Positions 1 to 62,260 of a stretch of DNA of 62,260 nucleotides are shown in pieces (position 1 is the stretch's first letter; each line of letters begins with the position of its first letter). Made by a program: the position numbers and the translations under genes. Under the pieces are notes generated by a model. It saw only the letters and a program-made list of their open reading frames with translations. It was not told the origin of the DNA and searched no databases. Source of the DNA: an uncultured delta proteobacterium (GTDB taxonomy: Bacteria > Desulfobacterota > Binatia > UBA9968); contig CAVWLW010000012.1 of NCBI GenBank assembly GCA_963755715.1, forward strand, positions 1 to 62,260, read 5' to 3'.

Positions 1-70
1 GGCCTCCTTCGCCGTGCTGGCGCTGACCGCGGGCGAGCGCTAATCCCTGCCCCGTTGATGGGAGGCGGGC

Positions 71-888
71 ATGGATATCGGCACGGAACGGTTGATCGGG
101 CGAGCAAGGACGGCGCCATCGGCTGGGTGATCTTCAACAACCCGGCCCGCCGCAACGCCATCTCGGTGGACATGTGGGAAGCGATCCCGCCGCTGATGGC
201 CGCCTTCGCCGCCGACCCGGAGGTGCGGGTGATCGTGCTGCGCGGGGCAGGGCGAGACGACATTCGTCGCCGGGGCCGACATCTCGCAGTTCGGGGACCA
301 ACGCACCGGCGCGCCGAGGCGTCGAAGCGCAGCTATGACGCCCTGACGGGGGCGGCGGCCTTCCCAGCGCCTTGAGCCATGTGGAAAAGCCGATGATCGC
401 CATGATCCAGGGCTTCTGCATCGGCGGCGGCTGCTGGCCGTGGCCTTAACCGCCGACATCCGCACGCCGCGCTGCGGAGAGCTCAGGTTCGCCATTCCCG
501 CCGCGCGGCTGGGTCTGGGCTATCACTTCAATGGGATGTGAAGGGGCTGATGGACCTGGTCGGCCCGGCCTTTGCGCGGGAGATCATGTTCACGGCCCGG
601 CGGCTGAACGGCGCCGAGGCGCTAGGTATGGGCCTGCTTAAACCGCGTCCGTTCCGTCCACCGAGGTGGAGGCTCCTGGTGCGGGAGTACGCCCTGGCAT
701 GATCGCCGAAACGCGCCGCTGACGGTGAAGGCCGCCAAGCTGGCAATGGTCGAGGGGCTGAAGGACCGCGAAAAGCGCGATATGGCCGCCGTCAACGCCG
801 CCGTCGCCGCCTGTTTCGAGAGCGAGGATTTCAAGGAGGGCCAGAAGGCTTTCCTGGAGAAGCGGCGCCGGCCTTCCAAGGGCGCTAG
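71..888 (+). CDS. Enoyl-CoA hydratase/isomerase (crotonase) family protein, several frameshifts
   Basis: Pieces GWVIFNNPARRNAISVDMW, VRVIVLRGAG, KPMIAMIQGFCIGGG, ESEDFKEGQKAFLEKR across frames; GGAGG RBS at ~61-65. Confidence 0.85.
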
Positions 889-1034
889 ACGCTCGAGCGG
901 GTCGCGGGCGGAAAACCGCTTCACACTTTTCCTCGACCCGCTCCCGGACAACACGGCCAAGCTGTCTTGCCGAACTCCCTCGCTCTGGGCGTCTGATCGC
1001 GACACAGAGCATCAGACTCGCGGGGAACCACGCC

Positions 1035-2364
1035 ATGGCCGACAAGGGCCGCCATTCCAACCTGACGCTGGCCGCCTTCGCCGCGCCCTGCCTGCCGATG
1101 GCGGCGCTGGGCCTGCCGCTGGTGGTTCAACTGCCGACCTTCGATTCCGACGTCGTCGGCATCCCGCTGGGGACGGTGGGGATGATCTTCCTGGTTATCC
1201 GCTTGCTGGACATTGGCGTCGATCCATTCCTCGGCAATCTGATGGATCGCACCCGCACGCGCCTGGGCCGTTTTCGGCCGTGGCTGCTGGCGAGCATCGC
1301 GGTGATGGGTCTGGCGACCTGGCTGTTGTTCATGCCGCCAGGCAAGGTTGGGCCGGTGTTCCTGTTCGGCTGGCTGCTGGTCGTCTACGTCGGCTTTTCG
1401 ATGTCGGTGCTGGCGCAGACCTCCTGGGCCAGCGTGCTGTCGCCGGACTACGATCAGCGCGCCCGCATCTACGGCTTCTGGACCATCGGCAATGTGCTGG
1501 GGATCGTCCTGGTGCTGCTGATCCCGGTGATCATCGCCCGAAAGGGGCGGTGGGCTGGCCGAAGGGGTTCGAGGCATGGGGTGGTTCATCCTCATCCTGC
1601 TGCCCCTGACCATCGGCCTGGCCGCCTGGCGCGTCCCCGAGCCGCTGCCGAAGGAGCCCAGCAAGCCGCAATGGAGCGCCTATATCGAGTTCATCAAGAT
1701 GGCCTCGGTGCGCCGGCTGATGTGGACGGACCTGCTGTTCGGCCTGGCGCCCGGCGTCACCGGCGCCTTGGCCCTCTACTATTTCCAGTCCGCCAAGCAC
1801 CTGAGCCTGTTCCACGCCCAGCTGCTGATCTTCCTCTATTTCGCTTCCGGTCTGGTCGGCGGGGTGCTGTGGAGCTGGCTGGCGACCAAGATCGGCAAGC
1901 ACAGGGCGCTGGCGGCGGCGGGCGTGATGTTCGCCATCGCCTATCTGGGCGTCGCCGCGGTGCCCCCGGGCGACGACAAGTTCGTGCTGGCGGCCTTGTC
2001 GATGGTCGGCGTCGGCATTCCCTTCTGCGCCGGTCAGGTGCTGCTGCGCGCCATGCTGGCCGACGTCGGTGACGAGGATCGGCTGATCTCGGGCAAGGAC
2101 CGCACCGGCCAGTTATTCGCCCTGCTGACCGCCACCAACAAGATCGGCTACGCCCTGGCGGCGGCGACCTTCCTGCCGTTGCAGTGGGCCGGATTTAACC
2201 GCGACGCCGCGGGCGTGCAGACCGAACAGGCGCTCAATGCTCTGCAACTGTTGTTCGTTGGCTTGCCGGTTGTCTTGTGGCGGCGGCGGCGGTGATCTAC
2301 TCCTTCCCCATGAACAAGGAACGCCAGACCCGAGATTCGCCGTCAGCTTGAGGCGCGTGCGTGA
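1035..2364 (+). CDS. MFS transporter (MFS_2/GPH sugar:cation symporter-like), frameshifted at ~1550 and ~2280
   Basis: ORFs 1035..2072 and 1576..2295 join; DPFLGNLMDRTRTRLGRFRPW motif, many TM segments, MLADVGDED motif. Confidence 0.85.
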
Positions 2365-2632
2365 CAGACGAGCCGCTCGACCGCCTGCTGGAGATCATGG
2401 CGCGGGCTGCGTGACCCGTGTCGCCGGCTGCCCGTGGGACAAGGAGCAGACCTTCGCCACCATCGCCCCCTACACCATTGAGGAGGCCGAACCCAAGAAG
2501 GTGGCCGACGCCATCGAGCGCGGCGACCTCGAGCGAGTTGAAGGGACGAACTGGGTGATCTGCTGCTGCAGGTGGTCTTCCATGCCCGCATGGCGGAGGA
2601 GATGGGCGCCTTCGACTTCGCCGACGTGGCCC
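2361..2632 (+). pseudogene. mazG: Nucleoside triphosphate pyrophosphohydrolase MazG, N-terminal part only (truncated at junction)
   Basis: [69 protein letters not shown]; homology stops abruptly at ~2632. Confidence 0.85.
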
Positions 2633-2777
2633 GTCCGCTTCGCCGTAGCTCACAGTGTCCTCTCTGCCGGCATGACGAGATTCGGTTTCTCCGCAGACTA
2701 TAAGCCAGCCGGCGCCCGGCCTCAAGGATGCGGTTCGCCGCTGTCGCACTGAAGACGTGCGCGATACGACCGTGCGA

Positions 2778-2885
2778 GATTTTTGGGGGGGGGCATGAGT
2801 CTGTACTTTACGAAATTCTAGACGAGGTCGGGTTGGTTATCCCCTGACTCAGTTCTTGCCGGTCAATTTCCCGTTGGCGGAAATC
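2778..2885. repeat. Direct repeat B, copy 1 (~105 bp)
   Basis: GGGCATGAGTCTGTACTTTACGAAATTCTAGACGAGGTCGGG...TTGGCGGAAATC nearly identical to 5651..5753. Confidence 0.95.
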
Positions 2886-2941
2886 CAGGCTGCCATGGCC
2901 GCCGGCCGCTATTGCATCCGCCGGGGCGACAATAAATCGAG

Positions 2942-3125
2942 TAGCGGCGAGCTCTGCTCTTAGTACACGTCGAACATGCGCTGAATCTCATCGGCATTAT
3001 TCGTCTTGGTGAGCGCCAACGAAAGCAGCAAGCGCGCCTTCCACGGCTGTAGATTATCACCGGCGACAAAGCCCCGTCGCTGCAATCCCGGACTTCTCAC
3101 GACGCGGCCCGACGCGACACGGCTG
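2942..3125 (-). pseudogene. Displaced 3' end of asparaginase gene, copy 1 (166 nt coding plus 18 nt downstream)
   Basis: Matches 9445..9610; ends ...IQRMFDVY-TAA. Confidence 0.95.
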
Positions 3126-3238
3126 TAAGAAGCTTGGGTCTAAGTTTTTCAATGACACATCTCGGCGAGAAGGCGGTGCCAAGGCGGAAGGTCGCCGTGA
3201 TTGTATCATGATCCGGGGTTGACTAAACTCGTAAGCCG

Positions 3239-3563
3239 ATGAAAACATTTGCGTGTCCTTATCTTGGCGGCGAGGTCGAGCTGTCGGACGAGCGGGAGAG
3301 CCACATCGCTGAAGCGCACCCGGAGCTATTCCCGGTGTACGTGGATCAGATCAGCGACACTTTGCGGATCTGGACCAAGTCCGGCGAAGCGGACGCTTCG
3401 CGAATGCACGGCTGTTTTCAAAATGGTATGATGATCTCGTGAAAGGAAAGCATCTGGTGTGGTCGTTGTCAGTGAGGCTCCGCCCAAGAGCAGAGATTGG
3501 GTGGTCACGGCTTATATTACCAGGCGAATTCCGGAAGGAGACGTGGAATGGAAGCGAAGCTAA
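3239..3563 (+). CDS. Putative RelE/BECR-like toxin of a DUF2283-associated type II TA pair (frameshifted)
   Basis: VELSDERESHIAEAHPEL...DQVRRS..F...LFSKWY...VVVVVS...WVVTAY; overlaps start of DUF2283 gene. Confidence 0.65.
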
Positions 3564-3786
3564 CGTTTAAATACGATCGCCAGGGCGACATTCTCTACAT
3601 CAATAAAATCACGCCCTATCCTGAACAGGAATCCGAAGAACTTGGGGACGAGGCATTGCCAGGCTCAACCCGAAAACCAGGGAGATCGAAAATCTCGAGG
3701 TATTGTTTTTCTCGACCCGGCTCCTGCGCAGCGATTTGTTTGAACTGCCGATCACGGCGGAACTGCGGCTAGCGGCGAAAAACTAA
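3548..3786 (+). CDS. DUF2283 domain protein (putative antitoxin), frameshifted
   Basis: MEAKLTFKYDRQGDILYI...ARLNPKTREIENLEVLFFS; YD...DILYI is typical of DUF2283. Confidence 0.75.
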
Positions 3787-3948
3787 ACACAAATAACAAG
3801 GCTTGCAATTACATGGTTGTTTTCCGTTCAAGTCGTTCAACCGAATGAGCGTTAGACAATGTTCGAGGTCGTGCTAGAAAAATGACAACTCTCGTCCATT
3901 GTATCCCCCGCTGCGACATCGTCGGCGGGCGGCGGCGATGATGATTGA

Positions 3949-4403
3949 TAGCGGCGAGCTCTGCTCTTAGTACATGTCGAACATCCGCTGAATCTCATCG
4001 GCATTATTCGTCTTGGTGAGCGCCAACGAAAGCAGCAACCGCGCCTTCCACGGCTGTAGATTATCACCGGCGACAAAGCCCCGTCGCTGTAATCCCGGAC
4101 TTCTCACGACGCGGCCCGACGCGACACGGCTGCACAGGTACATGGAGCATGCCTTTTTCTTTGAAGCATTTATCGAAGGCGGCGTCTTCGGCCGGCGTCG
4201 GGCGGCCGGCGCCCGTGCCGGCGCTGACGATGCCTTTAGCCCCGGCTCTCGCCGTGGTTCGAATTACCGCGCCGTCGGCGCCGACGTAGGAAAGCACCAT
4301 GTCGACGCGCGGCAGTGATTGGAGGTTGCGCACGTCGAATTCTGTCGCCATCGTGTGCTTGCGCACCGGCTGATGATAATAAACAATTTTGCCGTCGCCG
4401 TCG
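3949..4403 (-). pseudogene. Displaced 3' end of asparaginase gene, copy 2 (437 nt coding plus 18 nt downstream)
   Basis: Matches 9445..9880 with substitutions; ends ...IQRMFDMY-TAA. Confidence 0.95.
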
Positions 4404-4656
4404 CCCAACCATGTCCATCTGCTCGTTGAAAGCTCCGAACAGCCACTGGCGAAATTCATGCAAGGGCTGCAACAATCTTACAGCCATATATTTCAATCTT
4501 AGACATCGCAAGGCAGGACACGTGTTTGAAGGGCGCTACAAAGCAATCCTTTGCCAGAAAGACCAGTATCTCCTTCAGCCGATCCGTTATATTCATCTCA
4601 ACCCGGTGCGCGCCGGCATGGTAAGAAGTCCGGAGCGCTATCGGTCACAACGGTAA
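4404..4656 (+). mobile_element. Internal fragment of a REP-associated tyrosine transposase (RAYT, Y1/HUH family)
   Basis: PNHVHLL (HUH), LAKFMQGLQQSY..YFN.RH...GHVFEGRYKAIL, RYIHLNPVRAG (catalytic Tyr region); no N-terminus. Confidence 0.85.
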
Positions 4657-5093
4657 CAGCCCTTCAGCGACAACGACTTACAGGCACTAAATCTCAACCG
4701 GTGACAGATTGAATCTGTTACCGATGCTAAAACCGCTCTCGGCGGCAGCCTTTTGCACGCCTCAGCATGCCCCTCCTCTGGAGAAATCCGGAAACGCAAA
4801 CTAGTCGCGATTCTTCCTAAATTCAAATCTTTTTAGGCGCTCGTGGTGGCTATGACCAGACTTTCAATACAGCCTGTAGGTTTGATCAGGACAGATAAAG
4901 TTAAATCATTCTGGTGCGAATGGCCGTTATCGCAATTTAGCCTTACGCGAAGAATCTCGGCGCCGTACTTACATGCGAATCTATTGAAATATCGCTCGCA
5001 GTGTTTGTCCCAGAAGGACGAGAAGCAGTCTATTGCAATGTGGCACACAGAAACCAGCCTACAGGGCTAAAAAAAAAATATAACGAAAAGAAT

Positions 5094-5109
5094 TGGTATA
5101 TCTGTTGCA
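5094..5109 (+). promoter_or_regulatory. Candidate sigma-54 (-24/-12) promoter
   Basis: TGGTATATCTGTTGCA fits TGGCAC-N5-TTGCW spacing; lies upstream of 5325..5611. Confidence 0.5.
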
Positions 5110-5324
5110 TCCTGCTGAATATGTGCCGCCCGGCGAAAACGTTTTTTCGGCGGAATCAAGAAATCGGAGTACGATCGGAAACTGCCCACGAGTTCGTGAA
5201 TAGAAAGATCGTCCATACTCGGCTCCTAGGCGTTAGTTGGACCGACAGTCGCTGGAAGTTACCGCGTAAGGATGTCATTGGCTGGGGAGCCAGCAAGATC
5301 ACTAGATATAGGGAGGAGACTGTC

Positions 5325-5611
5325 ATGACCGATCAGAAAAACCGATCCTCGACTTGGAAACAGAGCGGAGCGTAGACGCTCAGTGTTTAGTGTTGGAGAT
5401 GGCAGGGAAAACCTGGCATGTTCCTTTCGACACTCTGCAGGCGATTCCGCGGGTGGGAGAGAAAATTCGTATTGCCGGTGGAAGCACCGGCAAAGTCGCC
5501 GAAGTCGAGTATGAATTCGCGGCTGAGAGGGCGCCGATCGAAGTGGCGAGGGAGATGCCCGCCGCCGCGTCATACGCGCGACCCGTCCGAATTGTAATCA
5601 GACTGTCGTGA
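5325..5611 (+). CDS. Small hypothetical protein (homopolymer frameshift near N-terminus)
   Basis: GGAGGAG RBS before ATG 5325; joins ORF 5354..5611 (IPRVGEKIRI...GKVAEVEYEF). Confidence 0.65.
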
Positions 5612-5650
5612 TGGGTACGGCCGGCTCATTTCTGGCCCGAGAGCAAGCGG

Positions 5651-5753
5651 GATTTGGGGTCGGGCATGAGTCTGTACTTTACGAAATTCTAGACGAGGTC
5701 GGGTCGGTTATCCCACTCAGTTCTTGCCGGTCAATTCCCCGTTGGCGGAAATC
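5651..5753. repeat. Direct repeat B, copy 2
   Basis: Near-identical to 2778..2885 (few substitutions, 3-nt indel). Confidence 0.95.
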
Positions 5754-5949
5754 GTGGCCTTGGTGAAGGTGGGAAACAACAAGCCGGAGAAAGCCGTGAC
5801 GATCCGCATCACGTACCCCAACTCATGCTCGTTGAAATATGACGAGTTAGATTGGCTGGCGCTTACGAGCGGGCGTACTCGCCAAATGGCGATCAGCTCA
5901 CATTTCCGTGCCTCGCACGCTTTCGTATCTCCCGCCGGGCGGTCCATAT

Positions 5950-6195
5950 TTATCCCGCTGACAGCGACTTCCAGGGCTTTTCGATGTACGGAAGGGCGTC
6001 GGAATACGAATCTGTCGCCCGGTCGAATAAAAGTTTCGCGTCGGCATCGTCGCAGAGGATCTCCACGATCGCCTGACCCGTCGGCGATTCCAGAACCAGA
6101 GAGTTTTTCAAGATCACGTATTCACGGCTCATGAGCGGGCATGCCTGCAAAAAACCGGAGTGGACTTCCACGGGCATTGCTAAAAGCGATTTCAT
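5950..6195 (-). CDS. Small hypothetical protein; resembles 56377..56679
   Basis: MKSLLAMP...SREYVILKN...VEILCDDADAKLLFDRA...ALPYIEK; start just downstream of MEDS stop. Confidence 0.6.
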   Translation of the reverse strand: MKSLLAMPVEVHSGFLQACPLMSREYVILKNSLVLESPTGQAIVEILCDDADAKLLFDRATDSYSDALPYIEKPWKSLSAG

Positions 6196-6199
6196 CCAA

Positions 6200-6790
6200 T
6201 CACCAGGCAGGCGAAGCGGGGTATAACTCCCAATACTGATCATTTCGGCAGACACGGAAGTGATGACGTTGAAAAACGTCAACGTCCCGAGGACTGCGTA
6301 GTCTCGTTACCTCGTAACTACACAGTGCAAGGACTCGGCGCTCCTTGAAAGCCTCCTGTGCGCTTCGCTCGTAGTCCATAAAGGCTTCCCAGGCTCTCGG
6401 TTCCACGAACGACGTATTTCCGGCAATCCGTAACCCCTCGTAGCCGCGCTCCAAGGCTCGCCGCTCTTCCTTGAGCCAGCGGTCGATAGTCGTATCCTGG
6501 AGCGATCCCGCTGTCACGTACCAGTCATCGAACTCGCATATGCTCAACTGTTCGCTGAAGATTTTGCGCCCTAGATCGGGAACTACGTGCGCAAGGTCCT
6601 TGCGCGCGTCCTCTGAGAAGTAGGGTTCAGACGCAATCCAAATACAACGTTCGTTGTTTTGTAGTCCCGTCGCGAAATAGGGAATTAAAACTTCGGCGAG
6701 ATCCGCAGCATTTTCATAGAGATGGCAGAAGTGGCTGCCCCAGGGAATTTTGCCAATGTTTGAGATGCCGGACTCGGTGGTAAAGCTCAT
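6200..6790 (-). CDS. Stand-alone MEDS sensory domain protein
   Basis: ESGISNIGKIPWGSHFCHLYE..DL..VLIPYF..GL..NERCIW...GYEGLRIAGN...FMDYE...LALCSY. Confidence 0.85.
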   Translation of the reverse strand: MSFTTESGISNIGKIPWGSHFCHLYENAADLAEVLIPYFATGLQNNERCIWIASEPYFSEDARKDLAHVVPDLGRKIFSEQLSICEFDDWYVTAGSLQDTTIDRWLKEERRALERGYEGLRIAGNTSFVEPRAWEAFMDYERSAQEAFKERRVLALCSYEVTRLRSPRDVDVFQRHHFRVCRNDQYWELYPASPAW

Positions 6791-7053
6791 ACTCTTTCTT
6801 ATTGGACTTGAATTGGTCTGGTCTGAGTTAGCTGACTCGATTGTACGGACTTTCCGCACTTACATCCGTAATAACGTCAACGATTAGATTTTGGATTTGC
6901 ACTCCGCAAGAAATTCCTTCGGCGCCGGGATTAGGAAGTTTTTTGGTTCTGGATAAATCCAGCGGCAGAGTTTTAGCGTTTAGTCTCTATAGGCATACGA
7001 AATGGAAAGCATCCCGGTTTCCGACCTCTTGACCGGCAGAATTGCGCCGCGGC

Positions 7054-7690
7054 ATGATCGCCGTCGTGACTGCGCCGAATACCGAAAACGCTCGGGGATA
7101 TTCTCTTTGCCGATAAGTCAAAGGTTCGCGTATCCGAGGATGAGTGGCTACAGCTCGTCCGAGCCGTCGCCAGCGGTGATCAGCGCGCACTGCATTCCCT
7201 TTACGAGCAAACGCATCGAATCGTTTTTACGTTGATCGTGCGGATAACCGCGAATCGAGAAACTGCCGAAGAAGTCACGCTCGATGTTTTCTATGACGTG
7301 TGGCGAAAAGCCTCGACCTATGATCCTGCTAACGGGTCGGTCATCGGCTGGATCATGAATCAGGCGCGCAGCAGGGCGATTGATCGCCTGCGATTCGATC
7401 AGAGAAAAAAACGAGTGAACACATATCCGGACAGCTTGCGTCCAACAACGGACATTGTGGATCCTCAACAAGCCTTTCTGTTTGAGGAGCAGAGCCGCCT
7501 GTTGCGGAATGCGCTTGAGGTCCTGACTCCAGAAGAACGAAATGCGATCGAAACCGCATTTTTCTCTGAATTGACTTATGAAGAAACGGCCAGGAAGTTG
7601 AATCAACCTGCTCGGAACCGTGAAGACGCGAATCCGCTCCGGACTGGGAAAACTCCGAGAAGCGCTAGGAAGGAAATTGAAGGGTATGAA
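7054..7690 (+). CDS. ECF sigma-70 factor (SigK-like), frameshifted
   Basis: GDQRALHSLYEQ, AEEVTLDVFYDVWRKASTYDPANGSVIGWI...ARSRAIDRLR, LTYEETA..L..P.GTVKTRIRSGLGKLR. Confidence 0.85.
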
Positions 7691-8269
7691 CTCAAAACCG
7701 GACACACACAGTCAAGAGCATCTGGATCTCGTGTTCCTGTTTGCATTGCAGGCGCTTCCTCCGCGCGAGATCGCTTCGGTTGAAGCTCAAATCTCGTCAT
7801 GCGAGGATTGCCGGCAGGAAATCGAGACGCTCCGGCCCATTGTCCGCTCGTTTGTCGGCTGGTCCACCGATGTGTTGCGCCCCGCGGAATCTCTATGGGG
7901 CCGGCTTGCGAAGCGAATCGCCAGCGAAACGGACACGCAGCCGTTCGTACCTCCGTTGGAAGCGCCGGCTTAAACCAGAGTGGGAGGAAGCGGCGCCAGG
8001 TATCCACGTCAAAATACTCGCGAGGAACACGGAAAACGACAGCGTGAGCATGTTGGTCCGGCTTGATCCGGGAACCGATTATCCCGGGCACAGGCATGCG
8101 GGCATCGAAGAACTGCATCTTCTTCACGGCATATTGAAGGTCGATGACCGAACACTCTATCCCGGCGATTTCATCCACAGCGAGGCGGGCAGCGTCGATC
8201 ATCGTGTGTGGAGTGAAACCGGCTGTACCTGCTTTCTTGATGACCTCGACGAAAGACGCCCTTTTCTGA
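7686..8269 (+). CDS. Anti-sigma factor with ChrR-like cupin domain, frameshifted
   Basis: N-terminal CEDC anti-sigma-like motif; cupin LVRLDPGTDYPGHRHAGIEELHLLHG...PGDFIHSEAGSVDHRVWSETGC. Confidence 0.8.
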
Positions 8270-8410
8270 TTTCTGGTTGTGGCTGAGGTTGCAAGCATTT
8301 CTGGTTGAGTTTATCCGACCGGGGCCGCAGGACCGGGAGCTCGAATCTCAACTTCGGGGGTCCTGCACATGGTTCCAATCCAGCTCCAATGGGAGCGTAC
8401 ACTGAAAGCG

Positions 8411-8737
8411 ATGGATGACGTAAGGGAGTTACGCATGGAATTACAAAAAATTACGGAACAATCGGAAATACCGGTTTTGGAGTCCTTAGCCATCATAGAG
8501 AAGACGAATCGACAGCTATCGGAGGCGCAATCACCGCGGGTAAGCATCAGCAACACGGCACCAGCTTCCTACGCAATGAAGACGTCTGTAAGACCCGCGT
8601 TGTTGAGTCGTGAAGAGATCAACGAGCAACTCGATCGAGTCGCAGCTGAGTTTTTACGCACTCGCAGCGAGAAGTCTCGTCGCGAGATGCTCGATTTACG
8701 CAATCGGTTGAAAAAATTCGATGAGCGAGAAATCTGA
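8411..8737 (+). CDS. Hypothetical helical protein
   Basis: Open frame 8369..8737, coiled-coil-like composition; no recognised motif. Confidence 0.4.
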   Translation: MDDVRELRMELQKITEQSEIPVLESLAIIEKTNRQLSEAQSPRVSISNTAPASYAMKTSVRPALLSREEINEQLDRVAAEFLRTRSEKSRREMLDLRNRLKKFDEREI

Positions 8738-8823
8738 TTTAGAGCAGGACATATCGCTTTACTAACCCTTTTTGCCGCACTCCTCTCGCCAATAGTCACT
8801 TTATTTGGCGCGTTTGATTCTCC

Positions 8824-9096
8824 TCACTTGGGGGCGATCATGCGCTTGGTGAAGGCGCTGGCTTCCTTTGCCGAAGTATTGCACCGGCGCATTCGATCGC
8901 TTCGTTTCTGGTGTGTCCACGCCCATCAACCGCAAACGTACGCCACTGCCGAGAGAAACGTGTCGCCGACAATTACGCGACGGACGTACTGAACGTCGGT
9001 TGCAGCGACACCGGGGTCGGACGGGTCGAAGAACGCAACGAACAGCGCGACGAAGGCAACCCGGGCCAATGACCACGTCCAAGTGCGGCGGACCAT
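8824..9096 (-). pseudogene. Thermonuclease (SNase-like) gene remnant, N-terminal third
   Basis: Signal-like N-terminus, VRRVI.GDT, RLMGVDTPETK...VQYFGKEASAFTK then stop. Confidence 0.7.
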
Positions 9097-9444
9097 GACG
9101 CATTCTCCGACTCGGGTATGCTGTCCGTCAACCGCGTCCGCATGGAGCGCGATTGTAAGGGGCGACAAGATTTCCCACGCCGCGCCTAAAAAAGGAACTG
9201 TTATAAGTGTCTTGTGAGAGAATAAGCGAGTCGCGGGACAGGGTTTCACGCAGCGGCACAAAAAAAAGATGGCAAGACCCCTGCAGGCAGATCAACGAGC
9301 CCCACCCTTTAGGCAAAGCCTGCTCGATTGGTAACCAAAGTGGTCTATTCCAATGTCGTTCGCGGCAGAGTTGTTTTAAAACTGTCCGTCAACCAATCCG
9401 CAAACTATGGGTAAAGTTATAGAACAAGCCGAAGTATCTTGCTT

Positions 9445-10450
9445 CTAGTACGTGTCGAACATCCGCTGAATCTCATCGGCATTATTCGTCTTGGTGAGCG
9501 CCAACGAAAGCAGCAACCGCGCCTTCCACGGCTGTAGATTATCACCGGCGACAAAGCCCCGTCGCTGCAATCCCGGACTTCTCACGACGCGGCCCGACGC
9601 GACACGGCTGCACAGGCACATGAGCATGCCTTTTTCTTTGAAGCATTTATCGAAGGCGGCGTCTTCGGCCGGCGTCGGGCGGCCGGCGCCCGTGCCGGCG
9701 CTGACGATGCCTTTGGCTCCGGCATTCGCCGCTGCTTCGATCATCGTGCCGTCGGCGCCGACGTAGGAAAGCACCATGTCGACGCGCGGCAGTGATTGCA
9801 GGTTGCGCACGTCGAATTCTGTCGCCGTCGTGTGCTTGCGCACCGGCTGATGATAATAAACGATCTTGCCGTCGCCGTCGGCGAAGCCGAGCGGTCCCAG
9901 ATCCCGCGATTGAAACGCTTCCACGCGATAAGTCGCATTTTTCGTCACGTCGCGGCCGTTGAAAATCGTGTCGTTCATCACCAGCAGACAACCGCGGCCC
10001 TTTGACTGCGGATCGGCCGCGACTTTGATGGCGTTGACCACATTCAGGTAACCGTCGGCGCTGATCGCCGATGCCGGGCGCATGGAGCCGACGACGACCA
10101 CGGGCTTATCGGTTTTTAACGTCAGGTTAAGAAAATAGGCGGTCTCTTCGATGGTGTTGGTGCCGTGCGTGATGACGATGCCGTCGGCTTTGTCTTCGTC
10201 GAAGATCTTGTGAATCGTGCGCACCAAGTCGAGCCAGTCTTTGTCCACCAGCGCGTGGCTCGGCAGTCGGCGAAACGGGAATCTCTTGCACTTCGGCGAT
10301 GTCTTTCAATTCGGGCAACTGCTGGAGCAGTTCGCCGTCGTTCAAGCGTTTGCCGGCTTCGATGTACCAGGCGAGATCGAGACGGTCTTTGCCGACCGAG
10401 TCGATGGTGCCGCCGGTTAAAATCAGTGCGACTTTGGGTAAATTGGCCAT
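9445..10450 (-). CDS. L-asparaginase/glutaminase family protein (one frameshift at ~10280)
   Basis: LTGGTI, GIVITHGTNTIEETAYFL, GSMRP...SADG..N, RDVTK, GAKGIV.AG.GAG, DNLQPWKARLLL. Confidence 0.9.
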
Positions 10451-10602
10451 GAAAAATCCTTCCTTCGTTATTTGATGTTGTAGACTATGTTTTTATCCGT
10501 GCGACGGATTCAAGTTCAAGCTGACGGCGAACTATTGAAGCGTTCAAAACGTTCAAGCCGTTCATCGCCTGCGCAATCGAGATCGGCGAGCACGAAACAC
10601 GA

Positions 10603-11547
10603 TCACGTCTTCGCGTAGGCTTTCAAACTCGGCAACGCTTCGCGGGCGAAGCGTTCGATCTGTTCCTGACGCTCGGGGTAGTGGGGAATCATGAACTGGA
10701 GGCCGATGTGGATGACGCCGACGTCGATGAACTCTTTCAATCTTTCGACGACCTGCTCGATGCTGCCTTTTAGATAGTCGGTTATTTGCGGGCCGGCGGT
10801 GGCAGTCAGCTCGACGGGGAGGCAGCAGGCGAGTTCGACTTCGTCCGGATTGCGGCCGGCTTTCTTGGCCTCGGCGCGGACGTTTTCGAACCCGGCGGCC
10901 AATTCCTTGGGCGTGATTTTTACAAAGTAGGGAAACCAGGCGTCGCCGTACTGACCGGCGCGGCGTTGCGCGTATTTGCCCTCGCCACCGACCCAGATCG
11001 GCAGGCGCGGCTGCTGATAGGGTTTCGGATTAAAGGCGATGTCGTCGGCGTTGTAGTATTTGCCGTGAAAGCTGATGTGTTCCTCGGTCCAAAGTTGCTT
11101 GAGCAAAGTTAACTGCTCGTCGGCAACCTTGCCGCGCTCTTTGAACGGTGCGTTCATGGCGGCGAATTCTTCTTCCATCCAGCCGACGCCGACGCCCAGG
11201 ATGAGCCGCCCCGTCGAAAGCTGGTCGATGGTCGTCGCGATTTTCGCCCAGTGCAGTGGATGGCGATAGGGCAGCACCATCACGCTCATGCCCAAGTGAA
11301 TTTTTTCCGTGCATCCCGCCAAAAATGCCAGACACGTGAGCGTGTCGAAAAACGGCCGATCCGGCGGCACGATGAAAGTCGCTTCCTTGCTGTAGGGATA
11401 AGTGGTTTCGATCTTCCACGGCATGACGAGACGATCCGCCGCCCACACCGAATCGTAGCCGAGCACTTCGGCTTGTTGCGCCGCTTGCATGAGCGTCTTG
11501 CGGCTCGCCGCGCGGCCAGACACCGGCAGAAAAACACCGAACTTCAT
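10603..11547 (-). CDS. LLM-class (probably F420-dependent) oxidoreductase
   Basis: MKFGVFLP, GYDSVWAADRL, LPYRHP...AK..ATIDQLSTGRLILGVGVGWMEEEF, PKPYQQPRLPIWVGG. Confidence 0.9.
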   Translation of the reverse strand: MKFGVFLPVSGRAASRKTLMQAAQQAEVLGYDSVWAADRLVMPWKIETTYPYSKEATFIVPPDRPFFDTLTCLAFLAGCTEKIHLGMSVMVLPYRHPLHWAKIATTIDQLSTGRLILGVGVGWMEEEFAAMNAPFKERGKVADEQLTLLKQLWTEEHISFHGKYYNADDIAFNPKPYQQPRLPIWVGGEGKYAQRRAGQYGDAWFPYFVKITPKELAAGFENVRAEAKKAGRNPDEVELACCLPVELTATAGPQITDYLKGSIEQVVERLKEFIDVGVIHIGLQFMIPHYPERQEQIERFAREALPSLKAYAKT

Positions 11548-11647
11548 GATCGTCCTCCGAGAGCTTTCTTGACACTGATCCTGGTGAAAGCTACTTTCCG
11601 TTTCATTATCTCGATCTCTCTCGTTCGAATAACACAAAGGAATCGAA

Positions 11648-12625
11648 ATGACTATTTGGCTCAGGATCTTGATCGTCGTCGCGCTTTTATGCGTGGCGTC
11701 GAACAACAACGCGCAGGAGCTTGTGAAAACGCCGGTGCAAATCCCCGCGATCACGCCGGCCGCGACCGCTTTTGCGGTTGCCCGGGACCGGGGTTATTAC
11801 CGTCAAGAAGGGCTCGATGCGCAACTGATCGTCATGCCCTCGGCGCTCGGCACGCAAGCGCTGCTCGGCGGAAACGTGAAATTTTCCACCGCCGGCGGCG
11901 CGGGACTGCTGCCGATCCTGCGCGGCGCGCCGATCCGCTTCATGTTTACGACCTTCAATCGCCCGATGTTCTGGCTTTACTCTCGTTCGGATATTCGATC
12001 GGTGGAAAATCTCAAAGGAAAAAAAGTCGGCGTTTCGAGTCTCGGCAGCGGGCCCGACTCGCTCTTGCGGGAAATCTTGAAAAAACACGGGTTGGACGGC
12101 GGCCGCGATGTTGTGATTCTACCGGTCGGCTCGGGCACGGCGCGCTTTTTTGCGCTGCAGGCCGGCACCGTCGACGCCGCGATGCTCTCGATTCCGGCGA
12201 ATTTGATGGCCCAAGACGCTGGGTTCCGCGAGTTGGTTTCGTTCATCGATCAAGAATGGATCGAGTTGCAGGGCACGATAAACGTCACGGACCAGCTGCT
12301 GGCGGCTGATCCAACGTTAGTAGAAAAGTTTATCCGCGCGACGCTCAAAGGCTTTATTCATTTCCGCGATCTGCGATCGCAGACGATTGGCATTTTGATC
12401 CGCTTCCTCAGAGTCAAAGAAGATGCCGCGGCGAAGATCTATGAGTTGATGCGTCCAAGCCTGACTCAGGACGGCATTGTCAGCGAAGAAATCCAACGTA
12501 AATCTCTTGAGCATGTGATCGATCGTGTCGGGCTCAAAGAGCCGCCCCGGCTCGACAAGATCTTCGACTATTCCATGGCGGTGAAAGTTCGCAATGAATT
12601 ACGCGCCAAAGGCTGGAAGCCTTAA
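11648..12625 (+). CDS. ABC substrate-binding protein, NMT1/THI5/SsuA-like
   Basis: Signal peptide, GYYRQEGLD, LKGKKVGVSSLGS, ALQAGTVDAA. Confidence 0.85.
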   Translation: MTIWLRILIVVALLCVASNNNAQELVKTPVQIPAITPAATAFAVARDRGYYRQEGLDAQLIVMPSALGTQALLGGNVKFSTAGGAGLLPILRGAPIRFMFTTFNRPMFWLYSRSDIRSVENLKGKKVGVSSLGSGPDSLLREILKKHGLDGGRDVVILPVGSGTARFFALQAGTVDAAMLSIPANLMAQDAGFRELVSFIDQEWIELQGTINVTDQLLAADPTLVEKFIRATLKGFIHFRDLRSQTIGILIRFLRVKEDAAAKIYELMRPSLTQDGIVSEEIQRKSLEHVIDRVGLKEPPRLDKIFDYSMAVKVRNELRAKGWKP

Positions 12626-12704
12626 AAAATTGACGGCGAGCAATTAACTATGAGCACGTTTACAATATTAAAGAAGATGAAGAATTACCTGGCGAGGTGG
12701 ACCT

Positions 12705-13205
12705 ATGGAAACCGCGGCGGTCGATGCAGTCGTTGATGGATTGAAAAAATCGGGAGTCGATTTTGTTTCTCTCATGCCGGACTCGGATTTTTCCGTGTTG
12801 CAGGCGCGCGTCGCGAACGATCGACATTTTACCTATGTCCCTGTGAGCAATGAGGCGATCGGCGTCGGCGTCTGCGCCGGCGCGTGGTTGAGCGGAAAAC
12901 GGCCCGCGTTGTTGGTGCCGACGTCCGGCTTGCTCGTGGCCGCCTGGCCGCTCACGAGTCTTTGCATGGCGTGGAATTTGCCGCTACTTTTGCTGATTCC
13001 TTATCGCGGCGATATCGGCGATGCCTTTTGGTTGATGGGGCCGTATAAAGACACCACGGAGCCGCTGCTAAAAGTTTTAAACGCGCCATACAGCTTGATT
13101 TCTAAGAATGAAGAAATTTCCAAGGCGATCGTGGATGCCCAAGGATCGACGATCAGCTGGCAACGTCCGGTCGCCGTGCTGCTCACGGGAGAAACTATTA
13201 AATGA
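12705..13205 (+). CDS. ThDP enzyme alpha subunit, sulfopyruvate decarboxylase ComD-like
   Basis: GVDFVSLMPDS, VSNEAIGVGVCAGAWLSGKRPALL, PLLLLIPYRG. Confidence 0.8.
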   Translation: METAAVDAVVDGLKKSGVDFVSLMPDSDFSVLQARVANDRHFTYVPVSNEAIGVGVCAGAWLSGKRPALLVPTSGLLVAAWPLTSLCMAWNLPLLLLIPYRGDIGDAFWLMGPYKDTTEPLLKVLNAPYSLISKNEEISKAIVDAQGSTISWQRPVAVLLTGETIK

Positions 13206-13807
13206 AACGCTTTGACTGTTTGAAATCATTGGCGCCGTTGCTCGACCCGAAAACGATCGTGGTGACCAACGTCGGACCGATTTGCCGGGAGTGGAACGCG
13301 CTGCGCCCGAGCGACGCGAATCTCCTGCAAGTCAACTTGGGTCTGTGCGCTGCGGTCGGACTTGGGATTGCCGTTTCGCTGCCGCATCGGCAGGTGGTGA
13401 TGCTCGACGGCGACGGCAACTTGTTGCTGAATCTCGCGAGCCTGGCCGATTTAGCGAATCAGAACTTGAATAACATTATTCATATCGTGCTCGATAACGA
13501 GTCCTACGAAGGCGGAGGAGGCTTAAAGTCAGCGACCGCCGGCAAGGCGGATCTTGCCGCCATAGCCCGCGGCGCGGGGATAGTGAACGCGACTGTCGCT
13601 ACCACAGTGGACGAATTCGAAGCTGGCGCGCGCCGCGCCCTTAACAATCCAGGACATTATTTTATCGTGGCCAAAGTGGAGAAAGGCAGCGTGGACAACT
13701 TGCCGACCCTCACACTCGACGGCAAGGAGGGCAAGTATCGCTTTGCTCGTTATATCGAAAGCAGCGAGGGCGTGCAGATCCTGCGGCCGCGATACACGCA
13801 TATTTAA
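13202..13807 (+). CDS. ThDP enzyme beta subunit, ComE-like
   Basis: GDG-N motif DGDGNLLLNL...HIVLDNESY; overlaps alpha stop. Confidence 0.8.
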   Translation: MKRFDCLKSLAPLLDPKTIVVTNVGPICREWNALRPSDANLLQVNLGLCAAVGLGIAVSLPHRQVVMLDGDGNLLLNLASLADLANQNLNNIIHIVLDNESYEGGGGLKSATAGKADLAAIARGAGIVNATVATTVDEFEAGARRALNNPGHYFIVAKVEKGSVDNLPTLTLDGKEGKYRFARYIESSEGVQILRPRYTHI

Positions 13808-13830
13808 TCATCCAAACGTTCGGAGGGTCC

Positions 13831-14796
13831 ATGGTGCAAGGCGCGATCAAGGTCATAACCATCGTTGCGATTTTAATGAGCCGGCCGTTTGCGGCATCCG
13901 GCGCCGGACCGGTCCGGGTCGGTGTTCCGAGTCCGTCGGCGAGCTATTTTCCGCTTATCGTCGCTGCGAAAAAAGGTTTCTATGCGCAAGATGCGCTTCA
14001 ACCCGAGTTCATCATGATGCGTCCGTCCATCATTCCCGCGGCTCTGACGAACGGTGAAATCCAGTACACGACTGCTACCGGGACCGCCGCGGGCGCTATT
14101 TTGCGCGGCTTTCCATTCAAGATCGTCATCTATTTTTCGACGCGCCCAATGGATTCCTTGGTGGTGAAGCCGCAGATCAAATCGGTGGCGGATCTACGCG
14201 GCAAGATCGTCGGCGTCGACGCTCCCGGCGCGAGCACGTACGTGCTGACGACTTTGATCCTCAGAAAATACCATGTCGACCCGGAAAAAGACGCCAAATT
14301 GCTGGCGGTCGGCGATGAGGATGTGAGGTTGCAGCATCTCAAACAAGGTCAGATCGACGCGGCGATGCTCGGTCCGCAAGGCGTGGTGCTGGCGCGCCGT
14401 GCCGGCCTGAAGAATCTTCTCGACGTTGCCGACGAAATTGATTTGCCGTTTGTCGGCATGGCGACGGCTACGCCCATGATCGAGCGCCAGCGCGCGGATC
14501 TCAAGAAATTTTTGACGGCGACCGTGCGCGGCATTCGCTATTCCAACGATCCGCGCAACCGCAATGAAATGATCGGATTGCTATCGAGTTGGTTGCGCTT
14601 GGATCAGGAAACCGCGGAGCATACTTACAATGTCTTTATCAAAGGCGTTTCCAAAGACGGAACTTTGAGCCGCGCCGGCATGGAAGCGCTGGTCAACGAG
14701 CGCAAACGGCAGGTAAAGTTTACCGGCGAGGTCCCCTTGGAGCGCGTCTTTGACTTCAGCATCGTCGAAGAAGTGAATCGTGAGTTAGGAAAATAG
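13831..14796 (+). CDS. ABC substrate-binding protein, NMT1/SsuA-like
   Basis: VRVGVPSPSASYFPLIVA.KKGFY, DLRGKIVGVDAPG, LKQGQIDAA. Confidence 0.85.
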   Translation: MVQGAIKVITIVAILMSRPFAASGAGPVRVGVPSPSASYFPLIVAAKKGFYAQDALQPEFIMMRPSIIPAALTNGEIQYTTATGTAAGAILRGFPFKIVIYFSTRPMDSLVVKPQIKSVADLRGKIVGVDAPGASTYVLTTLILRKYHVDPEKDAKLLAVGDEDVRLQHLKQGQIDAAMLGPQGVVLARRAGLKNLLDVADEIDLPFVGMATATPMIERQRADLKKFLTATVRGIRYSNDPRNRNEMIGLLSSWLRLDQETAEHTYNVFIKGVSKDGTLSRAGMEALVNERKRQVKFTGEVPLERVFDFSIVEEVNRELGK

Positions 14797-14928
14797 GCGA
14801 GAAGGCGTACCGAATTTTTCTAATTGCGAACCCAGCGGAAGAATCTGCCTACCATGGTTTTCTGGGCGCGGCGGTATCACAGAGACACCCATCGCTCCAG
14901 ACCGATCGCTTTCAATGTCGTTGGAGAT

Positions 14929-15084
14929 GGTAGTGGTTCAGTTTGGGAAAGATCTCTCACCTTATTCGAGATGACGAATGCCTATCTGGTTGTCATTCCG
15001 AGTCCTTCGGCGGGACTCAGGATAACTCGCGAGGAATCTTTCTCGACGTTAAGACTCATGGCGGATTGAAAATTAACCACTACC
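14929..15084. mobile_element. 156-bp MITE with terminal inverted repeats and target-site duplication
   Basis: Left GGTAGTGGTTCAGTTT / right AAATTAACCACTACC; flanks TTGGAGAT (14921-14928) and TTGGAGAG (15085-15092). Confidence 0.75.
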
Positions 15085-15145
15085 TTGGAGAGTAATCGGT
15101 AGCTTTATTATCTCTAGTCGAGCTATACTTATTGTGGAGGTTTTC

Positions 15146-15343
15146 ATGAAATACCGCATTGCGCTTCACAGATCTGAAGAAGGATACAGTGTTTCAGTGC
15201 CTGGTCTGCCGGGCTGCTGGTCCCAAGGTGTGACGGAAGATGAAGCTGTAGAGAATATTCGTGACGCAATTCGCGAATATTTGTCTGTAGTCGATGAGCA
15301 GCTTCGTGGCGAGGATGTGCGCGAAGTTGAAATCATGGTGTAG
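15146..15343 (+). CDS. hicB: HicB-family antitoxin (short form)
   Basis: SEEGYSVSVPGLPGCWSQG.TEDEAVENIRDAIREYL; GGAGG RBS. Confidence 0.9.
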   Translation: MKYRIALHRSEEGYSVSVPGLPGCWSQGVTEDEAVENIRDAIREYLSVVDEQLRGEDVREVEIMV

Positions 15344-15557
15344 TGTTGCCCAAGGTACCTGGAGTCAATCATCTCGAGGCTGTGCACGCGTTTGAAAAGG
15401 CAGGTTTCTGGATCGCGCGCCAAGGCAAGCACGTCGTAATGACAAATGGTCAACGCATTCTAACAATTCCGCGTCATAACCCTGTCAATGCCTTCACCAT
15501 GGGGGTATCGTTCGCGACGCGGGTCTCACCATTGAACAGTTTCGCGAGTTGCTCTAA
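15343..15557 (+). CDS. hicA: HicA-family toxin (frameshift near C-terminus)
   Basis: AFEKAGFWIARQGKHVVMTNG.RILTIPRHNPVNAFTMG.IVRDAGLTIEQFRELL. Confidence 0.9.
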
Positions 15558-15813
15558 TGCACTGTCCGACTAATCACAGTGTCCGCACGGGCACGTAAGA
15601 CAAAACTCGCATACCGGTGACATGATCCCATTAAACCCTACGACGAGTGCATTGTATTGAGCAGCTTCGATTGTATTTTGGCGGTAGATGTTCCCATCCA
15701 GAAACAGTGCAAGTTCAGAACTCTTCGGCTTGGAGCCGAAAGTCTTCAGCAAATACTCAAACATTGCCCGCTCGCTGCGAAAATGACCGCGCGAATCTGG
15801 TAAGCTACCTCGA

Positions 15814-16804
15814 ATGGCTGGACCGCTAATTTCATTCTTGACGAGTCTGGGGTCGCGGCGCGTCGTCGAAACGGTGCTGCCGGAGCGCACGTTGGCGGAT
15901 GTCGTTTTACCGCCGCAGACGCGGCGCACTCTCGATCAGGCATTGGCCCAGGTGCGTAATCACACACTGATCTTCCAGCGCTGGGGCCTGGGTGAGCGGC
16001 ACACCGCAGGGCGCGGCCTGGCGTTTAACTTCGCCGGACCTCCGGGGACCGGAAAGACGATCTGCGCCGAAGCGATCGCGCACGAACTCGGCATGAAAAT
16101 GCTGGTTGTCGACTACGCTCAAGCCGAGTCCATGTGGCTGGGCGAAACTCCGAAGAACGTGGCGGCGGCGTTTCGCTCGGCAGCCGAGCAGAACGCGGTG
16201 CTTTTTTTCGATGAAGCGGACGCCATTGCGATGCGCCGCTCCGCGGGTGCGGCCACAGCGATTGATCGCGAGAGCAACGTGACTATCAACGTTCTGCTGC
16301 GCGAGCTGGAAGCGTTCAACGGCATCGTGATCTTTGCGACCAATTTGGCGGCCAACTTCGACCGGGCCTTTGAGCGCCGCATCCGCACCCATGTGCTCTT
16401 CGAGATGCCGGGAGTCGAGGAGCGCGCGCGGATCTGGCAGTTGCAAGTTCATCCGAGAAAGACGCCATTGGCTCCCGACGTCGACTTCAAGGTGCTTTCC
16501 GAGCGCTACGCGATGAGCGGCGGCGATATTAAGAATGCGGTTATCAAAGCGGCGGCCGCGGCAGCCGGGGAACCAGGCGCGGATATAGGCAAGCGCATAT
16601 CGCAGCAACATTTCGAGGAGGCGGCACAAGACGTGCTTGCGGCAAAGACGATTATGCAACAGTCGCTTTTCGCGGACACTCCGGCAGCAGCGCAAAGTCC
16701 CGTGCCCGTGCTTGTGTCGCGGCGCAATATTTGCCGCGCTCGGGCTGGCCGGATTCGCATTGTTTGCGGCGCTTCTGGCGCTCGCCTTGGTGCTGCTGAA
16801 GTAA
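15814..16804 (+). CDS. AAA+ ATPase (SpoVK/Ycf46/Vps4-like) with probable C-terminal membrane anchor
   Basis: Walker A GPPGTGKT, Walker B LFFDEAD, FATN...DRAFERRI; after a shift at ~16715 reads AIFAALGLAGFALFAALLALALVLLK-stop. Confidence 0.85.
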
Positions 16805-17030
16805 AGGATGACAAAAGAATTGCTCCGATACGGCCATCGCCTGGATTTTGTTTTCTCGCAGCCAGGAAATGTGACGGCGCCGCGAGCTCGATTGCTTCAA
16901 AGCGATCGTCCGAGCTAAGCGATATTCCGGCCTATGAATGCCTTAGCAAAAATCGAGTTTTGGTTCGATTTCGCCAGCACCTATTCGTATCCGGCGATTA
17001 GTTTTTCGAAGGGCGTGCGAGCGGTTTCGC

Positions 17031-18060
17031 TTATTCCTGTGCTTCTTCCCTATACAATCCGAAAGCCTTCAAGATAGGCTCATCGTGCATGGAAAACAGG
17101 ATCGCTTCATCGGTCGACGAGGCGTTTGCATGGTCGTGCCACGACCACAGCGGCACGATGAAGGTGTCGCCTTTTTGCCAAGGGAATTTTTCGCCATTGA
17201 TGATCGTTGTCCCGCTGCCGCGGAAAGCGTGGTAGATGCTCGTGCTGGTATGGCGGTGCGATTTGGTTTGTTCGTTGGGCGCGCAGCAGCTGCACGCGGC
17301 ATGACATGGTCGCCAGTGTCGGGCCGCCGGTTGCAGGATTGACGAATTCCAGCGCGGCGCCGTCGAACGGATTCCCGGATGCGCGGGCGAGTCGTTGCAA
17401 TGATGGATAGGTGTCGCGCCAGTGGTAGTGCAGCAGCGGGGCCATTGCCGGCGTAGCGTTGCCAACGGGCCGGGTCATGCCAGAGAACATCCCTGGATCG
17501 ATACCTTCGCTCACGGGCAAGCGGCCTTTGTACGGGTCGAAAGAAATCTGATTCAGCGCTTGAACGAACGGAACATCGAGGCCATCGATCCAAACCATGT
17601 TCTCGTCGCCTTCGTGGGCGTGCTCGTGCCAGCAGCCTTGCGGCGTCAGGATGAGATCGCCGTCTTCCATCACCATCTTTTGCCCATCGACGTTGGTGTA
17701 AGCGCCGTGTCCTTGGAGGATGAAACGAAATGCCGACATGGTGTGCCGATGCGCCGGCGCGACTTCGCCCGGTTGGATCAACTGAAACGAAAGAAGAATC
17801 GTGTGGCTGGTCATCTCGCTTTCGGCCATGCCCGGATTGACCAAACGAATGACGCGCCGCTCGACGCTGCCGCTGGCGACTGAGATTTTTTCTTTGGCTT
17901 GAAGCAAGCTGTCGTAAATATCGTGCCACTTCCAAAGATGCGGTCTGACGCGCGTCTTGGGATCGGATGGGCGCTCGGCATGGTCGACATTCCACAACCC
18001 GGAAACCCAACGCGGGCGGAGCAGATCGTTGAGCTCTTGGATTTCTTTGGGCAGTTCCAT
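17031..18060 (-). CDS. Gentisate 1,2-dioxygenase-like bicupin (frameshift at ~17280)
   Basis: PHLWKW, ERRVIRLVNPG, PGEVAPAHRHT.SAFRF, GDLILTP..CWHEH, WIDGLDVP; second cupin HRHTS...GDTFIVPLWSWHDH. Confidence 0.9.
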
Positions 18061-18080
18061 CTTCGTGGCTCCTCACGCTC

Positions 18081-18185
18081 AAAATTTCGAAATTCGAATA
18101 CGAAACCGATCTCTGAAATACTAAAAAACTAAGTTCGATAGCGAATTTCGAAATGTTTTTGAATTTGTTTCGAGCTTCGAATTTG
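18081..18185. repeat. Heptamer (TTCGAAA/TTCGAAT-type) repeat tract with inverted arms
   Basis: AAATTTCGAAATTCGAATACGAAAC...GTTTCGAGCTTCGAATTT. Confidence 0.6.
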
Positions 18186-18194
18186 CGTAAACCG

Positions 18195-18932
18195 TTACGT
18201 GTAGCGGCGATACACGCCGTCGTAAAAATTACCGATCATCTGCACGGCGATTTTACCGCAATATTCCAGCGGCCAGCCGGCGCGTTCGTTGCCGAAGCCT
18301 TCCTGCAGCGCGACTTCCAAGATCGCTTGGTTGGTACCGCCATGATCTTCGTCGAGATCGGCTTCTTCGTGGACTCGGAAGTACTTCATGTCCTCGTTGC
18401 TAACGCCGTATTTAGGCAGGCTTTGCCGGAAGTCGCGCGAGATGAAGCCGAAGATTTCTTCTTCCATGTGCACGGCAAAACATTCGGCGAGCGGGATGTC
18501 GATCCAAGAGCGGACGAAAAAGTCGACGAGACCGCGCGCTTCGGGGATCAGCTCACACTCGATCATTTCCTCCGTGGTGACGCCGAGCGCTTTGCCGAGG
18601 ACGGGTAACATGCGCGCGTGGCCGCCGATCGCCGGAGTGGTAAATTCCTCGCCGATTTTTTGTGCGATGCGGTCTTCCAACGCCGGATGCCTTTTGAAAA
18701 ACCCGACAAACTGATGATACACGGTGCCCATGCCGGTGTTGACCTCGAGGGCGAATGAGTACCAATTCTTGATCCATCCCTGGAGCCGCGGGCGGGAAAG
18801 AGTGCCGGCGCGAAGGTCGGTGAAGAATGGCGACGGTTGGACTTCACGATGGTAAGTATCAAGGATCAGTTTTCTGATGGCCTCGGCCTTTTGCTTTGCT
18901 TCCTGTGCGGTCATTTTGCTATGTTCAGTCAC
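18195..18932 (-). CDS. Heme-oxygenase-like (PqqC/TenA/CADD-type) iron redox protein
   Basis: PFF..L..GTLSR..LQGW, IGEEF...GGH, YFRVHEEADLDEDHG metal-ligand pattern. Confidence 0.75.
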   Translation of the reverse strand: MTEHSKMTAQEAKQKAEAIRKLILDTYHREVQPSPFFTDLRAGTLSRPRLQGWIKNWYSFALEVNTGMGTVYHQFVGFFKRHPALEDRIAQKIGEEFTTPAIGGHARMLPVLGKALGVTTEEMIECELIPEARGLVDFFVRSWIDIPLAECFAVHMEEEIFGFISRDFRQSLPKYGVSNEDMKYFRVHEEADLDEDHGGTNQAILEVALQEGFGNERAGWPLEYCGKIAVQMIGNFYDGVYRRYT

Positions 18933-19062
18933 GGACTGATTCCTTTCTAAAGAAGACGATTGTCACTACGATTCTTAACTGAACGCTGAGCGCAATGTCA
19001 ACGTTCGCTGTTTTGTACAAAAGATGAGCGCGCCGGTCGCGCGGGGGAGAACGAATCTAACG

Positions 19063-21351
19063 ATGTCAGCAGTGGGTGTAAGTCTCAGTCGCATCGATGG
19101 CGCCGAGAAAGTCGCAGGCCAGGCGGTTTACGCGGGCGATCTTCGATTACCGGGGATGGCGTACGCCAAAGTGCTGCGCAGCCCGGTGCCCCATGCGCGG
19201 ATTCGCCACATCGATTCTAGTCAGGCGAGGGCGCTGCCGGGTGTGCTCGGAGTTCTGACCCGCGACAATTTGAATCTTGCCAGCAATTCCTTTGGCGCTT
19301 ACGTCAGAGACCAACAGATCATCGCCAGTGAAAAAGTTCGTTACGTCGGTGACATGGTTGCCGCGGTCGCCGCCACGGATCCCGGCATTGCCGCAGACGC
19401 GGTGGAACTGATCCAGGTCGAGTACGATGAACTTCCCGCGGTATTCACGTTTGAAGACGCGCTGAAAGCCGGCGCTCCGCTGGTGCACGAGAAGCTCGAC
19501 AACCGCAAGGATCCCGGCTACGGCCGGGGCGGCAAGCACATCGTCCACGATCAGAGCAACATTTGTTTCCATTTTCGCCACGAGCGCGGCGATATCGAAC
19601 ATGGGTTTCAGGATTCCGATCAAATCTTCGAAGACAGTTTTTATTTTCCCAGCGCACAGCACTATCCGATGGAGCCGCACGTCTGCGTGGCGCAGTTCGA
19701 AGGCGATGTCCTCACCGTGTGGAGCGCGACCCAAAGCCCGTTTCCGGTGCGACAAGAACTCGCGCGCGTCTTCGGTTTGCCGTTCAGCGCGGTGCGCGTG
19801 ATCGTTCCCTACGTCGGCGGCGGTTACGGCGCCAAGAGCGGCATCAAGACGGAAGGCATCGCGGCATGTCTCTCGCGCATGATCGGCCGTCCCGTAAAGT
19901 TGGCGTTCGGCGCCGACGAGACGTTTAGAACGATTTGCCAGCCGCGAGCCAAGATCACGATCAAGACCGGTATCAAAAAAGACGGCACGTTCGTCGCGCG
20001 CCACTGCGAGGTTTATTTAAACGGCGGCGCTTACGCCAACTCCGGCCCGTCGGTGACCGAAAAAGCGGGCTATCGCGCGCATGGTCCGTACCGGATTCCG
20101 CATCTCCTGACCAACGCTTACTCGGTTTATACCAATACGGTTCCCGCCGGCGCGTTTCGCGGCTTCGGCGGACCACAGGTGGCGTTCGCTTACGAGACGC
20201 ACATCGACATGATCGCCGAGCGGCTCGGCATCGATCCGTTCGAAATTAGAATGAAAAACCTGCTCGACAAGGGCGAGAGCTTTTCCAACGGTGACACGCC
20301 CATCGATTGCGATCTCAAGGCCGGCTTAAAGAGCGTCGCGCAAGCGATCGGCTGGGATGCGCAGCCGAATGGCCAACAGAATGCCGGATCGAGAAAATGC
20401 GGGATCGGCATTGCTACGGCGATGAAAGACGGCGGCGGCACCAACAAGCCGGCAAACGCCGCGGTGACGATTTTCAACGACGGCAGCGTGCTGCTTTCGA
20501 CGGGCTCCGTCGAAGTCGGCCAAGGCATGCGTACGGCCTTTTTGCAGGTCGTCGCCGAGGAATTGTCGGTGCCGACGGACGAAGTGCGCGTGGCCGCTTT
20601 GGATACGCACTCCACACCGTTCGATAAAGGCACCAACGCGAGCAGCGCGACCTCGATCATGGGACAAGCCGTGCAAAAAGCCGCGCGCGACGCGCGCCGG
20701 CAGTTTCTTGAAGCGGCGAGCGCAGTCTTAAAAGCGCCAGCTGGGGCAATTCGCTTGGAGAACGGTATGGCCACGTATGGCGAGCAAAAGCTCAGCTTTC
20801 GCGAAGTCATGCAGCGACACTTCCGCGACTCGGAAGGAGAGATCTGGGGTCGCGGTTATTTCAAGATCGGCAAGGACGAGAATGTTCCGCTCGGCTATCC
20901 CTCGCCGTTCTGGGAAATCGGTTTCGGCGCGGCGGAAGTGGAAGTCGATACTGAAACCGGTGAGGTGAAAGTTTTGCGCTACGTGTCTCTGACCGACGCT
21001 GGGAAAATGATCAATCCACTGCAATGCCATGCGCAAGACGAGGGTGCGGCGGTCTTCGGTCTCGGTCAGGCGTTGTTCGAAGATCTCGTTTATCAGAACG
21101 GTCAGCTCGTCAATGGCAGCCTCATCGATTATCGGCTGCCGACGTTCATGGACGTTCCGCCGATATTCAAAACTTTCATCATGGAAGGCGATGGCGGCCC
21201 GGGTCCATACGGTGCCAAGGGAATGGGCGAGGGCGGCATTCTCCCGGTGGCGCCGGCAGTGGGGAATGCGGTGTTTGCGGCCGTCGGCAAACGTTTGCTC
21301 GGGGTGCCGTTGACGCCGGGCATCGTTTGGCAGGCGATCAGCAAGAGCTGA
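19063..21351 (+). CDS. Xanthine dehydrogenase-family molybdopterin-binding large subunit A
   Basis: RIDG.EKV.G, VLRSPVPHA, VPYVGGGYGAK, AFRGFGGPQ, GPYGAKGMGEGG. Confidence 0.95.
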   Translation: MSAVGVSLSRIDGAEKVAGQAVYAGDLRLPGMAYAKVLRSPVPHARIRHIDSSQARALPGVLGVLTRDNLNLASNSFGAYVRDQQIIASEKVRYVGDMVAAVAATDPGIAADAVELIQVEYDELPAVFTFEDALKAGAPLVHEKLDNRKDPGYGRGGKHIVHDQSNICFHFRHERGDIEHGFQDSDQIFEDSFYFPSAQHYPMEPHVCVAQFEGDVLTVWSATQSPFPVRQELARVFGLPFSAVRVIVPYVGGGYGAKSGIKTEGIAACLSRMIGRPVKLAFGADETFRTICQPRAKITIKTGIKKDGTFVARHCEVYLNGGAYANSGPSVTEKAGYRAHGPYRIPHLLTNAYSVYTNTVPAGAFRGFGGPQVAFAYETHIDMIAERLGIDPFEIRMKNLLDKGESFSNGDTPIDCDLKAGLKSVAQAIGWDAQPNGQQNAGSRKCGIGIATAMKDGGGTNKPANAAVTIFNDGSVLLSTGSVEVGQGMRTAFLQVVAEELSVPTDEVRVAALDTHSTPFDKGTNASSATSIMGQAVQKAARDARRQFLEAASAVLKAPAGAIRLENGMATYGEQKLSFREVMQRHFRDSEGEIWGRGYFKIGKDENVPLGYPSPFWEIGFGAAEVEVDTETGEVKVLRYVSLTDAGKMINPLQCHAQDEGAAVFGLGQALFEDLVYQNGQLVNGSLIDYRLPTFMDVPPIFKTFIMEGDGGPGPYGAKGMGEGGILPVAPAVGNAVFAAVGKRLLGVPLTPGIVWQAISKS

Positions 21352-21387
21352 AGAGGTAATACAATTCAATTTCATAATTATTTGTTT

Positions 21388-21443
21388 GTAGGGGCGACCC
21401 CCTGTGGTCGCCCGAACGAAAGCACGCACAGGGCGTACCCTAC
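21388..21443. repeat. REP-like element GTAGGGGCG...CCCTAC
   Basis: Hairpin GGGCGACC..GGTCGCCC; same family as 23801 and 44807. Confidence 0.8.
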
Positions 21444-21453
21444 AGTGATCGAA

Positions 21454-23772
21454 ATGCAATCCAAAATCGAAAATCCAAAACCGATCCTGAGCAAAGTCGA
21501 AGGATCCAAAATTCCAGACACGCATGCGCCGCGCATCGACTTGAAAGATAAGGTCACCGGTCGGGCGCAATACGTCGAAGATCTGCCGGACCTGCCGAAC
21601 ACCGCCTACGGCGCAACGCTGCTGAGCCCCTACTCCCACGCAAGAATTCTGAGCATCGATTCCAGCGAAGCATTAAAAATGCCCGGCGTCTTGGGCATTG
21701 TCGATCGGGAGCATCTCGATGGTGCGAACCCCAGGTTAAAAGTGACGCCGCACGAGCATTTAAAAATCGCCGACGATCAGGATTTTGTCGCCATCGATAA
21801 AGTGCGCTTTGACGGCGATCTCGTCGCGGTTATCGTCGCCGAAGATCTGCGCAGCGCGGAGCGCGCGCTGAAAAAAATCCACGTCGAGTATGAGCCGCTG
21901 CCGGCGGTTTTCGACGCTATCGAAGCGCTGGCGCCCGGCGCGCCGATCCTGCACGAGGAGCGCGGCAGCAATCTGTTGGTGGAAGATAGCTTGACCTGGG
22001 GTGACATCGACGAGGGCTTCCGCCAAGCGGAGCGCATCTTCGAAGAAACCTACTCGTCGCCGTCGATGTTTCATCATCCGATGGAATCGATCGGCGGCTG
22101 TCTGGTGCACTACGTGAACGGCGAAGTGAATGTCTGGTTGCCGACCAGCTCGCCGACGCGCGATGCGGCGGAGTTCGCGCACTTTCTCGGTCTGGAACCG
22201 GACAAGGTGCGTCTCCGCGTGCCTTATGTCGGCGGCGGCTTCGGTGCGAAGATACCGACGACGGCGCACTTTGCGGCGCTGTTACTTTCACGCCGGCTCG
22301 GCCGGCCGGTGCGCTTAGTGCCTTCAGCGGAGTATAGCTTCCGGCAGAACTCGCGGCACGCCGAGGTATTCAAAGCCAGAGTCGGCGTGAAAGCGGATGG
22401 CACGATCACGGCGCTCGACGTCGATCTTATCGTCGACACCGGCGCGTACACCACCGGTGGCGCTACCGCGGCGCATAATTCCGTGATTTCCGCCTGGGGT
22501 TGCTATCGCATTCCGCATTTGCGCATCAAGGGCCGCTGCGTTTACACCAATAAAGTTCCCGCCGGCCACACCCGCGCCACGGGCAAGGTACAAACGACAT
22601 GGGGCATTGAGTGCACCATGGACTGCGTGGCGCGTCAGATGGGGATCGATCCCTACGAGTTTCGCAAGAAGAATGTTCTGCTGCGCGGCGATTTCGTTTG
22701 CAAAGGCACGCCGCGCATGGATACCGATTATCTCGACTTGATGGCGGAAGCGATCGCGGGCATCGGTTGGGACGGCAAATCAAACTTAAGATCGGGCAAT
22801 GAAACCGGCGGCTCGCGCTGGGCGCGTGGACGCGGCATGGCGTTGAGCTTGCGCCATGGATCACAAGGCGGCGGCCGAGCCTATGCGTTGGCGACGATGG
22901 ATGCGCGCGGAATCGTCACGATTCAACACAATGCGCCGGAAATCGGCCAGGGCACGCACAATCTATTCAGCGTAGTGGCGGCGCAAACCTTGGGCATTCC
23001 GCAGAGCCAGATTCAGGTGCGCACGCCGGACACGGCAGTGAATTTGCCGTTTGCCGGCGTCAGCGCCCAGCGCACAACCATGCAGATGGGCAACGCCGTA
23101 CAGAGCGCCTGCGGCAAGCTCAAGGAAGAGCTTTTTTCACTAGCGGCACAAGCGAAGGGCGGCAAGCCGGAAGAGTGGCAATTGATTGAAGGACGGCTTT
23201 GCTGGGCCGAAACCAGTTTTTCCATTGCTGAAATTATTCGGCTCATCGGCGGCGGGGTGGTTTTGAAAGCGATCGGCTACCATAGCGCGCCGGCCATGGT
23301 AAAGGACTCGGCCTTCGCCGGCATGGACCATTGGGCGCCGAGCGGCGCCGCCATCGACCTCGAAGTAAACCGTGACACTGGCGAGCTGCGCATTCTTGGC
23401 TATGCCGTGATCGCTGATGCGGGCAAAGCGATTCATTATCCTTCCGCCAAGGCACAAACGGACGGCGGCGCGGTGATGGGGTTCGGCCATGCGCTCTTCG
23501 AAGAGACGATCTATCAGGACGGGCAGTTTCAAAACGGCGACCCTTTCCAGTATCGCCTGCCGGTGATGAAAGATATTCCAGAAAATTTTTACTCCTCGAT
23601 GCTGGAGAAAGGCGACGGTCCGGGGCCCTTCGGTTCCAAAGGCATGGCGCAAACTTCGATCGTGACCGTCGGGCCCGCCATCGGCAATGCCGTGTATGAT
23701 GCGCTCGGCGTGCGCATCCGGTCTCTGCCGATCACGCCGGAAAAAATTCTCCGGGCGATGGGAAAAATCTGA
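21454..23772 (+). CDS. Xanthine dehydrogenase-family molybdopterin-binding large subunit B (divergent active site)
   Basis: PRID..DKVTG, LLSPYSHA, VPYVGGGFGAK, HTRATGKVQ, GPFGSKGMAQTS. Confidence 0.9.
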   Translation: MQSKIENPKPILSKVEGSKIPDTHAPRIDLKDKVTGRAQYVEDLPDLPNTAYGATLLSPYSHARILSIDSSEALKMPGVLGIVDREHLDGANPRLKVTPHEHLKIADDQDFVAIDKVRFDGDLVAVIVAEDLRSAERALKKIHVEYEPLPAVFDAIEALAPGAPILHEERGSNLLVEDSLTWGDIDEGFRQAERIFEETYSSPSMFHHPMESIGGCLVHYVNGEVNVWLPTSSPTRDAAEFAHFLGLEPDKVRLRVPYVGGGFGAKIPTTAHFAALLLSRRLGRPVRLVPSAEYSFRQNSRHAEVFKARVGVKADGTITALDVDLIVDTGAYTTGGATAAHNSVISAWGCYRIPHLRIKGRCVYTNKVPAGHTRATGKVQTTWGIECTMDCVARQMGIDPYEFRKKNVLLRGDFVCKGTPRMDTDYLDLMAEAIAGIGWDGKSNLRSGNETGGSRWARGRGMALSLRHGSQGGGRAYALATMDARGIVTIQHNAPEIGQGTHNLFSVVAAQTLGIPQSQIQVRTPDTAVNLPFAGVSAQRTTMQMGNAVQSACGKLKEELFSLAAQAKGGKPEEWQLIEGRLCWAETSFSIAEIIRLIGGGVVLKAIGYHSAPAMVKDSAFAGMDHWAPSGAAIDLEVNRDTGELRILGYAVIADAGKAIHYPSAKAQTDGGAVMGFGHALFEETIYQDGQFQNGDPFQYRLPVMKDIPENFYSSMLEKGDGPGPFGSKGMAQTSIVTVGPAIGNAVYDALGVRIRSLPITPEKILRAMGKI

Positions 23773-23800
23773 GCATCAAATCGGCAAACGGCTGATGGCC

Positions 23801-23857
23801 GTAGGGGCGGGCCCCGTGCCTGCCCGTTCTGGGGCAACCACAGGGGGTTGCCCCTAC
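23801..23857. repeat. REP-like doublet GTAGGGGCG...GCCCCTAC
   Basis: Two hairpins inside inverted GTAGGGGC/GCCCCTAC ends. Confidence 0.85.
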
Positions 23858-23883
23858 ACAAAAGACTAGATGGCGAGATACGA

Positions 23884-24748
23884 ATGATCGGATCACTTGA
23901 GCTTTTCCAGCCGACGACCGTGCAAGAGGCTTCTCAAGCGCTCGCGGAGCTCGGCGACAAGGCCAAAATCTATGCTGGCGGCGCTGAGTTGCTGTTGCTG
24001 CTGCGTAACGGGTTACTGCAATCGGAAGTGTTAGTCGACGTCAAGAGAATCGAGCGGCTGCATCGACTTGAAATGGACAATGGTGTGCTGCGGATCGGCG
24101 CTTGCGTCACGCACCACGCGTTGGAAAACAGCGCGCTTGTGCGCGAGCATGCGCCGGCGTTGGCTTACGCCGAATCGCAGGTCGCGAACGTGCGCGTCAG
24201 AAATCAGGGAACCCTCGGCGGCAATCTCGCTTTCAACGATCCTCACTCTGATCCCGGAACCGTCTTGCTCATTCATAACGCTTCGGCTTGCCACCGGAAA
24301 CCAAAACAGCGAACGGCGCGTGGCGCTCAGCGACTTTTTCGTGGATATGTACGCGACGGCTCTCGAAGCGGGCGACCTTCTCCTTGAGGTCGAAATTCCC
24401 CGGTTGCCTGCGGGTATGAAAAGCGTCTATCAGCGGCTGCATCGTTATCAACGCCCGACCCTCGGCGTGGCGGTTGGCGCAGCTATGAGAAACGGCGTGA
24501 TCGAAGAAGCGCGATTGGCAGTCGGCTGCGTCGGGCCGAAAGCCGAGCGCTTGACTGAGCTTGAGCTCAAAATTAGCGGCGCAAAACTGAACGACGCCAG
24601 GCGCATTCTGAGCGAGGAAACAAAATATCTGCGCGCTTTGCTGCGTCCGGTGGATGATCTTTTGGGCAGCGCGGACTACAAGCTGTACATGACTGGCGTC
24701 ATGCTGGCAGATGCGCTGGAGCAGGCGGGGCAAAATGGCAACGGCTAG
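23884..24748 (+). CDS. FAD-binding medium subunit (CoxM/XdhB-like), frameshift at ~24290
   Basis: YAGGAELL, VANVRVRNQGTLGGNLAFNDPHSD, EARLAVGCV, PVDDLLGSADYK. Confidence 0.9.
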
Positions 24749-25229
24749 CGATCTTAAAAAGACTTTTAACGTATCTCTAACAGTGAACGGCGAACCTTGG
24801 TCGGGCGAAGTGCCGATCGAAGAAACTCTGTTGGAGCTTCTCCGTAACCGGCTGCATCTCACCGGGACGAAGCGCTCCTGCGAATCCGAAGTGTGCGGCG
24901 CCTGCACGGTGCTGGTCGACAACCGGCCGATGAGCTCGTGCAACTATCTGGCGTTCGAGGCGCACAAAAAATCCGTGATCACCATCGAAGGCGTTGCGCT
25001 CGGCGACGAACTAGATCCGCTCCAAGAAGCCTTTATCCGCAATATCGGCGCGCAGTGCGGTTACTGCACGCCGGGGCAAATCATGGCGGCGAAGGCGCTG
25101 TTGATTGAAAATCCGCATCCCACCCGCGAACAGATTGCCGAATGGCTCAGCGGCAACATTTGCCGCTGTGGCGCCTACGGCGCCATCGCGCAATCGATTC
25201 TCGAAGCTGCTCAAGAATACCAGAAGTGA
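24735..25229 (+). CDS. (2Fe-2S)-binding small subunit (CoxS-like)
   Basis: GTKRSCESEVCGACTVL, QCGYCTPG, GNICRCG. Confidence 0.95.
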   Translation: MATASDLKKTFNVSLTVNGEPWSGEVPIEETLLELLRNRLHLTGTKRSCESEVCGACTVLVDNRPMSSCNYLAFEAHKKSVITIEGVALGDELDPLQEAFIRNIGAQCGYCTPGQIMAAKALLIENPHPTREQIAEWLSGNICRCGAYGAIAQSILEAAQEYQK

Positions 25230-25245
25230 AAGGCTTCCTTCCCTG

Positions 25246-26215
25246 ATGAAAAATTTGGTTCTCGCGGTGTTGGCTCTCGTTGCATTGGTCGGCGCGCCGC
25301 CTAGTTGGGCGATAGCCGCCGATAAGATTCGTATTTCCGTGACCAATTTTAACATGAGTTTTTTGCCGTCGGGATTGGCGGTTAAACGAGGCTTTTTCCG
25401 AGAGGAAGGATTGGAAGCCGAAGTCATTCGCATGAACGGTAACGTGGCGATCACAGCGCTCGCGAGCGGCGACACGGATTACACCATGATCTTCGGCTCA
25501 GTCGTGCGTGCCGCGATCCGAGGTTTGCCCATGAAAGTCGTCGCCAGCTTGATCGATGGCTCGACGCATGCGCTCATCACGCGGTCCGATTTCAAATCCG
25601 CGAGGGATCTCAAAGGGAAAACGCTCGGCATTCAAGCGTATGGCGCTACCGACCACGTCGCGGCGACGATGATGTTCAAGCACTTTGGCGTCGACGCGGA
25701 AAAAGAAATTAAGGTCGTTGCATTGGGACCCGCCGCCGCTCGGCTATCTGCATTGAAAGAGGGCATAGTGGAAGCGGCGGTGATATCGCCGCCGGCCGAC
25801 GAAGAAGCGAGAAAGCTCGGGTTTAACATAATCGCGCGAGCCTACGAGCTTTTCAGATTTCCTTTCGTCGGATTAGGGACGCATACGCGGAAAATCAAAG
25901 AACGGCCCGATGAGGTTAAACGAACGATTAAGGCATTGATCAAGGCAAATCGTTTCATCCGCCAGAACCGCGAAGGCACGATCGAGACGCTGGTAGACTG
26001 GGGCCGGACCACGCCGGCGCTGGCGGCGACCGCGTACGATTCCGCGTTCAAAGTTTATAATCTCGATGGGAGCATCCCGGAGGACGGTCTCCTCACGGTC
26101 ATCGATCAGGCGATCAAGGAAACTAAGCTGACGCGCCAAGTTGCGATGAGTGGAGGTGGCCGATACGACCTTGCTCCGGGAAGCGCAGAAAGAGCTGGGG
26201 ATCAAAGGACGATGA
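25246..26215 (+). CDS. ABC substrate-binding protein, NMT1/SsuA-like (frameshift near end)
   Basis: GFFREEGLE; true end LREAQKELGIKGR-TGA overlaps next ATG at 26212. Confidence 0.85.
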
Positions 26216-27192
26216 CAAAAATCAAAACCCGACTAGGAATATCCGCTCCGCTCTTTATTCTAGTCGCTTGGTTTCTCGGCGAGGTCGCCAATGCCGCCGA
26301 CAAGGTCAGAATCTCGGTATCGAGCTTGGATGTGGCTTTCTTCACACCTGCCGTGGCGCTCAAGCGCGGCTTTTTCAAAGAAGAAGACATCGACGCGGAA
26401 GTCATCCGCATGAACGCCAATATCTCGGTGACGGCGCTGGCCACCGGAGACATCGATTACACGACAATCTTCGGCTCGGTGGTGCGCGCGGCGATACGCG
26501 GTTTGCCGGTCAGAGTCGTGGCGAGTTTTCTCGACAGCCCGACGCAGATGCTGTTTGCTCGTCAGGAGTTCAAGTCCGTCAAGGAACTCAAAGGCAAAAC
26601 TCTCGGCGTGAGCACCTTCGGCGCCACCGCCGATGTGGCGGCGCGAATGATGCTCAGGTATTCAGGCGTCGATCCCGAAAAGGACATGAAAATAATCGCT
26701 CTGGGCGCCGATCAAGCACGCTTTACCGCACTGAAGGAAGGCATCGTCGATGTTATCGTGATCTCGCCGCCTGCAGATGTGGAAGGGCGAAAGTTCGGCT
26801 TGCGCGTGTTGGCCAGAGCTTACGAGCTGTTCAACTTTCCGTTCGTCGGCTTGGGAGCCAACGTCAAGAAACTCAGCGATAAGCCCGACGAGGTCAAAAG
26901 AGTCATTAAAGCGCTGATCAAGGCCAATCGTTACATTCGCAGCAACCGTGACGGCTCGATCCAGACGCTGATGGAATGGGGTCGAACGTCGAAAGAAAAT
27001 GCCAGCCTGTCTTATGATGCCGTAGTCCGAGTGTTCAATGCCGACGGGAGCATTCCCGACGACGGCCTGCAAGCGGTGATCGAAGCAGCGGTAAAGGAAG
27101 CGAAAATAACCCGGCAGGTTTTGGCCGGCGAGGTTGCCGATTTGACTCTCGTGCGCGAAGCGCAAAAGGATTTGGGGATTAAAGGAAGATGA
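26212..27192 (+). CDS. ABC substrate-binding protein, close tandem paralog of the preceding gene
   Basis: Shared blocks EVIRMN, FGSVVRAAIRGLP, ARAYELF.FPFVGLG, IKALIKANR, DGSIP.DG, LGIKGR. Confidence 0.9.
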   Translation: MTKIKTRLGISAPLFILVAWFLGEVANAADKVRISVSSLDVAFFTPAVALKRGFFKEEDIDAEVIRMNANISVTALATGDIDYTTIFGSVVRAAIRGLPVRVVASFLDSPTQMLFARQEFKSVKELKGKTLGVSTFGATADVAARMMLRYSGVDPEKDMKIIALGADQARFTALKEGIVDVIVISPPADVEGRKFGLRVLARAYELFNFPFVGLGANVKKLSDKPDEVKRVIKALIKANRYIRSNRDGSIQTLMEWGRTSKENASLSYDAVVRVFNADGSIPDDGLQAVIEAAVKEAKITRQVLAGEVADLTLVREAQKDLGIKGR

Positions 27193-28364
27193 TGTGTCGA
27201 TTGGATACTTTCATGGGATTGAAGCGACTACTACCTTCATCGCAAATAATAAAAAATGACCGCCAAAAATCCGTCATGCCGGCGACGGCCGGCAACCAGA
27301 CATTCAATCCAAGGACAAAATCACAGAACCTGGATTCCGGCGTGCGCCGGAATGACGGACGAAAGAATCGCGTTTCAGTCCTTACTATCCGAGATAAGCC
27401 GAGCGCGACATTGCTGTTCCTTTTAGTTTTTGGCCTGACGTTGGCACGCGCAGAAATCAGCGCGGCGCAAGGCTTGGAGAAAGTTCGTATCGGCATGCCC
27501 AGTCTATCGTTGAGTTTCATCGCGCCCCAGGTCGCTTATGCGAGGGGATTCTTTCGGGAAGAGGGCATCGATGCCGAGATTATCCGGATCGCCACCAACA
27601 TCGGGATCGTAGCAGTTACCACCAAAGAGATCGGTTATACGACGGCGGTGGGCGCCGGCCTGCGTAGCGCGGTCAAAGGGTTGCCGCTCAAAGTGGTTAT
27701 CTATTTCAATGGTCGCCCGCTCCACGTGCTGGTCGCCAAGCCCGAACTAAAGTCGTTGGTTGATCTGCGCCGCAAAGTGATCGGCTTCGCCGGCTACGGC
27801 GATTCCACTGAATTCATGCTGCGCGCGATGCTCCGGCAGGCGGGACTGGAATTGGAAAAGGACGTGCAGGCATTTCAGGTGTCGGGCAGTGGACAGAGGT
27901 TGCAGGCCTTGCTCACCGGGAAACTGGACGCGGCGATCGTGCCGCCGCCGTTTAATTTCGAGGCCGAAAGCAAAGGCTTTGTCCGTCTTATCACTGCCGC
28001 CGATGTTTTCGAGACCAGCGTCTCTGGCCTGGCAGTGCACGTCGACACGCTCAGAGACAAGCCGGCTCAGGTCAAGAGAATGTTGCGCGCGCTCTTGAAG
28101 GCGCAGAATTTTATAAGAAGCAACAAAACGGAAAGCGTGCGCGTGATCGCCGATTGGCTGAAGCTCGAACCGCGCATTGCCCAAGCTTCCTATGACATCT
28201 ACGTGAAAGGCATGAGCCTCAATGGCATCGTGCCGGAGCGAGTCTTGGAAAGCGACATCGAGCGCGCGCGCAAAGAACAGCAGGTGAAGGAAGCCGTGCC
28301 GGTGGGCAAAGTCGTCGATTTTGCCATGCTCAGAGAGGCGTTGAATGAGTTGGGGATGCGGTGA
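27189..28364 (+). CDS. ABC substrate-binding protein, NMT1/SsuA-like (start uncertain)
   Basis: KVRIGMPSLSLSF, GFFREEGID, LLTGKLDAA; the 5' extension contains a palindromic repeat. Confidence 0.8.
   Translation: MMCRLDTFMGLKRLLPSSQIIKNDRQKSVMPATAGNQTFNPRTKSQNLDSGVRRNDGRKNRVSVLTIRDKPSATLLFLLVFGLTLARAEISAAQGLEKVRIGMPSLSLSFIAPQVAYARGFFREEGIDAEIIRIATNIGIVAVTTKEIGYTTAVGAGLRSAVKGLPLKVVIYFNGRPLHVLVAKPELKSLVDLRRKVIGFAGYGDSTEFMLRAMLRQAGLELEKDVQAFQVSGSGQRLQALLTGKLDAAIVPPPFNFEAESKGFVRLITAADVFETSVSGLAVHVDTLRDKPAQVKRMLRALLKAQNFIRSNKTESVRVIADWLKLEPRIAQASYDIYVKGMSLNGIVPERVLESDIERARKEQQVKEAVPVGKVVDFAMLREALNELGMR
27270..27359. repeat. Palindromic repeat CGTCAT(G/T)CCGG...CCGGAATGACG
   Basis: TCCGTCATGCCGGCG..GCCGGC..CCAG / CTGGATTCCGGCG..CGCCGGAATGACGGA. 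Confidence 0.8.
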
Positions 28365-28399
28365 TGGTGATTATTTTTAGGCAAAGTTAGCGGTAAATA

Positions 28400-28499
28400 T
28401 CCCCCTTTGAAAAAAGGGGGATCAAGGGGGATTTGTTCATCGCGGAGGATCTGCAGGAGCGAAGAAAATCTCCCCTTGCCCCTCTTTTCCAAAGAGGGG
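28400..28499. repeat. Palindromic repeat CCCCCTTT..AAAGGGGG family
   Basis: CCCCCTTTGAAAAAAGGGGG..GGGGGATTT / AAATCTCCCC..CCCCTCTTTTCCAAAGAGGGG. Confidence 0.8.
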
Positions 28500-28527
28500 T
28501 TTCGGAGCGGAAGGGGAAACGGGTGTC

Positions 28528-29485
28528 ATGGTGAAAATTCTCGTTGTAGTTTTTTGTCTGCTGCTTGCATGGATTATCAATCCCCAGCAAAGCCTGGGCG
28601 CCGACCGTGTTCGCTTTGCTTATCCGGCGAAGAGCTTGAATTATTTGCCGATCACGATGGGCCGTGACAGAGGCATCTTTCAAGCCGAGGGCATCGATCT
28701 GCAGATGGTGCTCGTCGCTTCGACAATTCAGGTTACTGCGCTGACGACGGGCGATATTGATTTCTCCGGCGCGCAGTCGCAGGTGATGGCCGGCGCGGCG
28801 CGCGGTTTGCCGGTCAAAGTCATCGGCTTTCTTACCATTAAACCTTCCTTTTGGCTGATGGCGAGACCCGAGATCAAGGCGGTGGCCGAGCTCAAAAGCA
28901 AGATCGTTGGCATTACCGCCATCGGCTCTTCGACCGATACGCTCGCGCGTTATGTGTTGGCCAAGAACGGCTTGGCGCCGGATCGGGAAGTCGCATTGAT
29001 CGGCACCGGCACGACTTCGAATATCCTAACCGCGATGAAAGCCGGCACCATCGACGCCGGGGTGTTGTCGCCGCCGTTTAATGCTATGGCGACGCAAATG
29101 GGTTATCGTACGCTGGCTTATTTCGGCGATTACGTCGAGCAATCGCTGTCGGGGCTCGGAACGTCGGATAAACTTATCCGAGAGCGGTCGGATCTGGTGC
29201 GCAGAATGCTGACCGCTACGATCAAGAGCTTGAGGTTCATTCAGCAAAGGCCGACGGAGTCGATCCAATTCATTAGTAAAGAGTGGAGCGTCGATTCGGC
29301 TTCGGCCAGCGAGCTTTACAAATCCATGCTGCCCGGCTTTTTCCAAGGATGGCGGCATGGATGAAAAAGGCATTCGCGACGGGCTCAAGCGCGAGACCGA
29401 GCGCATGGCGCTCAAAGAGGAGACGCCGCTATCGCGCGTGCTGGATTTGCGGTTGCTTCGGGAAGTGCAGAAAGACTTTAAATAA
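28528..29485 (+). CDS. ABC substrate-binding protein, NMT1/SsuA-like (frameshift at ~29340)
   Basis: RVRFAYPAKSLNYLP, GIFQAEGID; C-terminus SKDGGM...VLDLRLLREVQKDFK. Confidence 0.85.
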
Positions 29486-29599
29486 GCGTTCCAGAGGTTT
29501 TTTGAAAGCGTTTCAGTCGTTCGTGTCCGAAAGAATTCAAATAGCCATTGAAACCTTTGGAGCGATTGAAACCATTGGAACCGAAGTCGTGGTGTAACC

Positions 29600-31003
29600 A
29601 TGAAACAAGCAGACGGTTTGAGAAGTTGGCTTAAGCAAGCCGATGAGCTCGGTGAAATCCGGACGATCGAAGGGGCGGATTGGGATTTGGAGATCGGCGG
29701 TGTCGCCGATATCGTCAACGAACGCGGTAGTTCGCCTGCGGTCTTGTTTGATTCCGTAAAAGGCTATCCGAAGGGTTATCGCGTTCTGGTCAATTCGCTG
29801 GGTTCGACGAAGCGGCTCGGGCTCAGTCTCGGCATGCCGCAGAATCTGAGCTCCATGGAATTCGTCTCCGAATGGCGTCGCCGGTCGAAGGACTTGAAGC
29901 ATATTCCACCGCGGGTGGTGCGCGACGGGCCGGTGCTGGAAAATATTCAACGCGGCAAAGACGTAAATATTCTGTCGTTCCCTACGCCGCGCTGGTTCGA
30001 GCTCGACGGCGGCCGGTATATCGGCACCGGCAGCGTCAATATTACCCACGATCCGGAAGAGGGCTGGACCAACCTGGGCACGGCTCGGGTGATGATTCAT
30101 GACGAGAACACAGTGGGTTTCTATATTGCCCCGGGGCGCCATGGCCGCATCCATCGCGACAAAGCCTTCGCGCGCGGCGAGCCGTTCAAAGTTGCGATCT
30201 CGGTGGGACATGATCCGTTGATCTTTCTCGCCGGCGCGCTCGAAGTGCCGTACGGAGTTTGCGAGTACGATTTCATCGGCGGCATTCAGGGCGAGCCAGT
30301 GGACGTCATTCGCGGCGAATTCACCGGCCTGCCGATTCCCGCCACGGCGGAAATTGTTCTGGAAGGCGAATGCGTGCCGGGACCTGAAAAAATCGAAGGG
30401 CCGTTCGGCGAATGGACAGGATATTACGGCAGTTCGTCGCGGCCGGAACCGATTGTCAAAATTCACAACGTGATGCATAGGAACGATCCGATTCTGCTGG
30501 GCTACACGCGCAAATGGCGCGCGCCGCTCAAAGCCGCGCTGGTGTGGGACGATTTGGAAGGCGCCGGCGTGCCGGACGTGCGCGGCGTGTGGTATCACGA
30601 GGCGGCGGGCGCGGCGTATTTGTTTCTGGTCGTTTCGATCAAGCAGCGTTATCCGGGCCATGCGCGGCAGGCTGGGTTGATCGCGACCGAATGTCACGCG
30701 GCCGCTTATTTGGGTCGCTACACCGTAGTCGTCGACGATGACATCGATCCGACTAATCTGAACGAAGTTTTATGGGCTGTGTGCACGCGCTCTGATCCGT
30801 CGGTGGATATCGAAATACTGCGCCGCTGCTGGAGCGGCCCGTTGGATCCGATCATTCACAAAGACAAAAAAGGGTTCAACTCGCGCGCGATCATCGACGC
30901 GACGCGGCCCTACGAGTGGAAGGACGTGTTTCCCCAGGTATCGCGTTCGAGCAAAGAGCTGCGCGACAGAATTCTAACGAAGTGGTCTGATAAATTGTCG
31001 TAA
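29600..31003 (+). CDS. UbiD-family (prFMN) decarboxylase
   Basis: DWDLEIG, DGGRYIGT, N.GT.R, PA.AEIVLEG, EGPFGEWTGYY, VVVDDDIDP...VLWA. Confidence 0.95.
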   Translation: MKQADGLRSWLKQADELGEIRTIEGADWDLEIGGVADIVNERGSSPAVLFDSVKGYPKGYRVLVNSLGSTKRLGLSLGMPQNLSSMEFVSEWRRRSKDLKHIPPRVVRDGPVLENIQRGKDVNILSFPTPRWFELDGGRYIGTGSVNITHDPEEGWTNLGTARVMIHDENTVGFYIAPGRHGRIHRDKAFARGEPFKVAISVGHDPLIFLAGALEVPYGVCEYDFIGGIQGEPVDVIRGEFTGLPIPATAEIVLEGECVPGPEKIEGPFGEWTGYYGSSSRPEPIVKIHNVMHRNDPILLGYTRKWRAPLKAALVWDDLEGAGVPDVRGVWYHEAAGAAYLFLVVSIKQRYPGHARQAGLIATECHAAAYLGRYTVVVDDDIDPTNLNEVLWAVCTRSDPSVDIEILRRCWSGPLDPIIHKDKKGFNSRAIIDATRPYEWKDVFPQVSRSSKELRDRILTKWSDKLS

Positions 31004-31011
31004 GGAAGCTT

Positions 31012-31100
31012 TCACCACGAAGGTCACGAAGATCACGAAGTTGGGAAAATATAAATATCATTGCCCGAAATCTTCGTGTCCTTCGTGTGCTTCGTGGTGA
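31012..31100. repeat. Inverted arrays of 9-mers (CACGAAG)
   Basis: TCACCACGAAGGTCACGAAGATCACGAAG ... CTTCGTGTCCTTCGTGTGCTTCGTGGTGA. Confidence 0.85.
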
Positions 31101-31120
31101 GCGAATCGTAAGGAGAGAAC

Positions 31121-32084
31121 ATGGCACTTCAACTCACCATCGCCTGCGGCGACTATGATCGGACGCATCCGTTGATCGATGGCTCCATCAAGCCTGAGGG
31201 GATAGACCTCAACTGGCTGGCGCTGCCGCATCTCGAAATCTGGACGCGCATGCTCAATTATTACGACTTCGATGCTTCGGAGATTTCGCTATCGTCGTAC
31301 ATCACGTCGAAAGCGATGGGAAAGCCGCTGACCGCCATTCCTGTGTTCCCGGCGCGGGCTTTTCGACATTCCTATATTTTTATCAATACGAAAAGCGGCA
31401 TTCGCGAGCCGAAAGATCTGATGGGCAAGCGGGTCGGCTTGGGAGAGTTTCAACAAACGGCGACGGTGTGGATGCGCGGCATGCTCGCAGCATGAATACG
31501 GTGTGAAGCTCGAAGATATCGAATGGCACCTCTGGACGCCACATCCGCGGATGGCAATGGAACTACCAAAACGCTACACGGTCAAGCAAATCACGCCGGA
31601 CCGAAAGCCCGATCAGATGTTTTTTGACGGCGAGCTGGACGCCATCATGGTTCCCAGTCTGTTTCCGTCGTTGTTCAATCCGCCGGCGCATATCCGGCGT
31701 TTGTTCGAGGACTCGCCTAAGGTCGAAGCGGAGTATTTCAAAAGAACCGGCATTTTCCCGATCATGCATTCCATCGCGCTGCGACAAGACGTGTGGGAAG
31801 AGCATCCGTGGATCGCGCGCAGCCTCTTTAAAGCATTCCAACGGGCGAAGGAAGACGCTTACGCACGGTTGAAAGATCTGTCGCCGTATAAGATCAGCCT
31901 CGCCTGGTTTCGCGGGCCGGTGGAAGAGCAGCAGAAGATTCTCGGCGACGATCCGTGGCCGTACGGTTTGGAAAAAAATCGCCACGTTGTCGAGACGCTG
32001 GCGACTTACCTTTACGAGCAAGGACTGGCCGATCGGAAAATGCCGCTGGAAGAATTGTTCGCGCCGAATACGCTGGATCTCTAA
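31121..32084 (+). CDS. 4,5-dihydroxyphthalate decarboxylase-like protein (binding-protein fold), frameshift at ~31490
   Basis: LTIACGDYDRT.PL.DG, FDASE.SLSSY, AIPVFP.R.FRHS, TGIFPIMH, DPWPYG...N. Confidence 0.85.
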
Positions 32085-32146
32085 ATTCATAGAGAGTTCA
32101 AACCGTTCAAGCCGTCCAGCCCGGTCTGATACTCAAACACGTTCCG

Positions 32147-32216
32147 TGTCGTTCCGAACGAACGGGAAAAATCCTTCCGGAAACCGGAGAGATTTCTCCC
32201 TGCGGTCGAAATGACA
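32147..32216. repeat. Palindromic repeat TGTC.TTCCGA...AGATTTCTC..CGAAATGACA
   Basis: Same family as the MITE interior at 14946..15045. Confidence 0.65.
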
Positions 32217-32390
32217 GTAGCGAGTAAAACAATCCACATTGCCGACCCAGTCACAAGAGTCCGATTCTTTTCACGCAACAACTCTTTGGGCTAAGATCCC
32301 GTTCGATTCACAAGGAAGATGCGAACATTATGGCGGCGGTCGCTTGACGGTGCATTCCGTGCTGTGTTCTACCTGTGACTCATCTGTCGG

Positions 32391-33428
32391 GTGATGTCAT
32401 GGGACGACTCAGATCCTGCCTGGTGCTTGGCACGCTGTCATTATTTCTCTCGGCGCCGGTTTCGGCCGCAGGAATCCTTCTACAAGGGTAAGACGCTAAC
32501 CTTTCTCGTCGGAGCACCTCCAGGTGGAGGTTTCGACACGATGACGCGGATCGTTGCGCGCCATATGGGACGTCATCTGCCCGGCAACCCGATCGTGGTC
32601 GTTCAGAACATGACCGGTGCCGGGACTTTGATCGCGGCGAACCACCTTTACAACCGCAGCAAACCCGATGGCTTAACCATTGGCGTATGGGTCGGCAGCT
32701 TGACGCTGCAAAAATTTTTGGGCGGCACTGGAATGGACTTCGATCCAATGAAATTCGAGTGGATCGGCGTGCCGGTGCAACAAACTTTTCTGTGCGCCTT
32801 TACCAAAGCCAGTGGAATTACCAGCATGGAAAAGTGGTATGCGGCAAAAACCCCGGTAAAGATGGGAGGTCAAGTGCCGGGCACGCGACCCGACGATATT
32901 TCCTCCATTCTCAAAGCAGCATTAGGACTGCCCATCCAATTGGTTCAAGGCTACAAAGGGACCGCTGAGATCACTATGGCGGCCGAAGCGGGCGAGTTAG
33001 CCGGCCAGTGCACGAGTTGGCAGGGTTTGAAAAGCAGCTGGCGCAGACAATATGAAGCCGGCGACGTGGCTATTATTGTGCAAACCAACCGGAAATCGAT
33101 TCCTGAGCTTACGCATGTTCCATTGGCAATTAATTACGCGAAAACCGAAGAAGCGAAGCAGCTGATCGAAGTCGGGATTCATGATCTAAACGCCATTACG
33201 TTGGCCTATTCAGCGCCTCCAGGTACGCCAAAAGATAAAGTGCAGATCTTACGGGCGGCCTTGCAAGCGACGCTGCGCGATTCCGCTTTCTTAGCGGACG
33301 CCAAAGCGGCCCAACAAGAGGTCGATCCGATGACAGGCGAAGATCTGGCAGCGACGATCGCGGGGTTCAAGAAAATACCGGCACCGGTTATGGATAAATT
33401 GGCTGAGCTGTTGCTGCCAAAGAAGTAA
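32391..33428 (+). CDS. Tripartite tricarboxylate transporter substrate-binding protein (Bug/TctC); N-terminus frameshifted
   Basis: FYKGKT, PGGGFD, HLPGNP..VVQNMTGAG, GYKG, APPGTP. Confidence 0.9.
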   Translation: MMSWDDSDPAWCLARCHYFSRRRFRPQESFYKGKTLTFLVGAPPGGGFDTMTRIVARHMGRHLPGNPIVVVQNMTGAGTLIAANHLYNRSKPDGLTIGVWVGSLTLQKFLGGTGMDFDPMKFEWIGVPVQQTFLCAFTKASGITSMEKWYAAKTPVKMGGQVPGTRPDDISSILKAALGLPIQLVQGYKGTAEITMAAEAGELAGQCTSWQGLKSSWRRQYEAGDVAIIVQTNRKSIPELTHVPLAINYAKTEEAKQLIEVGIHDLNAITLAYSAPPGTPKDKVQILRAALQATLRDSAFLADAKAAQQEVDPMTGEDLAATIAGFKKIPAPVMDKLAELLLPKK

Positions 33429-33475
33429 CAGGAACGAAATACGACGGCCAGCGGTCATAAGACGGAGAGACAAAC

Positions 33476-34590
33476 ATGAAGAACGGGTTAAAAGCCTTCG
33501 ATAGCGACATGCACGTCTACGATCCGGCGTTTCTCTATGAGAAATACATGAACCCGCAATGGGGTGAGCGGATACCGCGTGGGCAGCGGAATGGCAAGCA
33601 TGGGCGGGTTGAGTTTTCCATCGGTGCCGGAAAGGAGACGCTGCGCGGAATCTCTGCGGTGATCGATCACGGACAAAAACAAGTCGCCGATCGTTACGAT
33701 TTTGCCGTGGCGCGGGATTACGACGCGGTATCCCAGATCGAAGCGATGGACCGGGAAGGCCTGGATGTGGCGGTACTGTTTCGCACATCGCCGCTGCACT
33801 GCGACGAAACATTAGAACCGAATTATGCCAACGATCTCTGCAAGGCTTGGAACGACTGGATTACCGATTTCTGCAAAGAGAATCCGCAACGACTAAGGGC
33901 GTCTGCGTTGATCACGTTGCACGATGTGGACTTGGCCGTCGAAGAAGTTCGACGCGCGGTAAGGGATCTAAAAGTGACCGGCCTGTCGCTTTGCCCTGAA
34001 CCGATCAACGGCAGACGCATTCACGATCGTTACTTCGATCCCCTCTGGGCGGAGATCGAGAAGCTTGGGGTCGCGCTGTGTTTTCATCCGCCGGCGCGGC
34101 CGAAACAGGAGCAAGTTGCAAACAAGTTCTTCGGCCATCCTAATGCCAACATCGTCGCGCTCGCTTTACGCAATCCGGTGGAGTTGATTCAAGCCGTTTC
34201 GAGCTTTTGCGCCGGCGGCGTCTTAGAGAAATTTCCCAAGCTGCGCGTGGCATTTTTGGAAGGGAACTGCGCCTGGCTGCCCTGGCTACTCTATCGCCTC
34301 GATGAGCGTGCCAAGCTGCACGGTCCCTTAGCGGACGTGCCGTTGTCCCGCCCACCGAGCGAGTATTTTCTTCGGCAGTGCTTTATTTCGCTGGATCCGG
34401 ACGAATACCTGGTGACTGATGTGGTCAAGCGTCTTGGCGACGATAATCTGGTGGTGTCGACCGATTATCCGCATATCGACGCGCATTTCCCGCACGCTGT
34501 CGATGAGTTTCTGGAGATCGAAGGGTTGAGCGAAGCAACCAACGCAAAATTCTCTGGGACAATTGCGCGCGCTTATACCACGTCAACTAA
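33476..34590 (+). CDS. Amidohydrolase_2 family protein (decarboxylase/hydratase type)
   Basis: DSDMH, MDREGLDVAVLF, AWNDW, FLEG..AW, STDYPH; true end KILWDNCARLYHVN-stop after a frameshift. Confidence 0.9.
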
Positions 34591-34781
34591 GTGTTCCTTC
34601 AACCGCCAGGTTCAAAGTTCAACCTCATGGCCGGGAGAAATCCTTCTTTGCTGTTCCGAAAAATTTCTCATGGAGTTCCTTCTGGGCGCTGCCAAAAGGC
34701 AACAACGTTATGCGGCACGGAGTGAAGCTCTGCTTTGTTTACCCTAATCAGTAGCCGACCGTTATAGGACAGGAAAAAGCC

Positions 34782-36031
34782 ATGCTCCTCAGCGAAGAAG
34801 AATTGGCACGCCTGCAAGAGCGCTTTCCGTACCCGCGTTTCTCCAAAGCCGAGTACGAGCGGCGCTACAATAATTTCGCAGGATGATGCACGAGTTGAGC
34901 TTGGACTGCCTGCTGATCATCGGCGGTTCGGCCGCGTACGGGCGTCTGTGGTTCAACTTTCGTTACGTCACTAACATGATGGGCAAAGCGGAGATGGCCA
35001 ACTACTGCTTTTTCCCGAGAGAAGGCGACCCAGCCGTGGTCACGCGCCCCGGCCATTCGCTGGCGGGCGCAATGCTGGCGCGCACCGCTGTGCGGAACCT
35101 GATAGTTGGGAAACCCAGCGTAGTCGGCGCTATCGTCAACGAAATAAAAGAGCGTGGCTATGATAAAGGCCGCGTCGGGATCGTCGAATACGATCCCTAT
35201 ACTTCAATTCCAAAGAATCACTGGGACTTCTTCGCGAGCAATCTGCCAAAGGCGGAATTTGTCTTCGTGACCAAAGAATTTATCGCCATGCGCCTTTTAA
35301 AAAGCGCTGAAGAAATTCAGGCTCTCGAGCGCTCCGCCGAGCTCGGCGATATCGGCCTGCGCAGCATGCAGGAGCGCGTGAGGCCAGGCATGACGGAAGG
35401 AGAAGTCTTCGGTATCGTCCATGAAGCAGTGTTGAAGGCGGGTGGCGAGATGGGCATGATCCAAATCGGTTCGTGCTCGATGCTCGATCCCGACATCAAC
35501 GACCAGCGGCCGCGGCCGGTAGAGAGAGTGATCGGCGAGCGCGACATCATCAATAACGAGCTGGGAATTTTTTACAACGGCTACGAAGCCCAGTGCGGCC
35601 GTCCGGTGGTAACGGGCGAGCCCACGGCGGCATACAAGGAGATGTTCGAGCTGGCAGTGGAAGGCTACCGGCGGCTCGTGCCCACGCTTTACGCCGGCAA
35701 GAGCAGCGAAGATTCCATTCAAGCAATGCAGTTTATCCGCGACACGAATTATGAATTTTACGGCGGTTTTCTCCAGGGCATGCTCGGCGCCAATCCGCGC
35801 CACGAGCCGCAAATTGGTTTCGACCGGGTGCAGAGCGCCGAGGATCGTTACCTCTTCGACCCAGACGGCCGATTGGTCTATAAAGTGGGTCACGTTTTCA
35901 CCTTGCAAATGCACATCGTCGACAAGAAACACACGCGGGGTCTCTTTGTCGGAGACTTCTTTGCGATCGAAGAGCAAGGACCGCGCTGTTTGAACAAGTT
36001 GCCGCTGGAGATGGAGCGCACCGGCGCGTAA
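34782..36031 (+). CDS. M24/creatinase-fold protein lacking canonical metal ligands (frameshift at ~34875)
   Basis: YPRFSKAEYERRY, KSAEEI..L, RPGMTE.E; ligand positions altered (NELG, EAQ, QGM). Confidence 0.75.
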
Positions 36032-36062
36032 ATTATCGCAAGAACTCAGGAAGGGTAGACGG

Positions 36063-37043
36063 ATGCAGAAAAGCTTTTTCAGCTATCTAGGGATCCTCTC
36101 GACTGCTCTAACCCTAAATCTCACACTGCCATTCAATCGCGCTGCGATCGGAGCAGATACGATTAAGTTTGCGCTGCCGGGCAATTCGATGGGTTATCTG
36201 CCGCTGTTTGTTGCGGTTCACAGAGGATTTTTTAAAGACGAAGGACTCGATATCGAGCTGCCGCGGTTGATTCCTGCCATGGCGCAAAACGCGCTGCTCG
36301 CCGGAGAAGTGCAGTATCACGGACTGGCGGACTCGGGATTGCGCTTGGCGGCGCGCGGTTTGCCTTTGAAAGCGATTTTCTATGGCGCTGACAAGCCTAT
36401 GTATTATCTAGTGGCGCAAAAGGAAATTCGCTCGGTCGCCGAGCTTAAGGGAAAGGGAGTCGGTGTCAGCCAATTCGGCGGCACCTCCGATCTGGCTGCG
36501 CGTCTCGCGCTCAAGCATTATGGCGTCGAGCCGGAAAAGGACGCGCTGCTGATTCAGATCGGCGCCGAGGGCACGCGCATGGCCGCGCTCCGCGCTGGGT
36601 CCGTGAGCGCGATCATCGTTCCGGTGCCTGCTGTCGCCGTGCTCAGGCGCGAGGGTTACAACGAAGTGTCGTTTGTCGGCGACGTCGTCGAGTTCGCGAG
36701 CAATGGCTACAGCACGACGGATCAGCGCATCAAGGAGCACCCGCAGGAAGTCAAGAAAGTCGTCAGAGCGCTCTATCGTGGCCTGCGCTACGCCAAAGAA
36801 AATCCCGAGGGGACGATCGGCGTCATCCAGAAAGAATGGAAAGTCGATGCCGAGATCGCCAAGGGCTCCTATCAAGCGATCATCAAAGCGCTCAACGACG
36901 ACGGCATCATCGGCGAAAAGCAGTTGAAGATTCACTTTGATCTCATCCGGCGCATGGAAAAAAACATCGGCGAGATCCCGGTCGATAAGGTCGTCGATTT
37001 TCGCCTTTTGCGAGAAGTCCGCAAGGAAAGCGCAGGGAAATAG
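36063..37043 (+). CDS. ABC substrate-binding protein, NMT1/SsuA-like
   Basis: GFFKDEGLD, ELKGK.VGVSQFGG, ALRAGSVSA, VDFRLLREV. Confidence 0.85.
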   Translation: MQKSFFSYLGILSTALTLNLTLPFNRAAIGADTIKFALPGNSMGYLPLFVAVHRGFFKDEGLDIELPRLIPAMAQNALLAGEVQYHGLADSGLRLAARGLPLKAIFYGADKPMYYLVAQKEIRSVAELKGKGVGVSQFGGTSDLAARLALKHYGVEPEKDALLIQIGAEGTRMAALRAGSVSAIIVPVPAVAVLRREGYNEVSFVGDVVEFASNGYSTTDQRIKEHPQEVKKVVRALYRGLRYAKENPEGTIGVIQKEWKVDAEIAKGSYQAIIKALNDDGIIGEKQLKIHFDLIRRMEKNIGEIPVDKVVDFRLLREVRKESAGK

Positions 37044-37234
37044 TACGCGAAACTCTTGTGAGCTTTGACCGGTCAAGCGGTGCTTGCAACCGGGCGTTCC
37101 TGAAATGGCGCGGTAAATATTCCATCGTGTGGTGTAGTGGAGTTATTATGCGACGGGTAAGAGAATCATCTGGTGCATGCAGGCTTGTTTAAGATTTCGT
37201 AGTGGCGGCCTAGCTCAATGTCGGAGGGTGCGCG

Positions 37235-39137
37235 ATGAAGAATACCTATGACGAAGTCTATTCACGCTGGCTAAACGATCCGGAAAATTTCTGGGCTGAA
37301 GCCGCTGAAGCGGTTCATTGGAATAAAAAATGGGACAGGGTGCTCGATGCCTCGAGGCCGCCGTTCTACCGCTGGTTCGCCGGTGGATTGCTGAATACTT
37401 GCTACAACGCGCTTGATCGACATGTCGAAGACGGTCGGGCGAATCAGCCGGCGCTCATTTACGATAGCCCTGTCACGGCAACCGTCGAGACGTTCACCTA
37501 TCGCGAGTTGCTCGATCGAGTGGCGCGCTTTGCCGGGGTGCTGGCCGGGCAAGGAGTTCAGAAAGGCGATCGGGTCATCATTTACATGCCGATGGTGCCG
37601 GAGACGGTCATTGCGATGCTGGCCTGTGCTCGCATTGGCGCGATTCACTCGGTGGTCTTCGGCGGCTTTGCCGCCCATGAGCTCGCCAACCGCATCAGTG
37701 ATGCCCGACCGAAGGTGATCGTTTCGGCTTCCTGCGGCATCGAAGTCGGCCGCGTCATTCCCTACAAGCCTCTGCTCGACAAAGCGATCGAGCTCGCTTC
37801 GGTGAAGCCCGAACGGTGCATTATCGTCCAGCGCCCGCAGGAAAAAGCGTCCATGATCGCCGGGCGCGATCTCGATTGGTCCGAGAAGATGGCGGTGGCG
37901 AAGCCAATCGACTGTGTTCCCGTGGCGGCAACGGATCCCCTCTACATTCTCTACACCTCGGGCACCACCGGCATGCCTAAAGGGATCGTGCGCGACAACG
38001 GCGGACATCTGGTGGCGCTCCAATGGAGCATGGAACATATCTATGGAGTGGCGCCGGGTGAAGTCTACTGGTCAGCGTCGGACGTGGGATGGGTGGTCGG
38101 CCACTCTTACATAGTTTATGCGCCTCTGTTCAACGGCAATACCACCGTGCTTTATGAGGGCAAACCGGTCGGCACTCCCGACGCGGGCGCTTTCTGGCGC
38201 GTCGTCTCGCAACACGGAGTGAAGGTCTTGTTTACTGCGCCGACGGCATTTCGCGCGATCAAGCGCGAAGACCCCAACGGCGAATTTATACGCAAATACG
38301 ATCTGAGCGGCTTCCGTACGCTCTTTCTCGCCGGCGAGCGCTGCGATCCGGACACGCTCTTGTGGGCCGAAAAGCAGCTTCGTGTGCCGGTCATCGATCA
38401 CTGGTGGCAGACCGAAACGGGCTGGCCGATCGGCGCCAATTGCGTCGGGTTGGGAATGCTTCCGGTTAAACCGGGTTCGTGCACAAAGCCGGTGCCGGGT
38501 TACGACGTCCGCGTGCTCGGAGATGATGGCAAAGAGCTACCGTCCGGTCAGATCGGCAGTATTGTAATCAAGCTTCCACTGCCGCCCGGTTGTCTGCCGA
38601 CGCTCTGGAACAACGATGAAGGCTACCGAAAGTCCTATCTCGCCGGCTTTTCCGGCTACTACCTCACCGCCGATGCTGGGTACAAGGACGAAGATGGATA
38701 TCTTTGGGTAATGACCCGCACGGACGATATCATCAACGTTGCCGGGCATCGCCTCTCTACCGGAGCGCTGGAAGAGGTGCTGGCTTCTCATCCCGACGTG
38801 GCCGAATGCGCGGTGTTGGGAGTCGCAGACGAGATCAAGGGAGAAATTCCGTTGGGCCTGATCGTCCTCAAGGCCGGCGTGCAGCGTTCCTACGGTGAGA
38901 TCGTGACCGGAGTTAGTTCAGATGGTGCGCGAAAGGATCGGCCCGGTGGCTTCTTTCAGGGTCGCGATCGTCGTCAAGCGGCTGCCCAAGACGCGCTCGG
39001 GCAAGATCCTGCGCGGCACCATCAAGAAGATTGCAGACGGTGTCGAATACCGAGTTCCGCCGACCATCGACGATCCGGTGATCCTCGATGAAATTACCGC
39101 GGATTTGTCGGCGCTGGGTTATCCCACTGCCCGATAG
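37235..39137 (+). CDS. prpE: Propionyl-CoA synthetase (frameshift at ~38910)
   Basis: NTCYNALDRHV, YTSGTTG.PKG.VRDNGGH, SDVGWVVGHSY, DHWWQTETGW, LPKTRSGKILR..TIDDP. Confidence 0.9.
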
Positions 39138-39307
39138 CATGCGTCGGCCTGAAATTGCGGCAAATGTAGTTTCCACTTCGCCTGGTCGCGATTCAGTTAG
39201 CCGTACCTCGTGGCACGAGAATCCCACTGCGAAAGTCTGTATAATCGTCACCGAAAACTAAATTGGGATTCAGTGACTGATGTTCGTCCTCCGCCACGCT
39301 TCTAGTC

Positions 39308-40275
39308 ATGTCCGGAATCTTCATTAGCTATCGCGAGAAGACAGCGCGGCGTACGCGGGGCGTTTATACGACCGGCTATCGGCGCATTTCGGCGCGGATC
39401 AAGTTTTCATGGACGTCGACGATATTCCACCCGGCGCCGATTTCGCGTCGCACATCGATGCCAAAGTCGGTTCGTGCGACGCGATGATCGTCGTGATCGG
39501 CAAGGAATGGCTGTCGGCGCGAAACGCCGAAGGACAATTGCGGTTGAGCGATCCCAACGATTTTGTCGGCTTGGAGGTTTCGCTTGCGCTACAACGCGGC
39601 GTGCACGTGATTCCCGTCCTCGTCGGCGGCGCACAAATACCCAAGGCGGAAGAATTGCGCGCCGATTTGAAACCGCTCGCGCGGCGAAACGCGTTGACTC
39701 TCAACGACCCAGAGTTTCAACGTGATGCGGATATCTTGGTTCAAACTCTGGAGAAGATTCCGGGACTGATGAAATCTGGTGCAGGAGAGGTCAGCGATCC
39801 GAGAGCGGCATTGCGCAAGAAGTTACTGCGTCGCCTGTGGTGGAAGGTGCCGGTTATTTTTTCGCTTGTCGCGTTCGCGGTGTGGTGGCAGGGGCGCCAA
39901 GAAAGAGAACAGGAATTAAGAAGTCAGCGGCCATCGCCGGCAGCCGGCACGATCGCCGGAACTTGGTCGGGTGAAGTCAAATACGGTTGGGGCGATAAAC
40001 ACAACGAAGTGTTTTTATTTCAGCCTGAGGGCGCAAAGCTTTTTGGCACCGCCAGCTTTCTCGGCGTCAAGCGCGGGATTGAAGACGGCAAGATCGATGG
40101 TGAAAGTATTTCCTTCATCGTGCGGTTTCAAGAACTCGCCGGCGACACGACCCGAGAGCACAAGAATTATTACTGGGGCAAGCTCAGCGGCAAGGAAATT
40201 TTGGTGCGCATCCAAGATGATCGCGGCAGTCCACCGGTGGATTTCGTTCTACGAAAGAGCGCCGCGGCAAATTGA
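39308..40275 (+). CDS. TIR_2 domain protein with single TM helix and C-terminal beta-rich domain (frameshift near start)
   Basis: MSGIFISYR.EDS..YAGRLYDRL..HFG..QVFMDVDDI.PG.DF, VVIG..W, DFV.LE..ALQR; TM VPVIFSLVAFAVWW. Confidence 0.9.
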
Positions 40276-40379
40276 ATACAAGTCATAACGGATTCTAAAT
40301 CGTGGCCGCCAACCGAAGGCTATTCGCTTGACCCTCTGTCGTTCAGTCGATATCCTCGCCAGGAAACGAGTAAGATATC

Positions 40380-41492
40380 GTGGATCAAGAAATCATTTCT
40401 CGACTTAAAAAGCGCATCGTCGCCGAAGGGCTCGATGCGATTGTCGCGAGCTCCCCCGAGAATGTTACCTACGTCTCCGGTTTCGTTGTGCCATCGCAGT
40501 CGCTCATGCGCTGGCGCCATGCGGCGGTGATCATTACGGCCGACGGACGGATTTCCATGGTCGCCATCGACATGGAAGCGACGACGGTCAAAGCTCATGC
40601 GGGTATCGACGATTTGAGGATCTACCGGGAATTCACCGACGATCCGATGGACAAACTTGCCGAGGCGCTGAAAGATCTGAAATTAGATAGAGGTAAGGTC
40701 GGCATCGAGTTGGAGTTCTTACCGGCTAAGGATTTTCAGACCTTGCAAAAAACTCTTCCCGGCGTTCAATGGGCCGGCGCGGATGCGATTTTCAATAAGG
40801 CGCGGCAGATCAAAACGCCTGCCGAGCTCGCGCTGCTGCGCTCGCTCAGCAAGCTTACCGATAAGGCGCTCGGCGACGCGCTCAGGTCGGCAAGAGTCGG
40901 CATGACCGAGATGGAGCTCGCGGGCACGTTGCTCACTTCACTTTTCGGCGGCGGCGCGGAGAGCTACAAGCTGATGATCATTGCGTCCGGCGAGCGCAGC
41001 CAGTTTCCCAACGTCGGTCCCACCGATCGGAAATTGCAGCGCGGCGATATTATTCGCATGGAAATCTTCGGCCAGAAAAACGGCTACCTCACCGGTGTTT
41101 GCCGTACGGCGGTAGTCGGCGATGCGACACCCGAGCAATATAAAATCTGGTCCAATCTGATCGAGTGCAAATATCTCGTCATGAACTTGATCAAGCCTGG
41201 CGCAAGCTGTCCTGAGGTCTATCGAAGGTTTTTGCAGAAATTCAGCGAGCTCGGCTTCGAGCCGATCAGTTTCGTCGCCCACGGCATCGGCCTTCATCTG
41301 CACGAAGAGCCGTACATGGGGAGATACGGTGACGAGATCGTGGAGGCGGGCATGGTCGGCGCTTTCGAGCCGCTGGTTTATATTCCTGGGCGCTTCGGCA
41401 TGCAGAACAAAGACATGTTCTGCGTAACGGACAAGGGCTGCGAGCTGCTGTCGGATGTGACACCGACGGATACGCTTCTTAGAGTGGGCTAA
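40380..41492 (+). CDS. M24 (Xaa-Pro peptidase/creatinase fold) protein with non-canonical ligands
   Basis: SPENV.Y.SG, IKTPAE, HGIGL.LHEEP, AFEP; D/D/E ligands appear replaced (ME, TG, NKD). Confidence 0.85.
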   Translation: MDQEIISRLKKRIVAEGLDAIVASSPENVTYVSGFVVPSQSLMRWRHAAVIITADGRISMVAIDMEATTVKAHAGIDDLRIYREFTDDPMDKLAEALKDLKLDRGKVGIELEFLPAKDFQTLQKTLPGVQWAGADAIFNKARQIKTPAELALLRSLSKLTDKALGDALRSARVGMTEMELAGTLLTSLFGGGAESYKLMIIASGERSQFPNVGPTDRKLQRGDIIRMEIFGQKNGYLTGVCRTAVVGDATPEQYKIWSNLIECKYLVMNLIKPGASCPEVYRRFLQKFSELGFEPISFVAHGIGLHLHEEPYMGRYGDEIVEAGMVGAFEPLVYIPGRFGMQNKDMFCVTDKGCELLSDVTPTDTLLRVG

Positions 41493-42649
41493 ATGAAAAT
41501 CACCAAGATCGAAACGATTCCGATTCGCCTGCCGACGCGCCGTGTGCACCAGTGGGCAAGCCTTACCACTCCCATCGGCGTTTATGTGATTCTTAAGCTT
41601 TACACCGACGAGGGCTTGATCGGCCTCGGCGAAGCGCCGGTACTAAAAGATTGGGGCGGCGACCACGGCAAATACTTCGGCGAGACGCCGCAAACGACGA
41701 TGCATATCATCAACGACATTCTCGCGCCGGCGCTCAGTGGCCAGGACCCGAGCCGCTTCGAGTCGATTCACGCGCTGATGGACAAGGCGGTGAAAGGTTA
41801 TCCCTATTGCAAAGCAGCGATCGACGCGGCGCTTTACGACGTCGTTGGCAAATCGCTGAATGTTCCGGTGTATCAATTGCTCGGCGGTTTGTTCCGCGAG
41901 CGCGTTCCGATCGCGCACAGTCTTGGGGCTGATGGAGATCGAGAAAGCCGTCGAAGAAGCCGTGCAAGCGAAGGCGGAAGGGGTTAAGACCATCAAGCTC
42001 AAAGGCGGCGTCGATCAAAAGCGCGACGTCGAACTGGTCAAGCAGATCCGCCAAGCGATCGGACCGGGTCTGAATATCTGCGTCGATGCCAATCAAGGCT
42101 ACCCGACCGCCAAAGTCGCGGTGAAAATCACTAAGGCGATGGAAGAATTTAATTTGCTCTACATGGAGCAGCCGGTGGAAGGCATTGATCAGATGGCGGA
42201 AGTGACTCGGCGGGTCGACACGCCGATCATGGCGGATGAATCGGTTTGGACGCCGCAGGACGTGATCGAAATTATTCAAAAGAAAGCGGCCGACGTCATC
42301 TCGATCTACACGACCAAGCCCGGCGGCATGTTCAAAGCCAAAAAAGTCGCCGCCGTCGCTGAAGCGGCCGGGCTCAAGTGCAACGTCAACGGTTCGGTCG
42401 AAACCGGCGTTGGCAACGCCGCCAATGTTCATCTTGGCCGCGTCGACTGGCGTGGTGACTTTCGGCTGCGTGGTGCCGGTGTCGACACCGAAAGGGAAAG
42501 GCAAGGGCGGCATCGCGGGTATTTATTATCAAGACGACATTATCCAAGAGCCTTTCGAATATGCCGACGGCGATGTGATCGTTTCGTCGAAGCCGGGACT
42601 CGGCATCGAGCTCGACGAAGACAAATTGAAGCAATACCGCATTTCCTAA
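41493..42649 (+). CDS. Enolase superfamily, muconate-lactonizing-enzyme subgroup (frameshifts)
   Basis: GLGEAP, AAID.ALYD, KLK, DANQG, EQP, ADES, KPGG, PGLGIELD. Confidence 0.9.
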
Positions 42650-42691
42650 ATTCGCAGGGCGCAATGAATTGCGCCCCGACAATTCCATTTG

Positions 42692-43799
42692 ATGCCCATT
42701 CAGAAAATCGCAATTCTCGGCGCCGGCAACGGCGGTTGCGCCGCGGCGGCCGATCTCACGCTGCGCGGGTTTCAAGTACGACTGTTCGCGCGTTCGGAAA
42801 GCACGATCGCGAAATTGGCCAAGCTCGGCGAGATCGAGTTGGTCGAAAGCGGTGTTAGCAAAAAGGCCGCGCCATATTTCATGAGTCCGCATTTGCCGCC
42901 GGTGGTGCAAGGCGTCGACTTGATCGTCATCGCCACGCCAGCGGTGGGCCATGAATATTTGGCGAAGGGATTGGCCAATTATGTCGGCGACGGTCAGCGC
43001 ATCCTGCTCAATCCTGGCCACACCGGTGGATCGCTCCATTTCGCTAACCTGTTGCGCCAACTCGGTTGCAAGGCCCAGGTTCAGCTCTGCGAGACGGTGA
43101 CGCTGACTTATATTTGCCGGATGCCGCAGCCCGGGAGAGTGGAAATCTATCGGCGCACGACCAATCTCCGCTGCGCTGCGCTGCCGGGAAAGCACACGGA
43201 CGAAACTCGTCCGTGAAATACAAAGCGTGTTTCCGAACGTTATCGCTGCAGCGAACGTTTTGGAAACCGGTTTCTCCAACATCAACGCAATCATGCATCC
43301 AGCCGGCATGCTCGGCAACGCCGGTTGGATCGAAAAGACCGGCGGCGATTTTCTTTACTATCGCGAAGGCATTACGCCGTCGATCGGCGCTTGGATCGAT
43401 GCGCTCGACGGGGAGCGGCTCGAAATCGTCCGGGCGCTCGGCCTTACGCCGCTTCGTTTCGTCGATATATTCCACGGTGCCGGACTGACGACGACAGAGG
43501 CGCGCGACTCGGGATCGGCGTATCAAGCGATCCACGAAAGCGAGCCGAATTTCACCATCAAGTCGCCGCCGTCCCTGGACCATCGTTACATCAAGGAAGA
43601 TGTCGGTTACGGTTTGGTGCCGATGGCGGAGATCGGCAAGCTGCTCGGCATTGAGACTCCGGTGATGGACGCTTTGATCACCCTGGCATCGGTTGCATTG
43701 GGCATTGACTTTAGAGTCGAAGGATTGACCCTCGAAAAAATGGGGTTGGCGGGCGTGGCGCCCGCTGACTTGCAAAGAATTCTTACCGACGGTTTTTAG
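42692..43799 (+). CDS. NAD/NADP octopine/nopaline (opine) dehydrogenase family (frameshift at ~43200)
   Basis: GAGNGG.A.AADL, LNPG.TGGSL, N.NAIMHP, Y.EG.TP, D.ER, HRYI.EDV.YGLVP. Confidence 0.9.
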
Positions 43800-43809
43800 G
43801 AGATCAGCT

Positions 43810-44793
43810 ATGCGTGTCGGTTTATGTTTTGACGGATTTTATTCGATTCAGGAAATGATCGAGCTCTCGCGGTTGGCCGATGAGATCGGCATGGAGTCGA
43901 TTTGGATGTCGGACCATCTCTGTTTTCGCGATTCGTTGACCACCTGCATGGGCTTGCTGGCGTCGACGCAGACGATCAAAGTTGCACCGGCGCCGATGAG
44001 CCCGTACTCGCGTTATCCGATTATTTCGGCGATGTCGGTTGCGACCATGGACGAATTTGCCCCCGGTCGCGTGATCGCGAGTCCGGGTACTGGCAATGCC
44101 GCTGCGTTGAAGGAGGCTGGTATCGAATCACCGCATCCGCTACAAACCATGCGCGAGTACGTGGAAATTCTGCGCCGGCTGCTGAAGGGCGACACAGTGC
44201 AATATCAGGGCAAAATGTTTCAGATGAACGGAGCCAAGATGGGCTTCGTGCCGGCGAAGCCGATTCCGATGTACATCACCGCGGTGCGCTCGCGCATGCT
44301 TCAGCTCGGCGGCGAGATCGGCGAAGGTGTGCTGCTCTCTGCCGGCTGCGCGCCGGGTTATATCAAAAAATGCACCGCCGACATTGCCGCCGGCGCCGCG
44401 AAAGCCAGTAAGCCCGCCGATGCCGTGGATGTCGCCGGCTTCGTCACCGCTTCGGTTTCCGACGACCAACACGAAGCGATCGAAGCCAACAAAATGTTTC
44501 TCGCCTATATCTTTCGCAACGTGCACCACGCCGAAAATATTCGCCTGGGCGGCGGCAAGGTAGACCAAGAAGGGCTCGCGGCTGCGGTGGTCAAGCGCGA
44601 CTGGGAGACAGCGAAGAAGTTTATCAGCGACGAAGTCGTCTTCGCTCATTCCGTCGCCGGCACTCCGGCCGAGTGTCAGAAACAACTTGAATCGTTCACC
44701 CAGGGCGGATTGAATCTGCCCATCGTTTTGCCCATGGGAACGCAGGAAGCGCGCAAGCGCGTCGTGCGCATGGTCCGCGAAGTGGTCGCGTAA
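43810..44793 (+). CDS. LLM-class flavin/F420-dependent oxidoreductase (Mer-like)
   Basis: W.SDH..FRD, SPY.R.P, APGR, MREY.EI.R.LL.G, ML.L.GEI.EGV, AGTP.EC. Confidence 0.85.
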   Translation: MRVGLCFDGFYSIQEMIELSRLADEIGMESIWMSDHLCFRDSLTTCMGLLASTQTIKVAPAPMSPYSRYPIISAMSVATMDEFAPGRVIASPGTGNAAALKEAGIESPHPLQTMREYVEILRRLLKGDTVQYQGKMFQMNGAKMGFVPAKPIPMYITAVRSRMLQLGGEIGEGVLLSAGCAPGYIKKCTADIAAGAAKASKPADAVDVAGFVTASVSDDQHEAIEANKMFLAYIFRNVHHAENIRLGGGKVDQEGLAAAVVKRDWETAKKFISDEVVFAHSVAGTPAECQKQLESFTQGGLNLPIVLPMGTQEARKRVVRMVREVVA

Positions 44794-44806
44794 TTTTTAT
44801 TGGATC

Positions 44807-44866
44807 GTAGGGGCGACCCTATGTGGTCGCCCGTCCGAAAAGGCGGACACGCGGGTCCGCCCCTAC
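44807..44866. repeat. REP-like doublet GTAGGGGCG...CGCCCCTAC
   Basis: Hairpins GGGCGACC/GGTCGCCC and GGCGGAC/GTCCGCC. Confidence 0.85.
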
Positions 44867-44880
44867 CAGGAGGTTGGCCT

Positions 44881-45897
44881 ATGTCACCGACTCGTTTGCG
44901 TGTGCTTTTGCCGACGATCTTGATTATCGCGGGATGTTTTTTGCCGATGACGTTGCCCGCCCAGCCCGTCAACGTTGAAGCCGCCAAAAAAGAAGGTAAG
45001 ACGGTGATCTACGGTACGATCGTGCCGCAGGTGATGAGCCAGATCGAAAAGGGCTTCGAAGCCAAGTACGGCATCAAGACCGAGTACTGGCGCGCCGATG
45101 CAACCAAAGTAATCGACCGGGTGTTGACCGAATGGCGCTCGGGCAAGCCGGGATTTGACATCGTGATCGGCGCCCGCGGGCCGTTGGCGTTGGGCAAGGC
45201 GGATAACGTTTACGCGAAATACGCGCCGCCGAGCGCAGCTAATTTTCCCGCAAAATTTAAAGACAAAGACGGGCAATTGATCGCGTTTCGAATTACGCCG
45301 GTCGGTATTCTCTACAATACCGAGATGGTTAAACCGAATGAAATTCCCAAATCGCTCGACGATGTGCTCGACCCCAAGTGGCTGGGTAAAATCAGCATGC
45401 CCGATCCATCGCGTCACGCGAGCACGGCGCAATATTTGTGGAACCTGCAGCAGGTGAAAGGCGAGAAGTGGATGGATTTTGTCAGGAGCTTGGCGAAACA
45501 GAGACCGATGCTTTTGGAATCTTACTCCACTGTGCCGAATACGATCGTGCGCGGCGAAACCGCGCTCGGTATCAGCTATATTCAGTACACGGGCCAAACC
45601 AAAGGGCCGATCGGCTTTGCCCCGATCGAGCATGTTTTCGCGGACCCAAGCGACGCGGCGCTGAGTGCCAAGGCAGCCAACTCGAACGCGGCGAAACTGT
45701 TTATTGAATACCTGTGCTCGCCGGAAGGACAAAAGAAAGTTGCTGAAACCGGCGAGTTCGTGCTTGCGCCAGGAATCGTTCCAGCGATCAAAGGCGCAGA
45801 CAAGATTATGGCCGATTTGTATATGATGAACGATCCGAGCGCCGATACGCTGGCCAAGCTGCAGAGCGACTTCAGGCAACTTTTTCTAGCTAAATGA
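44881..45897 (+). CDS. Extracellular solute-binding protein (Fe3+/AfuA-like ABC family)
   Basis: AAKKEGK.VIYG, FEAKYGIK, ILYNT, DPKW.GK, AAKLFIEYL.S.EGQ. Confidence 0.85.
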   Translation: MSPTRLRVLLPTILIIAGCFLPMTLPAQPVNVEAAKKEGKTVIYGTIVPQVMSQIEKGFEAKYGIKTEYWRADATKVIDRVLTEWRSGKPGFDIVIGARGPLALGKADNVYAKYAPPSAANFPAKFKDKDGQLIAFRITPVGILYNTEMVKPNEIPKSLDDVLDPKWLGKISMPDPSRHASTAQYLWNLQQVKGEKWMDFVRSLAKQRPMLLESYSTVPNTIVRGETALGISYIQYTGQTKGPIGFAPIEHVFADPSDAALSAKAANSNAAKLFIEYLCSPEGQKKVAETGEFVLAPGIVPAIKGADKIMADLYMMNDPSADTLAKLQSDFRQLFLAK

Positions 45898-45983
45898 GCG
45901 CGCTAGATCCGCAAACTCCATGCTTGACTTCAGCCGGATGGGTGGATACTTTCGGGTCGGCTTTTAACCGTGGGAGGGATTAC

Positions 45984-47006
45984 GTGAAGCAGATGTTCAA
46001 TCGTTGGTCGCTCGTGCCGGCGGTCGCCGCGCTGATAATTTTTATCCAAACCACCGGTGCATTTGCGCAGCCGGCAAACGTTGAAGCCGCCAAGAAAGAG
46101 GGCAAGATCGTCGTTTATGGTTCCGTGGTTCCCCAGGCGATGGAAGGGTTGCACCAAGCGTTTAAGAAAAAGTACGGCATCGACGTTGAATATTGGCGCG
46201 GTTCTTCGACTCAGGTGTCGGAGCGGGCATTGACGGAGTGGCGCGCCGGCAAGCCGGGTTTCGATATCGCGGAAGGCAATCGCGGCGTGCAGTTGATCAT
46301 GAAGAACGAAGGCTTGTTCCAGAAGTTCATTCCGCCGGCTTCGGAAAAATTTCCGGCGCAGTACAAAGAAAAGGACGGTCTCATTACTCCTTGGCGCGTG
46401 CTGCCGATCAGTATCCTCTACAATACCGAGCTTGTGAAGGCCGCGGATTTGCCCAAGACCTTCGACGATCTGTTGAATCCGAAGTGGAGCGGAAAAATCT
46501 CCATTCCAGATCCGACCCGCCACACGACTACCGCTCAGTTTCTTTGGAATCTGGAAAAATTCAAAGGTGACAAGTGGCTCGATTACGTAAAAGCCCTGGC
46601 TAAGCAGAAACCGATCCTGGTCGAATCGTTGGCGCCGGTCACGACGACGGTCATTAAAGGCGAGGCAGTGGTCGGCATCACCTACATCAAGTACATCAAG
46701 CAATACAAAGGGCCGGTAGATTATATTCCGATGGACAAATACCTGACCGATCCGAACTATCTGAGTCTCAGCGCCAAATCGGCACGGCCGAACGCGGCGA
46801 AGCTTTATATCGATTTCGCTTGTTCACCTGAGGGACAAAAAGAGATCGCTGAAGACGGCGAGTTCGTCTTGGCCCCGGGTGTCTATCCGCCCATTAAGGA
46901 CGCTGAAAAAGTCGCGCCGCGCATGGTTTTTATGGACAACCCAACGGAGGAGGAATTCAAAAAACTCATGAGCGGCACCTTTCGCGAGATCTTTTTCGCC
47001 AAATAG
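45984..47006 (+). CDS. Extracellular solute-binding protein, tandem paralog of the preceding gene
   Basis: Shared AQP.NVEAAKKEGK, LTEWR.GKPGFDI, DP.RH..TAQ.LWNL, GEFVLAPG. Confidence 0.85.
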   Translation: MKQMFNRWSLVPAVAALIIFIQTTGAFAQPANVEAAKKEGKIVVYGSVVPQAMEGLHQAFKKKYGIDVEYWRGSSTQVSERALTEWRAGKPGFDIAEGNRGVQLIMKNEGLFQKFIPPASEKFPAQYKEKDGLITPWRVLPISILYNTELVKAADLPKTFDDLLNPKWSGKISIPDPTRHTTTAQFLWNLEKFKGDKWLDYVKALAKQKPILVESLAPVTTTVIKGEAVVGITYIKYIKQYKGPVDYIPMDKYLTDPNYLSLSAKSARPNAAKLYIDFACSPEGQKEIAEDGEFVLAPGVYPPIKDAEKVAPRMVFMDNPTEEEFKKLMSGTFREIFFAK

Positions 47007-47039
47007 ATTTGGCCAATCCGACTGGTAGTCGATACCCGA

Positions 47040-47076
47040 AGAGGGCTCGCCTTGAAGTGGCCAGCCCTCTTTTTTT
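47040..47076 (+). terminator. Intrinsic terminator-like hairpin between binding-protein and permease genes
   Basis: AGAGGGCT-loop-AGCCCTCT followed by T run. Confidence 0.65.
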
Positions 47077-47123
47077 ATTGCGAGCGAGCCTCATTTAGTA
47101 AATTAGAAAGGATCGTCGAAGCG

Positions 47124-48845
47124 TTGTTAACTCGTTTTCTGAATTCCTTTCGGCGCGAGCCGCAGCTGGCGGTGGTTGCGTGCATCGGCGTCATTATCGC
47201 CTATCTAAGTTTGTCGCCGACGCTGATGCTTTTCTACGGCAGCTTTCGTAGCAAACCGCTCGGCGTGCCGAACGCCGAGTTTACCTTGGCGCATTACCTC
47301 TACGCTTATACCGATCCATCGACGTACCAATTGTTGTTCAACTCGTTTGTATTCGCCTCGGGCTCGTCAATCCTGGCCACTGGGTTCGCTGCGACTCTGG
47401 CTTGGATTTCGATTCGGACCAATGCTCCGTTTAGAAAGTTTTTCGAACTAACCGCGATCATTCCAAACATTTTTCCGCCCGTGATGCTCGCCGTTTCATG
47501 GACCGTGCTGCTGAGCCCGCGCACGGGATTGATTAATCGGCTATTGATGCAAATGCTGAGCTTGGATGAGGCGCCGCTCAACCTTTATTCTTTGTCAGGA
47601 ATGATCTTCGTCGAAGCCCTGATCACGACGCCGCTCGCCTTCTTACTGGTTTCTGCATCGCTCTACTCGATGGATCCTTCCCTCGAAGAATCGGCGCGAG
47701 TAGCGGGCTCCAACAACTTTCAGATCGCTTGGCGCATCACGTTTCCGATTATCCGTCCGGCGCTGCTGGCCGCCGTCATGCTGAATTTTGTCCGCGCGAT
47801 CGAGAGCTTCGATACCCCCGCGATCATCGCGCTGCCGGCCCGCATCGAAGTCTTTACCACCAAGATCTATCGCGAGGCGGTAGGCGCCTTTCCGCCGAAT
47901 CAAAATCTCGCGGCGGCCTACGGCGTGTCGCTGTTGTTGATCACGATGGTGTTCGTCTATTTCTATCGTTCTTTGACTCAGCGTAGCGAACGCTACGTGA
48001 CGGTCACCGGCCGAGGCTATCGGCCGACGATTATCGATCTCGGCAAATGGCGTTATCCGGCGGCGGGCCTGGCTCTGCTGATTCTCTCGCTGATCGTCGT
48101 GCTGCCGTTTCTGGTGCTGATCTACGTTTCGTTTATTTCTTATATTCACGTACCCGGACCGAAGACTTGGGAATTGCTGACGCTCGACAACTACCGCAGC
48201 AATTTGACCGATGCGCGCACCTATCGAGCGCTGCAGAACAGTCTTTTCCTGGCCACGGGAGGGGCAACGTTGTGCATGCTGCTTGCTGCGCTGACGGCAT
48301 GGGTGACAACCAAGACGAGAGTTGCCGGACGCGGGGTCATCGAAGGTTTGACGTTCATTCCCTGGGCGTTTCCCGGAACCGCGCTGGCCATCGGGCTTCT
48401 CTGGACTTACGTTTATGTCCCACTGCCGATCTACGGCACGCTGTGGATTTTATTGATCGCCTACATCACCCGGTTCCTGCCGTATGGTCTGCGCACGATG
48501 ACCAGCACCATCGTGCAGTTGCATGACGATTTGCCCCAGGCGTCGATGGTCTGCGGCGCCAGCTTCCTGACGACCTTCCGGCGCATCCTGCTGCCATTGC
48601 TCCGGCCCGGCTTCATCGCCGGCTGGATTATTTTGGCGACGATATTTCTACGCGAGTTCAGCACGTCGGTCTTTCTCTATTCGCCCGGCTCGGAGCCGCT
48701 CGGACCGTTGCTTTATCATTTTTACGTCGACGGCAATCTCGGCCCCATGTGCGCGCTCGCGTTGATCGTAAGTGTCATCTGTGTTGTTCTCATAATGATC
48801 GCTAGGAGAATCGGCAAGGTCGGCGGCGCCATCGAGGAATCTTAG
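47124..48845 (+). CDS. ABC permease, FbpB/iron(III)-type (duplicated permease domains)
   Basis: EAA-like motifs MDPSLEESARVAG and LHDDLPQAS.VCGA; many TM segments. Confidence 0.9.
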   Translation: MLTRFLNSFRREPQLAVVACIGVIIAYLSLSPTLMLFYGSFRSKPLGVPNAEFTLAHYLYAYTDPSTYQLLFNSFVFASGSSILATGFAATLAWISIRTNAPFRKFFELTAIIPNIFPPVMLAVSWTVLLSPRTGLINRLLMQMLSLDEAPLNLYSLSGMIFVEALITTPLAFLLVSASLYSMDPSLEESARVAGSNNFQIAWRITFPIIRPALLAAVMLNFVRAIESFDTPAIIALPARIEVFTTKIYREAVGAFPPNQNLAAAYGVSLLLITMVFVYFYRSLTQRSERYVTVTGRGYRPTIIDLGKWRYPAAGLALLILSLIVVLPFLVLIYVSFISYIHVPGPKTWELLTLDNYRSNLTDARTYRALQNSLFLATGGATLCMLLAALTAWVTTKTRVAGRGVIEGLTFIPWAFPGTALAIGLLWTYVYVPLPIYGTLWILLIAYITRFLPYGLRTMTSTIVQLHDDLPQASMVCGASFLTTFRRILLPLLRPGFIAGWIILATIFLREFSTSVFLYSPGSEPLGPLLYHFYVDGNLGPMCALALIVSVICVVLIMIARRIGKVGGAIEES

Positions 48846-48901
48846 GCAAGGCATTGTCAACTGCCACTAGGCGCGAACTTAGACACAAGAGGCAAGCAAG
48901 C

Positions 48902-50089
48902 ATGGATGCTGGAACGGCAAAAAAATTAATCGAGAAAAATTTGTCCTATGACGAGGTCAAACGGCTAACGGTCAAGTTGGTGCAGCACGCCAGCCCGCAA
49001 ACCCCATTGCTGGAAGCGGAACCGCAGGTGTTGGCGTTGATCAATGACGTGGTGAGGCCGGAATTGGAAGCGTCGGGATTGAAGCCGGTGATCGATCGCA
49101 TGGGTAATCTGATTTTGCATATCAAGGGGCGCGAGCGAACCGATCGGCTGATGCTGGTCGGCTACGCTATGTGCGCGGCGCCGAGCACGATGCAGAACCC
49201 CTATTCGGGTGCCATCGTCAACGGCGCGCCGTACAAACTCGACGGCGAGTGCGTCTGGGGCCGAGGCGCGTGCGAGCAGAAGGGCAGCCTGGCGGCGATG
49301 ATGGCGGCGATGAAATTCATCGGCGCCGGCAAGCTCGCGCTGCCGACCGATCTCTACTTCGTCGTCAGCACTGCCGGTGAAACCGGCCGACATGATTCGT
49401 TGGCGTACGTGCTCGACCACGGCGGCGTCGAAGCCGATTGGTGCGTCATCGATGGCCCGCCGGAGATCCAATTGGGCAACAAGGGCCGGGTCGATGTGCT
49501 CGTTACGGTCAAGGGCAAGCAGGCGCACAGCAGCCGTCCATGGGAGGGCATCGACGCCATCGACGGCGCGATGAAGGTGTTGGAAAAACTCAAACCGCTG
49601 ATGCCGTATCCCGAAACCAAAGCTCATCCGGAGCTCGGCAAGGTAAGTCTTACGCCCAACGCGATCGAAAGCTTTCCCAAGGCGACGCACACGATTCAAA
49701 GTGAGTGCCGCATTATGTTCGACCGGCGCCTATTGCCGGGCGATGATCCCAACAAAGCGGTTCAACAAATAAAGGACGAGATCGGTGCAATCGAGCCGTT
49801 TGAGGTCGTCGTCGAGCCGCGCGATTTCATGTACCCCAGCGAGGTCGCGAAGGATGCCGATGTCGTCGGCGCGCTCGAAAATGGCATTCGTACCATGCTT
49901 GGCTATGAGCCGAAGTTTTGTTTTTCAACGGCGGCGAACGATACCGGCTTATTCAATTTCCGCGGCATTCAGGCGATCAACTACGGCTCGCGGGATATTC
50001 GCTTCCAACATACCGATCACGATCTCGTGTCGGTGGTCAACGTCTTCAACGCGGCGAAGGTGTTTGCGTTTCTGGCGATTCACCGCTAG
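48902..50089 (+). CDS. M20 family (ArgE/DapE-like) hydrolase, divergent
   Basis: GRGACEQKG, AGET, GKQAHSS.PW.G..AI, DRRLLPG, H...D. Confidence 0.8.
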   Translation: MDAGTAKKLIEKNLSYDEVKRLTVKLVQHASPQTPLLEAEPQVLALINDVVRPELEASGLKPVIDRMGNLILHIKGRERTDRLMLVGYAMCAAPSTMQNPYSGAIVNGAPYKLDGECVWGRGACEQKGSLAAMMAAMKFIGAGKLALPTDLYFVVSTAGETGRHDSLAYVLDHGGVEADWCVIDGPPEIQLGNKGRVDVLVTVKGKQAHSSRPWEGIDAIDGAMKVLEKLKPLMPYPETKAHPELGKVSLTPNAIESFPKATHTIQSECRIMFDRRLLPGDDPNKAVQQIKDEIGAIEPFEVVVEPRDFMYPSEVAKDADVVGALENGIRTMLGYEPKFCFSTAANDTGLFNFRGIQAINYGSRDIRFQHTDHDLVSVVNVFNAAKVFAFLAIHR

Positions 50090-50154
50090 GCGTGGCGTTC
50101 AAGTTGAAGGTTCAGTAGTTCAAGGTTTTGATCGGACCCTGCACCTTGCAGGGA

Positions 50155-50850
50155 TCAGCTTGTCTTTTCGTGCTTCTGCAACATTCGAACGTAGTATTCC
50201 CACAAATTGATCATCGCGTCCGGCCGGTAAATTCGCTTTCGTTTTAAGAGTGCATCTTCATCCGTGGCCCAGGAGAAGGCGCCCATGGATGCTGCGGTGA
50301 CCTGCGTTTTGGCGCTGTATTCGAGCAGTACGCCGCGAATACAAGCTTCTTCGATGGAAGTGCCGGCGACGACGATGCCGTGATTGCGCAGCAGCACGAT
50401 CTTGTGCTCGCCCAAGAGTTTCACCACGGCGATGCCTTGCTCGGCGGTGACGATCAAGTCCGATGATTCTTCGAATTTATTCAGCGCCGGGGGGTAAAAG
50501 GCACAGCTCAGATTTGTTATCGGCAGGAGCCGATGCTCCGATGAGGCGATGATCGTCGAATACGTCGGATGCGTATGAATGACGCAACGAATCTCCGGAT
50601 GGGCGCGGTACACCTCGCTATGAATTGGAAATTCATTATGACGCTTGCGCTTGCCTGCGAGCGTGTTGCCGTCGAAATCGATCAAGACTAGATCGTCTTC
50701 GGTCACCTCTTCGAGACCGATACCCGAACCCTTGATCCAATACTGCCCAGGCGTATCCGTAAGCGCGGACACGTGGCCGTAGATCATGTCATTGTGCCCC
50801 TGCATGGCGAGAATACGGCAGGCCAGGGCGAGTTTTTCTTGTAAGCTCAT
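50155..50850 (-). CDS. Class II aldolase/adducin family protein
   Basis: GHVSA, EFPIHSEVYR..P.I.CVIHTH, LLRNHGIV..G. Confidence 0.9.
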   Translation of the reverse strand: MSLQEKLALACRILAMQGHNDMIYGHVSALTDTPGQYWIKGSGIGLEEVTEDDLVLIDFDGNTLAGKRKRHNEFPIHSEVYRAHPEIRCVIHTHPTYSTIIASSEHRLLPITNLSCAFYPPALNKFEESSDLIVTAEQGIAVVKLLGEHKIVLLRNHGIVVAGTSIEEACIRGVLLEYSAKTQVTAASMGAFSWATDEDALLKRKRIYRPDAMINLWEYYVRMLQKHEKTS

Positions 50851-51011
50851 TAAGCAGTCCTCCGCAAAGAATCGCTCTTCGTGTGTTAGCGAGAGTATCG
50901 GAGGGACTGAATGCCTGTCAAATCGGGGCAAGAAAAGGGTTGAGAAATCGCTGCGAAAAAGACGGCAGGCATGCGGACCTGCCGTCCTTCAGAGGATTTG
51001 TCGGGCAAGGG

Positions 51012-51344
51012 CTAGCGGTACGCCCAACCCGGGCGGTCATCTTGATAGTAACGGCCGAAGGCGCGGTGCGGACGGTCGAGGATTTCACGTTTTACGGCGG
51101 GATGTCGTTTCAAAAACTTTTCGAGATCGTCGTGCTTGTCCAAATATTTCTTGCTGTTGACCAGATTGGGGTTGTTGCGCAACTCGGTCGATACCTTGGG
51201 ATGGTCCTGCAAGAAATCGTGGAACTGCCGCATCTCATCGTGCAGATTGCTCCAGGCCGCTCCAGGGGTACCGAGGACCGACAGTGCTAGCGTTAGAATC
51301 AACGCACTCGACAAACTATACCAGTGAGCTTTTCTCGTTTTCAT
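51012..51344 (-). CDS. Small secreted helical protein
   Basis: GGGAG RBS, signal peptide, internal repeat FL..HP (FLQDHP / FLKRHP). Confidence 0.65.
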   Translation of the reverse strand: MKTRKAHWYSLSSALILTLALSVLGTPGAAWSNLHDEMRQFHDFLQDHPKVSTELRNNPNLVNSKKYLDKHDDLEKFLKRHPAVKREILDRPHRAFGRYYQDDRPGWAYR

Positions 51345-51453
51345 GAGAGGTTCTCCCTTCGTCCCTTTAGACGTCGGCAAAACAATTTTGTTTAACGCAC
51401 TTCGACGCAAGCCGGATTTGGCCCTGAATCCGTGTCTTAAGACGAATTATATC

Positions 51454-52224
51454 CTATTTGACGAACAGGTGTGTGCCGTGAGTCAGGCGGGGGTCGAAGG
51501 GCTTGAGGAGTAAGGCATCGCCTTTAAGAACGGCCGAATAGGGTGAAGGGCCGAATCGCCGCAGCCAATCGACCAAGGGACTGGCCGCGTCGCTCGGAGT
51601 GAGGAATTCAAAAATATGCGGGCCTACTTCAAAGCGCAGGCCTTCTGCGCCGAGATCAGCGACGGTGATTGCCGTACCTCTTTTTCCTAGAAGAGAACCA
51701 TACCACTTTTCAATTTGTCGCAGTTCGCCGACCGCGACCCTGACTTTGTCGATGCCGGTGACGCCGTTCCGATGATGAAACGTTTGCGGAATGCGCTCGC
51801 TGCGCGGCGTGACATCCTCGATCAAAAACGGCGCAATGCCGCGATGACTTCCGGTCGCGAGCGAAAGGAGCCATTTGAGCTCATAACCGTCCGGCCGTTT
51901 TCGTGACCAAGGGATCGGATCGTTGATCGCAACGCCGGCAGCTTGCAGCTTCTTGGTATCGCCGCGCAGGTCGTCGGTCTGAAAACAAAAATCGACCAAT
52001 CGTTCGCCGTGGCTCAGCGGCTCCCACCAACGGTGATCGAGAGCCTCGCGATAAAAGGCGATGATTTCGAGATAAGAGCCGTCCCGGAGCGAAATCAGCA
52101 CATTATGGCTGCCGACTGGATGCTGTCCACCTGGAATAACGGTGAAGCCGAGCTGTTCATAGTCTTTAGCGGCTTGATCCAAATCTTTGACGACGACAAC
52201 GATATGATCGATCCCTTGAATCAT
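51454..52224 (-). CDS. VOC/glyoxalase-like (Glyoxalase_3) protein
   Basis: IDHIVVVV.DL..A...Y..LGF.V..GG.HP.GSHN, YLEII, R.RPDG..L.W, PFLIED.TPR. Confidence 0.9.
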   Translation of the reverse strand: MIQGIDHIVVVVKDLDQAAKDYEQLGFTVIPGGQHPVGSHNVLISLRDGSYLEIIAFYREALDHRWWEPLSHGERLVDFCFQTDDLRGDTKKLQAAGVAINDPIPWSRKRPDGYELKWLLSLATGSHRGIAPFLIEDVTPRSERIPQTFHHRNGVTGIDKVRVAVGELRQIEKWYGSLLGKRGTAITVADLGAEGLRFEVGPHIFEFLTPSDAASPLVDWLRRFGPSPYSAVLKGDALLLKPFDPRLTHGTHLFVK

Positions 52225-52268
52225 GCAAGGCAACTCTCTACATCATCTATATCTTGTGTTCGGCCTAC

Positions 52269-53247
52269 CTAGCGAAGCTTAAGTTCTTGTTGAACATTGC
52301 GCAGAAAGCTCAGGTCCACGATCTGCGCGGCCGGAATATCTTTTTGAATTTTGCTGGTCGACTTCGCCTGAAAAATCGCCGCCTGCATGGCTGCGTCGGT
52401 GGCGCTGCCATCGCGGCTCATGGTCTTCACGATCAACTCGTAGCTTTTGTCGGCCTGTTTGCGGTCCAGTTTCCAGAAGCGCTGCGCGAAGGTGGTTACT
52501 TGCTCGGGCTGCTGGCGAATGAACAGCAAAGATTTTACGATTGCGCGCACCATTTTCTTGACTTGGTCCGGACGTTCTTTAATGCGGCGCTCGCTCGTAC
52601 CCAGGACGCCCAGAAGACTGTCCTCCATGAAGTCGCCGCTGAAAACCAAAAGTCGAAATCCCAGGGCCTCTGCCTTGAGATCGTTCGGTGGAGTCACTAT
52701 GGCGCCCGCGACTGTGCCGGTCTGCATAGCCGCCATGCGCTGAGGCTGGTCGCCTAAGCCGACGGTGGTGATGTCGCGGTCGGGATTGAGTCCGTAGTGC
52801 TTGACGATCTCTCTCGCCGTGAAGTCTGTCGTCGTGCCGGGGGTTGAGATCGCGATGGCTTTGCCTTTGAGATCTGCGACGGTTTTTATTTCCGGTCGCA
52901 CGATCAGTGACAGCGAAGGTTTCACGCCGATGGCGGCAAGCATTTTGATCGGCAAGCCTAAAACGGGAGACCGTACCGTCGCGTCCGCAGAAGTCGTGTA
53001 GCCGAGCTCGCCGGCAAGCAATGCCGCCACGACGACATTGCCCGTGACCCTGACGAGCTGCACGTCGAGACCTTCTTCGCGGAACTGGCCGAACTCGCGG
53101 CCGACAAACGCGGGAAAATGACTCATCGCGGTCGCCGGGTAACCGAGTGTGACTCGCTCCAATTGAGTGTGACCCAGGACCGGCGAAAAGGCGGCGATCG
53201 AGTAAACGATGGCGGCAACGAAGCCCCGAGGAAGTTCGCAGGTTCAT
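52269..53247 (-). CDS. ABC substrate-binding protein, NMT1/SsuA-like (frameshift in signal region)
   Basis: FREEGLDV, DLKGKAIAISTPG, AMQTGTVAG, VDLSFLRNVQQEL. Confidence 0.85.
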
Positions 53248-53278
53248 GATGATTGATTCTACCAAGTTGTTGCGCTCG

Positions 53279-54278
53279 TTACTTGAGCGCCGGCGCGACT
53301 TCATCAAGAAAGCGTTTAAGATGTTTGTTTTGATCCCACGAGGTCATGCGCAGCGTGATGTGCTCGATGCCGGCGGCAAAATAGGCTTTCAATTCCTCGA
53401 CGCATCGTTGCGGACTTCCTGCGGTGGTGAAGCCTTCGACGAATTTCATGCTGAAGTTGGACGTGTAATATTTGTCTAAGAACGCTTTGCTTTCGTCGAG
53501 CGCGGCCTGACGGTTTTCGTTGATGTTGATGTTGTGGTAGAGCGAGCTGCCGATTTTTGCCGGATCGCGGCCTTCCTCTTTGGCCATCGCCAAGATGCGC
53601 GCCCATTGCGATTTGAATTCGTCCGGCGTGACTTTGTTGGTCATCCAGCCATCGGCATACTTTGGCGACCCGGCGCAGTCCTTTTTCGACTGCAGGCGAA
53701 GGCGCGCTCGCGCCATCCTTCCAGGTTAGACCAGTCGGATTGCTGGCGATCCAGATCGGCAATGGATTTTGCACCGGGCGCGGTTGGATTGTCACGCCTT
53801 CGAATTCATAAAATCGCCCTTTGTGCGAGGCTTTTTCTTCGTGGAAAAGTTTTTTCAAAATGACGATGCCTTCTTCGAGCCGGCCGACGCGCTCGGTGTC
53901 TTTGATGCCCATGACTTTGTGTTCCAACGCTTGCGCCGGACTCTGCTCGTTCGGTCCGCCGAGGCAAACGGCCAACCACGAACGGCCGCCAGAAATGACG
54001 TCCAAGCTCGCCCACTGCTGCGCCAGCAGCGCCGGGTGGCGATGCGGAAACGTAGCCATACAGCCGACGGCGAGCTTCACTTTTTTAGTAATCGCCGCAA
54101 GCGCCGAAAGGAGCGCGATGGACTCCAAGCGCGGTTTGGCGAGCAGGCTGTCACCGACCCAAACGGCGCTGAAAGCGCCGGAGTCTTCGCCGCGTTTCGT
54201 CATGTCGAAAAGTTCAGGAACCGTCACCGCGCCGATAATCACGCCGCGATTGGCTAAAGTAAGGCCGAATGAGCCCAT
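53279..54278 (-). CDS. LLM-class flavin-dependent oxidoreductase (frameshift at ~53665)
   Basis: FGLTLANRG, VWVGDSLLAKPR, LAQQWASLD..S.GR, QPRPVQ..PIWIA, ADGWMT. Confidence 0.9.
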
Positions 54279-54433
54279 AAAAATACCTTTCCAACAATCG
54301 AACGATTTAGGCGCTATATAACACAGCGACCCAATCAATGCGAAAGCATTGCCGGGTTGAAGAAAGTACGACTCCCGTGTCATGCTCGAAAAAAAATTTC
54401 CGTGGGAATTGCGCCACGCGCTAGGAGTACAAG

Positions 54434-56007
54434 ATGAAAGCGAGCTTCCGAGATTACGTCAACACACTGCGCCGGAACGACGAGTTGCTGGAGATCAGCA
54501 AGCCCGTAGATTTGCGCGATATCGCCGCATTGGTGGCGCAGTCGGAAAAGGCGCTGCTGTTCAAAAATCTGATCTGGATATTCCATGCCGGTCGTGTCCG
54601 GCCTATTACAGTCGCGCAATCGTATCGCCCTCGGCATGGGTGTCGAGTATGAAAATATCGCCGACAAGCTTGGCAAGGCGATGGACAAGCCGATCAAGCC
54701 CAAGCGTGTCGCCAACGCGCCGGTGAAAGAAGTCATTCACACCGGTAAAAAGGTGAATCTCTACGATTTGCCCGTGCCAGTATTCTCGATCATGGATGGC
54801 GGACCGATGATCACCGGCGGCGTCGTCATCGCCGAAGATCCTGAGTTCGGCATCAACGCTGGCATCTATCGGCTTGATGCTTAAAGAAAGAAATATCACC
54901 GGCATCGATATCGTGACGCCGAACAATATGCGCAAGTTCGCCGAGCGCGCGCTCGCGAAAAAGAAGCCGTTGCCGATTTCTATTTCGATCGGCACCCATC
55001 CCTACGAATTGGTCGCTTCCACTTTTAAAGCCAATCTTGGCGTCAACGAGCTCACCTTTGCCGGCGGTCTGCGCAACGAGCCGCTTCGCCTCGCGGACGG
55101 TGAGACCGTGCCCGTTCCCTGCATCGCCGACGCCGAGATCGTTCTGGAAGGAGAAATTCTTCCCGAAGGGTGGGTGCATCCCGAAGGACCGTTTTGTGAA
55201 TTCAACCGACTCATGGGCGGTCTGCACATGAATCCGCGCGTGCGCATCAAAGCGATCATGCACCGCAAAGACGCGATGTATTATGCGCTGCAAATGCCTT
55301 GGGAAAATATTTGGATGAGCGCGCCGATCTACGAAGCCGCCGCGAGACGCGTGCTCTTCGAAGCCGGCGTACAAACCACCGCGATCAATGTCACGCCGGG
55401 TGGCTGCTGCCACTGGCACATCGTCGCGTCGATCAAAAAAGCTCCCGGCGACGGCAAGAACGCGATCATGGCGCTACTCTCCATCGCCGACATTAAGCAC
55501 GTTACGATCGTCGACGACGATATCGATGTCTTCGATCCGGTCGACGTCGAATGGGCGGTCGCCACGCGCGTGCAAGCCGACCGCGATGTGCTCATTGTTC
55601 CTAATGCACGCGCCAAGCCGCTCGACCCGTCTTTGCCTCTGCCGCTGCACGGCAAAGTGCCGACGACAGCCAAGATGGGCATCGACGCGACGATTCCAGA
55701 GAATATCCCGGCGGAGCGTTACACGCGGATCGTTTATTTCAATCAGGGCAAGATTGATTTGAAAAACTATCTCGGTCCGGTGGACGAGGCGAAGAAACCA
55801 AGCGCGCCTTCGAAGCCCGCCGAAACCGTCGAGATGTTAGCTGAAAAGATCGTTGCACTTATCGAAAAGTCACATTGTTTTTTCGCCGAGCTCCTGGAGA
55901 AATTTCCGAGGGTGGACTACAAGACTGTCGCTAGTGCGGTGGCGCGGTTATACGAAGAGGGGAAGATCAACCAGGATAAAGATGGGAAGTTCGAGTTAAA
56001 AGGCTAA
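54434..56007 (+). CDS. UbiD-family decarboxylase with C-terminal extension (frameshifts at ~54575 and ~54875)
   Basis: DGGPMIT, N.GIYR, ADAEIVLEG, EGPFCEF, VDDDID..D...VEWA.ATR.Q.DRD, KMGIDAT. Confidence 0.9.
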
Positions 56008-56376
56008 CACAGCGACGATACGGGTGTACTTACTAAGGATGACGGCTGCCTTGTCTTGGCCTTCGAGCAGCCAGTCAGGAGCACTTGACGCTTTCGCAGA
56101 CGTAAAAAGGCGAGCTTGGCGAAGATATATTCTGACTCGGAGAAACATCAAAGTATAACTGCAGTGATTGATGCATCTCCAGCCTGATAACTCACCGCGA
56201 TGCGACAATTAGAAGTGCTACGTACGCGACCAATATGCCAGCTACAACAGTGAGAGCGACAATAGATACCGCATTCCAGAAAGGTAATTGTTTAGATTTC
56301 ATCAACAATCATGACGGCCACGGCGCAACGGCTATGATATGTGACATCGAAAAAGGCGCCTTCGTGGTTGGCACGT

Positions 56377-56679
56377 TCATGGGCGCCAAACTCGCCGGCG
56401 CCTCAGCGGAGACGTTAAACCTGCGGAAACATTTGGTGTTGTAAGGGCCAAACCTGTGGCACTAAACGCCTTGTGTATTGAAGCGATCACACCCGGGCAA
56501 TGTTTGGCATATAGCAATAAATTCCGAGCTTCGGCTTCATCGCAGCTGAGGACTGCGTTGCCGCCGAAAAGGTCCAAGTGAACGGCTTTCTCAATGATCG
56601 ATTTAAAGCGCGATCCGGCGGGAATGGATTGCGTGAGACAATGAAAGCTCTTGTCGTCAAGAAAAATTTTGAGAGTCAT
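56377..56679 (-). CDS. Small hypothetical protein; resembles 5950..6195
   Basis: AVLSCDEAEARNLLLYAKHCPGVIASIHKA. Confidence 0.55.
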   Translation of the reverse strand: MTLKIFLDDKSFHCLTQSIPAGSRFKSIIEKAVHLDLFGGNAVLSCDEAEARNLLLYAKHCPGVIASIHKAFSATGLALTTPNVSAGLTSPLRRRRVWRP

Positions 56680-56694
56680 TGTCAGTAAAGTAAG

Positions 56695-56814
56695 TCAGTG
56701 TTTATGTTGGTCGTCTTTGTCATCTTCGTTCATGATCACATAGACAAATGCGACGATGACCAAAACGATAAAGCTAACGAGCAACGCCGCGGCGTAAATT
56801 AGGAATGTCGTCAC
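56695..56814 (-). CDS. 39-aa single-pass membrane protein (not in ORF track)
   Basis: GGAG RBS 5 nt before GTG; MTTFLIYAAALLVSFIVLVIVAFVYVIMNEDDKDDQHKH. Confidence 0.55.
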   Translation of the reverse strand: MTTFLIYAAALLVSFIVLVIVAFVYVIMNEDDKDDQHKH

Positions 56815-57048
56815 AAAAGCTCCGGCACCCGACCCGTGAAAAAGGCGCTGAGGTAAGGAAGTTCAAAAGATGTCGTATCGAAGCTGCGATTTCCTTACCT
56901 CAGCTGAATGGAACACATGTGCATGGATTGTGCCCTAAGCTCGACAGGACTTTGGAGAGATCTGGTCAATGCGCGGGAGTTGAAGGCTCGTAAGGCCGGC
57001 GGCAATTTTGCCTGTTAAGGTTTTTCGCATACATGAAATCAGGTTAAA

Positions 57049-57640
57049 TTGTCGACTGACAGAAAAAGGGGAATTATAGCGATACACAAAACGGCGAGGG
57101 TAACGTACCGAGTCGACTTCTGGGATCGGAGCGGAAAACGCTTGCGAAAGACCTTTCCGCACGTCGACGCAGACAATCGATTTCGACAAAGAAACGCTCC
57201 CGCAGATGTCGCGCGGCGTTCATCACCCTATCGAAAGACACGGTGTTGGACTGGGCGCGCAGATAGTATAAACGAAAGTCAGACGCCGGTAGTTATCGCT
57301 TCGCAACGCTGCAGAATTGGCGGACTCATTGACAAGTACGTCGCGCCGATGCTCGGTGAAATCCAGATTCAACGGGTCGGGGTTGAAACGGTCGAGTCCG
57401 CGGCCGCAGAGTGGTCACCATGACATCAGTCAACAAGGCAAATAACGTGCTCACTGCGCCCACGGCGACCTTCAAGTTGGCGCAGCGCTATGGACCGATT
57501 GAGCAAAGGCAAACCTCGCTGAACTCGCCGAACGGCTGAAGGTTTCAAACGACGCAACCAAAGCCGAAGAGGTGAGACCGACAAAGGTTTATTCGCCAGA
57601 AGAGCTGCAGAAGGTGATCAACAAGACGGCGCCGGGAAGC
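57049..57640 (+). pseudogene. Tyrosine integrase N-terminal/core-binding remnant
   Basis: YRVDFWDRSGKRLRKTF, LIDKYVAP.LG.I, TATFKLAQRYG, VYSPEELQKVI; no catalytic domain; adjacent tRNA fragment. Confidence 0.65.
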
Positions 57641-57875
57641 TGTAGGGCTGGTTGGAATCGTCTTGACGGTGATCGGGCTGTACCTTCATAGTCCCACGCC
57701 CGAACAACTCTTCGCTGCTGATTTGCCCATGCACAATTGATTCTCAATCATGTGTCCAAAATCTGCCCATGGAGCTAGTTAATTCCAGCTTTGCTCAACT
57801 AGGCAAATCCCGTAAGTTGGCGGTTTATTTAGGTGGTATTATCTGACAAAAACTGCCATAATTTACTACTCGCTA

Positions 57876-57920
57876 CTACGAATCTGGGAATGGAGGGTTC
57901 GAATCCCTCCGGGCGCGCCA
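57876..57920 (+). mobile_element. att-like 3' half of tRNA-Arg(ACG)
   Basis: CT-ACG-AA anticodon loop, T arm GAGGGTTCGAATCCCTC, end GGGCGCGCCA; 5' half absent. Confidence 0.7.
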
Positions 57921-57924
57921 ACCA

Positions 57925-58266
57925 ATGAGGGTTGCGATCAATAAATTTTCACATGCCGATGTTTTCGACCGATGCTGGAAACGCCGTTCGGGGCATCGCC
58001 TAAATTCCCTACTGTTTGTTGTCCTTCTTTCCCTCGCGGTCCCTGGCTGTGAGACGACCACCACCACGATGCCTGGTCCTTCAAGCGGCTCCACCGGTAG
58101 AAGAGAAGCGCCGCGCGGCTTTTTTGACAAATTGACCGATGCAATAACCGAGCGGGAATGTAGCGTTGCCCATTTTACATGTCCCTACGGTTTCGGGGCC
58201 GCCGACGAACCTTGTGACTGTACCGACCCGCGCGGAGTTGTCTTACAAGGTCGTACGGTCAAGTGA
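57925..58266 (+). CDS. Small Cys-rich putative lipoprotein
   Basis: Hydrophobic stretch plus lipobox-like AVPGC; C-terminal C..C..C.C pattern (ECSVAHFTCPYG..EPCDCTDP). Confidence 0.6.
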   Translation: MRVAINKFSHADVFDRCWKRRSGHRLNSLLFVVLLSLAVPGCETTTTTMPGPSSGSTGRREAPRGFFDKLTDAITERECSVAHFTCPYGFGAADEPCDCTDPRGVVLQGRTVK

Positions 58267-58485
58267 CACTAAATGTGAACTGTACTTTTTTGTAACTCGC
58301 CGTTAAAAGTCAGCGCAAGAGTCTGCCGTGCGACCTTTTTTTAGTGGACGCGGCCGATTCATATTAGTTTTCACCTCAGTCGACGAATTTTTCGCATATG
58401 TCGTTGGCTCGAACACGATGGCAACGTCGCACGCCCCTTAGGTATAGTTGTTGCTCTGGCGAATCGTCTGAGGTGATCGCAAAAA

Positions 58486-58893
58486 ATGGTGAACGCATCG
58501 CGTCACAAGATATTGATCATTGAGAAACAGCCCAACTATACTCAACCCGTGGTCAAGCAGGTTCTCTTTGCCGGATTGCTTCCGTTGATCGCGGTGACCG
58601 GGGAAGGAGGGCTGCGAAAAGCGATCGAGCATCACCCGGATTTGATCTTGCTCGAGTTGGACCTTACGGATATGGACGGCCTGGAATTCGTGTCGCTACT
58701 TAAAGAAAAACCTCAACTTGAACAAATTCCTATCATTGCTATGAGCATCTTTCCGTACATGAAGAATGCTGCGTTGTATGGGGGGTGCGATGATTTTCTA
58801 AAAAAACCGGTGAAAATGATCGATTTGATGGGCCACATCAGGCGATTCCTATACGAAGCTCCATCCGTCTCTCCGAAACGATTGGCTCGATAA
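58486..58893 (+). CDS. Single-domain response regulator (atypical receiver)
   Basis: KILIIEK, PDLILLELDL.DMDG, IPIIAMS, GCDDFLKKP. Confidence 0.85.
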   Translation: MVNASRHKILIIEKQPNYTQPVVKQVLFAGLLPLIAVTGEGGLRKAIEHHPDLILLELDLTDMDGLEFVSLLKEKPQLEQIPIIAMSIFPYMKNAALYGGCDDFLKKPVKMIDLMGHIRRFLYEAPSVSPKRLAR

Positions 58894-59113
58894 GCCGGCC
58901 TTCCTGCATTTGTTCCTGTAAATATTTGACTCGTTGATGCCAGTTTGGTTTTCCTGCTACCTTTGATCGCCCCTCCGCGGCGGCCGAAGAAAGGCCTTGT
59001 CGTGTTCCTAGGAAAGATGTACTAGAACGATAGAGATCGTATTGCGTTTTGATTGCAGAGTGTTACGAGACATTTCTAGCCAAACGGACTAAATCGTAAA
59101 GGAGGCCAGGGCC

Positions 59114-59932
59114 ATGTCAGTTGTAACCATTGCTCACGCAGCCTTCAGTGGCGGGAATGCAATAGCTGAGAAGGTCGCATCCCTGTTGAATTATCGCTCG
59201 GTTGCTCGGGAAGTCCTAATCGAAGCGAGTAAACGCTACGGCATACCCGAGGCGAAGTACACTGAAGTGCTCGAAGGCGAGGGGCATTGGTGGGAACGTT
59301 GGCGAGAAAGCGTTCGGCTTTACCGCATCACTCTGCAAGCCGCCATGTGTGAAGTCGCCGAAGAAGGCAATTTGGTTTATTACGGACGTGCCGGCCAACA
59401 ATTGCTGCCTGGCATTCCTCATGTGCTCAAAGTCCTGATCGTTGCGCCGATGGAGTATCGCATCGAATTGGTGCGGGCGCAGCAAGGAATGGATAGCGAA
59501 AGCGCGCGGCAGTATGTGCGCGAGTTGGATCGAGTGCGCAGCCGACGTTTTCGCGCGGTCTTCAACGCCGACTGGCAAGATCCGATTGGACACGATTTGG
59601 TATTGAACAGCGGTAGGTTCTCCCCGGAGGTGGGCGCAGCGCTGATCGCCGACACGGTGCGACGGCCGGAATTTCAACCGACGCCGGAATCAACAAAAGC
59701 ATTTCAAGATTTGGCCACGACGGCGCGCGTCCAAGCCGCATTGATCACCTCGGCGAAAACTCGCAACGTTGTATTGAACGTTAAGAGCGACAACGGTACG
59801 GTCACCATCTCCGGGATCTTGGCCGATCCTGATTTGGAAAAAGAGATCGTGCGTATCGCCAAGAGCGTTGCGGGGGTGTTGGAGATCGTTACCGACATCG
59901 AACCGCCGCCGATCGAATACATGCATCCGTAA
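59114..59932 (+). CDS. Cytidylate kinase-like family protein with C-terminal BON domain
   Basis: VVTI...FSGG..IA, GN.VY.GR, LKVLIVAP...R, DW.DP..HDLVLN; BON-like V.SDNGTVTISG..VAGV. Confidence 0.85.
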   Translation: MSVVTIAHAAFSGGNAIAEKVASLLNYRSVAREVLIEASKRYGIPEAKYTEVLEGEGHWWERWRESVRLYRITLQAAMCEVAEEGNLVYYGRAGQQLLPGIPHVLKVLIVAPMEYRIELVRAQQGMDSESARQYVRELDRVRSRRFRAVFNADWQDPIGHDLVLNSGRFSPEVGAALIADTVRRPEFQPTPESTKAFQDLATTARVQAALITSAKTRNVVLNVKSDNGTVTISGILADPDLEKEIVRIAKSVAGVLEIVTDIEPPPIEYMHP

Positions 59933-59969
59933 AACGCGCCGAACGCAATTGTTTTTCCGGTAACAGGAC

Positions 59970-60488
59970 ATGTCGGTATTCGAAGCTCACGATATTGATT
60001 TTATGAAGCTCGCTTTGGCCGCCGCCAAAGAAGCTGCCAGCCGTTGGGAAGTTCCGGTTGGGGCCGTTGTCGTGGCGGCTGGAGAAGTAATCGGCACGGG
60101 TTATAACTGCCGCGAAGAGCGCCAGAGTCCGCTCGGACATGCCGAAATCGTGGCCGTCGAAGAAGCGTCCAAGCAGTTGGGTACTTGGCGTCTCGATCAA
60201 TGTGATATCTATGTCACGCTCGAACCCTGCCTCATGTGCATGGGCGCGATCTTGCAGGCGCGAATTCGCAAGTTAGTGTTCGCCTCTCTCGATCCGAAGG
60301 CCGGCGCGGTTGAATCTCTTTATCGATTATGTGAGGATCAACGGCTCAATCATCAATTACCGGCGCTAGGCGGCGTTCTAGCCGATGAATCCGCGGCTTT
60401 ACTTGCGGATTTTTTTGCGCGCCTAAGATCGCGCAAACGAGATACACGAAAAGCGGAGAGGTGGCCGAGCCCGGTTGAAGGCGCTTGA
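59970..60488 (+). CDS. tadA: tRNA adenosine(34) deaminase
   Basis: EVPVGAVVV, HAE, YVTLEPCLMC.GAI..ARI, DPKAGA, LNH. Confidence 0.95.
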   Translation: MSVFEAHDIDFMKLALAAAKEAASRWEVPVGAVVVAAGEVIGTGYNCREERQSPLGHAEIVAVEEASKQLGTWRLDQCDIYVTLEPCLMCMGAILQARIRKLVFASLDPKAGAVESLYRLCEDQRLNHQLPALGGVLADESAALLADFFARLRSRKRDTRKAERWPSPVEGA

Positions 60489-60546
60489 CTCGAAATCAAG
60501 TTTACCCGTAAGGGTAACGGGGGTTCGAATCCCTCCCTCTCCGCCA
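60455..60546 (+). tRNA. tRNA-Ser(CGA)
   Basis: Acceptor GGAGAGG/CCTCTCC-G-CCA, anticodon arm CTTGA-CT-CGA-AA-TCAAG, long variable arm, GGTTCGAATCC. Confidence 0.95.
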
Positions 60547-60710
60547 ACTATTCTCCATAACCAATCTTCTACTGTGGGGCGCGAGGTTTCGCTTTTGCAA
60601 GATTTGTACGAGAGTAGATCGCAGCGATTTTGAAAGGTGGATTGTTTAGCAGTCTGAAAGTCTAGCGAAGAAATTGCTTGAAAGCTTTTGCCGCGAAGTC
60701 TGCGAATCCG

Positions 60711-60992
60711 TCAAAAACTTTTTTTTAGGTCCCAGGACCAGGCCCCCCGGTCGTCGAAAACTGCTTCCTTGAACAGGACATCATAAAAAACTTCGATCAT
60801 CTCGCCGTTACCACGCATGCGCGCAACTCTGAGGGATGTCCAAATATCTTCCCAGGGAATCAACTTGGCGGGTCGGCTGTGTTCGGGTGCGTTGTCGCTC
60901 GCAATTCTAGACTCAATGCGGTCCCTGATTGTCGAGATCGTCGGCGTCGACCTTTTGTGATTGCGGTTGTTGCGATTAACACGCTGAGTCAT
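60711..60992 (-). CDS. Hypothetical small protein between the two tRNA-Ser genes
   Basis: 93-aa ORF preceded by a strong sigma-54 motif on the same strand. Confidence 0.5.
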   Translation of the reverse strand: MTQRVNRNNRNHKRSTPTISTIRDRIESRIASDNAPEHSRPAKLIPWEDIWTSLRVARMRGNGEMIEVFYDVLFKEAVFDDRGAWSWDLKKSF

Positions 60993-61078
60993 TTCTGTCT
61001 TGCTCTTTGCAAATGTGTAAGTCTTGTGAACAAATTACGGATCAGCGCGATCTGACGAACCGATTTCGCGGTTGTTTG

Positions 61079-61094
61079 AGCAAGTGCAATGCCA
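61079..61094 (-). promoter_or_regulatory. Candidate sigma-54 (-24/-12) promoter
   Basis: Minus strand TGGCATTGCACTTGCT matches TGGCAY-N5-TTGCW. Confidence 0.6.
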
Positions 61095-61422
61095 GGCTTT
61101 AGAATTATGTAGATTCAGTGGCTTGGCGATCTTTTTCTAAACCCAAAATCGTAAACGGTCTTAACACATTACAGCGAGGTTAAATTCCGACACGATCACC
61201 GCTAAATTAATTCCATTTGAATCAACATTTAAGCCATATTTTTAAAGTAATATCTTGTGTGTAAATAAACGTAAGATGATTTGACACTAAAGAAAAAAAT
61301 GGTCGCACCAAGGGAGACGATAAAAGATAATTCGAAGCAAGTCACCAATTTGTAGAAAATCGAGCGGCACTATGATAGCGTCGAACTATTCGCCGGCTAG
61401 CGTTGAGGATGCACGCTGAATC

Positions 61423-61515
61423 GGAGAGGTGACCGAGCGGTTGAAGGTGCACGACTGGAAATCGTGTGTACCCCTAATAAGGGTACCGGGGGTTCGAATC
61501 CCTCCCTCTCCGCCA
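61423..61515 (+). tRNA. tRNA-Ser(GGA)
   Basis: Acceptor GGAGAGG/CCTCTCC-G-CCA, anticodon arm CACGA-CT-GGA-AA-TCGTG, long variable arm. Confidence 0.95.
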
Positions 61516-61589
61516 TAAAGCGCCGATTTAGTCGAACACAGTGATTTGAGTAAGACGCAGCGAGCGGTCAGTCGAAAGTGCGATATCGG

Positions 61590-61717
61590 GATGTCGATTG
61601 CTGATAGTTAGGTCCTGTGCAAGGCAGCACCGCGAACCCCGTCAGGTCCGGAAGGAAGCAGCGGTACCGGATAAGCTCCTGTGCCACAGGGTAACCTGGC
61701 TGTCAGCAATGGGCATC
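61590..61717 (+). ncRNA. ffs: Signal recognition particle RNA (4.5S)
   Basis: Helix-8 motif GTCAGGTCCGGAAGGAAGCAGC within a long stem ATTGCTGATAGTTAGGT / ACCTGGCTGTCAGCAAT; sits upstream of dnaX. Confidence 0.9.
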
Positions 61718-61790
61718 TCGCGACCCGTGTGCGTATTAGAGCAAGAAGGGTGACAACGGAGTCGGCGATCTCTCTCGTCCGCTGCAAAAT

Positions 61791-62260
61791 ATGTCTTACC
61801 TCGTCATCGCGCGGAAATGGCGGCCGCAAAATTTTGCGGATATTGCCGGCCAGGAGCCAATTACCCGCACACTGCAAAACGCTATCAGGACGAATCGCAT
61901 CGCCCATGCCTATTCTTTACCGGCGTCCGCGGAGTAGGAAAAACCACGGCAGCACGGATTCTTGCCAAGGCGTTAAACTGCGAAAATGGTCCTACCGCTG
62001 ACTCCGTGCAACCGAATGCTCTCACTGTGATGAGATTACCCAGGGAGTCTCTATAGACGTTCTTGAGATCGATGGCGCGTCCAATCGCGGCATCGATGAG
62101 ATTCGTCAAATCATCGAGAATGTCCGTTACCAGCCGGCTAAATGCCGCTTTAAAATATACATCATCGACGAGGTGCATCAGGTCACCAAAGACGCTTTCA
62201 ATGCATTACTTAAAACTTTGGAGGAGCCGCCGCCGTCGGTCAAGTTTATTCTCGCGACCA
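61791..62260 (+). CDS. dnaX: DNA polymerase III gamma/tau, 5' partial, frameshifted
   Basis: [15 protein letters not shown]...[43 protein letters not shown]...[13 protein letters not shown]. Confidence 0.95.

Follow-up and report, generated by a model that had tools for sequence, protein, structure and literature searches.

Displaced 3' ends of an asparaginase gene and their variable cargo in a soil Candidatus Binatia genome

Introduction

Several described systems leave a second copy of a gene end beside newly acquired DNA. The closest is insertion with long target duplication (Furuta, Abe and Kobayashi, 2010, PMC2853133; Nobusato et al., 2000, cited there), in which the inserts, as the relevant parts of that paper describe them, are bounded by long direct repeats of variable length (46–423 bp) that often overlap the 3' end of a gene and occur once in genomes lacking the insert; the inserts bring no further mobile genes, and the cargo is addictive, namely restriction-modification genes. 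Homology-facilitated illegitimate recombination (de Vries and Wackernagel, 2002; Prudhomme et al., 2002; Meier and Wackernagel, 2003, as described in PMC5361080) is presented there as the combination of a homologous anchor with a microhomology joint, by which foreign DNA is trapped beside conserved DNA. This process, or circular intermediates, has been proposed for Rhs C-terminal displacement (PMC2935791) and for the T6SS effector/immunity arrays of Vibrio cholerae (PMC5361080); in these serial arrays each incoming module pushes the previous gene end downstream along with a piece of the conserved region, and the sections concerned invoke no integrase. In those arrays the gene end is the toxin's variable tip and the cargo is the cognate immunity gene, an arrangement whose selective sense is plain. 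Finally, e14 in icd brings a replacement 3' end whose differences are largely synonymous (PMC13626634), so that a metabolic gene stays functional through the end supplied by the insert and the old end persists as the C-terminal pseudogene icdC; according to the same account, e14 encodes a site-specific integrase of its own and uses a fixed attachment site.

Here we compare these systems with an asparaginase locus in a window of 62,260 nt, the whole stretch of DNA that was analyzed. As in insertion with long target duplication, the repeats at this locus and its counterparts in relatives exceed 30 bp and vary in length, the repeat of one filled locus (L193) is single-copy in empty sites, and no integrase or resolvase was found in the ORFs searched. 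Departures from what that paper describes are the cargo, made up of toxin-antitoxin, single accessory and metabolic genes; repeats with up to 588 nt of coding sequence; the stacking of two events; the repeated involvement of a single gene across many lineages; and the demonstration that the two repeat copies are different alleles. Homology-facilitated illegitimate recombination is matched by a 4-nt joint in L193, for which both parents (L178 and L181) exist, and by a differing ancestry of the anchor copies in relatives (in the window itself, P = 0.09). Unlike the Rhs arrays, the asparaginase array has a conserved gene end and cargo unrelated to the gene, and, unlike for e14, neither an integrase nor a fixed attachment site was found; a site-specific integrative element of the e14/icd type is disfavored on the first of these grounds and because fragment starts differ between cases. 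The array shares with integrons the position of the newest cargo beside a fixed point, older cargo being pushed outward, but that candidate was rejected: no IntI was found on its contig or on the asparaginase contigs of four relatives, no attI or attC site was found, and what is repeated is a coding stretch whose length varies.

Taken together, insertion with long target duplication, most simply by homology-facilitated illegitimate recombination and without a dedicated recombinase, is the explanation that we consider probable.

The Asparaginase Gene and Its Displaced Ends

The asparaginase gene (copy A) is present at full length on the minus strand (9445–10450). Its main ORF, 9445–10248, matches the Pfam families Asparaginase (153.5 bits) and Asparaginase_C (96.6 bits), and the N-terminal piece is ORF 10127–10450. 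A previous sequence-only reading called the gene intact; in this assembly it is split by a 1-nt frameshift near 10277–10281, one base at 10280 being absent in the three (of four) other metagenomes that have contigs there, and the genes of relatives are open frames of 334 aa. The recurrence of the 3' end in the same orientation, which that reading had reported, is recovered by both BLAST and the repeat finder. Copy B comprises the final 437 nt (3967–4403, minus strand) and copy C the final 166 nt (2960–3125, minus strand), with 95.5% and 96.5% identity to the gene end, respectively. The direct repeats pair 3962–4403 with 9440–9880 (95.5% over 443 nt), 2955–3125 with 9440–9610 (96.5% over 171 nt) and 2942–3125 with 3949–4132 (97.8% over 184 nt).

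The three copies end differently (FDTY-TAG, FDMY-TAA and FDVY-TAA), and 18 nt past the stop codon are common to copies B (3949–3966, minus strand) and C (2942–2959, minus strand) and absent after the full gene, again in agreement with the earlier description. The full gene is followed by a spacer and the start of a conserved downstream hairpin element (9402–9444, minus strand), recognized by homology to a related genome, G018. Homology of the window's genome (G000) to all related loci ends at the asparaginase stop codon, that to G018 extending 43 nt beyond it, and the hairpin motif is common to the window, G015, G018 and L120–L122.

It had also been suggested that the copies are alleles once under selection, and this is not supported within the window. 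Synonymous changes account for 8.5 of the 20 differences between copies A and B, a weak excess that is not significant (P = 0.09), and the excess between A and C is not significant either (P = 0.27). All 13 full-length genes compared have the threonine of FDTY, and their last 146 residues are nearly invariant; the methionine and valine that replace this threonine in the orphan copies thus indicate decay rather than alleles. Copy B further carries a +1 frameshift and 11.5 nonsynonymous changes.

Cargo Intervals and Neighboring Elements

Between copies C and B lies the interval E1 (3126–3948) with two small plus-strand genes, 3239–3570 and 3497–3783, both frameshifted in this assembly; three metagenomes have extra bases at 3365 and 3457. 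The second gene belongs to DUF2283, scoring 21.4 bits in the window (below the cut-off of 23) and 33.2 bits for the ortholog on metagenome contig L119, and its partner matches no Pfam family even at E values up to 1. A 512-nt contig from another study crosses the 5' edge of copy C into E1 (2979–3488). Copy B stands head to head with a fragment of a RAYT-type Y1 transposase gene (4403–4645, plus strand), which is cut at both ends and 97.5% identical to C23:58813-59054, within an intact gene of 315 aa, where Y1_Tnp scores 64.2 bits; metagenome contigs continue into the intact RAYT gene at both edges of the fragment. Because the 5' edge of copy B abuts this truncated fragment, later erosion, which had been raised as one reason for the unequal copy lengths, is borne out for that copy.

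The second interval, E2 (4646–9401), was characterized with Pfam and with BLAST against the genome. It contains a stretch 89% like contig C51 (4939–5646), a repeat termed X2 (5653–5758), a MEDS gene (6200–6859, minus strand; 113.7 bits), an ECF sigma factor gene (7232–7783, plus strand), a split anti-sigma gene with zf-HC2 and ChrR cupin domains (7620–8286, plus strand), an ORF at 8369–8737 and an SNase remnant (8801–9103, minus strand; 21.8 bits over 31 of the 107 profile positions). No homolog of E2 was found in 78 + 80 related loci or in 15 oriented loci. The cargo listed in the sequence-only reading is thus recovered for MEDS, the sigma/anti-sigma genes, the SNase remnant and the RAYT fragment, while its toxin-antitoxin pair is weakly indicated by the DUF2283 score.

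A further repeat, X1 (2782–2890), contains a run of nine G and is 93–95% like 5653–5758, the pair of 2782–2890 and 5653–5758 standing at 93%. Farther out, a 119-nt element (2634–2751) also occurs on contig C50 (98%) and has different contexts on both sides in other metagenomes; sequence beyond it cannot be linked to the array. The array is 2.9 kb away from the contig start. The first 2.6 kb of this contig have a G+C content of 66%, whereas the genome as a whole has 56%, and they lack relatives in the genus. Among the pieces listed, none independently supports the junctions at 2633/2634, 2772/2773 and 4403.

Recurrence in Relatives

Partial 3' copies with variable cargo, whose recurrence in relatives had been proposed as a check, occur in about 12 independent cases among related soil Candidatus Binatia MAGs. 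When 25 genomes of the genus were searched with the asparaginase protein, partial copies were found on the same contig downstream of a full or longer copy in G000 (two), G014, G003, G006, G018 and G023; 16 genomes of two sister families have none. Further cases come from 78 genome loci (L047 and L095) and from 80 metagenome loci, 53 of them with at least 1.5 kb downstream (L154, L168 and L193), L047 and L154 representing one event. In G012, L113 and L114, orphan gene ends were located on separate contigs. The fragments retain about 105 to 588 nt of coding sequence, nearly all lengths and start points being different, so the shared breakpoints that had been envisaged are not seen.

In contrast to the window, the copies of some relatives differ mostly synonymously, with 10 of 10 changes synonymous in G014 (P = 8e-7), 20 of 24 in G006 (P = 5e-10), 7.5 of 12 in G003 and 12.5 of 26 in G023; this excess shows that the incoming and resident anchor copies were of different ancestry. 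Moreover, the displaced copy retains the ancestral flank in G003, G006, L113/L114 and L193, and the conserved hairpin element follows G003B, G006B and the L113/L114 fragment and is absent after the full gene of those genomes. The relatives thus uphold the central proposal of the sequence-only reading, that an incoming homologous end recombined in repeatedly and pushed the old end downstream without an integrase. It should be noted as a counterpoint that in the window the beginning of the ancestral downstream element is retained after copy A and missing after B and C, so displacement of the old end fits the window less well than it does G003 or G006.

Contig L119 has the full gene directly followed by the E1 cargo and is collinear with copy B plus E1 (93.1% over 1162 nt); judging from this collinearity, it is the state before the second event of the window. 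RAYT-type genes adjoin the displaced copy in G000, G018 and L119, an association for which the mechanism proposed below does not account.

Empty Site, Filled Site and Proposed Mechanism

One trio of metagenome loci provides an insertion together with its apparent parents. The empty site, L181, has the asparaginase gene directly followed by FtsX; the filled site, L193, has the gene, a DUF4143 ATPase gene, a 163-nt gene end and the same FtsX flank; and L178 carries the cargo without a gene-end fragment. The fragment and flank of L193 are collinear with the gene end and flank of the empty loci L181, L190 and L195 (83–90% over 434–548 nt), and its joint lies at a 4-nt microhomology, CGGG, between the cargo parent and the gene. 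The only other joint tested for microhomology, that between copy B and the RAYT fragment, has 1 nt; since that fragment is truncated on either side, the joint seen now may have arisen by a subsequent deletion and not be the original one. An empty site corresponding to the window itself was not found.

The asparaginase stop codon would accordingly mark where a hypervariable chromosomal region begins. Donor DNA from related strains would bring the conserved gene and whatever followed it there; a first, homologous crossover would take place inside or upstream of the gene, and a second, illegitimate joint would connect the far end of the cargo to a chance point within the recipient's own gene. The gene would remain whole, now with the donor's end, and the recipient's old end would be left beyond the cargo as a silent, 5'-truncated fragment that then decays. 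Two such events in series, whose order we infer, would give the arrangement A-E2-B-E1-C. Laboratory products of homology-facilitated illegitimate recombination reportedly delete, for the most part, recipient DNA beside the anchor; here the joint lies inside the anchor, so that the anchor's end is retained twice. The two copies of G014, nearly identical over about 450 nt with differences confined to the last 130 nt or so, would fit only if a crossover took place downstream of the joint or gene conversion followed.

As for DNA entry, natural transformation may operate in this uncultured group, where it is putative. The genome carries ComEC, DprA and three Ku genes, with homologs of ComEC and DprA also in 10 of 14 and 11 of 14 control genomes; this gene content lends circumstantial support to the route of uptake and joining, and the enzymes that would make the illegitimate joint are likewise inferred.

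Alternative Explanations

The gene-end copy could instead act as an address label in a cycle without a recombinase: cargo and copy would loop out by RecA between the direct repeats, travel as a circle or fragment, and insert into the corresponding gene of a different strain through one homologous crossover of the Campbell type, toxin-antitoxin cargo holding the unstable insert in place. Addictive cargo is indeed frequent, including ParE (G006), Fic (L047/L154), AbiEii (L168) and the DUF2283 pair (E1, L119), with PIN or PIN plus MazE at two other loci of the genome; the C/E1 joint recurs at 98% identity in another study's metagenome; and a circular intermediate is proposed for Rhs tips in the pertinent part of PMC2935791. 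The Fic insert and its fragment persist across about 10% sequence divergence, but descent explains persistence across lineages equally well. Many cargoes are ordinary metabolic genes, a Campbell product should show divergence along the whole overlap, which the G014 differences do not, and neither circles nor excision junctions were seen in the contigs, where rare forms are invisible. Such a cycle is unlikely.

Slightly less likely still is the decay of integrative elements, by which islands with an integrase would have entered the gene's 3' end site-specifically, as e14 did icd, each with a replacement end, their integrases being later lost or supplied in trans. A restored gene, cargo and a displaced C-terminal pseudogene reproduce the anatomy of e14, icd and icdC as outlined in PMC13626634; the E2 cargo is visibly degraded, many relatives conserve an inverted-repeat element behind the stop codon, and an integrase of G000 could lie beyond the nearby contig start. 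Phage_integrase and resolvase families, however, are absent from 106 ORFs of 13 loci, from 22 ORFs of the window and from 19 further ORFs, and PF00589 has no match on the entire asparaginase contigs of G000 (C12), G014 (904 kb), G018, G003 and G006, so that about 12 cases have yielded no integrase; the mobility genes seen in inserts, exceptions in kind, are a Y1_Tnp gene in G018 and the RAYT fragment of the window. Single-gene inserts of 0.6–1.5 kb (G006, L193, L168), variable fragment lengths, the 4-nt microhomology inside the gene in L193 and the same scars at other, unrelated genes also speak against such elements. No attC bounds were found for the window intervals: the Rfam models used gave no match in positions 1–12000, and according to the repeat finder the only repeats bounding these intervals are the gene ends.

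Duplication of part of the locus within one chromosome, followed by divergence and interruption, is very improbable. It would account for fragments most like their own genome's gene (92–98% in G000, G014, G018 and G003) and for parts of E2 having paralogs elsewhere in the genome, but those of G006, G023 and G012 are no closer to it than to genes of other species, a silent copy should change at random and not almost exclusively at synonymous sites as in G014 and G006, the intervals have no sequence in common, and an empty site and a cargo parent exist. Least probable of all is that an assembler joined different strains' versions of a single locus in series: the MAG G000 has 4.2% contamination, many 1-nt indels when compared with other samples, an aberrant first 2.6 kb and some unsupported junctions, but the same structure appears across projects whose contig names point to different assemblers, the C/E1 joint is spanned by a contig from another study, and a frameshift and changes at invariant residues are unexpected in a functional strain allele.

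Scars at Other Genes and Concluding Remarks

Scars of this kind also lie at genes other than asparaginase. Among 52 local direct-repeat pairs of the genome, 29 are gene 3' ends repeated downstream, and in 13 pairs the repeat ends no more than 6 nt from the stop codon, two of these pairs being at asparaginase and 11 elsewhere. The ratio pN/pS is below 0.35 in 11 of the 18 pairs tested, and no integrase or transposase family was found in the 150 of 177 ORFs scanned. By an automatic and crude classification, 3'-end scars outnumber 5'-end scars (29 of 52 versus 11 of 52), an excess that a symmetric mechanism does not predict without selection. Because the same scar occurs at other genes of the genome, the only thing particular to asparaginase is its position at a synteny break, and the description of the locus as an integron-like array anchored on a metabolic gene was overstated.

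Overall, this type of scar is already known, and it is its frequency here that is unusually high. Should the unlikely looping-out cycle nevertheless be its source, it would be a main way for these large soil genomes to acquire genes, at a dozen or more genes in the present one.

Three Asparaginase Gene Ends and Their Surroundings

The sequence-only reading had described serially displaced 3' ends of an asparaginase gene, and this observation is real, as all three copies were located and lie in the same orientation. In the gene itself (copy A; 9445-10450, minus strand), a 1-nt frameshift near 10277-10281 breaks the reading frame. Copy B (3967-4403, minus strand) comprises the last 437 nt of the gene, with a BLAST match at 3962-4403 that is 95.5% identical to A, and copy C (2960-3125, minus strand) comprises the last 166 nt, being 96.5% identical to the gene and 97.8% identical to B. 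Beyond the stop codon, B and C have 18 nt in common that are absent from A.

The source MAG (G000) amounts to 7.4 Mb in 76 contigs, and its contig C12 begins with the 62 kb of the window. The extra base of copy A at 10277-10281 is missing from contigs of three other metagenomes, which show further single-base differences from the window at some ten other places, so that most frameshifts here can be read as assembly or strain indels. Relative to other soil metagenome contigs, indels (single-base, with one of 2 bases) lie at 3365, 3457, 4487, 4783, 4936, 5339, 7967, 8238, 8768, and 10280; these account for most of the split ORFs here and suggest indel errors in the assembly. Among the metagenome pieces listed, none crosses 4403, 2633/2634, or 2772/2773, which counts neither for nor against these junctions. 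A contig of run X5, at a depth of 2, joins 9419 to 2934 (a C-type end followed by an A-type flank) and was not relied on.

Pfam identifies an SNase remnant, a MEDS protein, and paired ECF sigma and anti-sigma genes in the cargo between A and B, which also has small ORFs. By BLAST, this cargo further contains a stretch 89% like contig C51 of the same genome and 243 nt from the interior of a RAYT gene, 97.5% like the intact copy on contig C23. The RAYT fragment and copy B abut in head-to-head orientation at 4403, where the microhomology is 1 nt, and copy B was probably once longer. The cargo between B and C consists of two small genes, one of which encodes a DUF2283 protein that is under the Pfam cut-off in the window and over it in the ortholog from the related locus L119.

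Past copy C lie a 108-nt repeat, a 119-nt element, and 2.6 kb of high-G+C DNA with broken genes. The 108-nt direct repeat is found just past C (2782-2890, with a nine-G run) and within the A-B cargo (5653-5758) at 93-95% identity, and may be the trace of a third, eroded displacement event. The 119-139-nt element (64% G+C; window 2634-2772 and C50:92695-92813, 98% identical) has at least two other contexts in other metagenomes and may be a small mobile element. Positions 1-2633 have 65-70% G+C, versus 56% genome-wide, and carry frameshifted enoyl-CoA hydratase and MFS_2 genes; an apparent truncated MazG gene was also seen there by eye, without a Pfam match. A search of this 66% G+C contig end against 31 genus genomes returned short motif matches only, and the region would be either captured foreign DNA or the result of misjoining at the end of the contig. 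An Rfam search of positions 1-12000 gave no match with E up to 1 allowed, nor did three relatives' loci at the gathering score; the only genes from a tRNA scan, two for tRNA-Ser near 60-61 kb, have no connection with the array.

Recurrence in Relatives

Partial 3' duplicates with variable cargo, for which the sequence-only reading had proposed a search in relatives, recur in genus genomes, species-representative loci, and metagenome contigs. A protein search of 25 genus genomes found partial copies downstream on the same contig in six (G000, G014, G003, G006, G018, and G023) and a partial copy on another contig in G012. No such copy was found in 16 genomes from two sister families. By DNA search the gene end was found in 20 of all 31 genus genomes. 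Two additional cases (L047 and L095), along with orphan ends in L113 and L114, came from 78 loci of species-representative genomes, and three more (L154, L168, and L193) from 80 metagenome contigs, L154 and L047 being one event. Breakpoints, whose sharing was likewise proposed as a check, are not shared: fragments range from approximately 105 to 588 nt and independent cases have no breakpoint in common.

At every related locus, homology to G000 ends at the asparaginase stop codon, and L119 alone among these loci has any of the G000 cargo; the gene end is thus a synteny break. Several side observations concern these loci. L113 and L114, from one MAG, are 91-93% identical over approximately 7 kb with an orphan gene end on both, as would result from mixed strains in the bin or from a large duplication. 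Around the displaced copy of G014, a 310-nt unit occurs three times at 87-88% identity (L021:7058-7367, 8190-8499, and 9394-9696), with a 77-aa ORF that belongs to no known family. Alphaproteobacterial MAGs, including Xanthobacteraceae, have the same asparaginase at 77-87% protein identity (L057, L058, L062, L063, L065, and L069-L078). Their DNA homology to G000 begins and ends with the coding sequence (start codon to stop codon), a pattern that points to single-gene transfer between phyla.

Allelic Origin of the Copies

The copies had been proposed to be alleles once under selection, and this holds in relatives, where synonymous changes between A and B are in excess: 10/10 in G014 (P = 8e-7), 20/24 in G006 (P = 5e-10), 7.5/12 in G003 (P = 0.0025), and 12.5/26 in G023 (P = 0.01). 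Because the relatives' copies differ almost only synonymously, they were once working gene ends in different lineages. The proposal is not supported within the window, where the excess is not significant and the dN/dS comparison lacks power (8.5/20 synonymous; P = 0.09). The residues specific to B and C sit at positions invariant among 13 full-length genes compared and represent decay following displacement. In G003, G006, and L113/L114, the displaced copy is the one that retains the ancestral flank, which consists of a conserved hairpin element.

This non-coding element folds strongly (z = -6.75) approximately 25 nt past the stop codon (L021:5705-5870 and relatives), has three 15-nt arms, two inverted and one direct, and belongs to no Rfam family. 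The arm layout is reminiscent of a recombinase site. A genome-wide repeat was rejected, with 1-5 matches per genome in five relatives (self-overlapping reverse matches counted) and only a remnant in G000. The element is probably the terminator region of the gene and not a recombination site.

Mechanism of Displacement

The array had been described as lacking an integrase, and indeed no integrase or resolvase family was found in any interval, nor did PF00589 match the asparaginase contigs of five genomes. A RAYT transposase was rejected as the agent, as the RAYT proteins of G018 and G000 are only 30% identical and the copy in the G000 array is a piece from within the gene. Genes for RAYT-type Y1 transposases, or fragments of such genes, adjoin displaced asparaginase ends or their cargo in opposite orientation in three lineages (window 4403-4645; L023:8002-8556; L119:2381-2614; G000 C50:102991-103266); Y1_Tnp matches number only nine in G000 and 18 in G018.

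A trio of loci displays an insertion event directly. In the empty site (L181) the gene is followed by FtsX; in the filled site (L193) a single ATPase gene and, after it, a 163-nt gene end intervene between the gene and the L181-type FtsX flank; and the cargo parent (L178) has the cargo without a gene-end fragment. At the L193 joint, CGGG is common to the cargo parent and the gene. In addition, L119 has a full gene with the B-C cargo immediately after it, collinear with B and its cargo (93% over 1162 nt), so B is the remnant of a formerly complete gene. Each event would thus combine one homologous crossover with one illegitimate joint, and the window would record two such events in series.

The Same Scar at Other Genes

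When G000 was compared with itself, 52 local direct-repeat pairs reached at least 85% identity, and 29 of them are a gene 3' end repeated downstream, by an automatic classification with noise from paralog families and antisense frames. Thirteen pairs terminate no more than 6 nt from the stop codon, 11 of them at genes other than asparaginase, and pN/pS is below 0.35 in 11 of the 18 pairs tested. Gene 3' ends repeated 0.6-10 kb downstream and ending at the stop occur on C32, C35, C41, C43, C56, C59, C61, C24, C54, C68, C1, and C33, including a three-copy array that follows an O-methyltransferase gene on C41 (87179, 90104, and 96899). The cargo includes PIN toxin genes (C59:142-143 kb and C68:22-23 kb) as well as PIN+MazE pairs and metabolic genes, and the 150 of 177 ORFs scanned include no integrase.

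Concluding Remarks

Overall, the asparaginase array is a real feature with good support from relatives and is of an ordinary kind; its notable aspects are the recurrence at one gene and the frequency of scars in G000. The class is "insertion with long target duplication" (PMC2853133). Homology-facilitated illegitimate recombination is close in mechanism, and the T6SS immunity arrays and the C-terminal displacement of Rhs genes are close in array form. The look-alike driven by an integrase is e14/icd.

The locus provides unusually complete natural evidence of bacterial gene gain without mobile-element enzymes: one site struck many times across the genus, two repeat copies that are provably different alleles, as shown in relatives, and one case with the empty site, filled site, and cargo parent. 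For annotation, when a short orphan gene end follows an intact gene, it should be regarded as a recombination scar and not as an att site or a new element. The findings suggest that such scars are common in this uncultured, large-genome soil phylum, often with toxin-antitoxin genes.
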